From assembly GCA_963632375.1 (NCBI GenBank), contig CAVGUB010000111.1, positions 15,913 through 79,912 on the forward strand: a DNA stretch of 64,000 bases, read 5' to 3'. How positions within the stretch are numbered: position 1 is the stretch's first letter; the number at the start of each line of letters is the position of its first letter. The position numbers were made by a program, and so were the translations under genes. A model generated the notes under the pieces. The model had not been told where the DNA came from. It saw only the letters and a program-made list of their open reading frames with translations, and ran no database searches. Source of the DNA: Phocaeicola dorei. GTDB taxonomy: Bacteria > Bacillota_I > Bacilli_A > RFN20 > CAG-826. This document shows, in pieces, positions 1 to 64,000 of the stretch.

Positions 1-1
1 A

Positions 2-838
2 TTATATGTAGTGATGAAAAAGTTTGATTGTACTTATGGTAAAGCATTGTTAATTGCTGCCAATGATTTTGGACTAGTTCCTAATTCTAAATTAGAGAAG
101 AATCCAATAACAATACAAACTACAACAATTCCTATAAATAAGCAATCTCGAATTCAAGTAGAAATACGTGAATTTCAAAAATATGAGTTAGATTGATGAA
201 ATTCTTATGGAATTACAGAAAATACCTTAAAGAAATTTAAGGTGTTTTCTTGTAAAAATATATGACTTAATGGAAATCTATTTCATATTGAATCGCCTAA
301 TCAAAGAATTTTTGGTTATTATGGTGGTACAAAAGATGGAATAGAATTATGAAGACTTTATTTTGTTGGAAGAAAAAAGTTTAAATTTCTTTCAAATTGA
401 AGTGCTTCTAAAATACAAGGCGCTAAAATGCTTCCTAAGACAGGTGGTGATATTTTAGTTATTACTAAGTCTTTAAAAGATGTAATGGTTTTATATGAAC
501 TAGGGATTCCTGCTATTGCTCCAAATAGTGAAAATCTATTTGTTACAGATTTGCAATATAAAAAACTTTCAGAAAAGTTTAAGGATATTATTGTATTGTA
601 TGATAATGATTTAGCAGGTATTTGTGGTATGCGTAAAATTAAACGACAATATCCCAAAGTAAAAGTAATGTATATTCCTAGAAGATATGAAGCAAAAGAT
701 ATTTCAGATTTTTATAAAAAATACGGTAAAGATAAAACTCTGAAATTAATTGATATGGCTAAACAATATTATTTATGTCCAAAAAAAGATCTGGCGCATA
801 CAATCGAAACCGAGGAATTAGAGCTGAGCAAAAAGTAA
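2..838 (+). CDS. DNA primase, TOPRIM domain (5' end probably outside the window); 5 in-frame TGA read as Trp
   Basis: The frame is open from the window edge. Track ORFs 11..196 and 428..838 are in one frame and are separated only by TGA at 194, 197, 263, 350 and 398. TOPRIM-like GGDILVITKSLKD and IVLYDNDLAG motifs are present. No zinc-finger part is visible. TAA stop at 836. Confidence 0.7.
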
Positions 839-1176
839 TAAATGAATTAAAAGAACTTGGATTTGATAAAGTAATGTCTTCTAGACAGGGTTCTAAAATA
901 ACAGATGATAATAAAGTCGATATTTTAGATACAGAACATCAATTACCATTTGGTATGAATATTCAAGTAAAACATCAAATAGCTTACCCACAATATTTTA
1001 AAATTAGAGAACAATCAACCGTTCCTAATGATACTTTTGTCATTATATGGGATAAACAAGAAACAAAAGAAAAAAATATTGTAACAGTAGGCAGATGTGC
1101 TATATTAGATTTAAGTTTATTTTATAAATTGATTGAGTTTTATGGAAAAAGCAAAAGTAACATTCAGGGATCTTAA
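775..1176 (+). CDS. PD-(D/E)xK nuclease, Holliday-junction-resolvase-like (motif-level call)
   Basis: ATG start and TAA stop; overlaps the primase 3' end by 64 nt. RGIRAEQKVINELKELGF ... VDILD ... IQVKH resembles the E / D / (E,Q)xK core of Hjc-type resolvases. Confidence 0.5.
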   Translation: MSKKRSGAYNRNRGIRAEQKVINELKELGFDKVMSSRQGSKITDDNKVDILDTEHQLPFGMNIQVKHQIAYPQYFKIREQSTVPNDTFVIIWDKQETKEKNIVTVGRCAILDLSLFYKLIEFYGKSKSNIQGS

Positions 1177-1339
1177 TACCGAGAACGAGATTTATGTTAA
1201 TCTCGAATTTGATTCTGAAAAGGAAACTCTTGATTATACTGTAGATTTGAACGATAAGTATAACAAGGATAGTAAATTGGATTTTATTGGAATTTTGGCT
1301 GATTATTTTTTGAAATCATTAGAAGATAAAAGCAATTAA
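1142..1339 (+). CDS. hypothetical protein (65 aa)
   Basis: Track ORF 1133..1339 with the first ATG at 1142. Its TAA stop overlaps the next ATG (TAATG). Confidence 0.5.
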   Translation: MEKAKVTFRDLNTENEIYVNLEFDSEKETLDYTVDLNDKYNKDSKLDFIGILADYFLKSLEDKSN

Positions 1340-2538
1340 TGGAATCAATTTATCCATTACTTTCTACAAGTTTTAGAGAAAAATTAAATGATCTACATAC
1401 AAAATATCCTGATAATAAAATACTTATCGATATTTTAAAAGCAGATGATATTATAGAAAGTAATAAAACATCATTTTCATCAGAAATTAAAGAACAATTA
1501 GGATTAATTATAACTGATTTTGGAAGAATGGTAACATTCCGAGATAGTTCTGAATTAATATCATTTCTTCCAAAAGGAAAGTTACCTATATATAATGAAA
1601 ATGGTAATTGGTCTACTAAAAATAGACAATGCAGTAAACCTGCAAAATTTTTTCAAAAATTGTTAGTACACAAATACACTTGTAAAGAGTTTGAAGATTT
1701 TTCTAACCTAATCAAATATGAAATTCTAAATACATTTGAATTTAGAATAGTTACAGGTGAAGATGTACGAAAATATTATAATGAGGACACTTACTATAAA
1801 AGTACGGGTACATTAGGTGCTAGTTGTATGCGATATAATGTTTGTGCAGATTATTTTAACATATATGTTGATAAAGCCCAAATGTTAGTAGCATTTAAAG
1901 GTGATAAAGTAATAGGAAGAGCATTACTTTGGACTTTACACGATGGAAGTATTTTTATGGATAGAATTTATTATTGTTTTGATTGGTTAGAATCAACATT
2001 CATACAATATGCAAAACATAATAAATGAATAATTAGAGTTAATAATGATATTCTTAACGATGGACATTATCTTTTAGTATTAACTAGTTCTGATGATTAT
2101 AAAGAAGCAATCACATTACGTGAAGAAATTCAATTAGATAAAAAATATAGAAAGTATCCTTACATGGATTCTTTTAGATATTTTAACACAGAACAAAACA
2201 TTATTAAAACTTATCCAGAAGATTATCAACGTAATTTAAGTTATTCATTAGGTGAACTTCCTGAACAAATAACATATACTTGTGCCCATTGTGGACAACA
2301 AGAAGTAATTGATTGCACCCAGGATTTAAACATGGTTTATAGCTGTTATAATGATTGTTATTATTGTGAAGAATGTGCTTGGTATTGTAATATATTAGAA
2401 GATTTCTTTGCAATAGACTCAATTTGTCCTGTATACGATGCCACTGGTTCTAGGTATTATTTACCACTAAATTGGCTAGAATCACAAGACAATGATATGG
2501 CTATAAAGAAAAATGATAAATGGGTTTTCATAGATTAA
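1339..2538 (+). CDS. hypothetical Cys-rich protein (399 aa), one in-frame TGA at 2026
   Basis: Track ORFs 1339..2028 and 2164..2538 share a frame. I read 2029..2163 in frame with no TAA/TAG. The C-terminal part has paired Cys motifs (CAHCGQQ ... CYYCEEC ... C) suggesting a zinc-binding module. Confidence 0.6.
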
Positions 2539-2542
2539 TAAA

Positions 2543-3304
2543 ATGTCAAATATTAGATATGATCTAATTCCTTCGCAAGGAATTACCGAAGTAAGTAAAA
2601 TATTTACTAAAAAGTTAGAGAAATACGGAATCAATGATTGGAAATATGGTATTTCTTGGACAAAAGTTTTATCTTCATTAAAGAAACATCTTACTGAATT
2701 TGAACAAGGTAATGATTTAGATGAAGATAACTTGCTACAAATTGCACATGTTGCGGAAGAAGCATTAATTCTTTGCGAGTATTATAAAATATACCCGCAA
2801 GGAGATGATCGTTTACTTGGTAACATTTCTGCTCCTAGAATATCATTGGATATTGACGATGTTTGTTTGGATTTTATTCCTGCTTTTGAGAAAAAGTTTC
2901 AAATAAAATTAAACAATTATTGGGACGGTTCATATTTAATGAATCAAATGTTGGATAAAGTAAAAGACGATAAAGATTTTTGGGTCAATTTACCCGTAAA
3001 GAATCTTCCTACATTTAATCCAACTTGTTATATCACTAGTAGAAGCATTTCAGTTGAATGGACTAAAGAATGTCTGGAGAAAAATGGTTTTCCTTGTGCT
3101 CCAGTATATTGTGTTCCATTTAATGAAAGCAAAGTTGATTTACTTAAAAGTAATAATATAAATATACACATTGATGATAAAGTTCAAAATTATCAAGAAG
3201 CGACTACTGCTGGTATATTTTGTTATTTAATGGATGCCCCACATAATCAGTGGTTTAAAGTTCCTCAACATCGTAGAATATATGATCTTAAATTAAACAT
3301 TTAA
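2543..3304 (+). CDS. fusion of a dATP/dGTP pyrophosphohydrolase-like N-domain (DUF5664-like) and a HAD-family 5'(3')-deoxyribonucleotidase
   Basis: The N-terminus (RYDLIP ... KYGINDWKYG ... LKKHL.EF.QGNDLDEDNLLQIAHVAEEALILCEYY) fits the DUF5664 pattern. The C-terminal half has a DxDxV nucleophile motif (LDIDDVCLDF) and a TSR ... IDD layout typical of NT5C-type nucleotidases. Confidence 0.65.
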   Translation: MSNIRYDLIPSQGITEVSKIFTKKLEKYGINDWKYGISWTKVLSSLKKHLTEFEQGNDLDEDNLLQIAHVAEEALILCEYYKIYPQGDDRLLGNISAPRISLDIDDVCLDFIPAFEKKFQIKLNNYWDGSYLMNQMLDKVKDDKDFWVNLPVKNLPTFNPTCYITSRSISVEWTKECLEKNGFPCAPVYCVPFNESKVDLLKSNNINIHIDDKVQNYQEATTAGIFCYLMDAPHNQWFKVPQHRRIYDLKLNI

Positions 3305-4347
3305 TGGAACAAGTTAATTTAAAAGATTTTAAAATAATTCCAATCCTTGATAGTTTAAAACAAGCTAAAATAAGTGATGAAGAATATTTTAGTAAAAAAT
3401 ATAGTAATTACGTATCTAATTCCCGATTAAAGAATATTGATCCTACAAGAGGTGGTTCTCCTGCACTATATAAAAATCCACCTAAGTTTAGTACAACTTC
3501 ATTAGCAATTGGAAGTTGTGTTCATGAAGTAGTACTCCAACCAGAATCATTCAAATTGCTTCCTAAACAAGGTAAACCGTCTGCAAAATTGGGAACTTGC
3601 ATTGATTATATTTTTAAATATAGAAAGGAAGGTAATTCAATAAAAGACTCTATTATAATGGCAAGTAACTCAGCATCTTATTATGCTGGAAAACTATCTG
3701 ATTCTAAAATCAAAATGATTATTAAAAAAGGTTTGCCTTATTATTTAAATCTTTTGAAATTGGAATTGAAAGATGGAGATATCCTATTGAGTGATACTGA
3801 TTGGGATGTGGCAACATCTTGTATCAATTCTTTAAATAAGAATCTTGTTATTATGAATAAATTGCATCCAACAACAGTGTTTGATGAAATAATCCCATCA
3901 TATAATGAAGATGCAATGTTCATTGATTTTTGTGTTATGTATAAGGATAGAGCGACTATTCTGAAATATAAAATGAAAATTGATAATTGGACAATAGACG
4001 TTGACAATAAGAAGATTACATTGAATGATATAAAAACAACCCGAGACAATCCAGACTATTTTATGGCTCCTGGAGCACACTTTGATCATTATAGATATGA
4101 TATACAAGGTGCGTTATACGGAGATATTCTCAAGTTGTATTGTATGCAAAAATACGGATACAACGAAGATGACTGGACTTTTGAAGTAAACTTTTTAGCA
4201 GTTAAAAACAATTATCCATTTAATAGTAAATGTTGTAATATGAATTCTTATCTATATAATCGAGGTAAAATATCTTACCAAAATTTATTAAAAAGAGTTG
4301 CATATTATGAAATATTTGGATACGATAAAGAAGTAGAATTTGTTTAA
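3304..4347 (+). CDS. putative PD-(D/E)xK exonuclease (RecE / exonuclease VIII-like); function uncertain
   Basis: 347-aa ORF coupled by TAATG to the previous gene. Its N-terminal SNSRLK ... AIGSCVHEVVLQPE pattern resembles phage recombination exonucleases. The CDS is confident; the function is weak. Confidence 0.5.
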   Translation: MEQVNLKDFKIIPILDSLKQAKISDEEYFSKKYSNYVSNSRLKNIDPTRGGSPALYKNPPKFSTTSLAIGSCVHEVVLQPESFKLLPKQGKPSAKLGTCIDYIFKYRKEGNSIKDSIIMASNSASYYAGKLSDSKIKMIIKKGLPYYLNLLKLELKDGDILLSDTDWDVATSCINSLNKNLVIMNKLHPTTVFDEIIPSYNEDAMFIDFCVMYKDRATILKYKMKIDNWTIDVDNKKITLNDIKTTRDNPDYFMAPGAHFDHYRYDIQGALYGDILKLYCMQKYGYNEDDWTFEVNFLAVKNNYPFNSKCCNMNSYLYNRGKISYQNLLKRVAYYEIFGYDKEVEFV

Positions 4348-4350
4348 AAT

Positions 4351-4827
4351 ATGATAGTATATACATTTAAAGCAACAACTGATGAAGAGGCTAAACAGAT
4401 AGCCTCTGAAAATTATAATACGACTGTTATTTCGACATTTGATTATAAACAATTTTCTAAAGTAACAACTGAAGAATTGGCATCAAAGTTAAATCTTACT
4501 CCGAATCCAGGAGAAGGTATTCTTACTATGAGTGAAAAAGCTCCAACTGTATCAAGAGTAAATCCTTATAATCTTGAAAATGTAGTTACAGAAGGCGCTT
4601 GTTCAAAGAAGCTTGTCTATGAGATTCTTGATTCGGAAGGTAAAATATATGACAGTGAGGAATCAAAGAAGGATGCACTAAAGAAAGGTAAAGAACTAAT
4701 CAAACAACTCAATAAAGACCTTATTTGTAAAAAAGTATATAGAGTTGATCCTGAGCACGAAGTTGCATTTAGACTAACATATACTCCTCATAAAGCGGAG
4801 AATACTTATACGTTATTTAGTTACTAA
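4351..4827 (+). CDS. hypothetical protein (158 aa)
   Basis: Uninterrupted ORF with ATG start and TAA stop, tightly packed between neighbouring genes. Confidence 0.7.
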   Translation: MIVYTFKATTDEEAKQIASENYNTTVISTFDYKQFSKVTTEELASKLNLTPNPGEGILTMSEKAPTVSRVNPYNLENVVTEGACSKKLVYEILDSEGKIYDSEESKKDALKKGKELIKQLNKDLICKKVYRVDPEHEVAFRLTYTPHKAENTYTLFSY

Positions 4828-4835
4828 TTTTATTA

Positions 4836-5138
4836 ATGTATCGTTTAGATAACGCTCTCACAAAATCTAATATCATATATATGATCATTATTGATACTCA
4901 TTTTTATATAGGGAGTACATCAAGACCTTTAAAAGAGAGATTAAGAGAGCATAAAAGATTATTATCAAAAGATAAACATTATAATAAAAAGATGCAGAAT
5001 TGGTTTAATTTAAATAAAGAATTCACAGTACAAGTAATGGAAGAAACTTCTAGATTTTGTTTGTGTGAAAGAGAACAATATTGAATCAATCTCCTACATC
5101 CAGATATTAACATTATTAACAAAGTAGCGGTATATTAG
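4836..5138 (+). CDS. free-standing GIY-YIG nuclease domain protein (100 aa), one in-frame TGA at 5082
   Basis: IYMIIIDTHFYIGSTSRPLKERLREH ... EREQY-TGA-INLLHPDINIINK. The GIY / YIG / R / H / E elements are present, and the TGA falls where GIY-YIG proteins carry E..(Y/F)W. It terminates at TAG 5136, directly before ATG 5140. Confidence 0.7.
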
Positions 5139-5139
5139 T

Positions 5140-5934
5140 ATGCAGATCACTTATGATGCTTTAATGTTAGGCAAACCAACCATCATTAAGGATAAACAAT
5201 TTCTTGCAACTAAGGATTATGTAGAACCTTTCTTTGAGTTTTTTAAATCTTTAACAGATAACTTTGAAATTCATGTAGAAATGCCAGAACAGGTTACAGG
5301 TTCAATTGATGCTAAAGATATTACATATAATAAAGTATGGTGTCAGGCTATTTTACCTCTAAATACTCAGTATTATGATCCAAAATTTGAGTATAATGAA
5401 GTATATGGTTTGATTTATTCTCTCGATGCTAAAATTCCAGAGATTAAATACTATCGAGCATATCAACACAAGACATTCAAAAATCTTTGTGTATTTGAAC
5501 CAACTTGGATTCAAACCCAAGAATTGAAACCTGAAGTAAAATATGATTATAATTTTAAAGAATTGTTGAGTAAACCAGAAACATTTTCTTCAAAATTAAA
5601 AAGTATTAAAAATACTTTCATAAAGCCAAATGAGTTAACCCCACTATTGGGTAAACTTATTGAAAAGTCATTACTTTATGATTATCAAAGTATTTCGAGT
5701 AAAGTTCAAATTGCATCTAAAGATATAGTTAAAGCATATCGTTTGGTAACATTGAAACCAACATCTAATTATTATGTTGATTCATCTACTGAAGGTTCTT
5801 TACATAACTTTTATTCTGCAGTTTGTTCACAAATAACTGAAGGTAAAGATATTATTTATAGATTTGAGAAAACCATTCTTGTAGGAATATTATTTGGAAT
5901 TATTAAATATGAGAGTAATAACAAAGCGGAATAA
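5140..5934 (+). CDS. hypothetical protein (264 aa)
   Basis: Uninterrupted ORF with ATG start and TAA stop; its 3' end overlaps the nrdD start. Confidence 0.7.
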   Translation: MQITYDALMLGKPTIIKDKQFLATKDYVEPFFEFFKSLTDNFEIHVEMPEQVTGSIDAKDITYNKVWCQAILPLNTQYYDPKFEYNEVYGLIYSLDAKIPEIKYYRAYQHKTFKNLCVFEPTWIQTQELKPEVKYDYNFKELLSKPETFSSKLKSIKNTFIKPNELTPLLGKLIEKSLLYDYQSISSKVQIASKDIVKAYRLVTLKPTSNYYVDSSTEGSLHNFYSAVCSQITEGKDIIYRFEKTILVGILFGIIKYESNNKAE

Positions 5935-8155
5935 AGAAGTAGAAGAATTTAATTTAGATAAAATTATACTTGCAATTAATAAAGCGTTTAGAAGTTCCGG
6001 ATTTGATACATGGGTTAATGAAGATAAAGTTGATGTCTTTGAAAGAATAAATGAACTTTTAATCGAATCTATAAATAAACTTTATGAAAGCAAAGACGTT
6101 GTTAATGTAGAAGACATTCAAGATTGCGTTGAAACAATTCTAATGCAATGTAAATGTTTTTCTGTTGCCAAGAGTTATATTCTTTATAGAGAGAAACATA
6201 ATGAAAGTCGATTTATCCAAGACAGATTGGATTATATGGACAAATATACTTCATCAGGAGATAATGCAGCAAGTTCTTCTGAAACAGATGCTAACGCAAA
6301 TGTTGCAATGAAAAATGTTGCAAATCTAGAAGGTGAAGTATACAAAGTACAAAATAGACTTGTTCAAAGAACAAGAATGAAGAAACGACTAAAAGAAATG
6401 TTTCCTGAAGTTGCCAGCGAATATGTCAAAGATTTGGAATCACATATTATTTATGCACACGATGAGGCAAGTTCACCAACAGTTAAAAACTACTGTATGG
6501 CAGCAACTCTATACCCACTTATGGTTGAGGGAACAGGAAATATTGATGGTGTAACACCAACTCCTCCAAACGATATTCAATCATTTAGTGGACAGGTTAC
6601 CAATTTAGTATTTCTTCTTTCATCTCAAGTACGTGGTGCTGTAGCTTTGGGTGATTATTTTGTAGCATTGAATTACTATGTAATTGCAGAATTTGGAAAA
6701 GATTGGTATAATCGTTTGAATGAAGTTACCACAACTAATACTTGTACAAAACAACGTACAATAAAAGATGCTATACGAAAAGGTATGAAACAATTTATCT
6801 ATGGAGTATCTCAACCAGCTGGTAATCGTTCATATAATTCACCGTTTAGTAATCTTAATTTCTTTGATAGTAATTATTTTGCAAGTATTTTCGATGAATT
6901 TCGTTATCCAGATGGCACTAAACCAGAATGGAAAGCGATTGATTCTTTACAAAGAATTTTTCTTGAACTTCATAGAGAATTGCGTTTAATTAAACCTTTG
7001 ACTTTTCCGGTAACAACGATGTGTTTACTAACTGATGGTAATGATATTGTTGACAAAGAATATAAAGAATTGTGTGCAGAAGAACTTTCTAAAGGAAGTA
7101 GTTTCTTTGTTTATTTAAGTGATTCTGCATCAAGTATCTCAAGTTGTTGTAGAGTTCGTAATGAAATTTCAGATAACACTTTTAGTTCTACAACAGGTTT
7201 GACCGGAATTATGACCGGATCTTCTAACGTTATCTCATTGAATTTCAATAGAATAGTACAGAATTGGTATAATTATATTTCTTGTGATGTTGAAGCTTGT
7301 GATAAGATAGGTAAAGCATCTCCAGAGTTTATTGGAAGTATTTTGACAACTGATAAAGAACTACAACAATCTTTAAAAGATTATTTGATTTCAATTCTAG
7401 AAAGAGTTTATAAATATCAAATTGCTTTTAAATCACTACTGTATGATATGGAAGACAAAGGTATGTTTTCTAGTTCAAATGCAGGATATATTTATACCAA
7501 AAAGCTCTTTAGTACAATTGGATTTATTGGATACTGTGAAGCTGCAGAATTTCTTGGCTATAATGTCAATTATAATCAATCTTATATAAAATTCGTACAA
7601 TTGTTATTGAGTACAATTGAGGAACAAAATCGAATTCATTCAATACATGATAAAAAACGTCCATGTATATTCAACAGTGAAGGTATCCCTGGAGAACAAT
7701 TAGCTGTTAAATTTTATAATTGGGATAAAAACGATGGTTATAAAGTTCCAGAAGATCAAAACTTATATAGCAGTTATTTCTTTAAACAATGGGATGATAA
7801 AATTTCTGTTCTAGATAAATTACGTTTACACGGAAAAGAAATTGCATCATATTGTTCAGGTGGTCAAGCCGCACATATTCATTTGGATTCACATCCATCT
7901 AAAGAACAATATTTACATTTACTTGAATTTAATGCTAAAAACGGAGTTAGTTATGTTGGATTCAATATTCCTATTAGTGAATGTAAAGATTGTGGACATG
8001 TAGTAAATGCTCCAATTAAAGAATGTCCTATTTGTGGAAGCAATCATATCGATTATTGGATAAGGATTATTGGGTTCCTTCGACCTTTAAGTTCTTATAG
8101 TAACGAGCGATATAAAGAAGCAAATAAAAGAATTTTTTCACATATTAAAGATTAA
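5909..8155 (+). CDS. nrdD: anaerobic (class III) ribonucleoside-triphosphate reductase
   Basis: ATG at 5909 begins an ATP-cone (MRVITKRNKEVEEFNLDKI). There is a C-terminal Zn-ribbon (CKDCGH ... CPICGS) followed by the glycyl-radical motif RIIGFLRP. The protein is long (748 aa) and contains no TGA. Confidence 0.9.
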   Translation: MRVITKRNKEVEEFNLDKIILAINKAFRSSGFDTWVNEDKVDVFERINELLIESINKLYESKDVVNVEDIQDCVETILMQCKCFSVAKSYILYREKHNESRFIQDRLDYMDKYTSSGDNAASSSETDANANVAMKNVANLEGEVYKVQNRLVQRTRMKKRLKEMFPEVASEYVKDLESHIIYAHDEASSPTVKNYCMAATLYPLMVEGTGNIDGVTPTPPNDIQSFSGQVTNLVFLLSSQVRGAVALGDYFVALNYYVIAEFGKDWYNRLNEVTTTNTCTKQRTIKDAIRKGMKQFIYGVSQPAGNRSYNSPFSNLNFFDSNYFASIFDEFRYPDGTKPEWKAIDSLQRIFLELHRELRLIKPLTFPVTTMCLLTDGNDIVDKEYKELCAEELSKGSSFFVYLSDSASSISSCCRVRNEISDNTFSSTTGLTGIMTGSSNVISLNFNRIVQNWYNYISCDVEACDKIGKASPEFIGSILTTDKELQQSLKDYLISILERVYKYQIAFKSLLYDMEDKGMFSSSNAGYIYTKKLFSTIGFIGYCEAAEFLGYNVNYNQSYIKFVQLLLSTIEEQNRIHSIHDKKRPCIFNSEGIPGEQLAVKFYNWDKNDGYKVPEDQNLYSSYFFKQWDDKISVLDKLRLHGKEIASYCSGGQAAHIHLDSHPSKEQYLHLLEFNAKNGVSYVGFNIPISECKDCGHVVNAPIKECPICGSNHIDYWIRIIGFLRPLSSYSNERYKEANKRIFSHIKD

Positions 8156-8161
8156 AATATT

Positions 8162-8512
8162 ATGAAACTTTCAGTAGTAAATACACGATTTGTTGTTAAT
8201 GAAGAAAAAAGAACAGTTGCTTGTATATGTGACTGTCGTTTTAAATATATTGTATTTGGCTCATATAAGAATGAGCCGTTCAATGTAACAGCAGTTGCCA
8301 AATGTCACACAAACGACAAATTTGATGTAGAGCTTGGCAAGAAAATTGCACGTGCTAAAGCTGAAAACAAAGCATATCAAATTTGTGCACTAGAATGTAA
8401 GTTGTACAAAAAACACTTAAACAGAGCTTTGGAAAACTTTACAGAGTTTGAAAGAAAAGCAAATAAATGTATTGAACACAATAAAGGATACATTGAAAGA
8501 ATTTCTGAATAA
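8162..8512 (+). CDS. hypothetical protein (116 aa)
   Basis: Uninterrupted ORF. The AKCHTNDKFDVELGKKIARAKAENKAY pattern recurs in small phage proteins of unknown function. Confidence 0.7.
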   Translation: MKLSVVNTRFVVNEEKRTVACICDCRFKYIVFGSYKNEPFNVTAVAKCHTNDKFDVELGKKIARAKAENKAYQICALECKLYKKHLNRALENFTEFERKANKCIEHNKGYIERISE

Positions 8513-8655
8513 TGGAAATTGATTTATTTGAAGAAATAAATAAGTATTATCAAACTGTAGAAGGTACAAATATTTCATATCAAGAAATATTTAATGTACT
8601 TTCTACAACATTTGATACTGTTTATTATATTACAACAATAGCATCTTATATATAA
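8512..8655 (+). CDS. small hypothetical protein (47 aa)
   Basis: Below the track cutoff. The ATG overlaps the upstream TAA, and its own TAA overlaps the next ATG (TAATG at both ends), which fits the local coupling pattern. Confidence 0.35.
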   Translation: MEIDLFEEINKYYQTVEGTNISYQEIFNVLSTTFDTVYYITTIASYI

Positions 8656-8849
8656 TGTATATTTGGCTTATCTTTTCCATTTTATGTTTTATTAGATGTA
8701 TATTTTATTTAAAATCTGGATTAAAAGATTATAAACTGTACTATTCTATATACAAATCTAAGTTTCTTTTAGTTTTGATTTGTTTTTTCGAGGTAATGTT
8801 GTATTTAACCCTTAGTTTAGTTGGTTTATATTATTTTATTATTGGATAA
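8655..8849 (+). CDS. small membrane protein (64 aa, two hydrophobic segments)
   Basis: Track ORF with hydrophobic stretches (IWLIFSILCFIRCIF and LLVLICFFEVMLYLTLSLVGLYYFII); TAATG junctions on both sides. Confidence 0.5.
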   Translation: MYIWLIFSILCFIRCIFYLKSGLKDYKLYYSIYKSKFLLVLICFFEVMLYLTLSLVGLYYFIIG

Positions 8850-8965
8850 TGAAAACTGGAAAAAGAAAAATTCATTTAAGAAAATTTAAAGACTTTAAAC
8901 GATGATGAAAGTCTTTAACAAGTTATGAAAAAGATAAAATTTTAAATGGAACAAAAAGAATTTAA
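8849..8965 (+). CDS. small basic hypothetical protein (38 aa) with two in-frame TGA
   Basis: The ATG overlaps the upstream TAA. It reads MKTGKRKIHLRKFKDFKR-WW-KSLTSYEKDK under code 4. Speculative. Confidence 0.3.
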
Positions 8966-9098
8966 AGTTGATTATATGGATTTCAATGGAGAGGTAAATG
9001 AATTGTACTTCAAAACTTTGTATAATGCCATAAAATATATAGAAGACAACAATTTATTTGCCTCCATTGAATTTTTAAATAAACCTTTAAATAAATAA
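8946..9098 (+). CDS. small hypothetical protein (50 aa)
   Basis: ATG 8946 to TAA 9096; fills an otherwise unannotated gap. Confidence 0.35.
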   Translation: MEQKEFKVDYMDFNGEVNELYFKTLYNAIKYIEDNNLFASIEFLNKPLNK

Positions 9099-9102
9099 AA
9101 TT

Positions 9103-9501
9103 ATGGGATTGGATAATGGATTCCTTATTCGAAAGATGAATAAGGAAGATATGAAAAAAGCTCCTTATTATAAGGAGAGCTGGTATAACCCAGAATCAGA
9201 ATCATTTGAACCTATTTATTGGAGAAAATGTTATAATCTTCGTGAAGCTGTATTTAGAGTTCTTCATGGGGAAAGAAACGATGTTTATGAGTATCAAGTA
9301 AAATCTAATGATATTCCTGAATTAATTGAAAATTTGAGACCATTCTTGAATAAGATTTATTGGGATAATCACGATGATTGTATTTGGGAATATGATGAAA
9401 TGTTTGACGAAATGTATAGGACGTTAGTATTCCTTGAATGGTTCCAATCTTATTATAAAGAACATCCTGAAATTGAAATGGTCTTTTACGATTCATATTA
9501 A
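9103..9501 (+). CDS. hypothetical protein (132 aa)
   Basis: Uninterrupted ORF; its TAA overlaps the nrdG ATG (TAATG). Confidence 0.7.
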   Translation: MGLDNGFLIRKMNKEDMKKAPYYKESWYNPESESFEPIYWRKCYNLREAVFRVLHGERNDVYEYQVKSNDIPELIENLRPFLNKIYWDNHDDCIWEYDEMFDEMYRTLVFLEWFQSYYKEHPEIEMVFYDSY

Positions 9502-9998
9502 TGTTAAAATATACAGATACAATGGTCACATTTAGTGAATTTCCAGATGAAATTTCACTATGTATAAATATTTCAAATTGTCCATGTAAATGTCCTGGTT
9601 GTCATTCTAGTTATCTTGCTGAAGATATCGGTGAGATACTAGATACAACTAGTTTGAAAACATTACTAGATAAGAATGAAGGAATTACTTGTTTAGGATT
9701 TATGGGTGGAGATAATTCTCCTAAAGAAGTTTCAAAACTAGCAGAATATGTTAAGAACAATTACAACATAAGAGTTGGTTGGTATTCTGGTAGACAAGAA
9801 TTATCTCCAGATATAGATCTCAAGTATTTTGACTATTATAAATTAGGTCCTTATGTCGAAGAATTTGGCCCTCTTAATAATCCAAAAACAAATCAAAGAT
9901 TTTTTGCACGAGGTTCATTGCTTCATAAAATGGATGCAAATCCAATTGTCTTTTATGATATCACCGACAAATTTTGAGTAAATGATAAAAATTTATAG
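9501..9998 (+). CDS. nrdG: anaerobic ribonucleotide reductase activating protein (radical SAM)
   Basis: CPCKCPGCHS cluster near the N-terminus, as in NrdG activases. A TGA at 9975 lies 7 codons before TAG 9996. Under code 4 the protein ends at 9998; if this TGA terminates, the end is 9977. Confidence 0.85.
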
Positions 9999-10197
9999 AA
10001 AAGAAGGTTGGATTTTGAATCCAAAAGACAATGTTGTAAATAGTATTTTGCAACGTTGTGAAAGTAATGATGGAATTTGTCCATGTAAACACCCCGATAA
10101 TGATGGGGATTTACATTGTCCATGTGAAAGTTATAGATTAAGAGATAAATGTTGTTGTTCTTTATATATTAAAGAAAATGGAAATATGGATAATTAA
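9982..10197 (+). CDS. ferredoxin-thioredoxin reductase catalytic-subunit-like protein (FTR/FDR-like, 71 aa)
   Basis: The CPC ... CPC ... CCC spacing (GICPCKHPDNDGDLHCPCESYRLRDKCCCSLY) matches the CPC-CPC-CxC cysteine signature of FTR catalytic subunits. Confidence 0.6.
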   Translation: MIKIYRKEGWILNPKDNVVNSILQRCESNDGICPCKHPDNDGDLHCPCESYRLRDKCCCSLYIKENGNMDN

Positions 10198-10369
10198 TTA
10201 CACAGATAATTGTGTAGATAAATATGTTGTTCCTGAACAAGAAAATGTTCAAGAATATATCTATAATAGTTTGAACTATGAAGGTAAAGATATATCATGG
10301 ATTTCAGATGATAAACCTATAGTTCGAAATACTTATTATTGGACAAAAGAAGGAATTAAAAAATCATAA
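10178..10369 (+). CDS. hypothetical protein (63 aa)
   Basis: ATG-initiated ORF overlapping the previous gene by 20 nt; TAA stop. Confidence 0.5.
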   Translation: MEIWIINYTDNCVDKYVVPEQENVQEYIYNSLNYEGKDISWISDDKPIVRNTYYWTKEGIKKS

Positions 10370-10370
10370 T

Positions 10371-10802
10371 ATGAAAGTTAAAATTGTAAATAAATCAAAT
10401 CACAGACTTCCAGAATATGCAACATCTGGAGCTGCTGGAATGGATCTTAAGGCAAATATTTCAGAACCCCTAGTCTTGAAACACGGAGATGTTCAAGTAA
10501 TACCTACAGGTTTGCATGTAGCAATTCCGGAAGGATATGAAATACAAATTCGTTCAAGAAGTGGGTTGGCTGCAAAACATAAAGTGTTCTGCCTTAATTC
10601 TCCAGGAACCATAGACGTGGATTTTACAGGAGATGTAGGTGTGATCCTGGCCAATTTTGGTCAAGAAAATTTTGTCGTAAATCCTGGCGATAGAATTGCA
10701 CAAGCCGTTCTTAATAAAGTAGAACGTATTGAATGGGATGAAGTAGCTTCTCTAGATAGTACTGATAGAGGAGATGGTGGATTTGGTAGTACTGGAATTT
10801 AA
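10371..10802 (+). CDS. dut: dUTP pyrophosphatase (trimeric dUTPase)
   Basis: Canonical motifs: AAGMDL, RSGLA, PGTIDVDFTGDVGVIL, GDRIAQ, RGDGGFGSTG. Confidence 0.9.
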   Translation: MKVKIVNKSNHRLPEYATSGAAGMDLKANISEPLVLKHGDVQVIPTGLHVAIPEGYEIQIRSRSGLAAKHKVFCLNSPGTIDVDFTGDVGVILANFGQENFVVNPGDRIAQAVLNKVERIEWDEVASLDSTDRGDGGFGSTGI

Positions 10803-10814
10803 AAATTAAATATT

Positions 10815-11306
10815 ATGGATTGGATTAATTATTTGAAAAAACTTGGATTTTCTGAAAGCGATCTTAAAAATATGTCATTTAAATATTCTGAAAACGGTAT
10901 TCCTGTTATCAATATTGAAAATGGTGTAGATATGCTTAAAAAAGCTGATGATACAATTACAGATGCTTTCAGAAATGCTAAATTGAAATCTGAAGAAAGA
11001 CCTGCTTATGATGTTGAAGAAAAAACTTCTAATTTTAAACCTATTTCCGAAGAGTTTAAAGAAGAGAATACATTTAAATCATATAGTGGTATTACTATGC
11101 TAACACCTAATGATTTCTTGCTTAACAATTATGCAGGAAAAACAATGCTTGGGACAACTACTCCACTTAATTTTGAGTGTTTGGATAAAAATAACTGTAT
11201 CCTTCCCGGTATTACAGATAAGCAACTTGCTGAGGTCCTTCTTCTTAGGAACAAAACAAATCCAGATATTAAAGAAACTTTATTAGATCTTCTTGACTTG
11301 CTTTAA
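10815..11306 (+). CDS. hypothetical protein (163 aa)
   Basis: Uninterrupted ORF followed by a hairpin terminator. Confidence 0.7.
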   Translation: MDWINYLKKLGFSESDLKNMSFKYSENGIPVINIENGVDMLKKADDTITDAFRNAKLKSEERPAYDVEEKTSNFKPISEEFKEENTFKSYSGITMLTPNDFLLNNYAGKTMLGTTTPLNFECLDKNNCILPGITDKQLAEVLLLRNKTNPDIKETLLDLLDLL

Positions 11307-11313
11307 AATATAT

Positions 11314-11341
11314 AGCTAGGGAGAAATCCCTAGCTTTTTTA
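11314..11341 (+). terminator. rho-independent terminator
   Basis: AGCTAGGGA-gaaa-TCCCTAGCT 9-bp stem followed by TTTTTT, 8 nt after the stop at 11306. Confidence 0.7.
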
Positions 11342-11343
11342 TT

Positions 11344-11496
11344 ATGAATAAACAAGAATTTTTTAATTCATTAACAGACAAACAAAAATCGTATCTGCAA
11401 TTTCTTCTAGATGAGAGCTATCAAAATGGATATGACGCAGGTACTTTAAAAAATTATTACAATGAGTATAGTAAAACGAATTTCACTTTTTGCTAG
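11344..11496 (+). CDS. small hypothetical protein (50 aa)
   Basis: ATG 11344 directly after the terminator and TAG stop at 11494; overlaps the ligase start. Speculative. Confidence 0.3.
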   Translation: MNKQEFFNSLTDKQKSYLQFLLDESYQNGYDAGTLKNYYNEYSKTNFTFC

Positions 11497-12649
11497 AGAC
11501 TCAAAAGGAAAGATTAGACAGATAAATATTACATGTGATTGGAACGAACAATTCCAATTTTATTCAATTAATCGAGAATCAGGATTAAAAGGCGGTAAGT
11601 TTATAACTCATACTCCACTTGAAATTAAAAAGGGAAAAGTTAAAAGAACTATTTCTCAACAAATGGAACTTGAATACAATAGTCTTGTAAAGACATATCT
11701 TGATAAAGGGTATATTGAAGGAGATGTTTCAACTATTGAAAAAACTCTTCCAAAAAACAAAACAAATCAAGAAGGTGTTATAAAACCAATGCTTGCAAAG
11801 TTAATTCAAAGTGTTCCAAAAAGTACTTTAGATAAAGTAACTCATTGATATTCAAGTCGTAAGATAGATGGAGTGAGGGCTTTACTCTATATGAAAGACA
11901 ACACTTTACACTTTGCTTCAAGAGGTGGTGGTGTGTATGATTATGCAACTTCGCATATTCGTAATAATCTAAAGTTGATTGAATACTTTAAACAAAATCC
12001 AAATCTTGTTTTGGATGGAGAATTATATGTCTTTGGAAAATCTCTACAAACATTATCAGGTTGTGCTAGATTAGAAGAAGGAGAAATCCCATTTAAATTG
12101 CAGTATTATATATATGATGTTGTAGATCTTGATAAAACTTTTACAGAACGATACAAAATAATTCAAAAAGTAAAACAAGATTTAAATTTAGGTTTTGATC
12201 CCAATAAGACGTTTAATGATTTTGATATTTTCATTCAAATTCTTCCACAAGAATACATTGTAAACGATGAAAAAACAATGTGGAATCTTCATAATCAATA
12301 TGTATCTGAAGGTTGGGAAGGTGCAGTATTAAGAGATCCTACTAAGAAATATAACCCAGGTGCACGTGATATGATTAAATTAAAATCTAGATTGGATTCA
12401 GAATTTGAAACAATCGGATATGAATTTGGTTTACGTGGAATAGAAGATATTGTCTTTAAAATGAAGACAAAAGACGGAAAAGAATTTAAAGCAAAACCAG
12501 TTGGATCAAAAGAAGTAAAAGAATCATTATTCAATCATATAAATGATATAATTGGACAAATGGCAACTTGTACATATTTTTATCTTTCTGATGATGGCAT
12601 TCCACTTCAACCTGTTTGAAAATGTGTTAGAAATAAAATTGATATGTAA
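11462..12649 (+). CDS. ATP-dependent DNA ligase (395 aa), in-frame TGA at 11846 and 12617
   Basis: Track ORFs 11462..11848 and 11873..12619 share a frame. The junction reads THWYSSRKIDGVRA, so the adenylation motif I (KxDG) lies just after a TGA. DGELY, EGAVLR and IKLK motifs follow. It ends at TAA 12647, overlapping the next ATG. Confidence 0.85.
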
Positions 12650-12948
12650 TGAAGGATAAAAAATTTTCTAAAGAAGAACTAAAAAAATATATAATAAATT
12701 ATAATAAACTTCAAGATGATGTTTATAAAGCAAGTTCTGTTTTAGGTCCTATTTTTGATTCCCCAATTTTTACAGGTTATGAACTAATAATTCATAACCT
12801 TTTAGTAAAAATGTACGGTGATTTAGGTGCAGACCTTCTAGAAGAATATATTTTTAAGCAAATAGATATGGGATTTGACACCCTCTTTGATATTTTATCT
12901 TCTGAAGAATATGACTCAGACCGAATTAGATATACTGATTCAGAATAA
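12649..12948 (+). CDS. hypothetical protein (99 aa)
   Basis: Uninterrupted ORF with ATG start and TAA stop. Confidence 0.6.
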   Translation: MKDKKFSKEELKKYIINYNKLQDDVYKASSVLGPIFDSPIFTGYELIIHNLLVKMYGDLGADLLEEYIFKQIDMGFDTLFDILSSEEYDSDRIRYTDSE

Positions 12949-13492
12949 AAATATATTTTATATATACAATCTAAAACCAATAACCCCAGAGAATAAAGAT
13001 GAGTATCTTATTGTAGTAAATAATGGATATAAATTAAATACAGGTTCTGAGGGAATTATTGTTTTGGAATTAAAAGATTGGTTTGAACACAGTATTAAAA
13101 GTGATTTACTTGCTTGAATTTGTGCTTGTCTTAATAAGAAATACATTATTAAAGAACATGTCAAATTACTTTGTCAAACCAAACCTCTTGAATTGCGTAA
13201 AGAAATAGATAAAATAAAATCTGTTTTAAATATGACCCCAGAAGAATCATATTATTTTCTGGTTAATCTAACTTACGCAATTCAAATAATTGAAAACCAT
13301 AAAATTACGAAATATAATGTGCTTAAAGATTATTATAAATCAGTAAAATCTTTAAGTGATCCAAAAGAAATTACAGAGTGTTTTATGGTGTATTACGAAC
13401 CTTTAAAAAAGTTGTTAGGTAAATATACTGATGAACTTTTACTTAAAGAGAAAATAAAGAAAATAAGTGTAAAATTGAAAAATGATAAGTAA
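12911..13492 (+). CDS. hypothetical protein (193 aa), in-frame TGA at 13115
   Basis: Track ORFs 12875..13117 and 13193..13492 share a frame. The gap was read in frame with only one TGA. The first ATG is at 12911. Confidence 0.55.
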
Positions 13493-13736
13493 AATTTTTT
13501 TCTTTCATGCTTCTTGATGTGGTCCTTGTAGACTCTTAGAAAAAGAATTAAAGGACTTTTCTTATTTACCTATTGATGAGTTTGATGCAGATGAAAATGA
13601 AGAACTCTGCAACAAATTCAACATTAGAAGTCTCCCTACTTTGGTTTTTATAAATTCAGATGAACAAGAGATTGGACGTAATGTTGGATTTATAAAAACA
13701 TCTGATTTAATCGAAAAAATAAAACAATACGATTAA
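13482..13736 (+). CDS. thioredoxin (84 aa); the active-site Trp is encoded by TGA at 13515
   Basis: Absent from the track because of the TGA. It reads MISKIFFFHAS-TGA-CGPCRLLEKEL ... FNIRSLPTLVFI, i.e. WCGPC plus the cis-Pro loop (LPT) of thioredoxins. Confidence 0.85.
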
Positions 13737-13891
13737 TGAAATTTAAATATGAAGTTACAAATCCCGGTGTAGATACTAGAATCGTAACTGTTACAGCAAA
13801 TACAAAACTAGAAGCTGTGCAATTACTCGAAGAAATGTATCCACGCAATGGAGGTTATGAATACAATTTTATAAATAATGAAGATAATTAA
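13736..13891 (+). CDS. small hypothetical protein (51 aa)
   Basis: The ATG overlaps the thioredoxin TAA (TAATG); TAA stop at 13889, overlapping the thyX start. Confidence 0.35.
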   Translation: MKFKYEVTNPGVDTRIVTVTANTKLEAVQLLEEMYPRNGGYEYNFINNEDN

Positions 13892-14894
13892 TAGTTCTGT
13901 TACTGTTGTAGAAACAAACCCTTCTTTAAAGGGTATTTTTGAGGCCATAGAGAGAGCCGGACGTGTTAGCTATGCGAGTGTAGGTACAAGGTATTTTCGT
14001 GTCGAAAATAAGCCTGAAAACCAGCAAATTTTAGAGAAATTGAAATCTAATTCAGAAATACTTTGTAAAGAAGGGCCATTCTTCGATAAAGCATATTATG
14101 TGTCCATTCCACATAAGTTAATTACAAATTATCCTGAACTTCTTGCACATAAAGAAGAAAGTCGTTCGGAGAGTTCATATTACGAGAATGTTACATCTGA
14201 AGCATTTGTCAATATGATTAAAAAGAATGGGCATTTAAGTGTATTAGAATTTGGTACAGTTTATCTTTATTTGGATAAACGTGATGCTGATGATGTTATG
14301 ATCGATAAATACGATCATAATCCATATTCCAAAATTAATTTTGATGATAAAGATAATTTGTATATTACTACTAATATGCGAGTTATTGTAGAAAACAATT
14401 GGGAAGAGGATTTGAAATATCTTTGTACACCTTGTGTTTATCATGAAAAAAGAATTACTGCGGAATTCGTTTGTTCAAGATCTGTATCACACGAACTTGT
14501 AAGACATAGAAGTCTATCTTTTATTCAACAAAGTCAAAGATATTGTGCATATAATGCTCAAAAATTTGGTGGAAATGTTAGTTTTGTTTTACCTAGTTGG
14601 CTAAAAGATTCTAATAAACCATATAGTAAAATGTGTGTTGAAAGTAGATTGTGGTATCGAGCTATGATTGCTGCAGAAAACACTTATATGTCTCTTTTAA
14701 AAGAAGGTAGTAAACCACAATTTGCAAGAGAAGTTCTTCCTAATTCAACATCTACTATAATTGATGTATGTGGTTTTGAAAGTGATTGGAAACATTTCTT
14801 TGAATTGAGATGCTCACAAAGAGCACATCCTGATATAAAAGTTTTAGCTGATAACCTTTTAATAGATTTTAAATCACTTAATTATGCAATTTAA
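13878..14894 (+). CDS. thyX: flavin-dependent thymidylate synthase
   Basis: ThyX signature RHRSLSFIQQSQRY (RHRxxSxxxxSxR); 338 aa with no TGA. Confidence 0.9.
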   Translation: MKIINSSVTVVETNPSLKGIFEAIERAGRVSYASVGTRYFRVENKPENQQILEKLKSNSEILCKEGPFFDKAYYVSIPHKLITNYPELLAHKEESRSESSYYENVTSEAFVNMIKKNGHLSVLEFGTVYLYLDKRDADDVMIDKYDHNPYSKINFDDKDNLYITTNMRVIVENNWEEDLKYLCTPCVYHEKRITAEFVCSRSVSHELVRHRSLSFIQQSQRYCAYNAQKFGGNVSFVLPSWLKDSNKPYSKMCVESRLWYRAMIAAENTYMSLLKEGSKPQFAREVLPNSTSTIIDVCGFESDWKHFFELRCSQRAHPDIKVLADNLLIDFKSLNYAI

Positions 14895-15081
14895 TTTTTA
14901 CTTTACAAATCTTTGTGTTGATTTAAATGTAAAAAAAGGTGCTTCTCGTAAAGAAATACTTACGGCTTACCTTAATACAATAGGTGGACCAAATGTATTA
15001 CTTGATAAATTTATTAATAAATGTGTTATTATGCCTAATGAAGTAAAAGATATAAAACAAATTAAAGATGACACTAGATAA
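14884..15081 (+). CDS. hypothetical protein (65 aa)
   Basis: Short ORF bridging thyX and the VWA gene, overlapping both ends. Confidence 0.45.
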   Translation: MQFNFYFTNLCVDLNVKKGASRKEILTAYLNTIGGPNVLLDKFINKCVIMPNEVKDIKQIKDDTR

Positions 15082-16228
15082 ATGTATTAAAATGCTTATA
15101 ATAAAAGATCCATTTTATGGTCTTTTTGTTTTAGGTGTCAATAGATATTTTTCTGACGAAGTTGCTACTGCTTGTGTGCAAATAAATGGAATTAATCCAG
15201 AATTATTAGTCAATGAAAAATTTTGGAATTCGTTGTCTGATGAAATGCAAATCGCAGTAATTAAACATGAAATAGGACATATATTATACAAGCATTTGAT
15301 TTATTGGGATGAATATGAGGATAAAACTCGATTTAATTTTGCAGCAGACTGTGAAGTTAATTCAAGTATTGTAGAATTGCAAATCCCACCTTATGTGTAC
15401 CCAGATGTTTATGGACTGCCTCCTCATCAAGGAACTAAATGGTACTATAATAATCTACCAAAAAATCCAGAAAATCCAACTAATCCTAAACAACAAAACA
15501 CACAAAGACATGTTCTCGATGATCATAGTGGTTTTGGCAAAGGAAAAAATAATCCTGATGATATTCCTTCTAAAGAATTCAAAAAATTAGTATCTTCTCA
15601 AATTGATGGTATAGCAAAAAATGTTGCTGAACAAATGAAAAATAGTGGGCAACATGGTTGTATTCCGGGTCAGTTTCAAAGCTATATTGATTCTTTGTTT
15701 TTAAAACGACCTGAAATATTTAATTGGAAACAATATTTTAGAAGAATGTTGGGTACTATTAGAGATGAAGCTTTAAAGAAAACTAGAAAGAAAGAATCAT
15801 TGAGATTCCCAGATAATTCAGGAATCAAACACAAAAGAAAAGCGAATATACTAGTAGCCATAGATACATCTGGAAGTATTGATAACAAATCATTACAAGA
15901 ATTCTTTACTGAATTACATTATATTTATAAAGCAGGTTGTTACATTGATGTAATTGAATTTGACGTAGATATAAGAAAGAAATGGAATTATCAGGGTGAA
16001 TCTAAAGTTGAAATAAAAGGAAGAGGTGGTACCTTCTTTGAACCAATGTGGAATTATTATAAAGAACATATAAACAATTATAATTCTTTGATAGTTTTTA
16101 CAGATGGATTTGCTGATACTAATAAATTAGTTCCATTAAAAAACACAATTTGGGTCATTGTACCTGACGGAAATAAAGACAATTTTTATCCGGGAAAGAA
16201 AATATTTATACCTTTTACAAAATCGTAA
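15068..16228 (+). CDS. VWA-domain protein with N-terminal putative metallopeptidase domain (DUF2201 architecture)
   Basis: The N-terminus (DPFYGLF ... ATACVQINGI ... AVIKHEIGHILYKH) has HExxH in the DUF2201_N pattern. The C-terminus has a VWA MIDAS-like ILVAIDTSGSI motif. Confidence 0.8.
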   Translation: MTLDKCIKMLIIKDPFYGLFVLGVNRYFSDEVATACVQINGINPELLVNEKFWNSLSDEMQIAVIKHEIGHILYKHLIYWDEYEDKTRFNFAADCEVNSSIVELQIPPYVYPDVYGLPPHQGTKWYYNNLPKNPENPTNPKQQNTQRHVLDDHSGFGKGKNNPDDIPSKEFKKLVSSQIDGIAKNVAEQMKNSGQHGCIPGQFQSYIDSLFLKRPEIFNWKQYFRRMLGTIRDEALKKTRKKESLRFPDNSGIKHKRKANILVAIDTSGSIDNKSLQEFFTELHYIYKAGCYIDVIEFDVDIRKKWNYQGESKVEIKGRGGTFFEPMWNYYKEHINNYNSLIVFTDGFADTNKLVPLKNTIWVIVPDGNKDNFYPGKKIFIPFTKS

Positions 16229-16234
16229 ATAAAA

Positions 16235-17467
16235 ATGAATCTTACAGAATTTTCAAAAACATTTAAATACTTAGTTAAGAATAATATAAAACTTATAAGT
16301 CAAAACAAAACACCACTAGCCATTGGTGTAGAAGGCAGTCAAGGTATTGGAAAGACTGCAATTCTTAAATCTTTAGCAGAAGAATTAGGAATGACATATG
16401 TTCAGCTCAATTTAGCTGAGCTCGAGGAGGTTAGTGATTTAATTGGTTTTCCACTTAAAGAATTTAAAATCAATGAGTTAGATGAATCAGGAAATGTAAC
16501 TTGTTCTAAATGGGTTGCTCATGATTTAATTTCAACTTATTTTAATAAACCTTGTGAATCTTATAAGATCACAGATGAATATAGAATGTCATATGCACCA
16601 CCAGCATGGCTTCCTAAAGAAGAAAATCCTAATGGTGTGCTACTTGTCTTAGATGATTTTACGCGTGGTAATTCGTTATTTATGCAAGCAACTATGACAT
16701 TAATACAAACAGGTAAATACATTTCTTGGTCTTTACCTAAAAACACAATGATAGCACTGAGTTCAAACCCTGATTCAGGGCAGTTCTCGGTTACTAGCCT
16801 TGACCCAGCTCAAAAAAGTAGATTTATCAATTTTAAAATTAATTTTTCAATTGATAGCTGGAGTTCTTGGGCAGAACAAAATCAAGTTGATGAAAGAGCA
16901 ATAAACTTTGCTTTGATGTATCACACAGAACTTTTTAAAGAAGAAAATCTTTGTTCCACTATTTGCCCAAGAAGTTATACAATGTTCTGTGATGCCATTT
17001 CAGGAATTGAAAATTGGGAATCAACAAGTTCGTTAGCAACTATTATGCAGATTGCTAGTGGTTGTTTTGAAGATAAGGATAATCTTATTGGAACATTGTT
17101 TACTACGTTTATCAACAACAAGCTTGATAAATTGATTTCACCTAAAGACATGCTCCTTAAATCTTGGGATAAGGTTAAACCAGAAATAGAAGCATGTGTT
17201 TATGATACCAATGGTGTTTATAGACCAAATATTGCAGCAGTTCTTCATACTAGATTGATGAATTACTGCATATATTATTTCTCTCAACCTAAAGCAAAAA
17301 CTGATTTAGTACAAGATAGGCTTATTGAAATCATTGATGCTTCTCAAGAAAAGGTGCTATTTTCTGAGGATTTCATCTTTGACATAATTAAAACATTAAT
17401 GAAGATGTTCCCTGCTCGTACTAATAAATTTATGAATAATCCAAAAATAATAAGTAAGATACTATAA
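16235..17467 (+). CDS. MoxR/AAA_5-like AAA+ ATPase (partner of the VWA protein)
   Basis: Walker A GSQGIGKT and Walker B LLVLDDF, adjacent to the VWA gene as in MoxR-VWA / CobS-CobT-like pairs. Confidence 0.8.
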   Translation: MNLTEFSKTFKYLVKNNIKLISQNKTPLAIGVEGSQGIGKTAILKSLAEELGMTYVQLNLAELEEVSDLIGFPLKEFKINELDESGNVTCSKWVAHDLISTYFNKPCESYKITDEYRMSYAPPAWLPKEENPNGVLLVLDDFTRGNSLFMQATMTLIQTGKYISWSLPKNTMIALSSNPDSGQFSVTSLDPAQKSRFINFKINFSIDSWSSWAEQNQVDERAINFALMYHTELFKEENLCSTICPRSYTMFCDAISGIENWESTSSLATIMQIASGCFEDKDNLIGTLFTTFINNKLDKLISPKDMLLKSWDKVKPEIEACVYDTNGVYRPNIAAVLHTRLMNYCIYYFSQPKAKTDLVQDRLIEIIDASQEKVLFSEDFIFDIIKTLMKMFPARTNKFMNNPKIISKIL

Positions 17468-18513
17468 TGATTGACTTAAAAAATATTTTCGTTATTGAAA
17501 AACAATGGGATTATGTCCAACGTAAATATATATTAAATAAAGTTTGTATGACTGCATTACGCCATAATTATTTATGGTATGATGCAGCTTTTACATTTCA
17601 AAAAATAACATATAATCAAAATCCGGTTCCAGAAAATTCTAAAATTATTTTTACCAAAAATGCTTTGTTTCCTAAATTTAAATTGGAAACAACATCCTTT
17701 AAAAGAAGTATAAAACCAAGTACAGCTGATTGTATTGTTTGTGGAGAATTGAAAGAAGTAAAAATACCTAATTCGTATTTGTATTTACAAAGCGGGGAAC
17801 AAATATATTTTGTTTATAAATCAGATATTTGGCAAACTTTAAATATTAAAGTAGAAGATAATAACGCTATTATTCGTTATTTGATTAATAATAAATTTAT
17901 ATCAGATAAATATACTATTTTACCTAAAGATAGTATATTTGCATACATTAATCCAAAATCTAAAGAAGTTGATTTAAACTTGTTAGAAGATCCAAAATTC
18001 AAAGATAAAATATATTTGGATGTAAATTTTAGTAGTCAAATTTCAAAACAAGCTAATTCTCTTACAGATGAGAACTTTACAATGATAAAAGATTTGTTTG
18101 CTTCTCGTGATATATCAAGTAAAGAATTGGGTTTAAAAACGCTATGTACATTTAATTGGGTAGAATGCCCAATAAAGATAACTAGTTTACTTGTAAAATT
18201 TGAACGTTCTTTAAAAGAAACAAATGCTTGGAAATCAATTGCAGTAAAAACACTATTGAAAAATATAAATTTTCCAGCAGGTTCTTATTATAGTTATACT
18301 GATTTCATTAGTAGTTTGTTATATAAATCAACTAAAACGGATTTTACATTAACCCCAATTGATAAAGAATATATACAAAAAGAAGTATATAGTTATATAG
18401 AAAATATTATAATGAAAACATTTAATACATCTAGTTTTAGTTATCTTGATAAATTTGGAATTAACTTCTCTTATAATTTATGTATAGAAGACAAACAAAA
18501 CAATACGCAATAG
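17467..18513 (+). CDS. hypothetical protein (348 aa)
   Basis: Uninterrupted ORF coupled by TAATG to the AAA gene; TAG stop at 18511. Confidence 0.7.
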   Translation: MIDLKNIFVIEKQWDYVQRKYILNKVCMTALRHNYLWYDAAFTFQKITYNQNPVPENSKIIFTKNALFPKFKLETTSFKRSIKPSTADCIVCGELKEVKIPNSYLYLQSGEQIYFVYKSDIWQTLNIKVEDNNAIIRYLINNKFISDKYTILPKDSIFAYINPKSKEVDLNLLEDPKFKDKIYLDVNFSSQISKQANSLTDENFTMIKDLFASRDISSKELGLKTLCTFNWVECPIKITSLLVKFERSLKETNAWKSIAVKTLLKNINFPAGSYYSYTDFISSLLYKSTKTDFTLTPIDKEYIQKEVYSYIENIIMKTFNTSSFSYLDKFGINFSYNLCIEDKQNNTQ

Positions 18514-19172
18514 GAGGATTAAAAAATAGTGGAAAAGACGAAAGTGCCAAAATGCTTAATTATTGTTTAAGTACACCTAAAATACTAAGAACTTATTGAG
18601 GTTATAAACACCTCAATAAGTTCTTTAATAAATATAAAATTTTGTCTTTTGCCACATCTCTAAAACGAACATTAGCAACAATGCTTAATGTTTCGTTTAA
18701 TCAATTTAATAATAGAGATTTTAAAGAAAATTATTATATTTTTCTTCCCAATCTACATATTACCAAAACACCTAATAAACAATATGTTATAACTAATAAT
18801 AAGTTTAATAGATTGGTTAATAAAAAGGATTTATCCTTTCTAAAAACTAACTATATAACTATCAGACAATTATTACAAGTGTTTGGTACAAATATTGCTA
18901 GGGAATTTTTTGGAGATAAATTATGGATATTAACAACACTTAAAAATGTTGATAATGTCATTATTTCAGATTTACGTTTTAATGTAGAATACGAAACATT
19001 AAAACAAAAGAAATTTAAAACCATTTATATCAATCGCAATGTTTCCACTCCCGGACTACATAACAGTGAAAAAGAAGTTTATGATTTGTATAAAAATAAT
19101 AAATTTGATTATGTAATTGATAATAATGGTTCGTTAAAAGATTTGTTTAATTCTATTAAAAAATTAGTGTAA
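18480..19172 (+). CDS. deoxynucleoside monophosphate kinase (T4 gp1-like), in-frame TGA at 18597
   Basis: The track shows only 18642..19172. Extending the frame upstream through one TGA reaches ATG 18480 and exposes the P-loop IGGLKNSGKDESAKML. ISDLRF and HNSEKE fit dNMP kinases. Confidence 0.7.
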
Positions 19173-19173
19173 T

Positions 19174-19389
19174 ATGGGAATTTTTTGGACAATTGTTGTT
19201 TTGTTTATTATAAGTTTATCCTTTCTTGCTGGAGCATTGGCTGGAGTTGCCAACTATCTAGCTGCTTCAGAAGAAGCTCCTAATAAGTTATATTCTGATT
19301 GGGAAAAACTTAAACAAAATAAATATTTCATTAGTTATAAACAATACGTAAAAGACGTAATTAAAAAGTATCAAAATACATTAAAATAA
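19174..19389 (+). CDS. small membrane protein (71 aa, one TM segment)
   Basis: Hydrophobic N-terminus (IFWTIVVLFIISLSFLAGALAGVANYLA); last gene of the plus-strand module. Confidence 0.6.
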   Translation: MGIFWTIVVLFIISLSFLAGALAGVANYLAASEEAPNKLYSDWEKLKQNKYFISYKQYVKDVIKKYQNTLK

Positions 19390-19393
19390 AAAT

Positions 19394-19431
19394 AAGCCTC
19401 AGTATCGAAAGATACTGGGGCTTATTTTTTT
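19394..19431. terminator. bidirectional rho-independent terminator between the convergent modules
   Basis: 13-bp stem (AAGCCTCAGTATC-gaaa-GATACTGGGGCTT) flanked by an A-run upstream and TTTTTTT downstream. It sits between stop 19389 (+) and stop 19444 (-). Confidence 0.75.
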
Positions 19432-19443
19432 CGGTAAATATGG

Positions 19444-22400
19444 TTATCGTTTGCCGAACATGCTTAAACCACGTAGTTCACGTGTTGCACCAAATGCAGA
19501 TACCAAACCATTTGCCACAGAACGATTACCAGATAATACTGAATTACACGTTGTCATTCATTGTTGTATAGAAGATATCGCTGGCGGTGTTCCATCCCCC
19601 AAAGCACTAGATACAACATGATTGACAGGTCCATCTTCAGCAAAACCAATTAAAACTCCATAAGACCATTGGGTTCATCAATCTTGATCTTGCTTGTTGT
19701 TTACAGTATCTGCACCATATATTAGTTTTATAATTGCTGCAAATACAAGAAGTCCTAGTGTATCGCTTAAACCATTTATTAATTGGGCTCTACGATTTTC
19801 ATCTTTTCAGAGTAAATTAAAATCTTCTTGAGTTCTACAATTCAATAATTCTTGAATAAAAGAACCGGTTGCTTGAATCATACCTTGTGAGAATGTGCCA
19901 GATTCATGCATTCAAGGAATTGCATTCTCCCTATCTGCTTCTGTTAATTCAGACTCTTTCAAGAAAATCCATTTACCTTTTCCTTCTGCTTTTTCTTCAT
20001 CTGTTGCAAGACGTTTGTACATCAATTCACCTGTTTCATCATCAGTAACTTGATATGTATGCCAAAGGTTTTCCCAACCAGCTATCTTAGCGTGTTGCGA
20101 GATTTTAGCACTAATAAAGGTTTTATATTGCATAAACAAACTACCCAATACAGTAGCAGAAACTAGAGATTTATCTTCAGTGTCAAAGAAACCATATAAC
20201 GAAGATGCCATAGATCTTACAGTCGCTTTTTCATGCGGCGAATAACAATCCGGTAAAGTTTTTCCATATTCAACTTCAATACCTACTTTCTTTCAATCTT
20301 GAATATATTGTAGATATTTACTATTTTGTCTAGCTCATTCCAATTTATCATCACTATCTTCTTTCTTTATGATAGTACCATCCGAATTAAAGAGTTTATC
20401 AAAACGTTTATCCTTTCAAATTTGATATTCGATTTGCCCATCATCACTCTCGACATATGCGTCAAAACAACCTTCGTGTCGCATCTTTGCAATACAAATA
20501 GCCATACGAAACAAATCATCTGGAAGTTTTGAACCTAAATACATCATTTCATTTCAACCTTGTCGTAAACCGTATTTTTTAACTTTTTCTGAGAATGCCA
20601 TTTCTGATGCAGAATATGAACTCATTGCAAATCGTTTACACAATTCTACAAGTTTGTTTTCTCCACCTAATGAAATCGGAGTATACCTTCCAACAACAGA
20701 CATTGCCCAAGTAAAATCATCACATGTAATATCAGGCAATATCTTTGTAAAAGCACGAGTGTTTGCTTGATACAAATCGACTAACAGTTCTCGTGCAAAA
20801 GGTCTTGTAGAAAATCCTAATGTTGCTGCACTAGTGATACTCTTTAAAGCACCAATAACATCCTTTACCCAATCTAGTGAAGCATCGTTTATTTTTTGTT
20901 TTAGCACTTTATTGTTAATGTATTTTTCCATCCATTCACTTAATTCTGGAGTATATGCTCCAATAGAATTAGATCATTTTAATGCAGTTTTAAATGCTAA
21001 ACATTGTGGTATAATTTTCTTAGATGCATTTGTAACACATTGTGCTGCCGCAGTTTCCAAAAATAAAGTTTGAATATCAGTACATCACTCTCTATTATTT
21101 TGAGCTAGCAAATCAGTTCTTTGTTTATCCGTAATATTTAAATATGGATTGAATGCTCCAACATACGGAGAACGTTTTGCTTCATATTCACGTTGTGTTT
21201 TTCTACCACCCTCAAAAACTTCTTCCGATAAAGGTTTAACAGAACTTTTAAAAGAATTTCATAGACCTTTACCAACACCTAAAATACCGTTACGATTATA
21301 TTGATCTCGAACAAATTGTCCAAAACTAGCTTCTTGCAAAGGCATTTCATAATACTCACCTGTAGCTTTTGCCATTATAATTTGCTCTTCTCCTCAATTA
21401 GGATGTTTGATTGAATTGAAATAATCGGCAATAAACTCAATTAAATTTTGGGCACTCTCTGTTTGCTCTTTTGTACAACCTTTAGTAAAGAATTCGCTAT
21501 TAGGATTTTTTAAACGCATTGTCGTAACGTTTCCGTTTTCATCTTGTTCAAAAAATTGCGCCCAAAACTTGGTAGGACTATCGACAGCTGCATTAAACCC
21601 TCAAGTATCAAATACTTTTGTAACAAGTTCTGTAAATTGGGAAGCTATATTCGTAAACGATGATGTGTACATTTCACGATAATATGACATCAATTTGCCC
21701 ATAGATCTAACTAAAACAGAATTGGATTGATCTGCTGCGGTAATATGTGTTCCTGAAGGAGATATTGCATTCAAATATTTAGCATAATCCGCTTCATCCG
21801 TAAAACAATAACCATCTGCTGCAAGTAAGGCTTGACTGAGATTATAATAAACTCGTCCAACATCAGTTTGAACAGAATTACAAGATTCTTCCCCATACTC
21901 TTTACGCATTTTATACATCATGTCTGTAATGACTTCGGTTGTATATTCTTTGTCTGGGTTAGTTGCACAAATTTTATCAGCAAATATATTATAATCCAAA
22001 CTACAACTTAATTCCAAAGCAGTTGCCATATAAGCATCTGTGTCATTCATGAAATCGTCCATACTCATAGTTGGCGCATGCGTTTCGGGGAAAGTTTTAC
22101 ATATTAAATTTCAGTTATCAACAAGTTTTGAATTAGAATATGAATAAAACTCAGTAGCATGTCAAGGATTTACAACCTTCATACCAGCTAATTTACAATC
22201 ACCTAAAAGTTTAGGGTTTGTTGCAAGAATAGCCATACCTTTCATAAAAAGCATATTACCGGTATATGATTTAAACATAAAATATGGGTCTGTACCGTTT
22301 GCATTATCGGCTAATTTAGTTCCACATATGTTTTCGTGATCATTTAAACGAATCAAATATCTAGGATCTTTTTCTGTCAAAATAACCATTTCCATTTTAT

Positions 22401-24120
22401 CGTTTTTATTAAACAGAAAAATACCATTTGAATTTAAATCATCATTTTGAACTAAAGACCAGCCGTTCTTATAATACTTTTTAAAAGATTGAATTAAGAA
22501 TGTTCTTGATTCATCATTAAAAGCAGATAACCATTCTCCATATATAGCATCGTCAGACATTCCAGTTGTAGCCATTACTTTTTGCAAGTTTTTAGCAAAA
22601 TGTAAAAGCTCAGTACTTTTATATTTTTCTAGTTCTGCTACATATTCTTTTAATTTCTCATCAACCTCTTCCATTGTCTTACAATAAACAGGTTCAGCAG
22701 TTTTATTTCCTAATCCATTTTTGAAAAAAACAAAACGATTGCCTCGCTTATATTCATTACTATCCGGATTTTTTAACTCATGAATAAAGTTAGGTTTTTT
22801 CTTATAGTATTCAATACTTGCTTCAAATTGTTTAATGTGAGTATTAGCTAAATCGGTTTCAGGGAATATTGTTTTTAAAATATCATTTGAAGGTTTTAAA
22901 TTAGAACAATCAATGAATCTATTATTTGTATAAATAAATTCCATTTGTTGTTGACGAGCATTCGCCATTGATTGTTGAGTAATACCTTTAGGATTTGCAA
23001 CAGGTGGATCATATCTAACAGGTTTTATATCAGATGGAATTCAATTACCAGATGCATCTTTTGTTACATCAAAATCAAGTAAAAAACACTCCAAAACTTT
23101 ATCTCCTACTTCCAAACCATATTGTTGTAATATTGCACCATAACTACCAATTTGAAGTAAGTTAGTTATTTTCTGAGCACTAGTTTTTCATCCATTCTCA
23201 CGACATTTTGCATTATCCATTTCAGCTCAATCACCAACCGGATGTAAAGATGTTTTTCAATCATATATATGAGCCTTCCCGTCCTTATCAATAATCAACA
23301 AATCAAGTCGTCCGGAACTTTGCATTCGACCGGGTTGTCCATTATTTTTTAAATATTCTTGTATATTATTATCAAATTTTTTAGAAATAATACTATACTC
23401 AGGAATAAATTTAGCTCCAGGATATTTAGCAATAATACTGTTTGCAATATTTTGTAAAACTGTAAGGGATTTTGTAAATGTTTCTCCTTTAAGGTATTTA
23501 CATTTAGAATCATCAATTACAATAGACGGATCATTATGGTGTCTAAAGATTAACTCCTTTATAATATGTACATCTTCTCCTAATTTAGCAGTAAGATTAT
23601 TTTTCGCTTCTTGTTTCTTTCATTTTTCTGTTATATCAGCATCATATAAATGTGGCCCATATTGCTCTACATTATTCCCATATTTCGCTTTTGCTTCCAT
23701 TGTACGAAATGCATTTTCCCAATCTTTATTAAAACCAGAAATTGCTTTAGAATTTAAATCACCTTTTCCACCAATTGATTTTACGGTTGCAGATACAGAA
23801 ATTGTTCCAGAAATATGACCTTTCATTTCCAGGTCCCCTTCTGTAATTCTTTCTAATTCGGGATCTTTTACATCACTTTCTTTTGAATAACCCCTAGTTC
23901 TTAATGCCTCTTTATATTCTTTTGATATTTCATCTACAATATCTAATGCTTCTGCTTGTGTATCAACCTGGAAAATTTTATCTAATTTTCCATTTGATAA
24001 TTTATATCAACTTTTTAGTGTAGAAGCTTGACGAAGCAATTCTCCGTCAAGCTCTCTATCACTATTAAAAGTCATTGAATCTTTATTTCCTAATTTAAGT
24101 GTTATTTCACAATTAGACAT
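19444..24120 (-). CDS. giant virion-module protein (1558 aa), unknown function; about 22 in-frame TGA
   Basis: Track ORFs 19912.., 20554.., 21601.., 22162.. and 23620.. share one frame. I read every gap in that frame and found only TGA, no TAA/TAG. ATG is at 24120, 1 nt after the upstream TAA; TAA stop at 19444. Confidence 0.8.
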
Positions 24121-24123
24121 AAA

Positions 24124-27100
24124 TTAACAATTATATTCAATTTTACTTTTCTTTGTTGGATCTTCAGCGTTTTTAATCAAAATACGTTTAATTGTTTTCA
24201 TTTCTTGATCTAATCGCATATCAGATAACAAACTATTTTTATCTGTATTAAATAAATTAGAATGAAAATGTTGCATAAAATCAGAAAGATTGGTATTCCC
24301 TAATTTAGCACGATCTGTATCAGAAGGTACTTTTGAATTAAAAATATCATTGATGATTTGAATAATTTCAAATTGCATATCTTTAACTCAACGTTGCGCT
24401 CCAAAATTATTTTTAAATTTAGTTGTAAATTGATTTGACATAAAAGCAACTAACAACTCTTCTTTAAAATCAGAACCAACATCTTCACTATACTTTTCAC
24501 GCATTTCACGATACTCTTTCCTCATTTTTGTTTTATACAAATCTACCACACTATCCAAGGAATTATAATAAAGATTTCTTAATGTTTCGTTCTCACTAAA
24601 TTTAAGTCCAGCACAATATAAGTGCATTAATTCATGAACTGTTGTATCAACAGACGCTCTATGAACATTAATATAAATTTTTCCATTATCCAAGAATGCG
24701 GAGCTATTTCTAATTCGAACTCAATCATTAAATGATCGATATTTTATCGAATAAGAATCAGGATCTTCTTGATATTTTGCATAAGAAGGTAATTCTCTAT
24801 CGTCAAATATCACAATATCACTATCTTCATTTTTACCAACGGTTAATCCTAGTTTATAGGACATTGCATTAATAACTTCTCTAACAATTGTCTCAGAGTT
24901 TCATCTAAAACATTGAGCTGAATTATAATCACCAGCATAATTTGCTTTATATGCACCATTAAAATGAGTTGATAAACAAGGCATTTCTGATGTTCAATCA
25001 TTTGCATTAATAACCCCAATTGCAATTGAGCTCGGCTTATCCGGAATAGGATTTCCGAAACTATCAGCAAATATCAATTCTGATATTGCACCATCAGCAC
25101 CTTTGGTTAATTGAATATTGAATTTCCTTGCTGATTTAGGGTCAAATGCAAGTTTGCGTAAAAGATCAAATATATTTCCTTCAAAATCACCTCATTCAAA
25201 CTGACCATCTTCATCAAAGAATAAATCATCATTATCTTTTAGATGTTCAATTCCTTTGGCATCTGCATACTTTATGAAATTAGAATATGAAGTAGCTAAA
25301 TTATCTACTGATGTATTTATAACACCTTCAAGTAAACGTGTAAATCCTTGTTGCGTATATCCATTTTTATATACTAATACATTATATAAAAATAGTGCAT
25401 CCCCAAAAGTCATGCCATTCAACTCAGGTATTTGTTCATTTGCAAGTTTAGTAAATGCTTTTAATATATCGGAATAAATAATACTTAACTCAACATTTTT
25501 ATCAGCTATCATGGAATTAATAGTCAATTTGAGATGGTTTGTTGTTTGATTATGGGTCTTATTTAACTTAGGCGCTATTGTAATATTATTGAAAAAAGCT
25601 TTAAATGCATCATTGTCTTTATAACGTTTTTTCAAAACATCGATAAGTGAATTTTCAAAGTAATGAACAAAACTGGCTTGACCCTCAAAAGTATTTAATT
25701 TTATTACATTTGCTTTTTCTTCAATATCTTTTTCTTTACATTTAGATATTTCAAAATTAGAATATTTATCCTTTTTATAAAATTCTTCACCAAGAGGTAA
25801 ATTAAATTCTATATTTTGTTTTAATAATCAATTTTCAAGAATTAAATCTCTAACATATCTATCAACTTTTGCAAATTCATCATCAGTCAATTTTTGAGTA
25901 AGAGATGAACCTTCCTGATTATACTCCAACAACGCATTGGCTAATTTTATAGTCAAACGATTTTGAACAGAATGTTCAAGTAAATTATACCCTAATGCAA
26001 TTTGTTTAAACATTTCTGAAAAATTAGGAGTAGAAATAATTGTTCTCAAAATATTGTTCGAACTTTTTATTGTTTCATAATTATTAATCCAAGTTGCTTG
26101 ATACTCTGAATCTGACAGAAATTTAATTATACTAAATGTTTCACTTGTTTTAGGCATATATGCTTGTCATTTCTTATTAACAAAATTATTTATCCTATTT
26201 ATTAATTTAACAAAGTCAGTTAGATTTGTTTTTAAACCTTGGTTTACACCTAGCATTGAACCTAAAATAGTTTGTTCTTCAACACCTGGTAAAATTAGTT
26301 CATAAAAATTATATAAATTATTCACAGAGTTCTTGTCTGTAACCGCTTTTAATGCAGTATTTTTAGGTATCAAATAATGTTTTAAGAATTTTGCAATAGT
26401 TGTTAAGGTTTGTTTCGAAAGTTTAAACTTATCATCTTCTCCAAAATCGTGTGAATCTTGGCTAGATGATAAACCTTCTAAATCATCCTCATATTCACTA
26501 AACATATCGTAGTCATTATGCATACCTGAATCAAGATCCATCATTTCTTGTTCTGTAGGATCTAAATTTCCTCCATCAAAACTCATATCATCTTCATAAC
26601 TTTCATCATATTCATTACCATATCCACGTCCCCCAGTATTTGATTTAGAAATAAGATAATTAACGTGTTTAAAGAGTTCTCGTTCAATACTTAATGTGGT
26701 ATCTAGTTTAGAAGAATCAAAGCTTCTTGTTGCAACACCAAATCCAATATCAATAATTAGATTTATTAAATTTTTCCTAAAAACGCTATCTTTTGCATTA
26801 AGCCCCGTTTCTTTATTAAACACTTCTTCTTCATTTACTAAAGGTACTTCTCGAGGAATTACATGCCCTGATGCATCCAATTTAAGTTTACCATCATCAT
26901 CTGTTTCATATAATAGTTTATCAATGAAACAATCATTTGAAGGTTCACCCTCTTTTGCATAAGTGCCAACTAATATTTTTAAGTCTCGATTCGAAACTCC
27001 ACCTAATGTACGTAATCCTAAAATAAATTCGATTGCACTCTTTTTGTTGATACTAGTATTAACATTATCGAACACATTACTCTTACTATATTTTTGTACA

Positions 27101-30100
27101 AGTTGCATTGGTTCCGACATCATTATATCTTTAATCGTTTTTGGATTTGTACCTATAGAAATTAAGTAACTTCAAGCATCTGCAAAATCAACAGTTGCAT
27201 TAATTTTACTAAGAATCAACTCCTTAGCATTATCTGTTGCAGCTGACAACAAACCAGATATTAATGATGCGGCATCAATTTCTTTTGTATGACTAACAAC
27301 ATCATTGAAGTTAGTTAAATAATTAGCTGGATTAAATGTATCGGTTTTAAGTGAAGTTATTGGTTCCATATTAACATTTGCCAACATACAAGTATTTTTG
27401 GTTATCGGATGAACAAATGTTAATATACGTCATAAATTAGATGCTTTATTATAATCACCTAAACGTAATGCTGTTGCAATTTGATTAACCATTTGATTGG
27501 CTGCAGTTGATGTTGCAAAGAATACTTTCATTCCCACAGCAGTAATACCAATTACATCTTTACCCACCATATTCTGCATTTGCATTATAAATTTAACTAA
27601 TGGATTATCACTAGTCATCGATAACTCAGATGCTGCCAGAAATGAATTTTTAGCAATCTCTTTAAATACAGCCATACTATCATCAACCGATTGGTGTGCA
27701 AATGGTAACAATCGTGCATGTTGAAGAAGTGTTAAAATTTGATGTACAACAGAATTACGTAAAGCAATTTCTGCATTGCGATTTGATAATTTACTTTTGC
27801 TATGTGTGTTCAAAATAGAAACAAATGTTTTTGCTTCTTGTTTTGAAACATCTGGAGTAAAAGAGATTGGCCCATTACTTTTCAATAAACAATCCTTCAA
27901 TTTAGATAGATCTCTAAAGTTTATTACATTGTCTACAATATCTTTAGAAACTTGATAAGCTACACTATTAGTACCTGTTGCATAATATTCTACACCATTA
28001 GGTTTTGGTAAACTCATTACTTGATTTATATTTTCAATAGATTGACATTGATATGTTAATTTACTGAAGTTAATCAAAGAGCCTTTAGACGATAATTCAT
28101 AACCCATCAAATACAATTTATCAATATCATAGTCAGAACCTTGTAACCAAGTAATTTCAGCTGGCATATAAACTTCATTATACCTACTATTAGTATATCC
28201 AACAACTTTCATTCTTGAAAAGGATTGCATTGATTGTGTAGGAATACGTGCTCCAACAAATTCTAATTGCTTTTGGAATGCAACATATTGATTTATAGCT
28301 AACCTCTCAATCTCAATTTCTTTTTTATATACTTCTTCTGTATTTAGAGACTTTATTAACTCGTTTAAATCTATATCGCCAATAAAAGTTCCAGCTTTTA
28401 TCGAAGATGTTACCGAATATTCTAATTGGTTAGAATTTAATTCAGTTTGTTTTGTTCCAGTAAGAGTATGGAAATTTAAGTCTTTAATAAACTTGTATTC
28501 GTCGTTTACTAATTTATGGCTTATCAAATAATCAACAAGATTCCCTCTTGTAAAATTATATGTCACTCTATTATATTGGTCGGAATCCAAAAATTCTTCA
28601 AGTTCTGATCAATCGTTTATTGTAACCATATAATTAGTTGACCCAACACCAGGTGCCGAATAAAATACTTTCCCATTACCACTACAAACATATTTATTGT
28701 TGTGATAAATATCTCCATCAACTTCTTCAAAAGATGCAGCGTCTTTTATTCAATTTTGTTGTAAAGGTGTTTGTATCTTTTTACCAGTAAGAGGATCTGT
28801 TTCCATATGTAATTGATTAATTCTTACATATAAATTCTCACCATTAGCACCTTTTAAAATAGCATCGTAACTATTTTTATCAATATTGCTATCAACTAAT
28901 TGTTCTGAATTTTTTATTTTATTAACAAAGAATTGTGCATCTGTAACATCTGCAATATCTTCATCATCATTTAAATTAAGCTGATCTTTATTGACTTTTC
29001 CCATGATAATTTCTGCTGCTCGAGTTTTTACATTACTGATAGTAAACTCATTTTTAAATGCATTATAATCAGCTGTTAAATCAATCCCATATGCTTTCTC
29101 AAATTCTTTTAATGAGGTTTCTTCTTTGATAATATTTCTACTAAAATACACATCTTTAAAAAGTTTTTGCAAATCATTCAAAGAATTATTGTTAACTAAA
29201 TCAATTACTTTTTCGTATGCTATCCCTGATCCATCGAATATAGAATTATATCCAATGTAATTACCTTCGTCAATTAATTTTAAGTCTTGATTAACAGCAG
29301 CTTTAGCTATATTCAATGCTTCGTCTCTATTATAATCATCAAGTGTGAAACCTGTTACACTAGTTATTAAATTTAATTGTTCTGCTGTTAAATTTTCAAA
29401 TTCAGCAATATAATGTGTAGCTCTAACAGAGTCTAAATCATAAATAGAGTATGTTTTACCTTTGACATCAAATGTAGTATCAGATCCACGTAAATCGTGC
29501 GGTGCTAATTCATGTTTAAATATTAGCTTATTTTGACTATCATGTTTCGCTTTATCGTAGTTTTCTCAACTATCCAAACAAATCTGCTCAATCTCTCCAT
29601 CTTTATTAACAAGATAAACAGTATCTCCCATATCTAACTGATATGGTTGTACTAATTTAATAAATGGATTTTCAAATGTCTTTTCATTAAAAACTGAAAG
29701 CAATTTTCCATTTTGATATTTGACATCACGAGATGTCAATTGATCGATAGTAAAGTTTGATAATAAGACTTCTTCCCGAATTTTTCTACACAATGTAGGA
29801 TATGTCATTGTATTTCCGTTATAATTGAAAAATTGAATCATACCTCTAGAAGGAACCTGGACAGATGCAATACCTGCATATTTTCTTCGAATCCCCTTTT
29901 TATTTAGATTCGAAATTATAGTAGCATTGAAAATTTTAATAGTTGTCGGATCACTAAATGGAATTTGGATTGTAGCATTAGGATTTTTAGAAAGTTCTAT
30001 TGCGGCTTTAGTTAAAAATGCTTGTGCCATTCCCATAGTATCACGTGTATTGTTAGAGAATGATTTTAAGAACTCTTGCCCCAATATTTGATGTAAATTA

Positions 30101-33100
30101 GTAAAGTCACCTTCCCCAACTAACATATTCTTTTCACGAAGTGATTGTTCAACAACATTACCGATTTCTTTATAAATATTAATTGCTTCATCTGTATAAT
30201 ATCCCGATTGAATCAAGGAGCTAATCATCTGGGACATCTCAGTTACATCAGTATCATCGCTTAAAACATGATCTGCATCCATTTGAACTCCACCGAAAAT
30301 TAAAGACATTTTTGTAGTTGTTAAAGCTTCATTGTTTTTCCAAGTATCACGTGTATTTATATTACAAGCTCCAACCTTTATTGCAGATTTGTTTACTAAA
30401 TATGCACACATATAACTCTTTAAATCTTCTACACAAACTATATTGGTGCAAATTCTATTGTTAACGTTACTCCAAACTAAAGTATTAGAATTTTTGTCTA
30501 ATTGTTTTGCTCAAGCTCCACCAAAAATTGAATCAATCGCATAAATACTATCAATACGAATAGGATTTCGATAAACCTGGGATGTTGCTCCGGATTTAGG
30601 TTCTCCGTTTTTATTGACTTCAGTTTCAAATACTTGGTAACAAGAGGTTTTTACGTCAGAAGGATTGGGTACTAAAATTAATTTATCAATTCTATAAAGT
30701 TTCCCTGTAACAGGATCTTCACGATAAATAAACTCTTGTTCACTTACATTTCTTCCAGCAACATTATATCCAAATTTTTCACCCGGTTTGTAATATTTTG
30801 ACAAATCAACGAATTTATCAAATTTCATGTTATGCATTTTATAAAAGACGTTATCCGCACTAATATCACTTGCTCTAGAATTTCTACGTCTTTCATTTGT
30901 CAATGCATAAACAGCCCATTTAAGAAGTTTTGGACATCCTGTTTTAGGGTCTACATCTCCAAAGATTGTCTTCTTATCTCAACCCACTTTTGCATCAAGT
31001 AATGACATATTTTCTAACATAGATTGAATTGGAGAAGATCAACCTGCTCCATCCATTGCATCTACAGAAGATGTTTTTCCCAACATATTAAATACATCAG
31101 CTTGATAATCATCAATAACAGCATAACGTATATCTGAATTTATTCCAAATACATCTGGGTAAAAAGTATGAGTTGTAGCACCTGCAATCACAGTTCTTTT
31201 AAAGGATGAAGATAAACGACTTGCTTCAGCAGATCGAAAATATGATTCAGGTCAAACTTTATTTTTTTCTTTATACGCTATTTCTTTATCACTCGGTTTA
31301 TATTTATTTGGATGAAAAAATGTTTTTCCAAAAATTAAATCATTATATCCATTTGAAAGAAAAACATCAGATAAAAAATATGCACTAAGCAGAGGATTTA
31401 TTTTATCATTTACCTTTAATTTCATTTCTCCGGTAGTTGAATCAAATCATTCCTCACCAATTGTGTTTCTTAATTGCGAATAAGTAATTTTATCAACAGA
31501 GTCATCAAACCTAAAATCATTTTCTTCTAGATTTTTAATAAATTCATCAGATTGCTCTTTAATACGATTCTTAAATGATTTGCGTGTATCATCAAGAACA
31601 TACATATTTATATCATGTTCCAATGTTTCATTAAATCCAGCTTTTGAATAATGCATTTCTTCAATGAAATCCAAACCTTTATTAGAAAATGCTTTTCTTA
31701 CATTATCTTTAAAAGATGAATTTGAAATTGTATCAATAATGGTTTTAATCGCATTAAATTTATTTTTTAAATAATCAGTTTTAGATTCATTTTCTTTATC
31801 TCAAGCAACTGTTAATTTATCCAAATTCTCAATGACTGTTGCAAGTTTTGTTTTTTCCGAGTCTTTTATAACAGACTTTGCAAATTCATCGGACTTAATC
31901 ACATCAGATACAGCTATAAAATCAGATATAAGTCTATTTAAAATTTTACTATACTCTGATTTGCGTGCATCATAAATAGCATTTATCATTGTGGATACTC
32001 CCGAATTGTGCATTTTTGAATCCGTTGATAATATATTACTTAAAATAGTTTGTAGGGTTTGACCTCCAATTTTTAAATTCTTATGATAAGGGATTAATCA
32101 ATGTGTGTTTTTATCAGAGAAACAACTGTTTTGTAAATATATATAATTCTCAGCATTATCTTTAAACCCAGTATATGATTTAAAGAATTCATATATAATA
32201 GAACATTGTGCTAATTCAGATACAGTTAAATCCCGTGCAGATTTTTTTCTTCCATTTATATTTACATCAAGTCTTACTCTAGGTGCTCCAATATGGGTTC
32301 CAAATTGTTTATAAACCGGATGATCACTGAATATATTTTCAGGAGTTTTGGTTTTCATATTAGTGATCATACGAGGCATTTGATTGATTAAAGATGTAAG
32401 ATTATATGATGCCACGTTATTTCCAAAACTATTTCGTTGTGTATTGGAAACATTCAACCCCCAAGCTAAGCCCAAAAAGTCTGTGGCTTTTTGTATAGGT
32501 GTGGAAAATTGTCTCGTTTTAAATTGACTTTTTATAGGATCATTAGCTCCATTTTCCCAAAAAGATTCATCCGTTAATTTATTTGCACTAGAATCAGATG
32601 CTAATAATGTAATTCCAATTGGTCCGACAAACTCATTTCACAATTGTCCAACTGTAGATTTTCCACCACCTAATTGTTGAAGAATTGAATCATAATTTAA
32701 CGGAATATTGATGTCTAATATATCTTTAATAATTTCAATCGCGATTTTATTAGATATAGTAATTCCTTTCCAAGTAATATTATTATTATCACCTAATTTC
32801 AACCTACCTAATTCAACGGCGTCTTTATCCGCTCCCCTTTTAAATACAACATCATTTCCATCAATAGATATATGATATTTATCCTTTAAATCTTGTCATG
32901 CTTTTTTATTATTAAATCGGAATTTGTTAATAGCAGCTGTAATAGAGTCTTGTATATGATAAAGTGCGGAACTTTTATAATTGTCTTCAATTTTCTTTAA
33001 AGATATTGTATTATCATGATTATTAATAATAACACCACGATTCTTATCTGTTTTAAACATTAAATTAAAGAAACAATTTTTGATTTCAGATTGAAGATCG

Positions 33101-34224
33101 GAATTTATTAATGCATTAATACCCAATGCAACTTCAACATCAACATCCTTCATATTGCCCAATCTAGCAACATTTATAAATGCACGAAAAACTTCTTTTA
33201 AGTTTGAATCCGCAGTTTTTGCACTTTCTCTTGAATTAACATCGACACGTAAAACAGATGCTTTTTTCTTTTCTAGTATGCTTTCCGCTTCAGAACCAGT
33301 TAAACCCAAATGAGTTATATTCATACCATTATTAATCCATTCTTTAAATGAATTCATAACCATATTAAATTCTGGAACTGTTAAAGTCGAATCTAAAATA
33401 GCAGTATTATTTTGATTGTATTTATGAAAAGATTCAATTATTGCAACAGTGAGATCACTCATTTGACCTTCTATATCGACGTCTTCCTTGGTTGTTCATG
33501 TTTTGAACATATCAATATTCGCCCCCTTATACTCATATTTATCCCCAGCTTCATTAATATTTTTATATTTAGGATTTACTTTAATATACGAAGCTTGGTT
33601 TTCTAATAAAGCATCAAAATTCTTTAATATCGTATAAGCATCACGAGCATCTAAAAAAGCTTGTGATGTTCTGCCACCCTTATAATTATCAAATGCAGCA
33701 ATAGCTTCATTCATAATAGAAATAAATTCAGAAGCTGCTGTAAAAGTTGTATACTTACCAGGCGATACCAGATTTCAAATTTTGTTTACAAGTGACGTTT
33801 TGTAAGTATAAATATTTTCATTTAAAATATTTGAAAAAGAACTATTGGTACTTTTAACATTTGCATAAACAATTCTATTTTCGTTTATATTAAATATTGA
33901 TACTTCCAACATTTTTCTTTTGAAGTCTCTGAACATTTTCTTCAATAGATACGAATCACCATCGTAATTTATATCCAAAAACGTATCCTTTTTTGCAAAC
34001 TGATTTACAGTTGGAATTTGTTTTTCTTTTACTGGTGCCTTTTTAATACTTAAATCAGCAAGGGTGATATTTTCACCCTTGCTATTAATTAAGTTTATTA
34101 TATCATCGGCATTTTCGAACTCGTTTCTAATTTTATCCTCTCAATCATCACGATATTTGGCTCAACGCAAAACCGTTCTTAAACCTTTTTCATCATTTAA
34201 AATATGTTTACTTACACATGCCAT
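24124..34224 (-). CDS. giant virion RNA polymerase-containing protein (3366 aa), crAss-like DPBB RNAP; about 25 in-frame TGA
   Basis: 17 track ORFs (24124..24378 up to 33775..33978) share one frame, and all gaps contain only TGA. ATG 34224 is preceded by an in-frame TAA at 34228; TAA stop at 24124. GARIPTQSMQSF (28219..28254) and SDYDIDK (DxDxD, 28120..28134) parallel the NRAPTLHRxGIQAF and NADFDGD signatures of beta-prime. Confidence 0.85.
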
Positions 34225-34236
34225 AATTTAATGTTT

Positions 34237-37200
34237 TTAACAGTACATTATTATATTCGAAGTATCGTCTTCGTCGTCTAAAATATCAAGTGCATCTTGT
34301 ATTTTAATTTTAGTATCTCCTTCTATACCAATATCTTCAAGCATTTCATACATATCATCAACAAAGTTTTCTTTATTGTTCATAAAGTTTTGAATTGCTT
34401 CCAACTTTTTACTTTGACTAAGAAATCCATTTTGAATCAAAATATCAAATTGCGCTAATGCTTCTGGCGAAATTAATCCTAAATTATCTAAATATACATA
34501 ATCATATTCAATTGAATTGTTTGTAAGATGTACAGTTATAGTTTCTCCTGATTTATCTATCTTAACGTCTTTAGCATCTTCAAACTTCTCATTTATTGCT
34601 TTATCAATTTTTGATTCTAATGTTTCTTCAGTTGTAGTAGTTGGTGTTGTAGTAGTTGGTGTTGTAGATAATTCTTCTGTTTTTATTTGATAATCTTCAG
34701 ATATATCATCTTTTGTTATAGTATATTTAACGCCATCCGCTTTAGATAACAACTCACTAGCCATATCTAATATTTCAACCTCCGACATATCCGTACATTT
34801 TTCAAAAACTTCTTTAGTTAAAATATTAGATTTGTTATCTCCAAAGAGTAAGAACAAATTTAATAATTTATCTCGAATTTCTAAAGGATTTACTGATAAA
34901 GTTGTACTAGGTTTTACTTCTGATGATGTTGATTTCTTAAATATTTCCTCAATATCGCTATCTTCTATTTTTTGAACAGGGTGTGTTGACATATCCATTT
35001 TATAAACAGGAGGCAACATTTCATCAATATTACTAAATCGAGTATTGATCAGGGAATTACTTATACGTAAATCCGCTCATCTTGTTTTTGAACGATCTGT
35101 AACAGTAGCTTTAGCATCGTTTAATTTTAAACCAGTTTTAAAATAAGTTTCTCTGAAACAATCCTCAAATATATCAAAATCTAATATTGGCATCTTCTTA
35201 AAGAAGTGGAATATTAAGTCCCAATCCATCATAGGATAAATGTTGCGTCTATGTTCTTTTGGATTAGAAACTTCATTTTTGAGTTCAAATAATATTTGAT
35301 GAGAACGTATGTTATTATCATTATATTCAAGAGCAAAATTTTTATTTTTTCCTGTTTTATTAATTCCTTCAACAACAGCTTGTAATTTAGAATATAAAGT
35401 TTTTCCACCAGATTTTACACCTACGGCAGGTATATGAGCTATGCTAGCATCTTTTTTATTCTTCGTAAAACGTCAGCTACCTGTATGAGAGTTATCATCG
35501 TTGAGGATTTCTTCATATACGTTATATACGTTATTTTTACTATCATATCTGACAGCATAGCTACGATATTGTTTACCTTTGTTAAAAGTAACAACTAGAC
35601 AAGGGTAATTAATATTTCCGCTCCCGCTTTTAGATGGTATTTCCCTTTGGATTAATTCAAATACATTGTCTTCAAATTGTGTGCACAAATCCATATAATT
35701 TGGGTTCTTTGGATTTTGTGTTGCAACTAAAACTGAATTAAATAGATGCTTAGCAGCAGCAGGAACAAGTAAACGATACTTTGTACGTAAATTATAAATG
35801 TTTTCTGCATTAACTTTTGATTGTTCTAATGCACTACCTCCATTTAATAAATCATATTCAAAATCACCTAAAATACCTTTAACATAATTAATGGCATTTA
35901 CTTTACTTTTTCCTGAGAAAAGAGCTTGTTGTGTCGAGTTAAGTATTCCGTAATTTAATCCTGAAATATATTTTACAACCCATGCTGTATTTATTGCATC
36001 AAATATAGAAATTACTCTATGATTATCGATTAATTGTATAGGTGCGCGAACAACGTCTCCTTCAGTTCCATCAGCTCTATTGTTTAATTTACCCATTACA
36101 ATTGCACTATTAGTTCAATTCTCATCCTCGGGATTTTCTTGAATGTCTGTATTAGTATATCAAGCTGTTTTAGTATTGGCTGTTTGTTTATTACTTCATA
36201 TTTGGTCAAAGTCTTCGTCAGTAAGAATATCAATAGCGCTTCATGCGGTGAATGTTTTACCACTATTTTCCTCTTTTCAATCACGACACTTTGATTTATA
36301 ATATGATCCATTCTTGTTATTATCCCCAAAATCATCTTCATCATTTGGAGTAAAAACTTTTGACTGACTGTAAAGAGAACCATACCGCATTTTATTTATA
36401 CTCTTGTCTAAACTCCCGGTAGTTGTTACCATTTCACTTGGTGTAGCAATATTGAATAAAACTTCACCTTGTGGCACAGTTATAACACCCCTAAACTTCT
36501 TATTTAATGTACCAATTGGTATTAAATAATTTTTATCATGTACCGTTAATGGAAGATATAAGATCGAACGATCCAAATTTGTAATAGCTTTGACGTATAA
36601 TTTATAGTCACTACTACATGTTATATTTCATGCATCACAAAAAGCTTTTGCAAATGATGTAGATACATTTGAATATGAGGCTAATTTTTCAACGTGTCTT
36701 TGCTGCAAACCCATTCCTATAGATACACCTGATGAAAATAGTCTAATAAAAGTTTTAAATCTTTTGTGACCATCCTCACCTTGAAATTCTTCAAGATTTA
36801 ATAGACTATATTTATTTTTCTCTTCTTGAATTCAAAACTGTGATTTATCGGAATCTAGTTCATCAATAAATGCTTTACGATCATAATATATATTATTTCC
36901 TTTATTAATAGACATTTTTGATGATTTATTTACACGATCTCTAGAAACTTTGCCATCTGTTTCAACAGAAGTTGACACTTTACTTACACCAGAGCCAATT
37001 TTTTCAGATGCAGATTTGCCAGTAGAAGTATATGCAGTTACACCATCTGCTTCATCATCTTTCGATGTCGTTTCTGTTGCAAAAAACGAGTTTGATAAAC
37101 TATCACTTGGTGTAGACCCAGGCTTAATTATGACATCATTGGGTGCAACCTTTTTACCTTTAGCTTTACTTTTAGGTTTAGATCCTGATCCTGATCCTGG

Positions 37201-40200
37201 TTCAGTCTCTGGTTCAGTCTCTGGTTCACGCAACAATCATTCATTAACGAAATCATACCATTTTTGTAATTCAGTGGCATTTCCAGTTATTGCAGTAGGT
37301 GCCGAAGCAATAGATGCATCTTGTGCTACATTATTGATATTTAATGGGTTTAACTCGCCGGAATCATCAACAATAACAACACCTTGTTTAGCACGACTCA
37401 ACATAGTATTGAAGTCCAATACCATATTGTACATGATATCAGAATCAAAGTGTTTGTCGACAATAACATAATCAAATTCCCCACCTTGTACAGCATCCGC
37501 ATTTATTAATTCAATATTACTATGTGTACTTACTATACTTTTGTATTTTGATTCGTCATCTGTGATAATTGCAATAGTTTTATCTGAACCAAAATTAGCA
37601 AAATCATTAACATAATGATTTACGATATCACTTTTAATGACTTTACAACCTACAAAGTTTTCACCCGGTTTTTCATAATATACTAAATTAAGAGATATAT
37701 CTTTAACGTCTTCAGATACAAAACTTAAAAGATAGTCCTTACGACTTTTATGCTTTTCGACAAATCGATTTGTTAAAACATCAGAAGCAATAGCATTTTG
37801 CTGTACAGCAGAATTTTCACTTCTAATTATTGCAGTTAGTTCTGGGAAGATTGTCATTATACAATCATCTGTTGATGAATAACTACCTTCAACTATTTTT
37901 CCATTTTGTTTATAATCACCTGTCATTAAAACAGTTATACCTCTAGCTTTTGCTCATTTTGATAAAATTTGTAATTCGGCACCAGATATAAATGTGCCTT
38001 CATCAATTACTAAATACTTAGGATTTAAACCGGTATATAAATCTGCATCAGTTCCAATAACATTGATATCATCATTATCATAAACATGCAACGCTTTTCC
38101 TTTAAATTTTTCTGGTCTTTTTGGACAAATTTTATCAAGTAGTTCAGAAATTGTGATAGCATGTTTGTCGTCAACACCTGTTACATTTTGTAGATTTTTA
38201 ATTTGTTTTTCATGTGGAGCAGCAACAACAAATTCAGATTTATCATTATTTGCTTTTAACAATTCAACAACAAACCTATCAATTATTTGAGTTTTTCCTG
38301 TTCCAGCAGAACCTGGTAAGAAACAGATATTTTCAATTAAAGCAAGATCTTGTAATATGGAAACCTTATCAAGCCCAGATGTTTCTTTTATATATTTGTC
38401 AACTTTTACATCATGTAATTGTTTTGTTATTTTATTAAAAATTTCTGGATTTTGTAAGAATGAAGATACTAATACATTTGATATTTGTTGCCCCCATAGT
38501 GGAGATAATATATGATCCGGATTTGCTTTATTATAAGTTTTGTATATACCATCAAGTTTCTTAAATTGATCTTGGAAATCAACAGTACACATACTAGCTA
38601 AAAATAACGCATTGGCATAAGGTGTATTTTTGCTTTCCTTGTTATCAGTGTAAGAACCGGACAAATTCAAAAATGAATCATTAGGTAATCATTCAACAAT
38701 AGTGTTTACAATAGAATCAATTGAAATTTTCTTGCTAGTAACCTCATCATATAAAGCATGCGCAAAATCCATAAATGCTGTAGTATACGTAGTTATATTA
38801 CTTCATGCGTCTAATTCTCCGCCATGTGCTTTATTCTTTCATATATCCTCTAGATCAAGTCCTATCGATTTTAATTTATCTGATAATGTTAAACCTTCTG
38901 TATTTTTATCAGTAATAAAACCTTCTATAATAGATTTTTTATTAACTATTTCTGAGTTTTTATGATATGTGATTTTTTGACCCTTGTTCTTATCAGATAT
39001 AGCAATTAAGCAATTAGCTTTATCTGTTAGATAAACTAATTCAGATTTAAGAAAATTTTTAGTTACATCAGTTATTTCACTTGTTAATGCGTCTTTCTTA
39101 GCTTTTTTCCTATATATATTTAATACTTCTGTATAGCCATTATTAAATGGACTTAACAATGTATTTAACATTGCACAAACTTTAGGAACATTTCTTAAAG
39201 CTGCATCATAACTAGGATTATTAATTATGTATTTTTCTATATCACCTAGACTATTTAAAGTATTTTCTTCCTGTGATAATAGATCAATGACTTTTATAGT
39301 TGATTCCCCAACATTTAATTCAAAATTTCTTAATAAATCAACAATACTTAAAGTTGGAATACTTTCTTTAAGTTTTGCCACTTCGTTTACGAGCGTTGTG
39401 ATATTAGAAAAACGCGATGCGTTAAAAATTACTTTATCAATTAAGTTTGGCAATAATTTATCGCCTTCTTCTTTTAATTTATTTAACTCCGAAACATCAA
39501 TTCTTCCATTTGCTAAATTAGTTAGAAGATTTAACAGCTTTAATTTAAATTCATTTAAAACGGTTTCATCTCCTGTAAAACTTCTTGTTGCTTTAGCAAA
39601 AGCGGAATTAAACATAAGCGCATTCGACAATGGACTACAGGCAGTTGCAATTACTCGTTTAAAGAAAATATCATTATCAGAAACAATTTTTTTATCACGT
39701 AACTTAGTATAAAAATCAATTAATATGTCGTGTATTGCTTTATTTGTAGTTTTTATTTTTTCACGCAATACATCTTGAAGTTCATCATAAGTTATTTTTG
39801 AATCCAATTTATATTTATCGATATATTCTCATAAATCAATACCTTCAGTTCCATCTATTCCAATTAATGTATCGAAATCGTTAGATAAATCCTGAAGATT
39901 TAAAAGTGCATTAGAAATAGGTGTGGCTAATTCCGTTTTACCCAATTCAGTTAAAGATTCTGAAACCAAACTATATTTTTTATATATATTATTATACCTA
40001 TTAATGGCCTGTTGTAGATTGTTTTGTTTTTCTGACAAATCCCTTATTTGATTTTGAAAAGCGGTAAATTCTGTATTTAGTTTCAATTTAGCATCAACTT
40101 CAGATTTAAGATCTGCAAAAGTTTCAACTTCTGGTGTAATTTCACCCGCATTAAGCATATCTTCTAATTCTTTAAAGTTTTTGCCTTTTATTGAATCATA

Positions 40201-43182
40201 TTTTCCAGAATCGATTAGTTCGTCATAAGTTGCTTGTATCAATGCATTTGATTGATCTAAAACACTTTTTAATTCAGTATTAACAGTTAATAATTCAGCG
40301 GAATTTTTTTCATATTGAGAAAAATCCTTAGAACCGACATGTAGTTCATCATGTAAATAGTAACTATTTTCATTTAAACCTTTAGACTTTTCATTCATCT
40401 CCTTAATTCGTGGAGACATTCTTTCCAAATAATAATAATATAAATCTGATTCGAATTTTAAACGATCAACATCAGCTAATTTAAGATTGCTAAATTCAGA
40501 TTTCATTCTAGACTTTTCAGCATCAGACAACTCATTGAAGTTTTTATCATACATTGTTTCGGTATAATGTTCTACTGAAGTTTGCCAATATGATTTTTCT
40601 TCTTTATCATCAAGAACAGATTTTTCAAAATTAGCTTGTAAATCCTTAGAAGTCATATAAAGAACTTGACTTGCATATCTATCATCATTACGATGGAAAA
40701 GCAAATCATTTCTTTGTTTTTCAAGTTCTTTAATACGTTGTGTATAATATTCTACATTCTTTTGTTTCTTCAGATTTTCAGATTCTGTTTTCTTTTCATC
40801 CTCTGTTGAAACACCAGGTTTAGATGCAGTTAATTTATCGAGTTTAGATTTATTATCAAGATAATCCTTTCCTAGTTTAGTTATATCACTTAAATATGAT
40901 GTATGAAATTGGTATGTTTTAATTGTTTCAAGTAAAGCATTAGTCTTATTATTCATTAAATATTCATCAGCAGAAATACCTAAATCTTCCATTTCTGCTT
41001 GTTGTTTATCTAATTCATCTTTAAACTTCTCATCAAATTGAAGCATACCCAAGCCTGCCATTAATTTTGATGAAGGGTCTAATAGACTTTGTCCATACAT
41101 TATATTTAAACCAAAATCATTCAATGTATTGCTCATATATTGTATTCCATTTTTGAGCATACTATACATAGCTAAATTTTGATTATTGTCAGATGTACCT
41201 TTTGCGTAAAGTGTTTCTTCTTTACCTTCTTTGTTTTTCCTTTTTCTTGTTTCAGTTGCAGATAAGTTAGCATCTCCTAAAACACCTTTTTTATATAATA
41301 CATCCAAACGATCCAATAATTCATTAGTTCGCCCAGTTGCAATCATATACATAACTTGTTCATTAGAACTCAAATCCGTCATTTGTACGACATGTGGGCC
41401 GAATAAACGTTCATATTGATTTAAGCCTTCAAACACAGCACCACCCAAGAAACCTCCTATAAAGTTTTGTCCATAACGTGTTAATATACTATTAAAATCA
41501 AAGCCAAAATCAAGTTTCTCGGTATTCTTGTCTTTAACATCAATACCCAAAGCATTAGCACCTGCAAATAATGATTTAACTGCATCAGTCGATACTTCCT
41601 CCATCATTTCCTCAACACCCTCATTAAATGCACGGTTAATCATTTTAGATCCTATACCTCATGCTTTAGTAGCAGAATTTGAAGATGTCAAACTTTGCAC
41701 TTTACCAGATATAGGTTTAGATAAGAAACGTTGTCATGCTTTTGTAATACCGTTTGAAATAGCGTTATAATGTTTTACTGCTTGTTTTGGAGTTAATACA
41801 CCTTCTTCAACCAAATTTTTCAATGCCGGTTCTCCATCAGTTTTTACTCAGTTTTTGATAACTTCTACAGCCTCTGATTCATCAAGAACTCCACCTTTAA
41901 ATAGTTGATCTCTAAAATAGTCTTGATTCATCAAACCATATAAAGCACCTATTGATGCAAGCATACCAATACCTGCCGCAGCATCTGATGCTCCAGCAGC
42001 TTTAAAATCAGAATATGTTTGTTCGGATGATGTAATAGCCATGAAACCTAATGAAAGATTTCTACCTAAGTTAGATGCTTTTTGAACATCATTCATTTTA
42101 GCCAAACTATATGTAATTTGACCTAAGGTTTTTTGGGAATACAATTGTGATGCAGATGACGATAAAATATCTGCTATACTTTCAAATGATAGAAAACCAC
42201 CAGCTCTTGCTTCGTCAGATTGAGAACCCATAAATTTCTGAAAGAAATTCTCACCTTTAGTAAGACCTTGGCCTATAGCTCCAGAATTATCCCCAAATAT
42301 ACCATTGATTGCTTTCCCTAATGTAGGGGCAACACTTGCTAAACCGTAAACAACACCAATCGCACCCATTACAGTATTAACGCCTGGAATTAGATAAGGT
42401 GCTAATTCTACAGCAGTTTTCATTAATGTTCCACCAATACTTTTGGTAAGACCATCTGAATCAAAGAAATCAAATTTATTTAATGTAGTACCGTCAACGG
42501 TTAATGTATCGGTATAATGCAATACATCTCTACCATAAGATTCTCTATTACCAAGAATCTCATAATAAGCATCCCCATTTTCATCAAATTTATAATCACC
42601 TTTCTTATGGGTTATAGTAGTACCGTTTATGACTTCTGTAGTATCCTCGTCATACACTGCTAAAGCCAAAGTAGGATCCGCAAGAGATTTAAAAATACCA
42701 CTATGTTGGTTCGGTGTTCAATCTAATACATTACCTTTTTCATCGCGTACATAATTATCCTGTGCAATTTCACGGAGACTAAAAACAGGATCAGACATTT
42801 TCCCTATTCCCTCAATACCTACAGCACGTCTATCAGGTGTATATGGTGTTGTTACAATCGTTGCACTAAGATCCTTAATTTCAGTTTTTAAAGGCTGTGT
42901 GTAGTCAAAAGGATCTTTAGCCATTTCATTAATCACCTTATTTGTCCAATCAGTTGAAGAAAATTCATTATACATACTTAATGCACTATCGTAAAAAGTA
43001 TTAAATGTTTCCTCATCAAACTTTCCATCTTTTTGGAAAGTTTCTTGTACTGTTTTGTTGTTTTTATAATAATCAATTGATTTTAAATCCGTATTTTCAG
43101 GTGTTATTCCATGCTCAAACACTTCATCAACTGACGAAGGTTGATTATACATCAATGTAGCTATTCAATCATTATTTGCCAT
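34237..43182 (-). CDS. giant multidomain virion-module protein (2981 aa) with an internal SF1 helicase core; about 20 in-frame TGA
   Basis: 10 track ORFs (34237..35019 up to 42718..43155) share one frame, and all gaps were read with only TGA. ATG 43182 is preceded by an in-frame TAA at 43195. SF1 motifs: GSAGTGKT, VVAAPHEKQ, LVIDEGTF, LMTGDYKQ, VQGGEFDYVIV, LSRAKQGVVIV. Confidence 0.8.
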
Positions 43183-43190
43183 ATTCTCGT

Positions 43191-45059
43191 TTAATTATTA
43201 GGGAAATTTGTATGCTCCCAATTACTATTTCTTGCACGTTCTTGTACTATTTGTGATACTTCCATATCTTTAACAGGATCCTTAAATTCATCTTTTGGTC
43301 TAATAGAAGGTCTTGTTAAATTAAATCCTTGAATAGGATCAACTATTGGTACATAAATATTGCCATGATAAAAACTTCCTGCACCAGCATCACCAAAATC
43401 ATTCAACTTTATAGAACTCTTTGTAACTGTATCTTTACCATATTGTACATAATTGTTATACATACTTTGTATATCTCTACCTTCTGGGCGACTAAGATGT
43501 TTTAAGAATGGTTCTGATGAAGGATCAATGTCTAATAACTTATCACTAGCATAACAAGCGAATGTTAAGAAAAGACCTATATTATTACATTTAAATGTTT
43601 TTGTTTCTTCATCAAAACTAACATTTGGATTTTGTAATTCTCTAAACTTGGTCATTATTTCCATCTTAGTTAAACCAGGATTTTCTGAAATTCAACGATT
43701 TATTTCATTTACTTGTTGTAACGTAGTGAAATCTGGAACTTGCTCACCACCTTCATTTCTTACAGGCAATGCAACACGTTTAATTAAACTAGAACCATCT
43801 CATATAAGTTTTTTAGTATCGCCGGCTTTAAGTTTCTGATTACCAAATATAACAGTTGATGTGTCTGCGGCTTTGAACTGAGTTATATATGGCATCATTT
43901 CATCCAAGTTATTATTGTGTACAGGCTTATAATCATCAGTAACAGGTGTTCCAGCATTTCAAGCTTGGAATGCCATCCAGCCTTTATCTGCAGCTCTTTC
44001 TGGATTCAAGGAAATTACTGCCTGAGATTGTGTTAAGTCACCTTTTGCAACTTTAATTGCCAAAGTATCTTTATCATATTGTTCCGTAGTAGATCCTGTT
44101 TTCCCACTAGAACGTCTACCTTGTTCATCAAGTTCGGATTCAAAATCTACAGAAATAGTTCTACCTGTATTTGAAATTAGCATATTGAGTAACAAAGCAT
44201 CTTCTGTATAACCTTCCACTGCAGCAGTTGCTTTTATTTTATTTCTATATGTATTAGGTAAAGAAATTTTTAAATAATTTAAAGCCTGTTCAATGTGAGT
44301 ATCGGCAATTGTAGATTTCTCAGATATTTTATACACACCATCTGTTCCTGCAACAATTGCACCTTGTAAAGTATTTCCTCCAGATAAACCTGCATTTACA
44401 ATATTTTGTATTCCAGATTTAATATCAGATCCAGCTTTAGTAGAGTATCCTGTAATTTCAGTATTAGCAAATTTTCCAATTAAATCCTTTGCGTAATCTG
44501 TAATTGTTTTCATTCCAACAGCTGCAGATAAATTATCTAAAATGTTATTATTAAATGCCATAGAACCGCTATTTCTTCTAAAATTAATCAAGTCTTCATT
44601 TGTTAAAACTTGATAATTTTCAGCGTTCTTTTTTAATTCATTAGGCGATACAGTTTTTAATTTTTTCTCAGATATATCATATGTATATATTTGTCCTCTA
44701 TCATCAATTGCAACATCTCCTCAAGCATCTTGAGCATCAAGTGATTCTCTAGATTTTTTATAATCCTCGTAATTAGTTTTTACCAATGAAGCTTTTCTTG
44801 CAAGAGAAAGAATACTTTTCATAGATAAATTATCACCTGAAGGATCACCTGACATAGCAAGTGTATGTTCTACACTTTTAAGAAATGTATTTACATCTGA
44901 GTCTATTCCATTTTCTGTAACTAAATCTATAATTTTCTTTGTAAATTCATTTGTTTTAGAAGTAGAAGAAGAGGCTGTTGTAGTAGCCTCTTCTTGTTTA
45001 CTTCTATTTGTTGTTGGAAGATAAGTAATACCTCCTCCTGCAAATTTTCTAATTATCAT
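43191..45059 (-). CDS. virion-module protein (622 aa), unknown function; 4 in-frame TGA
   Basis: Track ORFs 43191..43664, 43959..44591 and 44721..45059 share a frame, joined by TGA only. ATG 45059 abuts the upstream TAA (45060). Confidence 0.75.
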
Positions 45060-48000
45060 TTATTTCATTAATTTTTCTAACATTCTATTAAGATGTTGTG
45101 TTGCAATTTGTACAGCTCGTTTAGCTTCTCTATCACCCTGAATCGCCATTTGTGCTAAAGGATCCGCTTTTATAGAAGTTTTTCCACCTTGCTTAAAAGA
45201 AAAAGTTTGAGCTGGTCTAGTTACATAGCGTTGGTTTGTGTCATAAATGGATTTCTTATACTTATTTTGTAATTGTTTAACAATCGGTGAGTTCATAAAA
45301 TTTGTATAAGCAGTTCTATTAGCATCACTCAATATTCAATTATCAAATTCTGCTTTATTCTCAGTTGTATCAGCTTCGTATGCAGAATCAAATTGGGTAT
45401 GCAATAGCTTGTCTAATTCGTCATTATATTTACTTTGTAAATCATTTATTTCATATGTTTGAGCAAGATCATTCTTCTTATTTCAAGCATCACGATAATT
45501 TTGACGTACCTGATACATATAAGGATTTACATTATTTACTCACTGTTCTTGCTTCTGACTCGCATCAAGTTCTGCACCACGGCTTCTTACATTGGCAAAA
45601 TATTGAGATTTTTGATTAGCTGCTTGTGTATCTAATGAACGTTGTTTATTAATTCTTTCAACATCTTGTGCATTTCAAGAATCTACATATCTTGTTATAT
45701 TATCACCTTTTTGTTGTTCTATATTAGATATTTTGTCAGCACGTTGTAATTCTCCCGCCATATTTGAATTGACATCAGATGAATTAAACTGAATGTCTCT
45801 ATATGGATTTTCAGCTAACCTTGTAGAGTTATCAATACTAGCTGTTGAAAAACGTTGACCCTCAAGTCTTGGTGTATCAAATTTAACAGAATATAAAGCA
45901 TTATTAGCTTTTTGTTTATCCTTATAAACTGAATTTACAGCAGCAACATTACTAATCATTGAGCCCAAATCCATTAAATTAGGAATATTTGCTTTTAGCG
46001 CTTGCCCAAAAGAACCACCGCTGAACTTATATATTTTACCACCTTTACGTAACATTATACCTCCATCTTGTAAAGATCCAACTTGCTTTGGTGTTTGTTG
46101 TGATGCTAAACGTACTCTAGATTGTGGTACTAAACGTGGTACGTTAGATCGTGATACTAAACGTTGTAATCTAAATCTAGATTGTGCTGCTAAATGTGGT
46201 ACTTTAGATTGTGGTACTGAAGGTTGTACTTTAGATTGTGGTACTGAAGGTTGTACTTTAGATTGTGGTACTGATCTTGATCCTGCCATATTTCTTCATG
46301 CACGTCAATCTCAAGAACCTTTTTCAAAAGTATCTGGTTTAAATAAATGTGGATATTTATATGCTAAATCACGTAAGTAAATATCTCTAGATGAATTATG
46401 CTTCAATATAGATGTATTAAAGTCTTTAGCTGCACGATTCAAATCACTTGCTGAAATATTTTGTGCAATAAATTTATCAATATTTTGATTTCCAAACCCA
46501 CCAAACATATCTCTGACAGCATATCCTATCGTAGAACGAGCTTCTGGATTAGATGATTCAAATGTAGCTTCTCCTATTCTATCCGTAACTTTTCTATTGC
46601 GATTATACCAATGACCTGATTTTTCAGATTTATTGAATTTAATTCCAAATGAATCCAGTGCTTTTTTAGCATCACCATCTGATAGTTCAATACCCAAATC
46701 TTTGGCTTCAGATTTAACTTGTGCAATAAGTTCCTTCTTAGAACCATTTGCGGATTCAACCATTTCTTGAATCTCAGAAGCAGTTTTCTTTAATTCCTTA
46801 TCACCAACTTTGGCTGTATGCTTAACTTCATCAACATCTGCTAATGTGTCCTTAATCAAATTTCTTTGACCAATGCCTTTACGTATTGATTTTGCTGCAC
46901 CAGCACCGAATAAAATACCAGAAGATAAACCTCTACCTAAATCAACTAAATCTTGAGATGTTAAATCTTCTCCAGAGATAACCTTTTTAAGTGGATTTAT
47001 CATTGATGTCATACCTGCTACCGTAGCAAGAGTCAACAATGGTTTGGCAACTTTACGTATACCTGCAATAGCTTTTGCAGATTTTCCAGCTTTTGCAAAA
47101 ACTCCAGCTAAAGGTATCATAGACGCAACATCTAAAGCAAGTCCAATTGCTAAATCTTTACCTGCCCCAGAAACACCTGATTCACCTTGATTTCCTTGTG
47201 CCTTATCGGCTTTATAACGAAGTATACTACCTCCAATACCAGATAAACCTCCAACAATATTTCCAATTGGTCCAAACATACTAGCACCAACTCCAGCCAA
47301 ATCTAAACCTGCTGCCATTAATTGTTGTTTTTCAGCAGTAGACAAACCACCGTCAGAACCATTAAGTTTGTGGTCTTTGATTACATCCTTTTTAGCATCA
47401 GTTTCAAAAGTTTTAGTCCTTGTTGTAGGAGCAAGAACTATTCCACCATATTGTAGTTTAGATAATTTATTTCAATCAATTTTACCCCCATTCGCACGCT
47501 TTCCTAATTTGGTATGTACGTTACTAATGTGTGGGTTTTCTGTTTCTTGATAACTTATACCCCTGCTTTTTACTTTAGATAATGCTTCTAATTGGGATGT
47601 CGTTGCTTTTTCCCCATTCATATATCGTTTTAACAATTCCATATTTTCAGGTGCAACTTTAACTGGTGCATGATTGTCACCTCAATAAATTCATGTATTA
47701 CCCTCTCTATCGGAAGCTATTGTGACGTCTTGACCATTATTTCTAAATGTACGTTTTACACCCAATTCTTGGTCACCACGTCATTGTCACGCGCTTGGAT
47801 TTAAGGCTTGGCCGGATGTTGCATAACCTGCAACTTTCCATCCTGTAGCATTTGCCAATGCTTCTCTAGAATCAAATTTATGAGCAGTACCATCCGCATC
47901 AAAATAAACATATTGTGGAACATATACCCCAGCATAATTACGTTTAGTTGGATCCAAATATGCATACACTTTTTGCCCTTCTGGAACACCTTCAAAGAAA

Positions 48001-49502
48001 CCTGTTGCATCGACGTGTCCAGCTCCTTTTATATTATTTGTTCTATAAAAATCATATAATTCTGGACTGTATTGTGTATCGGAATTATAGCTAGTATATT
48101 CACCATAATTAGATTTATCATCAGCTGCAAATCCGTTCCAAATTCTATCACCCATAAATCGAACCTTACTAGCATTTGCTGCATCGTATCAAGCTGCTCA
48201 ATCAGGTGAATTTTTATTACTAATAAAACTACCAATATATTGAGCATACAAATCAGGGTGAGCAATGATTTCATCTCTTGTTCTGAGTATTCCATTTACA
48301 AGGAAACCGTTTTCGTATTTAGTACCTTTAAATGGTGCAAGCCTTCCCAAATACCAATTTTTATAATCCCCAAAGATACCTCCGTTTACACTAAATGTGC
48401 CATCATCGTTTTTAGTAATAGTTGCCCCATTTGAGCCAGCTCAAGAGTCTTTATTCCCACCTCATTCATAATTATTGGAATCGTCAGAATCACCTGATGT
48501 TCCATTTCCACTTGATGCTGGAGTATCTTTTGAGAATCCTATCAGTTTAAGAAAATCAAGATCGTTTTGAGTTGCAGTACCCTTTCGTACTCTATCTTGT
48601 AAATCATTGAAAAATGTTTCTCTATTTTCAGGAGTAAGTCCCACATTACTAAGATATGTTCTTAATCTCTTTAAATCGGATTCATGACCTTTTCAAGCAG
48701 ACATGTCAAAACCTGGGGCGTTCATAATATCGTCAATATTAGAAGATCCATAAATGTTATTAAAATTGTTTTGAACAATGCCCCATTTCGCTTTATTAGA
48801 TGCAGAATCTTCTTCGCCTTCTTTATATGGATCAAACCAACCAAAACCACGATCCCATTTTAATCTAGGACCTTTATATTCAACAGGTTCTTCATTCATA
48901 TCTACATATTTCATATATTCTCCACTACGTTTAAATCTGTCGTTAGCAGTATGAAACGTAGCTTGCATTGTTTTTCTAAAATTAGAATCATTTGGAGATG
49001 CAGAAATACCTTGAGCATATTGGCTAGTAACATTATTACCGTTTGAATCATATACTTCTATAGTATTGTTCTCAGGGTTATATCGAGCTTCATTGCCATC
49101 TTTAATAGCTTTTGCAGCAACATCATACATTCCACGCATTCCAAAGTCAGAAGACGAATACGCATTGTAAAGTCTATCCAATGCTGTTTGTCCAGAGATA
49201 GTTCGTCCATTCATTGTAAACTTACCCAATGTTGGAGCGACAAATTTATCATCGGAAGACATTCCTTCATAATTACCATGCTCTGCATCAGTTTGATTTA
49301 ATGTACTTGTAACAGCTTTTAATAAAGAATTTTCCCCACTTCTATAATCGTCCTTTGTTAGATTATCGCTTCAATCCACACCTTGTTCTTCTGGATTTGG
49401 AATTGATTCATCAATCGCTTTTTCAGCTTGTTTAAATCCTTCTTTACGTGTCTTTTCTAAATCTTGCTCACTAAGTACTCTTTTTTTCTTTTTTTGTGCC
49501 AT
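45060..49502 (-). CDS. giant virion-module protein (1480 aa) with glycine-rich hydrophobic segment and internal 9-aa repeats; about 18 in-frame TGA
   Basis: Track ORFs 45060.., 45675.., 46311.., 47787.., 48462.. and 48693.. share a frame, and all gaps were read with only TGA. ATG 49502 follows an in-frame TAG at 49551 and a terminator hairpin. Confidence 0.75.
46114..46274 (-). repeat. in-frame 27-nt tandem repeat array (about 6 units, 2.7 of them perfect)
   Basis: ACTTTAGATTGTGGTACTGAAGGTTGT occurs at 46201 and 46228, with a partial copy at 46255 and degenerate copies back to 46114. It encodes SVPQSKVQP repeats. Confidence 0.8.
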
Positions 49503-49512
49503 ATATATATAA

Positions 49513-49551
49513 TTAAAAAAGGAGGTGAGGTTTATATCGACCTCAACCTCC
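49513..49551 (-). terminator. rho-independent terminator after the 92-aa gene
   Basis: On the minus strand: GGAGGTTGAGGT-cgatataa-ACCTCACCTCC (one bulge) followed by TTTTTT. Confidence 0.65.
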
Positions 49552-49578
49552 TAAAAAGAAAAAATCTTATTCCTTATA

Positions 49579-49857
49579 TTACTTTACTTTACGTACAGAT
49601 TTCTTACAAATTTTACCACCTTTACGCATAAACTGTTGCTCTTGTGGTTGTTCACCTGCAACAGGTTGTGCATTTTGAAGCATTTCCATAATCATCTGTG
49701 CTAAAGCAGCAGCTGCATCAGGGCCAATTTGTTGAATAATTTCCTGAGCCATTTGTGCAAGTTGTTGCATCATCTGATCTTGCTGCCCATCTTGTGGCGC
49801 TTCTTGTACAGGAGCTACTGGTGCGGCTCCGCCTTCTTGTAATTTCTTTATATACAT
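49579..49857 (-). CDS. small Q/A-rich protein (92 aa), own promoter and terminator; no TGA
   Basis: ATG 49857 and TAA 49579. It is preceded by a 245-nt non-coding region and followed by a terminator. Its composition is Q/A/M/E-rich with basic termini. Confidence 0.75.
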   Translation of the reverse strand: MYIKKLQEGGAAPVAPVQEAPQDGQQDQMMQQLAQMAQEIIQQIGPDAAAALAQMIMEMLQNAQPVAGEQPQEQQFMRKGGKICKKSVRKVK

Positions 49858-49923
49858 AATATATTATTTTTATATTAACTAATCTTCTTCTTATTGTGAA
49901 ATATTCATTATTTCTATTTTGGA

Positions 49924-49931
49924 CAAAAATA
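49924..49931 (-). promoter_or_regulatory. candidate Bacteroidota-type -7 promoter element (TAnnTTTG) for the 92-aa gene
   Basis: The minus strand reads TATTTTTG 66 nt upstream of ATG 49857, with TTG-containing sequence about 17-23 nt further upstream. Motif match only. Confidence 0.35.
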
Positions 49932-49989
49932 ATAAAAATAATTTATAAAAACAATAGCAAATTTTATTGTAAAGTTATAAACATATATT

Positions 49990-49997
49990 TAATTTTG
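49990..49997 (+). promoter_or_regulatory. candidate plus-strand TAnnTTTG -7 element
   Basis: TAATTTTG on the plus strand with ATTG about 20 nt upstream, roughly 100 nt upstream of a plus-oriented terminator hairpin. Motif match only. Confidence 0.25.
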
Positions 49998-50070
49998 TAT
50001 TGCGATATAATTAGAACAGAGTGTGAACGCTGCTACGGCAAACTACATTAAAATATTTTTTCGATCGCAT

Positions 50071-50100
50071 ATCCCAGGTTGTTATAGCCTGGGATTTTTT
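50071..50100 (+). terminator. hairpin with a plus-strand T-run (plus-oriented intrinsic terminator)
   Basis: ATCCCAGG-ttgttatag-CCTGGGAT followed by TTTTT on the plus strand. On the minus strand the stem is followed by ATGCGATCG, not a T-run. Confidence 0.5.
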
Positions 50101-50102
50101 AT

Positions 50103-50693
50103 TTATGGGTGATCCACATATTGCGGATCTCTATTCTCTTGTCGAGTCATTTCTCCAAAAACATATCGACCTAATGCTTTATAATCAGCGTCTAATTTGC
50201 TTCGTTTGGCTTTTTTAGCTTTTCTAATAATAACTTTAGTTGAAATTCTACTGAAAATTCGTTCTCCACCATTTAAAGTAAATTGAAGACTTCCGTCGCC
50301 TTTTAAGATACATAGTTCATTTCTTGGTAGATCTGTAAATTCTTTACTCTCTAAAATTTCAACTTCGTCACCTTCATAAACATCCGAATCTTTATTTAAT
50401 TCAATAACATAATAAACGTTTTCTGCTTCTAAAGGTTCTTCACTATCAGGTTCTCCTTCATAAACAACCGATACCTCATCATCTTCCCCGACAAAAATAA
50501 TATCAAGTGGAATTTTAGTATCTTTCATTCAAAATCATATAAAGTCTTGTGGGTCATCTCGATAGTCAAAAAATGCACCTTCATTATCAGCTAAAGAAGT
50601 TATTCCTTGTAAACCTTTCTCTTTTTCTTCTTCCGTTTTTAATCAAAGAAGATTATATTCATGTTTATCTATTTTTACTTTAATCGTATCCAT
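50103..50693 (-). CDS. DUF192 domain protein (196 aa); 3 in-frame TGA
   Basis: The track shows 50103..50528 only. Extending through TGA gives MDTIKVKI ... EKGLQGI ... FIWFWMKDTKIPLDIIFVG, the DUF192 pattern (G-L-x-G ... F-W-M-K-x-T-x-I-P-L-D). ATG 50693 overlaps the upstream TAA. Confidence 0.8.
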
Positions 50694-51799
50694 TATTTAA
50701 CTTTCTTTATAAGATTTGAATTATCGTCACAATTATGAAATAAAGTATCTGCAATTAATTTACCTGCCTTTAAAGCAGATTCATCATCACCTTTCTTTCA
50801 AAGAGCTTCTATTTTACTTGTAAGGGAACTTTCAAATATCATTTCATCTCTTTCTATCTCTGCAACTTGTTCTATCTTTCCAGCAGAATCCACCGATACA
50901 ACAGGTATACCTTTTCTTGTTACCTTTTCAGCAAGCTCTGGATTTACTAAATCCATATTATGTTTTCGGGCATGTAAAGCACCTTCTGGGATCAAAATTG
51001 ATCCTCCATTTTGAAACTTACTTGGTAACTTCATACCACGTTTACCCATAACTAGATTTGTTTGTCCATTATAACGGTTGAAGTTCTGATTTTCAAGATC
51101 TTGTGAATAGTTAGAAGCTTTTCGTAATGTATTAACTTGACTTAACTCGGTTAATAATTTGTTACGTTCGTTTTGTTCTTTAATATAGTCTTGTATTTTT
51201 TTCCTAGAACCACCTAATAAGAAATTAACACTCGTGCCACCATATTCTAAAGCTGTATTTATATCAGATACGGCTCCTCCGAATGCATCACTAACCGCAT
51301 CAACATCAATAGATTTTTCAGCATCTGCTACTTTTGCACCACCTAATGCTAAAATATTACCAGGTAAGAAGTTTTGAGAATTATTCAAAATTCTAGCAGC
51401 ATCACTAATTCCCATTTTTTTAGCATCATCTTTATGAATGTTGCTACTTCTTAAACCTGTAGCATCCATTGCAGTATCCACTGCTTTGGCAGCAACACCT
51501 GCTGCCATTGCAAATGGATTACCTGATTGAATTGCTGCATCTTCTATACCCGTTCTAACTTGATTTTGTAAAGTTGCAGTTGGATCAGATGCATATTTTG
51601 AATTTTCATGTACAGCACTTTGTGCTGAAGATAACAATGAATTTCCTAATGTAAATAGACTAGATTGGTCTGTACCCGTAGGACCTCCCAAAGTGTTGTT
51701 TTGGTTTGTGTTATTTCCATTCGGATTAACTCCATTAGAAGAAGGATCCTTTTGTTTGGCTTTATTAGGATTAAAAAAGTTTTGTACTCAGTTTCACAT
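50693..51799 (-). CDS. virion-module protein (368 aa), unknown function; 3 in-frame TGA
   Basis: Track ORF 50798..51691 extended in frame: upstream to ATG 51799 (in-frame TAA at 51812), downstream through TGA 50798 to TAA 50693. Confidence 0.7.
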
Positions 51800-51800
51800 T

Positions 51801-54800
51801 TTATGAATAACTTAATGTATACAATGTTTGTAAAGCAGTTATTATAACCAAATCTTTTCCAGAATATTTAACCCTAACTTTACAATACTTATCTCTAATT
51901 CTAGTTGACTTAGCGTCTTTATCTAGTTCGGTTTGTTTTGTTCCATCACTAGACGTAATTCTATATTTAGAACGATAACGAATAGGTTCTATATTTAAAT
52001 ATCAAGAATCCTCTTTATATTGAATATTACCTAAACGTCTACCATATTTATTTATATTTTTACATTCTTGAGTTACATTTAAATAGTAATTATTTAATGT
52101 AGTATCTCATTGAATATCAACGTTTTTAAATTCTTGTGATGATTGAATTTTAACTTTATCTAATCCAGATGCAGTACGAATCTCTGATTCTTTAGCTGGA
52201 TTAAATTTAGTATCTCATTCAGATTCTCCTTTAAATGTATTTTGTCTAAAAATACCCGCCTTATTAAATCCATAAACATCACCTTCTATTGTAAATTCCA
52301 ATTCTTTAGGTTGTACATTATTTGATATAATAACTAAATTATCAAATATCTTATGTGCACCTACATCTTGATTTACAACAAATTCCATCTCAAATGGTTC
52401 TTGCGTTTCATACCATTTAGTAGGAAGTATTTGATTTGTGAATTTGGCATCTTCATAATCTATTTCATCAAATATTCCCGATCTTCCATGAATGTAGAAT
52501 CCGTTCCTGAGATATGCGTTTTGTTGTTTTGTGTTAATTTCAATATCATTGGAAGATTTTAAAACTATACCAATAACTTCATTTGTTGTATAACTTGCAT
52601 CTCCATATCCAAATTCACAAGAACAATACACATTAAAATAAACCGGAACAAAATCAATATTATATTTAGTTTTAAAGTAATTTAAAACTTCATCATAAGA
52701 TTTCGATTGTAAAACAATTGGATAATTATCTGAATTTATTTCAAAAACATCAGAATCTTTCAATTCAACATTTATATTTTCATCATCATCATTTAAATAA
52801 CTTGTGGTTATTTTTTGAATTATAACAGAGTTTAACTTATCGACACTCATATTAGGTGAAGGTGTTAATTCTGTATTGAATTTTTCCCCAAGTATTCATT
52901 CTGAATTAGAAGATCTGACCCCATAATTACAATTCTTATTATCATATATATGTGCTAAAACTTTAGCTCGATTTTGATCCAAAGAATAAAATATGTTATC
53001 GATATTTTCACTATACAAAGGAGTTCAAGAATATCGTGTTATTCACTTACCCATTCTTTCATTATAACACATATTTCAAGTTGTATCTTCACTTTCATTA
53101 TAGAACGTGAACATTACATCACCTTTATTGTTGTTATAATGAGTTTTAACGTTTTTGATACCAATAGTTGGATACTTATCTGCTTCAGAAAGTTTAATAT
53201 AATTATTTAAGAATTGTTGAATCTTCATATCAGATATTATCTGCATCTGATTATTAGAACCAACAACCCAAATCTTCTTAGCGGTAGTATCAACTCCATA
53301 AACACCTACCGGTGTTTTAATTATAGATTCTTGCCAAATACTTCCAAAATCAGGATTTAAAACTGTTACTTGGTTTTGTAATACACCTGCTCCATACATA
53401 TGTATTGATTGACCACTTTGTGTAGCCAGTAAAGCTTTTTCGTTTACTGGAACCAAACCAACACCATGTTCAAATACACACAATAAATTATTACCCCAAG
53501 GAATTAATTTTACTATAGCTCCATATTGTCTTTCAATATCTTGATAATCCAAAGATTTAAAAATTCTAAACGAATTTTCAAATTTTCCAAATGTTTGAAC
53601 ATCACTAAACATTATACGATTATCAAACAACTCTTTTAAATATGGTACATTAGGTACAATAAAATTTTGTAATTTGCCCAAAGTTTTACCATAACCCTGT
53701 GCTACAATTTTTGATTCAGCGCCCTTTCCAGACGATGTTATATTAAATCACGAATTTGGAAAGAATGTTCTAGGGTTACCAAGTAACGCTTCCTCATCAA
53801 TGTGAGAATGATCAATACATCTAATACCAAGGTTATAACTTGAAAGACATTTAAATGTTACCCACATTCCCATTGGCACTGCATTTATATCGCCTCTATT
53901 CATTTCAGAATAATCTCCAACGGAATCAGATTTAGTAGATCCTTTTTCTGCAGCATTCCAACCATTAACCATTTTATTATAACCTTTATAATTCTTATAT
54001 CAAGTTTCAGGGTCTATAATTGTATCGTTAATTGGAACAGTACCATCAATAAAATTTCTATTTAAACGAATTGTAATCGTATTTGTATAACAATCACCAC
54101 GATAACAATCCATTGATTTTGTATTAAAATCAACTCTATTAGAAATAGCATAGAACGGACTAGTATCATTTTTTCTAATAGTAAAATAATCCTTTAATTT
54201 ACTTTCAGAATAACCTTGTATTTTTATTTCATATAAGCTATTTGGAATTAGATTAGAATTAACTCCAAGATAATCCGTTCAATTGCCACGTAATAAGAGG
54301 TTTGTGTCTGCATCTCAATCCTTCTCTGAAAAGAATGAAAATTGACTTACATCTTCTGCAGCACCACATTTTGATGCAAAACAATATCCGTTTACGTATT
54401 TAGCCTTTGTGTCTTCTTGTACGTATGTCAAATTAGTATTTAGTAGTGTTTTGTTTTCTAAAGACTCACCTTTAATATAAAAGTGCCTATCTTCAGATGT
54501 ATCCGTTAACAACTCACCTGTTTGTACTTGACGTAAAACAAATTCACTACCATCAAACCTTGATTTTAATTCTGGGACACTTGTACAATCCAATGTTAAT
54601 AATGCACTTCCTTTTGAAGTATCTGTGTATATTTTTCTAGATTCAAAATCAGTTGTTAACATTGGTTTGATATAAGTTACATAATTAGCACTAGATGTAG
54701 CAACTTTATTTGCCAATGCAGCGGTTACAACATCACCGGTCACAACAGCTCTTGCAACATTTAACACTTTGAATCATTTACTTAATGCTTTACGTTTTTT

Positions 54801-56294
54801 AGCTTCAGTTGCTGATAAAAATCCTTCTGTAAAAAACATTCCGGTTTTACCATCATCATCAAGCTCGTATAACATAGGAATGTAACTAACTCCATCGATT
54901 CCAAGTGCTAAACCTTGCCCTAATGTATTAGCAATACGTTTTTGTCTTACTAAGAAATATCCTTTTACACCTAATTCTTTTAATTCTGAAATAACTAAAT
55001 CATCTAATTCAAAATTAAAATACAAAGGTTTTACGGTATTATTTGAATAATTAATTACTTGGTACTTAGGCAATTTAAATACACCAAATGTATTGTTTAG
55101 ATACTTTTCATTTGTAATAAAAGTATCTCTTTCATATTCTTCAGTTGATTCTAAATTAATATCGTTGTCTTGATTTATATCTGTAAATTCACAACCTTTT
55201 AAGTTAAAAACAGGTGTTAATGAATTATCATTTAAAATATAAACTATACCCAGTCTATAAATTTCATCAGGTCAATATCCTAGTCTATAATAATTATTCC
55301 ATGGCGAATAGTATTCTGTACGAGATTGATCGTCCTCAACATTATAACTATAATCAGAAGAATTAATTCAGCCAATACTTTCAGAAGATTGTTTTAATGT
55401 AACTTTTACTTTATATGATCATTTTTGTAATTCAGCAACATTTATATTATTCTTCTGAACATTACCAAAAAAGAGCATATTTTGTACTTGTGCTTCTGTT
55501 TTAGCCGCAGTAATTAAATTATATTGGATATTTAATTCATTTACAGTAACCTCTACGGTATCTTCATAACCCGTGATATTTACTAATTCTGTTTCAGAAT
55601 TGAACTTAATAGGGTCTTTCAACTGCATTGCTTCTATTTGGCTAACCCCATTTGTATCACTAAATTCCCTAGTATAATACAAATATATTCTTGAATAACT
55701 TTTATCCAAATTTGATATTCTTAACGAAATCGTTTTATCAGTCACCTCATTTTGCATGGTACCGACTATAGAACCTATATTAGAAACCGTGCCTTTGTAA
55801 ATAATAATTTGTCCTGATTCGGTTAAGAAATTTGTTTTATTATCATCTTCATCAGATAAACGTAAATAAAATGTATATATACCACCTTTTAATTGTCCAG
55901 AAGTTTCAACTCCATTTAAATCAATCACCGGGAAACAATCAGTACTCTTAATTAGCCTAGTTGTTTCATCAATATTTTCTTCTTTATAAAGATTTGTTTG
56001 ATTTATTTGATTCCTCTTTATTATCTTGAATCGATTATCTTCAATTTTTGAAAAACGTGTATTTATAATTCTAGGTGGATTTAAATCATCTGTCATAAGA
56101 AGATTAACTGTACCATCATAAGATGGTTGGCATTCAATCGAAACAGGATGATTCAAATCACCTAATTTGAAGTTTTTTATGGTAAACCCCTTTATAGATC
56201 CATCACTTTCTAAAATGTTTTGTAATGCACTATAAGTATGTGAAAAAGATCCTTCGTTGGGGTATTTATATATGTTAAATTTAATCGTACCCAT
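51801..56294 (-). CDS. large tail/structural protein (1497 aa), family not recognised; about 14 in-frame TGA
   Basis: Track ORFs 52215.., 53076.., 53748.., 54315.., 54774.. and 55419.. share a frame, joined only by TGA. ATG is at 56294 (in-frame TAA at 56307) and TAA stop at 51801. Confidence 0.75.
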
Positions 56295-59200
56295 TATTTT
56301 TTCAATTTAAAATGATTTCAATCATCATTTGTTTCTCCTATGTAAACACCCATAAGTTTTTGATCCTCATCTTTATATCCAACAACAGCGCCATATAATA
56401 ACCTATCACTTACTCACAAACTACTATCCTTATTTCAATTAAGTATATCCAAAATATATTTTTGTGTTGGTTCTACAATTCCACTTTGAGATTTATCGTA
56501 ATAATATGAACTGCCTGCATATAATGTTGTTTGATAAGAATCCGAAGTACATTGTTTATATTCAGTGTTAATTTTTGAATTTAAATTTTCAATTTCAGCT
56601 TTTATATTAACGAGTGATTCTTCTAACGAAGCCTTATTTGATAAACTAACATTGATTTCGGTATTGATAGAATCAAGAGTTATTGAATTTGGAAGAGTAG
56701 CTAATGTACTAACATGACTTAAATTATACGTATTTAGATCTGATAAATTTTCATCATTGGTTAATGCAAAAATATATTTATTACGTGACGTTTTATCTAT
56801 TAAATCAAAGCCTTCATAAGAGTATTTAACATTACCCATATTAATTTCTCCATCTAAAGATATATTATTCACCATTTGTTCTAATTTTAATGTAGGTGAA
56901 TTCAACGTAATAAATGAGCCATATACAACATGCTCATCATATGTCACTTTAATGAAATTCGATTTAAGTTTTTCAAAAAATGTATTTCAATTTGATTCAG
57001 CTTTATCGTCTTTTGTATCATCCCATTTTTGATTATCTGCCGAATAAAACACATAAAAAGGTGTATTGTTAGGACTTCTTAAAGTAATGCAATATAAGTG
57101 AATATTGTATTGTAGATTAGGCTGATATGCATGGGTTGCTTTTTGTGTCTCTGATTCCGCATCTCCACTAAAATTTCCAGGATAATAAAATGACATAGCT
57201 CAACAATTACTCTTTTCCGCAGCAATATTGAATGTAAAGATATTACATTTAATAATGTCATACGTTTGAAGATAATGTAGGAGAATATTATTTATATTAC
57301 TTGAAGAATCTGTATGATCATTATAAACACTAGAGGTTCCTTTTGGAACTTTTATAGATCATGTAGTATCAGCTCGGGTATCTCCTTGAAGAGTTAAATT
57401 AAAAGTAATTCCTTTATAAGCGTCTGATTTAAATGCGATATCACTTACGTAAGTACTGATTGTTAAAGGTGCTGTAGAAATATCATTTACCGTATAATCG
57501 CACAATTCCAATGTTCGAAGAATATTTGGCGTATATGTAATTTCCTTTGAATACTCATTTTCAATAGTTCTAGAATATATAGAACTTCCATCAGTTTTTT
57601 GTAAAGACCCTGTATATTTATCAAAATATAATTTTTGAGTAGAATCAAACGAATCAGTCAAAACAGCACCTTCCAATATAGAATCTCAAAGTGGACCATT
57701 CAACATTTTTACATCAGAATCACAATGTAAATTTAAAGTATAAGGAATACTTCAACGTAAATTAACTGATTTCCCTAAATCTCCAACTACATCAGAATCA
57801 ACAAATGTTTTATATTTTGTTATTGATCCACCATTTTTCCAAGCTAAATAAGCAGCGTTTTCTTCAAACTTCACATCGTCCTCACTCGCTACTTCATAGG
57901 ATTCTAGTTTTATTGTTTTGTTTTTTACATAGTCTTTATACTTATTAAACCAAGTATCAAACGGGATTTCATCATATTTAGCATCTTCAAAATCATTCAT
58001 TATTTCTGATGCTATAATTACTTTATATATTGTTTTCTTTATATAGTTTTCAAAATTCGCAATATCATCATCTGGAATTTTTTCACAGATATCAAAACGA
58101 ATACGATAGATGTTTTCAGGAAACAAATAATTTCATTCATCAATATAATGTCCAAACATTTCTACATGAACATAAGGAACCATTGAAATAGTTTCATTTG
58201 TATCAAATCCGTCTTTATTTCACGCCGCACAATAAAGTCTGTATGCTTTAGCTTCTGTTACAGTTCCGTCTTCAGCAGTAAATTCCATTCCAGTATAAAC
58301 TGGCTCAAATTGGGACGTTTTCTTATTGTATGCTTCAATAGTGTAATATAACTCAAGATTATCTTTTTGAGAAATTGAGTTAACTCCAAATGTATCAAAA
58401 TAAAGTGTTAGCGTATTAGAATTAGAATCAACTGTATATTTTCATGTTTGTGTTCCAATATTAATGTTATCGATACTGTTCATATTTTTCAAAACAAAAC
58501 TATATGATTGCCGCATATTATCATATACCATTTCTTTTAATATAGGAACAGCTTCAATCCTTATTTTTGAATCTGGCGTACATTCATCAAAATTAAAAGA
58601 TGTTGTAGCAATATATGATTTTGCTTTATTATACAAAGTGTATTCCCCATTTTCATTTAATGAAATAGTTTCTTCCTTTTTAAGTACATCATCGAGATAG
58701 ACTTCGTATTTTATTTGTAAATCTTCCCTAATTTTTGAAAAATCAGTACTTGTAAAAAGATTATCATAAGTTTGAATTGCAAATTTTATAATACCTGAAA
58801 CAGAACCATATGTGTGTCCTTCTTTATCGGTTTTTGTAAAAACATCTGTATTCAAAACAGGTGTAGTGATAAAGAAAGAATTTAATTCAGCGATTCTGTT
58901 TCTAATAATAAATCAACCAGGAATTTGTCAGGTTACTTTATGAGCTTCTTTACTTATTTTGACTTTATCAGAAATATCAAAAAGATTTTTATCAGAATCA
59001 AGAATATAATATTTAAGTTCTTGATATTCTGAATCTTCAACATCAAGTTCTAAAGAATACTCATCATTTGGATTTATAACATAATCATTAGTAAAAGGAT
59101 AAAAACTAATGTTTTTAATTTGTTTAATTAAGTCTGTATAATTACCTTTTAACTCAATTGTTTCAATATCTTGGGTATCTAACGGTTGTTCTACACGTAC

Positions 59201-59497
59201 ATCAGTTTTCGTAGAAGGATACGAACCTATTTCTGTCTCTTCCGTTAAAGGGTTGTATGAAACTATATATAAAATTCCTGCATATTCTTTTAAACCAATG
59301 GGAATAAATCCTTCTTTCAATTTACAGTTTGACAATGGATAATTACCCATATCGTTTTGTAAACTAAATTCATTTCCATTATATGTTATAATTGTTCCAT
59401 TTAAACAATCTGTAAGTACGTTGTTAGGTACATTAATCGGATTTAAATCCTTGATCATACCTTCTGATCATTGATTTTGTGCGGATTTTCTACCCAT
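56294..59497 (-). CDS. large tail/structural protein (1067 aa), family not recognised; about 14 in-frame TGA
   Basis: Track ORFs 56435.., 56987.., 57359.., 57752.., 58442.. and 58928.. share a frame, joined only by TGA. ATG is at 59497 (in-frame TAA at 59498). TAA at 56294 overlaps the next ATG. Confidence 0.75.
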
Positions 59498-60044
59498 TTA
59501 AATATGTTATTTTATTGTTATCGTCTCTTGTTGCAATTAAAGTGATATTACGTGTAGTATAATTTCTTTTACAGCAAAACATACCTTGGTCAGGCTCTCC
59601 AGTAAGTTCAAAAAGATATTTTAGTTTTTTACTATCACAAAATGGTTCTTTTTCAGCTTTATAAAGTTTTAACTTATCAAAGGTTATTTTGTTTTTAATT
59701 CTTCCAGATTTTTTAGGAATATATTTATCATATTCTTCTTGAGTAAATGCAAAATAGTATTTTCCATTTCAAATTTTGGTTTGATAAACATATAGAAGTC
59801 TCTGTTTTAGTTTATACTTTATGGATTTATATCTTTCCCAAAGATCCTTCTTTTTAAAGAGTTTCCCAATATAAGCACTAAATTTTCATTTCTTAGATGC
59901 CAGATACACATCAGCACCCTTATTTGAAAACAAATACATTGTCCTAAACCCTCGGGTGACAATATCTTTATAATCTTCAAAACAAAGATCTGGATAATAC
60001 TCTTTTACTTGCTCATAATAATCATCTATATATTTTAATTGCAT
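59490..60044 (-). CDS. hypothetical protein (184 aa); 2 in-frame TGA, TAG stop
   Basis: Not in the track. It runs from ATG 60044 (overlapping the upstream TAA) through two TGA to TAG 59490; the codon count is consistent with the coordinates. Confidence 0.6.
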
Positions 60045-60490
60045 TAGTAATATTGTTTTCCTTGGTTTACTTTATCTGTTATCATCTTCTTTAATTCAGA
60101 CGACACATAAATGAGTTTTTCTTTCATTTCACCTGCTTTACTTTTAAACTGAAACGTTAACCTATAAGCAGTAAAATTACTTGACAAGAGATCAACTTCA
60201 AGCATTCCACTCTTTTGTCGAATTTCTTGCAATCGATCACCTACAATAGGTTGCATATATATAACTCCATGTCGCTGATTGAATAAAGGTAATACAAATG
60301 TAATATTATTTTGAATGATATCCAAAAGTATGAGAAGGAATGTTAGATTGAAAACCTGAACACATAAATGCTTTTTGTTCTTTGCGCCATATTTGTCAGT
60401 CAATTTTCTAGGAAATTTTAGAGCCCTGGAATTAAATGTACTAAACAAATCACTACAAGATATTGCATGAAGAAATCTTTCAAGTCACAT
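60044..60490 (-). CDS. hypothetical protein (148 aa); 1 in-frame TGA
   Basis: Track ORF 60044..60448 extended upstream through a TGA to ATG 60490, which overlaps the upstream TAA. Confidence 0.55.
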
Positions 60491-61191
60491 TATAGAATAG
60501 GTTTTAATGATTTACCATAATTCTTTCTATCTCAACGATATTTAACATCCAAGATTGCGTCCATATCATTCTGGGATAAATGTTCTGGAATTCTTGCTGC
60601 ATTACAATTTTTAAGTCATTCAGCTTCAACTGATTGAACAAGTGCAAAAGCATATTTTGTTGTTGAACCTTTACGTAACATATCTTTCAACATTTCTCGT
60701 CATGCAACAAAAGACGCAATCGCTTTCATTTCTTTATCATTTATTAACGGAAGCCCTTCCTCATCATCACATAATATACCATGATATACAACCATTACAT
60801 TTTTAAAATCACGATCAAAATAAAGAACTCCGTCACCCTCTCTATATTTCACTAACTTACCTTTTGTATTAAATGGATTGTTTAACGAAGGTCAAGCATC
60901 AATATAATGTTCTGTTCAAACAGAATTCATATTTACATAATCATCTTTATTACTTGTAATAGTAGCATCTGTAACAGGAATGTGTACAGATTCTATAACA
61001 GATACGTTACACGGTAGTTCTAAAGCACCATCTTTTGTATCTCCTACATACCGATACAAACGAGTGTGTTTATTGTTAATTTTATCCCACGCCACAAGAG
61101 CAACATCTTCAAATGTATTTGGATCTGGCTCAATACCATATAGGGTTTGAACCATAGAATATGCTGATTTAAAATTGTATAATTTTGCCAT
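60490..61191 (-). CDS. virion-module protein (233 aa); 5 in-frame TGA
   Basis: Track ORF 60916..61191 continued in frame through TGA codons to TAA 60490. Confidence 0.7.
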
Positions 61192-61193
61192 AC

Positions 61194-61862
61194 TTAAACG
61201 GTTTTAGCTGCTGGAGGTGTTGCTACACGATATAATTGAATCTTGTTACTTAATACTCTAGTTCTCACTGCATCACTGATAGCTCCCATTTCCATATAAT
61301 CAACTTCATTACAGCAATTATATTGTTGTAATTGACGAGGATCTTTAAATATTCCAATTATTGCAATATACTGAATAAATGGAGCATTAAATATCCATCC
61401 ATCATACATTCCATTTTCATTAGGAGTTTTCTCGATATAAACATATGGTTTGTTCTTTGTGCGCTTCTTATACTTTTCATATTTGGTAGCTTCTAATGAG
61501 TAATATACTTTAAATGCATTACTTCTATCAGTTGCTCCAATATATAGTATTGCTTCAGAACCCAAACCACCCAATAACTGAGGTATTTCAAAATGTTTCG
61601 CCATCTGTGGATTAGCAATAGATGAACTACAAGCACATTTATTTTGATCTGCACAATCAACAGGAATACAATTAATCGCAACAGCTATATCTTTAATGTT
61701 GAGAAGATTTTTTAAATATAATTCTTTTATGATTGAAGCACGGCAATCTATGATCTCATCTTCTAATTGTTCAATAGAAATATGTTCACGGTCATTGAGT
61801 TTTATAACATTCCCCGCAAACAAATCGTTTACTATAGATGAAGCTATTTGATTAACAGTCAT
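61194..61862 (-). CDS. virion-module protein (222 aa); no TGA
   Basis: Uninterrupted ORF with ATG 61862 just downstream of a terminator; TAA 61194. Confidence 0.75.
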   Translation of the reverse strand: MTVNQIASSIVNDLFAGNVIKLNDREHISIEQLEDEIIDCRASIIKELYLKNLLNIKDIAVAINCIPVDCADQNKCACSSSIANPQMAKHFEIPQLLGGLGSEAILYIGATDRSNAFKVYYSLEATKYEKYKKRTKNKPYVYIEKTPNENGMYDGWIFNAPFIQYIAIIGIFKDPRQLQQYNCCNEVDYMEMGAISDAVRTRVLSNKIQLYRVATPPAAKTV

Positions 61863-61871
61863 ATTATTAAT

Positions 61872-61905
61872 TAAAAAAAGCGAGCGAGATTACCTCTCAC
61901 TCGCT
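61872..61905 (-). terminator. rho-independent terminator after the 269-aa structural gene
   Basis: On the minus strand: AGCGAGTGAGA-ggtaa-TCTCGCTCGCT (one mismatch) followed by TTTTTTT. Confidence 0.7.
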
Positions 61906-61928
61906 TTATTGATATATCTTAGTTAATG

Positions 61929-62738
61929 TTATGCTTGTTCAGGAGCAGGTGCAGATTTAAAGGTGCCAAATGCAGCTTCAAACTCTTCTTTAACACTTTC
62001 CGGTACATAGAACACATGAGTAGTAAGAGATTCTACAACCTGATTTACACCTGAAAGGCCACCGGGAACAGCTTTTGCAACTCTATATTGGAATGAGTAC
62101 ATATCATAAATCTGACCAGCAACAGGAGCTTCGTCTGCAAAGAGTGCAGAATATCTCATGTTTGGATATGAAGGGAAACGAAGGTTCTCACGAATCCACT
62201 CACCGGTTGCGAACGGAACGATACTAGATTTGATGTCAACAGCTCCAAGAGAAGAAACTTCCTCAGCACCAGCTTCAAGCGGTTTTACCTTCTCGTAATT
62301 AACTTCTGCAAAATCAAGATAAGGATCTGCAACTGTAAGAACAATGTTTTCACCCTCTACTTCAACTTTGAAAAGCTCATTACCAGGATTCAAAGCAAGC
62401 TCAATTGCTTTCTTTAAACCTGCTGCATCCTCAGCAGCTGACTCTACAATAACAGGCTTACCAAATTCCATATAATCAGGAAGTGCATACTCTGCAAACT
62501 CTCTTCTTGCATGAACAAAAATAGAAAGTCTTGCAACATATCCATCCTCTGGTTTAACGAATGCAAAAGTAGCAGTACCCGCTACACCTTCAACACCTTT
62601 TGCTACATACTTACTCTCACTATCAATTTTGTCAAGAACATATTTACCTGCTCTTTTTACAACGACTGCCGTATCAGCATCAACTTTCTTAATTAATCCC
62701 TTTTTGTTAAGGATTGTTTCGTGTATATAATTAAACAT
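61929..62738 (-). CDS. abundant virion structural protein candidate (269 aa), family not recognised; no TGA
   Basis: Uninterrupted ORF that is visibly more GC-rich, with different codon choice from its neighbours, and is immediately followed by a strong terminator. This fits a very highly expressed structural gene. Confidence 0.8.
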   Translation of the reverse strand: MFNYIHETILNKKGLIKKVDADTAVVVKRAGKYVLDKIDSESKYVAKGVEGVAGTATFAFVKPEDGYVARLSIFVHARREFAEYALPDYMEFGKPVIVESAAEDAAGLKKAIELALNPGNELFKVEVEGENIVLTVADPYLDFAEVNYEKVKPLEAGAEEVSSLGAVDIKSSIVPFATGEWIRENLRFPSYPNMRYSALFADEAPVAGQIYDMYSFQYRVAKAVPGGLSGVNQVVESLTTHVFYVPESVKEEFEAAFGTFKSAPAPEQA

Positions 62739-62752
62739 AATTTATTTTCAAT

Positions 62753-63649
62753 TTAGGATTTTTGAATACTTTGTTGAGCATATGCTTGTTGCATTGTATT
62801 GGAAATTGTGTTGTTTATAGGGATTACAGTTTGTAATCTTGGATCACTAGCATTTTCCATAACCAATCTAACAAGTATATTTATAATCTCAAAACAAACA
62901 TAATCTGGAAACTCTACAGTTTGTGAATTATCAACTGTATCGTCTATTTGGTCTTGTGTAAGATGAATATGCATTGGAGATTTTATATAGTCCACATAAA
63001 TATGTTTTGGCTCATATAAAGAAGTATCTCCCAATCTTAATTCCATTAAAACATCTTGAGAATTAGAACATCTGGAACCTTTTTCTTCGGTAGTATAAAT
63101 AAATGGATTTTTCAAATTTTCCAATGTATTTTCAATACTACTTTCAAGATCCTCGCCTTTATTTCCTCATTCTGTTTTGTTGTTTGTATAATTCAAATAA
63201 TAATAAGGTCTTTTATAAGACGGCTTCATGTATGCATTACCTATTATTGATGAAAACATGTCTGAAGTAAGCCTTCTTGCTGTGTAATATACTTGTGAAC
63301 CTTCTTTAATGCACCCTTTATTATTTGAAGCTTCATATTCAACTATACAATTAAGTAAATGCATATAATCCGAAGGTAATTTCACGTATCAAGAATTACT
63401 TAACATTCCTTCTGTTCCTAGTTCTGGTCTGTATTTATCAAATTTTTCAGGAACTAAAACGGTAGTTGCTTTTAAAACACGAATGTCATCAGTAGATTGT
63501 TGATCGATCTCCGATTTACTATACACAAGATTTATATATTGTTGAATCGCTTTATTAAGTAAATAATTAAAGTCCTCTATAAGTAAACTAGGGGCTTCCA
63601 ACTTATTTAATTCTATTAAAGTAAATTCATAAATGTCCCTAGAAGTCAT
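62753..63649 (-). CDS. virion-module protein (298 aa); 2 in-frame TGA
   Basis: Track ORFs 62753..63124, 63167..63385 and 63389..63649 share a frame; the junctions are TGA at 63167 and 63389. Confidence 0.75.
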
Positions 63650-63664
63650 TAATTGTTATTACTT

Positions 63665-64000
63665 TTATTTTGTGCCTTTTTTAGATGTAGAAGATGAAGC
63701 TTTTGCAATTTTTTCCTCCAATACATCTACCGGCGCAAATTCTGGATAAGTTTCAAATTTAATCTGGTCGAGAATAGCTTTACTTGTAGGCATTTTAAAG
63801 AACATGATTGTGGCATCATCCGTAGCACCAAGTACGGTATCAGAATACATAAACATACCATTTGTTCTTCTAATTACACCTCTTGCCTTTGCATCGATCA
63901 AAAGCAATTTAAGAGCCATATCTCCACTTGTATAAAGATCAATTATTTGATCTGGATTCTTTTGAGCAATCTGATAAAGATAATCCTCTACATCTGATGC
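63665..64000 (-). CDS. virion-module protein, 5' end probably beyond the window
   Basis: Track ORF 63665..63919 has its frame still open to position 64000 (ASDVEDYLYQIAQKNPDQIIDLYTSGD precedes the ATG at 63919). The alternative start is 63919. Confidence 0.6.
   Translation of the reverse strand, partial: ASDVEDYLYQIAQKNPDQIIDLYTSGDMALKLLLIDAKARGVIRRTNGMFMYSDTVLGATDDATIMFFKMPTSKAILDQIKFETYPEFAPVDVLEEKIAKASSSTSKKGTK

Follow-up and report, generated by a model that had tools for sequence, protein, structure and literature searches.

Genes 3' of the tail muzzle gene

The window, a 64-kb stretch of DNA, belongs to a zeta-type crAss-like phage. No phages are more abundant in the human gut than crassviruses, which inject several megadaltons of protein. 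The gene order is anchored by the tail muzzle protein gene (1497 aa; 51801..56294, minus strand), which matches Pfam crAss_MUZ (E 6.8e-31) and crAss_MUZ_C and is a virion structural protein in PHROG. Directly downstream, on the minus strand and with TGA read as Trp as for the muzzle gene, lie the ORFs of p368 (368 aa, 50693-51799), p196 (196 aa, 50103-50693), p92 (92 aa, 49579-49857), p1480 (1480 aa, 45060-49502) and p622 (622 aa, 43191-45059), the start codon of the last abutting the stop of p1480. Four of these proteins, p368, p92, p1480 and p622, carry copies of a short Gly-Gly motif, called here the tag. This site just 3' of the muzzle gene is that of the cargo protein genes of phage crAss001, and the four proteins are probably located inside the phage particle, judging from gene position and crAss001 proteomics (PMC10172136).

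p368, encoded by the first gene past the muzzle gene, occupies the place that cargo protein C1 has in crAss001. Its N-terminal half is Gly-rich and its C-terminal domain (residues 261-368) is conserved; homologues of 369-1040 aa are present in 22 relatives, those found by tblastn aligning from about residue 261 on. The tag SKFQNGG (residues 260-266; 51002..51022, minus strand), followed by SILIPEG, opens this conserved domain, and the relatives show [IV]PEFQxGGSxNVIPEGALHARKHNMD at the same column. The AlphaFold2 model of p368 was too poor to place the tag in a fold.

p92 is a small protein without TGA codons in which Q, A, P and E abound; 22 relatives encode homologues of 95-119 aa. p92 bears a tag at each end, and both ends are conserved in 23 sequences. 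The N-terminal tag KKLQEGG (residues 4-10; 49828..49848, minus strand) corresponds in these sequences to the columns K(22) F(21) Q(23) x G(23) G(23). The C-terminal tag FMRKGGK (residues 76-82; 49612..49632, minus strand) is followed by a basic tail, ICKKSVRKVK, and reads GEPV[FY]R[KR]GGxLxRRIKK in relatives.

p1480 combines several tags with a Gly-zipper segment, PIGNIVGGLSGIGGSI, resembling PIGAIVGGVVGLGSAI of crAss001 gp45 (residues 139-154). Its homologues (909-1681 aa) have N-terminal, internal and C-terminal tags. The internal tag KLQYGG (residues 682-687; 47442..47459, minus strand), followed by IVLAPTT, is matched by KLQFGG in the closest relative, L007. A triple tag-like cluster, SLQDGG-IMLRKGG-KIYKFSGG (residues 1143-1163; 46014..46076, minus strand), has SLKKGGSIPKFQSGG as its counterpart in L007. 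Near the C-terminus lies SFKQGG (residues 1435-1440; 45183..45200, minus strand), where relatives carry [FY][KR]xGGKLS about 20-30 residues before their C-terminus.

p622 has the N-terminal tag RKFAGGG (residues 4-10; 45030..45050, minus strand), followed by ITYLPTT. Its AlphaFold2 model (mean pLDDT 60.8) shows an unstructured leader over residues 1-36 (pLDDT 24-30) and a folded body from about residue 38; this leader is the most conserved part of the protein.

The remaining protein of the block, p196, is a DUF192 protein (Pfam E 1.1e-14) resembling PDB entries 3m7a and 3pjy, each of unknown function. It is a constant block member in zeta-type relatives (found in 3 of them), is absent from crAss001 and lacks the tag, with 0 tags in 4185 aa.

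Enrichment and positional conservation of the tag

Every peptide quoted in the earlier note was found at its coordinates when TGA was read as Trp. The pattern proposed there, [KR][FL]xxGG, fits four of the nine instances listed, KFAGGG (p622), KLQYGG (p1480), KLQEGG (p92) and KFQNGG (p368), the other five (SLQDGG, MLRKGG, KFSGG, FKQGG, FMRKGG) being looser variants. Its left side is too narrow, and it overlooks a conserved hydrophobic residue two positions past the Gly-Gly. The form [KR]-hydrophobic-[QKR]-x-G-G-x-hydrophobic is a better description, and a Pro often stands 2-3 residues upstream. p622 and p1480 both show the extended context noticed earlier, GG-I-x-x-L-[AP]-P-T-T; it is lineage-specific, L007 having KLQFGGSIQNTSA at that site of p1480.

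Residues were permuted inside each protein 2000 times over the whole phage contig (139 ORFs, 44,475 aa). In the four-protein block the strict pattern was observed 4 times against 0.23 expected, and [FLY][QKR]xGG, a pattern derived independently from relatives, 6 times against 0.40; none of the 2000 shuffles reached either count. Outside these four proteins, no copy of the strict pattern occurs in the 64-kb window. Also, the tag is specific to a protein class: over 22 relatives its density is 2.26 per 1000 aa in cargo-block proteins and 0.23 in the hub, muzzle and giant proteins that these loci also encode, a difference of about ten times.

The tag holds its places in 22 distinct relatives, and positional conservation extends to distant homologues. 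Among 19 sequences of the p622 family, which share about 20% identity, 4 of the 11 invariant columns fall in the first ten residues (M1, K5, G9, G10). The representative library contains 1460 clusters homologous to p622, and of 131 full-length homologues, each standing for one 50%-identity cluster, 117 show the tag within residues 1-30; the remaining 14 are mostly near-variants, off pattern at one position or in spacing. How far the tag lies from Met1 is free to vary: its hydrophobic residue stands anywhere from position 1 to position 13. The tag is also kept when genes are fused or split: in 19 natural fusion proteins among the p622 homologues it sits precisely where the parts join, and a further tag often lies 10-15 residues upstream. 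Since the N-terminal halves of these fusions find their homologue in the C-terminal half of p1480-family proteins, the tagged proteins are not wholly the otherwise unrelated proteins that they were first taken for.

Overall, tags are sited at module boundaries, in leaders, tails and linkers that are flexible, and 84 of 147 (57%) are near protein ends (45 in residues 1-25, 39 among the last 35). The residue two positions past GG is hydrophobic in 68% of the 147, and Pro directly follows GG in 13, which are N-terminal tags of the p92 family as judged from the small-protein sequences. Close tandem tags, spaced 7-9 residues, also exist. The motif is thus real, and the earlier proposal of a short linear signal common to proteins of one late module holds: since it is enriched over composition, conserved at equivalent positions and sited in an unstructured leader, neither of the findings that would have spoken against it, a chance-level frequency or a loss of position in homologues, was obtained.

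Tag-like sites in crAss001 C1, the lysozyme and the giant proteins

The gene of C1 (gp45) in crAss001, like that of p368, comes straight after that of the muzzle; the protein contains a Gly-zipper or transmembrane-like segment and many aromatic-x-x-GG sites, one near each end (IFDTGG 16-21; EYTGG/AKGGK at the C-terminus). Parts of gp45 are seen bound to the portal and tail barrel of crAss001, the resolved segments being 214-245 and 425-552 (PMC10172136), and the domain bound to the portal reportedly forms a single ordered segment, 425-552 (Bayfield et al. 2023, PMC10172136). Tag-like sites bracket each resolved segment (FSAYGG 205-210, FAEGGG 260-265, KDGG 371-374, FAYGG 559-563), as expected if the protein were cut there. 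The ordered segment 425-552, however, starts at AFGG and includes INEGG, which speaks against cutting and for docking.

Unlike in gp45, where the tags are in one protein and the copies are more degenerate, this phage spreads them over four proteins. The p368 family also differs in giving no match to gp45 by sequence or profile: hhalign against gp45 gave a probability below 2%, the best match, non-significant, being the Gly-rich gp45 segment 119-154. PF25725 (crAss_CARG1) matched nothing at E<=1 in the whole assembly and none of 19 p368-family members at E<=1. Membership of p368 in a PF25725-type C1 family was therefore rejected, its portal-binding domain model being unmatched by sequence or profile. 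What this locus shares with C1 is a gene directly 3' of the muzzle gene (p368) and a Gly-rich membrane-type segment (PIGNIVGGLSGIGGSI of p1480). Because the C-terminal domain of p368 has no such link to C1's portal-bound domain, the structural argument rests on the weaker motif copies of the gp45 type, and this counts against docking.

A connection to known cargo comes from the Phage_lysozyme2 protein of this phage, whose tail, YKDGGSIHIKPEN...FARNARKW, is 45% identical (E 4e-8) to gp45 371-423, a basic module that adjoins the portal-bound domain. The tag heads this module in both proteins, and the link counts for docking. The lysozyme-type tail module is attached to many different proteins; other relatives have a tagged glucosaminidase/lysozyme gene within the cargo block.

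The giant proteins behave differently. p2981, the giant next in the block, has no conserved tag copy, and the other two giants of the RNA-polymerase block lack the strict pattern and match [FLY][QKR]xGG just once. As homologous giants are packaged in crAss001, the tag is no general ticket into the capsid. The suggestion of a packaging tag for cargo is thus borne out for the cargo-block proteins and fails as a label for all packaged cargo, an observation that also counts against docking.

Possible functions of the tag

We found no paper describing the tag, which resembles an as yet undescribed label for addressing or docking. It may well be a short linear signal marking one class of crassvirus cargo, the small and mid-sized proteins whose genes lie between that of the muzzle and the giant genes of the RNA-polymerase block, a reading to which we give an even chance. 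Between the two functions suggested in the earlier note, a tag for docking or packaging and a maturation cleavage site, sequence alone cannot decide. We favour the former, placing about equal weight on the tag being an uncleaved docking or address element, read by a partner, and on its being anything else. Docking is favoured over cleavage because a search for a conserved phage protease found none, some copies have Pro after Gly-Gly and the residue at +2 is conserved as hydrophobic. The p622 leader, unstructured yet most conserved, has the property of a linear motif read in trans, and the fusions that keep the joint tag obey a logic of modules.

In the docking reading, the tag would most likely be retained on the mature protein and form a small turn in which two hydrophobic side chains meet across the Gly-Gly and dock into a partner. 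Candidate partners would be found inside the procapsid, at the portal or tail barrel, or in another cargo protein, and docking might recruit and position each module for ordered ejection.

Less probable is a maturation site at which a protease (of the phage and unrecognized, or of the host) cuts after Gly-Gly, trims leaders and tails and separates the modules of larger precursors. The concentration of tags at extreme protein ends, their free distance from Met1 and their persistence at joints are what a processing site would also produce, and they weigh against docking; since the tag is kept at fusion joints, cutting would yield identical mature products whether genes are fused or separate. Peptide-mass fingerprinting of a published crAss001 gel points the same way: in the ten bands with peak lists, matched to proteins of about 77 kDa and above, no gp45 was detected above chance, while the portal, equimolar with gp45, and seven other virion proteins were found. 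Adenovirus protease, ubiquitin-like proteases and C39 peptidases cut at sites with Gly-Gly at P2-P1. On the other side, endopeptidases mostly do not cut before Pro, the residue at +2 is constrained, and tandem tags would free useless short peptides.

Profile searches for C39, C48, C5, S78 and S77 protease domains gave nothing on the phage contig (C111), and the sole C39 match was on another contig of the bin, C82. PF00770 and PF02902 had no match; neither had PF03420 (S77), a weak negative as control genomes also lacked a match. The ClpP of this phage is absent from 5 tag-bearing relatives, and the DUF192 protein from crAss001. Also, the structural paper on crAss001 contains neither "cleav" nor "protease" (0 occurrences) and mentions neither proteolytic processing nor this motif (PMC10172136).

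Comparison with known systems gives partial likenesses. The T4 capsid-targeting sequence is an extreme N-terminal peptide of about 10 residues on the unrelated internal proteins IPI-III and Alt, which are packed in the head and injected; it lacks Gly-Gly, and the prohead protease gp21 removes it by cutting after Leu/Ile-x-Glu. A short N-terminal leader common to unrelated, probably internal proteins is also seen here (MIIRKFAGGG in p622 and MYIKKLQEGG in p92, kept in relatives), and a cut could likewise come after a targeting role. The tag differs in its Gly-Gly, in being also internal and C-terminal, and in having no conserved Glu at the place required for L/I-x-E cleavage. Adenovirus protease cuts after the second Gly of (M/I/L)-X-G-G-X sites on core and cement precursor proteins, and C39 peptidases cut double-glycine leaders. 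Shared with adenovirus are a hydrophobic residue some positions ahead of Gly-Gly and sites in several proteins (here probably) internal to the virion, at both N- and C-terminal ends. Adenovirus precursor protein VI (pVI) is trimmed at both ends, which frees a basic C-terminal peptide as cutting of p92 would. However, the hydrophobic residue lies here at P5, one position further than the P4 of adenain, coronavirus papain-like protease (PLpro) and double-glycine leader sites, Pro can follow Gly-Gly, and the contig has no C5 or C39 domain. An adenain-type site was rejected on this spacing and on the lack of PF00770 or PF02902 matches, and a C39 leader since, in addition, leaders here run about 9-19 residues to Gly-Gly (vs 15-30).

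Rather improbable is a wider version, in which the tags are cut sites, perhaps address labels first, of a polyprotein-like Crassvirales maturation system with an unrecognized protease. The mature cargo would then be the modules between tags, whatever the gene architecture, and the C1 pieces of crAss001 at the portal and in the tail barrel would each be a polypeptide of its own, instead of one chain threaded through the channel of the portal as published.

Still less probable is a purely intrinsic punctuation with no dedicated reader, in which a Gly-Gly turn with hydrophobic flanks at module boundaries aids packing, unfolding and threading through portal and tail. The location at module joints in unstructured segments agrees with this, as do the hairpin-like form hydrophobic-x-x-G-G-x-hydrophobic and the crAss001 authors' proposal that cargo must partially unfold to pass the tail (PMC10172136). 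A hinge leaves unexplained the near-invariant Lys at -6 and Gln at -4, a tag in the first ten residues, where nothing needs hinging, and one at each end of a 92-residue protein. An artefact of chance in Gly-rich, Lys-rich proteins is virtually untenable: the block is mildly enriched in GG alone (24 vs 16.2 expected) and the strict pattern was chosen after the data were seen, but the shuffles, the same result with the relatives-derived pattern, the p622-family invariance, the p92 columns and position-specific conservation over hundreds of clusters refute it.

The tag bears on the published model of one C1 chain spanning the portal, and as a peptide label kept across more than a thousand sequence clusters it gives a defined target for mutation in crAss001, a phage that can be cultivated. 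It is a possible label for loading foreign proteins into crassvirus particles, and a handle to predict cargo proteins in uncultured crassviruses; in this phage it flags the lysozyme and a 257-residue protein encoded far from the cargo block.

Coding and gene order downstream of the muzzle gene

The window is part of C111, a 143-kb contig of the assembly. The minus strand of the window was shattered between about 19.4 and 63.6 kb when read with the standard code. Reading TGA as Trp gave long ORFs, which confirmed opal recoding, and reading TAG as Gln did not improve the ORFs of the window. A 1497-aa ORF (51801-56294, minus strand) was identified as the crassvirus muzzle protein by its Pfam match to crAss_MUZ (E = 6.8e-31). 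Downstream of it come, in this order, p368, a DUF192 protein (p196), p92, p1480 and p622, named after their length in amino acids, followed by three giants (2981, 3366 and 1558 aa); the 2981-aa protein has an AAA/helicase core. The stop of p1480 and the start of p622 adjoin without spacer (45059/45060). PHROGs and Pfam searches returned no family for p368, p92, p1480 or p622, hereafter the block. In the Bacteroides phage crAss001, the muzzle gene is followed by those for cargo proteins C1 (gp45, Pfam PF25725) and C2 and for the RNA-polymerase-associated giants, and virions contain all of these proteins (PMC10172136). From this synteny, we infer that the block proteins of the present, uncultured phage would also reside in the virion.

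Occurrence and conservation of the Gly-Gly tag

The earlier note had drawn attention to nine short Gly-Gly peptides, all of which were recovered at the positions it had assigned to them. Its pattern, [KR][FL]xxGG, fits four of the nine as written and the remaining ones are variants. In the window proteome, this strict pattern is confined to the four proteins of the block. Its enrichment was also upheld against composition-preserving shuffles (n = 2000) of the whole phage contig (139 ORFs, 44,475 aa), with 4 occurrences in the block vs 0.23 expected. The looser form [FLY][QKR]xGG, which was taken from relatives and not from the window, gave 6 occurrences vs 0.40 expected. For both patterns, none of the 2000 shuffles reached the observed count.

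Two IMG/VR scans yielded 45 related loci on contigs of 91-270 kb, of which 44 read TAG as Gln and one reads TGA as Trp. Their shared gene order is hub, muzzle, p368-like, an optional extra gene, DUF192, small protein, p1480-like, p622-like and giant. The conservation of the tag at equivalent positions was borne out in 22 distinct relatives and in clusters of p622 homologues. In these relatives, the first 19 residues of the small protein always include K-[FY]-Q-x-G-G. Its C-terminal end reads GEPV-[FY]-R-[KR]-G-G-x-L-x-R-R-I-K-K in 21 of the 22 relatives; at this place, p92 and its counterpart in the closest relative (L007) have QQFMRKGGKICKK. The p622-like protein always starts with M-x-I-[IL]-(P)-K-[FL]-[QA]-x-G-G. 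This family shares only about 20% identity with the protein of the window, and M1, K5, G9 and G10 account for 4 of its 11 invariant columns.

The consensus of the tag is (I/V-P)-K-[FLY]-Q-x-G-G-x-hydrophobic. Tag peptides include MIIRKFAGGGITYLPTT and MYIKKLQEGGAAPVAP, the C-terminal tail of p92 and a lysozyme tail described below. Cargo-block proteins carry 2.26 tags per 1000 aa vs 0.23 for the remaining late proteins encoded at these loci, and DUF192 carries none. In the cargo-block proteins of the 22 relatives, 147 strict tags were counted, of which 45 fall within the N-terminal 25 residues, 39 within the C-terminal 35 and 63 at internal positions. The position right after Gly-Gly varies; it is Pro in 13 of the 147 tags, which, judging from the small-protein sequences, are the N-terminal tags of the small protein. 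At the second position past Gly-Gly, 68% of the 147 tags have L, I, V or M.

When 1.84 billion representative proteins were searched with a profile, 1460 clusters of p622 homologues were retrieved, and tag placement was scored in the best 150 of them (131 full-length, 19 fusions). A hydrophobic-x-x-GG peptide was present within the first 30 residues of 117 full-length homologues, and the other 14 mostly showed near-variants with a single deviating position or altered spacing (FKQQGG, LQKGD, FQQGS, etc.). The fusions (among representative proteins P0194-P0329) are about 1100-1275 aa long, and the partner located N-terminal to the p622-like half is a homologue of the C-terminal half of the p1480 family. 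The tag lies exactly at the joint in all 19, often accompanied by another one 10-15 residues upstream and by one more at the N-terminus of the fusion. Placement in full-length proteins and at fusion joints thus indicates that tags mark module boundaries, whether chain ends or internal joints. Comparison of these sequences also suggests that genes have repeatedly fused or split where tags lie.

Tag-bearing proteins outside the block

Two more proteins of contig C111 (assembly G000) carry the pattern outside the block. The first is a 310-aa Phage_lysozyme2 protein (G000:C111:114651-115583, plus strand), about 35 kb past the end of the window. Its C-terminal tail (YKDGGSIHIKPENEGK...FARNARKW) is 45% identical to residues 371-423 of gp45 (E = 4e-8), which sit just before the portal-bound domain; the homologous stretch consists of the last 55 residues of the lysozyme (KDGGSIHIKPENEGK...FARNARKW). 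This tag-headed basic tail also ends dozens of otherwise different metagenome proteins, including lysozymes and PF25725 cargo proteins. The tail may be a portable module for virion loading or DNA binding, and the 310-aa lysozyme may be carried in the virion instead of serving as the endolysin. One group of relatives has a gene for a tagged glucosaminidase/lysozyme protein within the cargo block. The second is a 257-aa protein without family match, encoded in the lysis region outside the window (G000:C111:111317-112090, minus strand), with one internal tag (KKQEGGAVMAVYP) and another 22 residues from its C-terminus (KKFQNGGAFTETSL). It is a candidate for an extra cargo protein. In gp45 itself, aromatic-x-x-GG sites occur near both ends and at residues 205-210, 260-265, 371-374, 443-448 and 559-563.

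The first giant (p2981) has no conserved tag; its LFKGG peptide was dropped, not being conserved among relatives. The other two giants lack the strict pattern and hold a single [FLY][QKR]xGG match. The label is therefore a feature of C1-like, ejectosome-type proteins and does not extend to all packaged proteins.

Docking, cleavage and known systems

We infer the function of the tag from sequence comparisons, and give about an even chance to its being an uncleaved docking element. Docking is favored by conservation that reaches the far side of Gly-Gly, by Pro after Gly-Gly in the small-protein family, by tandem tags 7-9 residues apart, and by the position of the hydrophobic residue at P5. This residue is at P4 in the sites of adenain and of the coronavirus papain-like protease (PLpro), and in double-glycine sites. 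A cleavage site is a more doubtful reading, to which the majority of tags near protein ends, the free variation of leader length and the tags kept, sometimes paired, at fusion joints lend weight. Both resolved segments of gp45 are also bracketed by tag-like sites. The portal-bound domain (gp45 425-552) was reported as one ordered piece (PMC10172136), and it spans AFGG and INEGG, which argues for docking. So does the search for C39, C48, C5, S78 and S77 proteases, catalogued families that gave no match on the phage contig.

A cellular-type ClpP is encoded in the early arm, outside the window (G000:C111:132264-132779, plus strand, E = 8.5e-71). It was not found in five relatives that have the tag, among them two complete genomes and crAss001, which rules it out as reader of the tag and indicates a lineage-specific acquisition. 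DUF192 was likewise ruled out as a universal partner, as crAss001 lacks it. The assembly bin (1.28 Mb, 150 contigs) also contains a C39 peptidase fragment (G000:C82:14798-15091), on a contig other than C111.

We examined the intactness of gp45 in raw MALDI peak lists deposited for the crAss001 gel of 2018 (PMC6235969, supplementary file 14), recalibrated on trypsin peaks. Bands 1-10 of 13 were covered, and these correspond to proteins of about 77 kDa or more. Fingerprints of gp50 with gp47, gp49 with gp44, portal (11 peptides), gp26, gp22, gp25 and gp23 were obtained in bands 3-9, and gp44 was weaker in bands 1-2. In these ten bands gp45 never rose above the shuffled-sequence background, for which many trivial causes are possible; the portal, expected at equal copy number, was clearly found in the same gel bands. 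The 2023 study digested one excised band (PMC10172136), and its data thus carry no size resolution.

AlphaFold2 modeled the body of p622 with moderate confidence (19 sequences, mean pLDDT 60.8) and left residues 1-36 unstructured (pLDDT 24-30). An invariant peptide in a leader predicted to be disordered typifies a motif that is read in trans. A structural hinge without reader seems improbable. Foldseek found no match below E = 1 in the PDB for the p622 model. The p368 model (19 homologues, mean pLDDT 44) was too poor for a fold search, and sequence and profile searches with p368 and its family gave no significant match to PDB chains, gp45 or PF25725. A colinear resemblance was seen by eye (GGS...PEGA...[VI]EQ.E[VI]...[VI][FI].R[LM]E[VI]) and was not counted as evidence.

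The nearest analogue of the tag is the T4 capsid-targeting sequence by function, the Gly-Gly processing sites of adenovirus and double-glycine leaders by form, and crAss001 cargo protein C1 by homology and context; as a family, the tag system fits none of them. The motif was not mentioned in the literature searched, and the papers searched held nothing relevant on crassvirus cargo processing or DUF192 function.

Within p1480, a 27-nt tandem repeat (46112-46272, 5.7 copies, 80% matches) encodes 9-residue units (VPQSKVQPS / RLVPQSRVR), and the triple tag cluster follows directly on their C-terminal side. Also, within 49513-50100, the TGA-free p92 gene is flanked by hairpins, one with an 11-bp stem between DUF192 and p92 (50071-50095) and a terminator-like site past the p92 stop (49526-49545), an arrangement consistent with p92 being a separately, highly expressed small gene.
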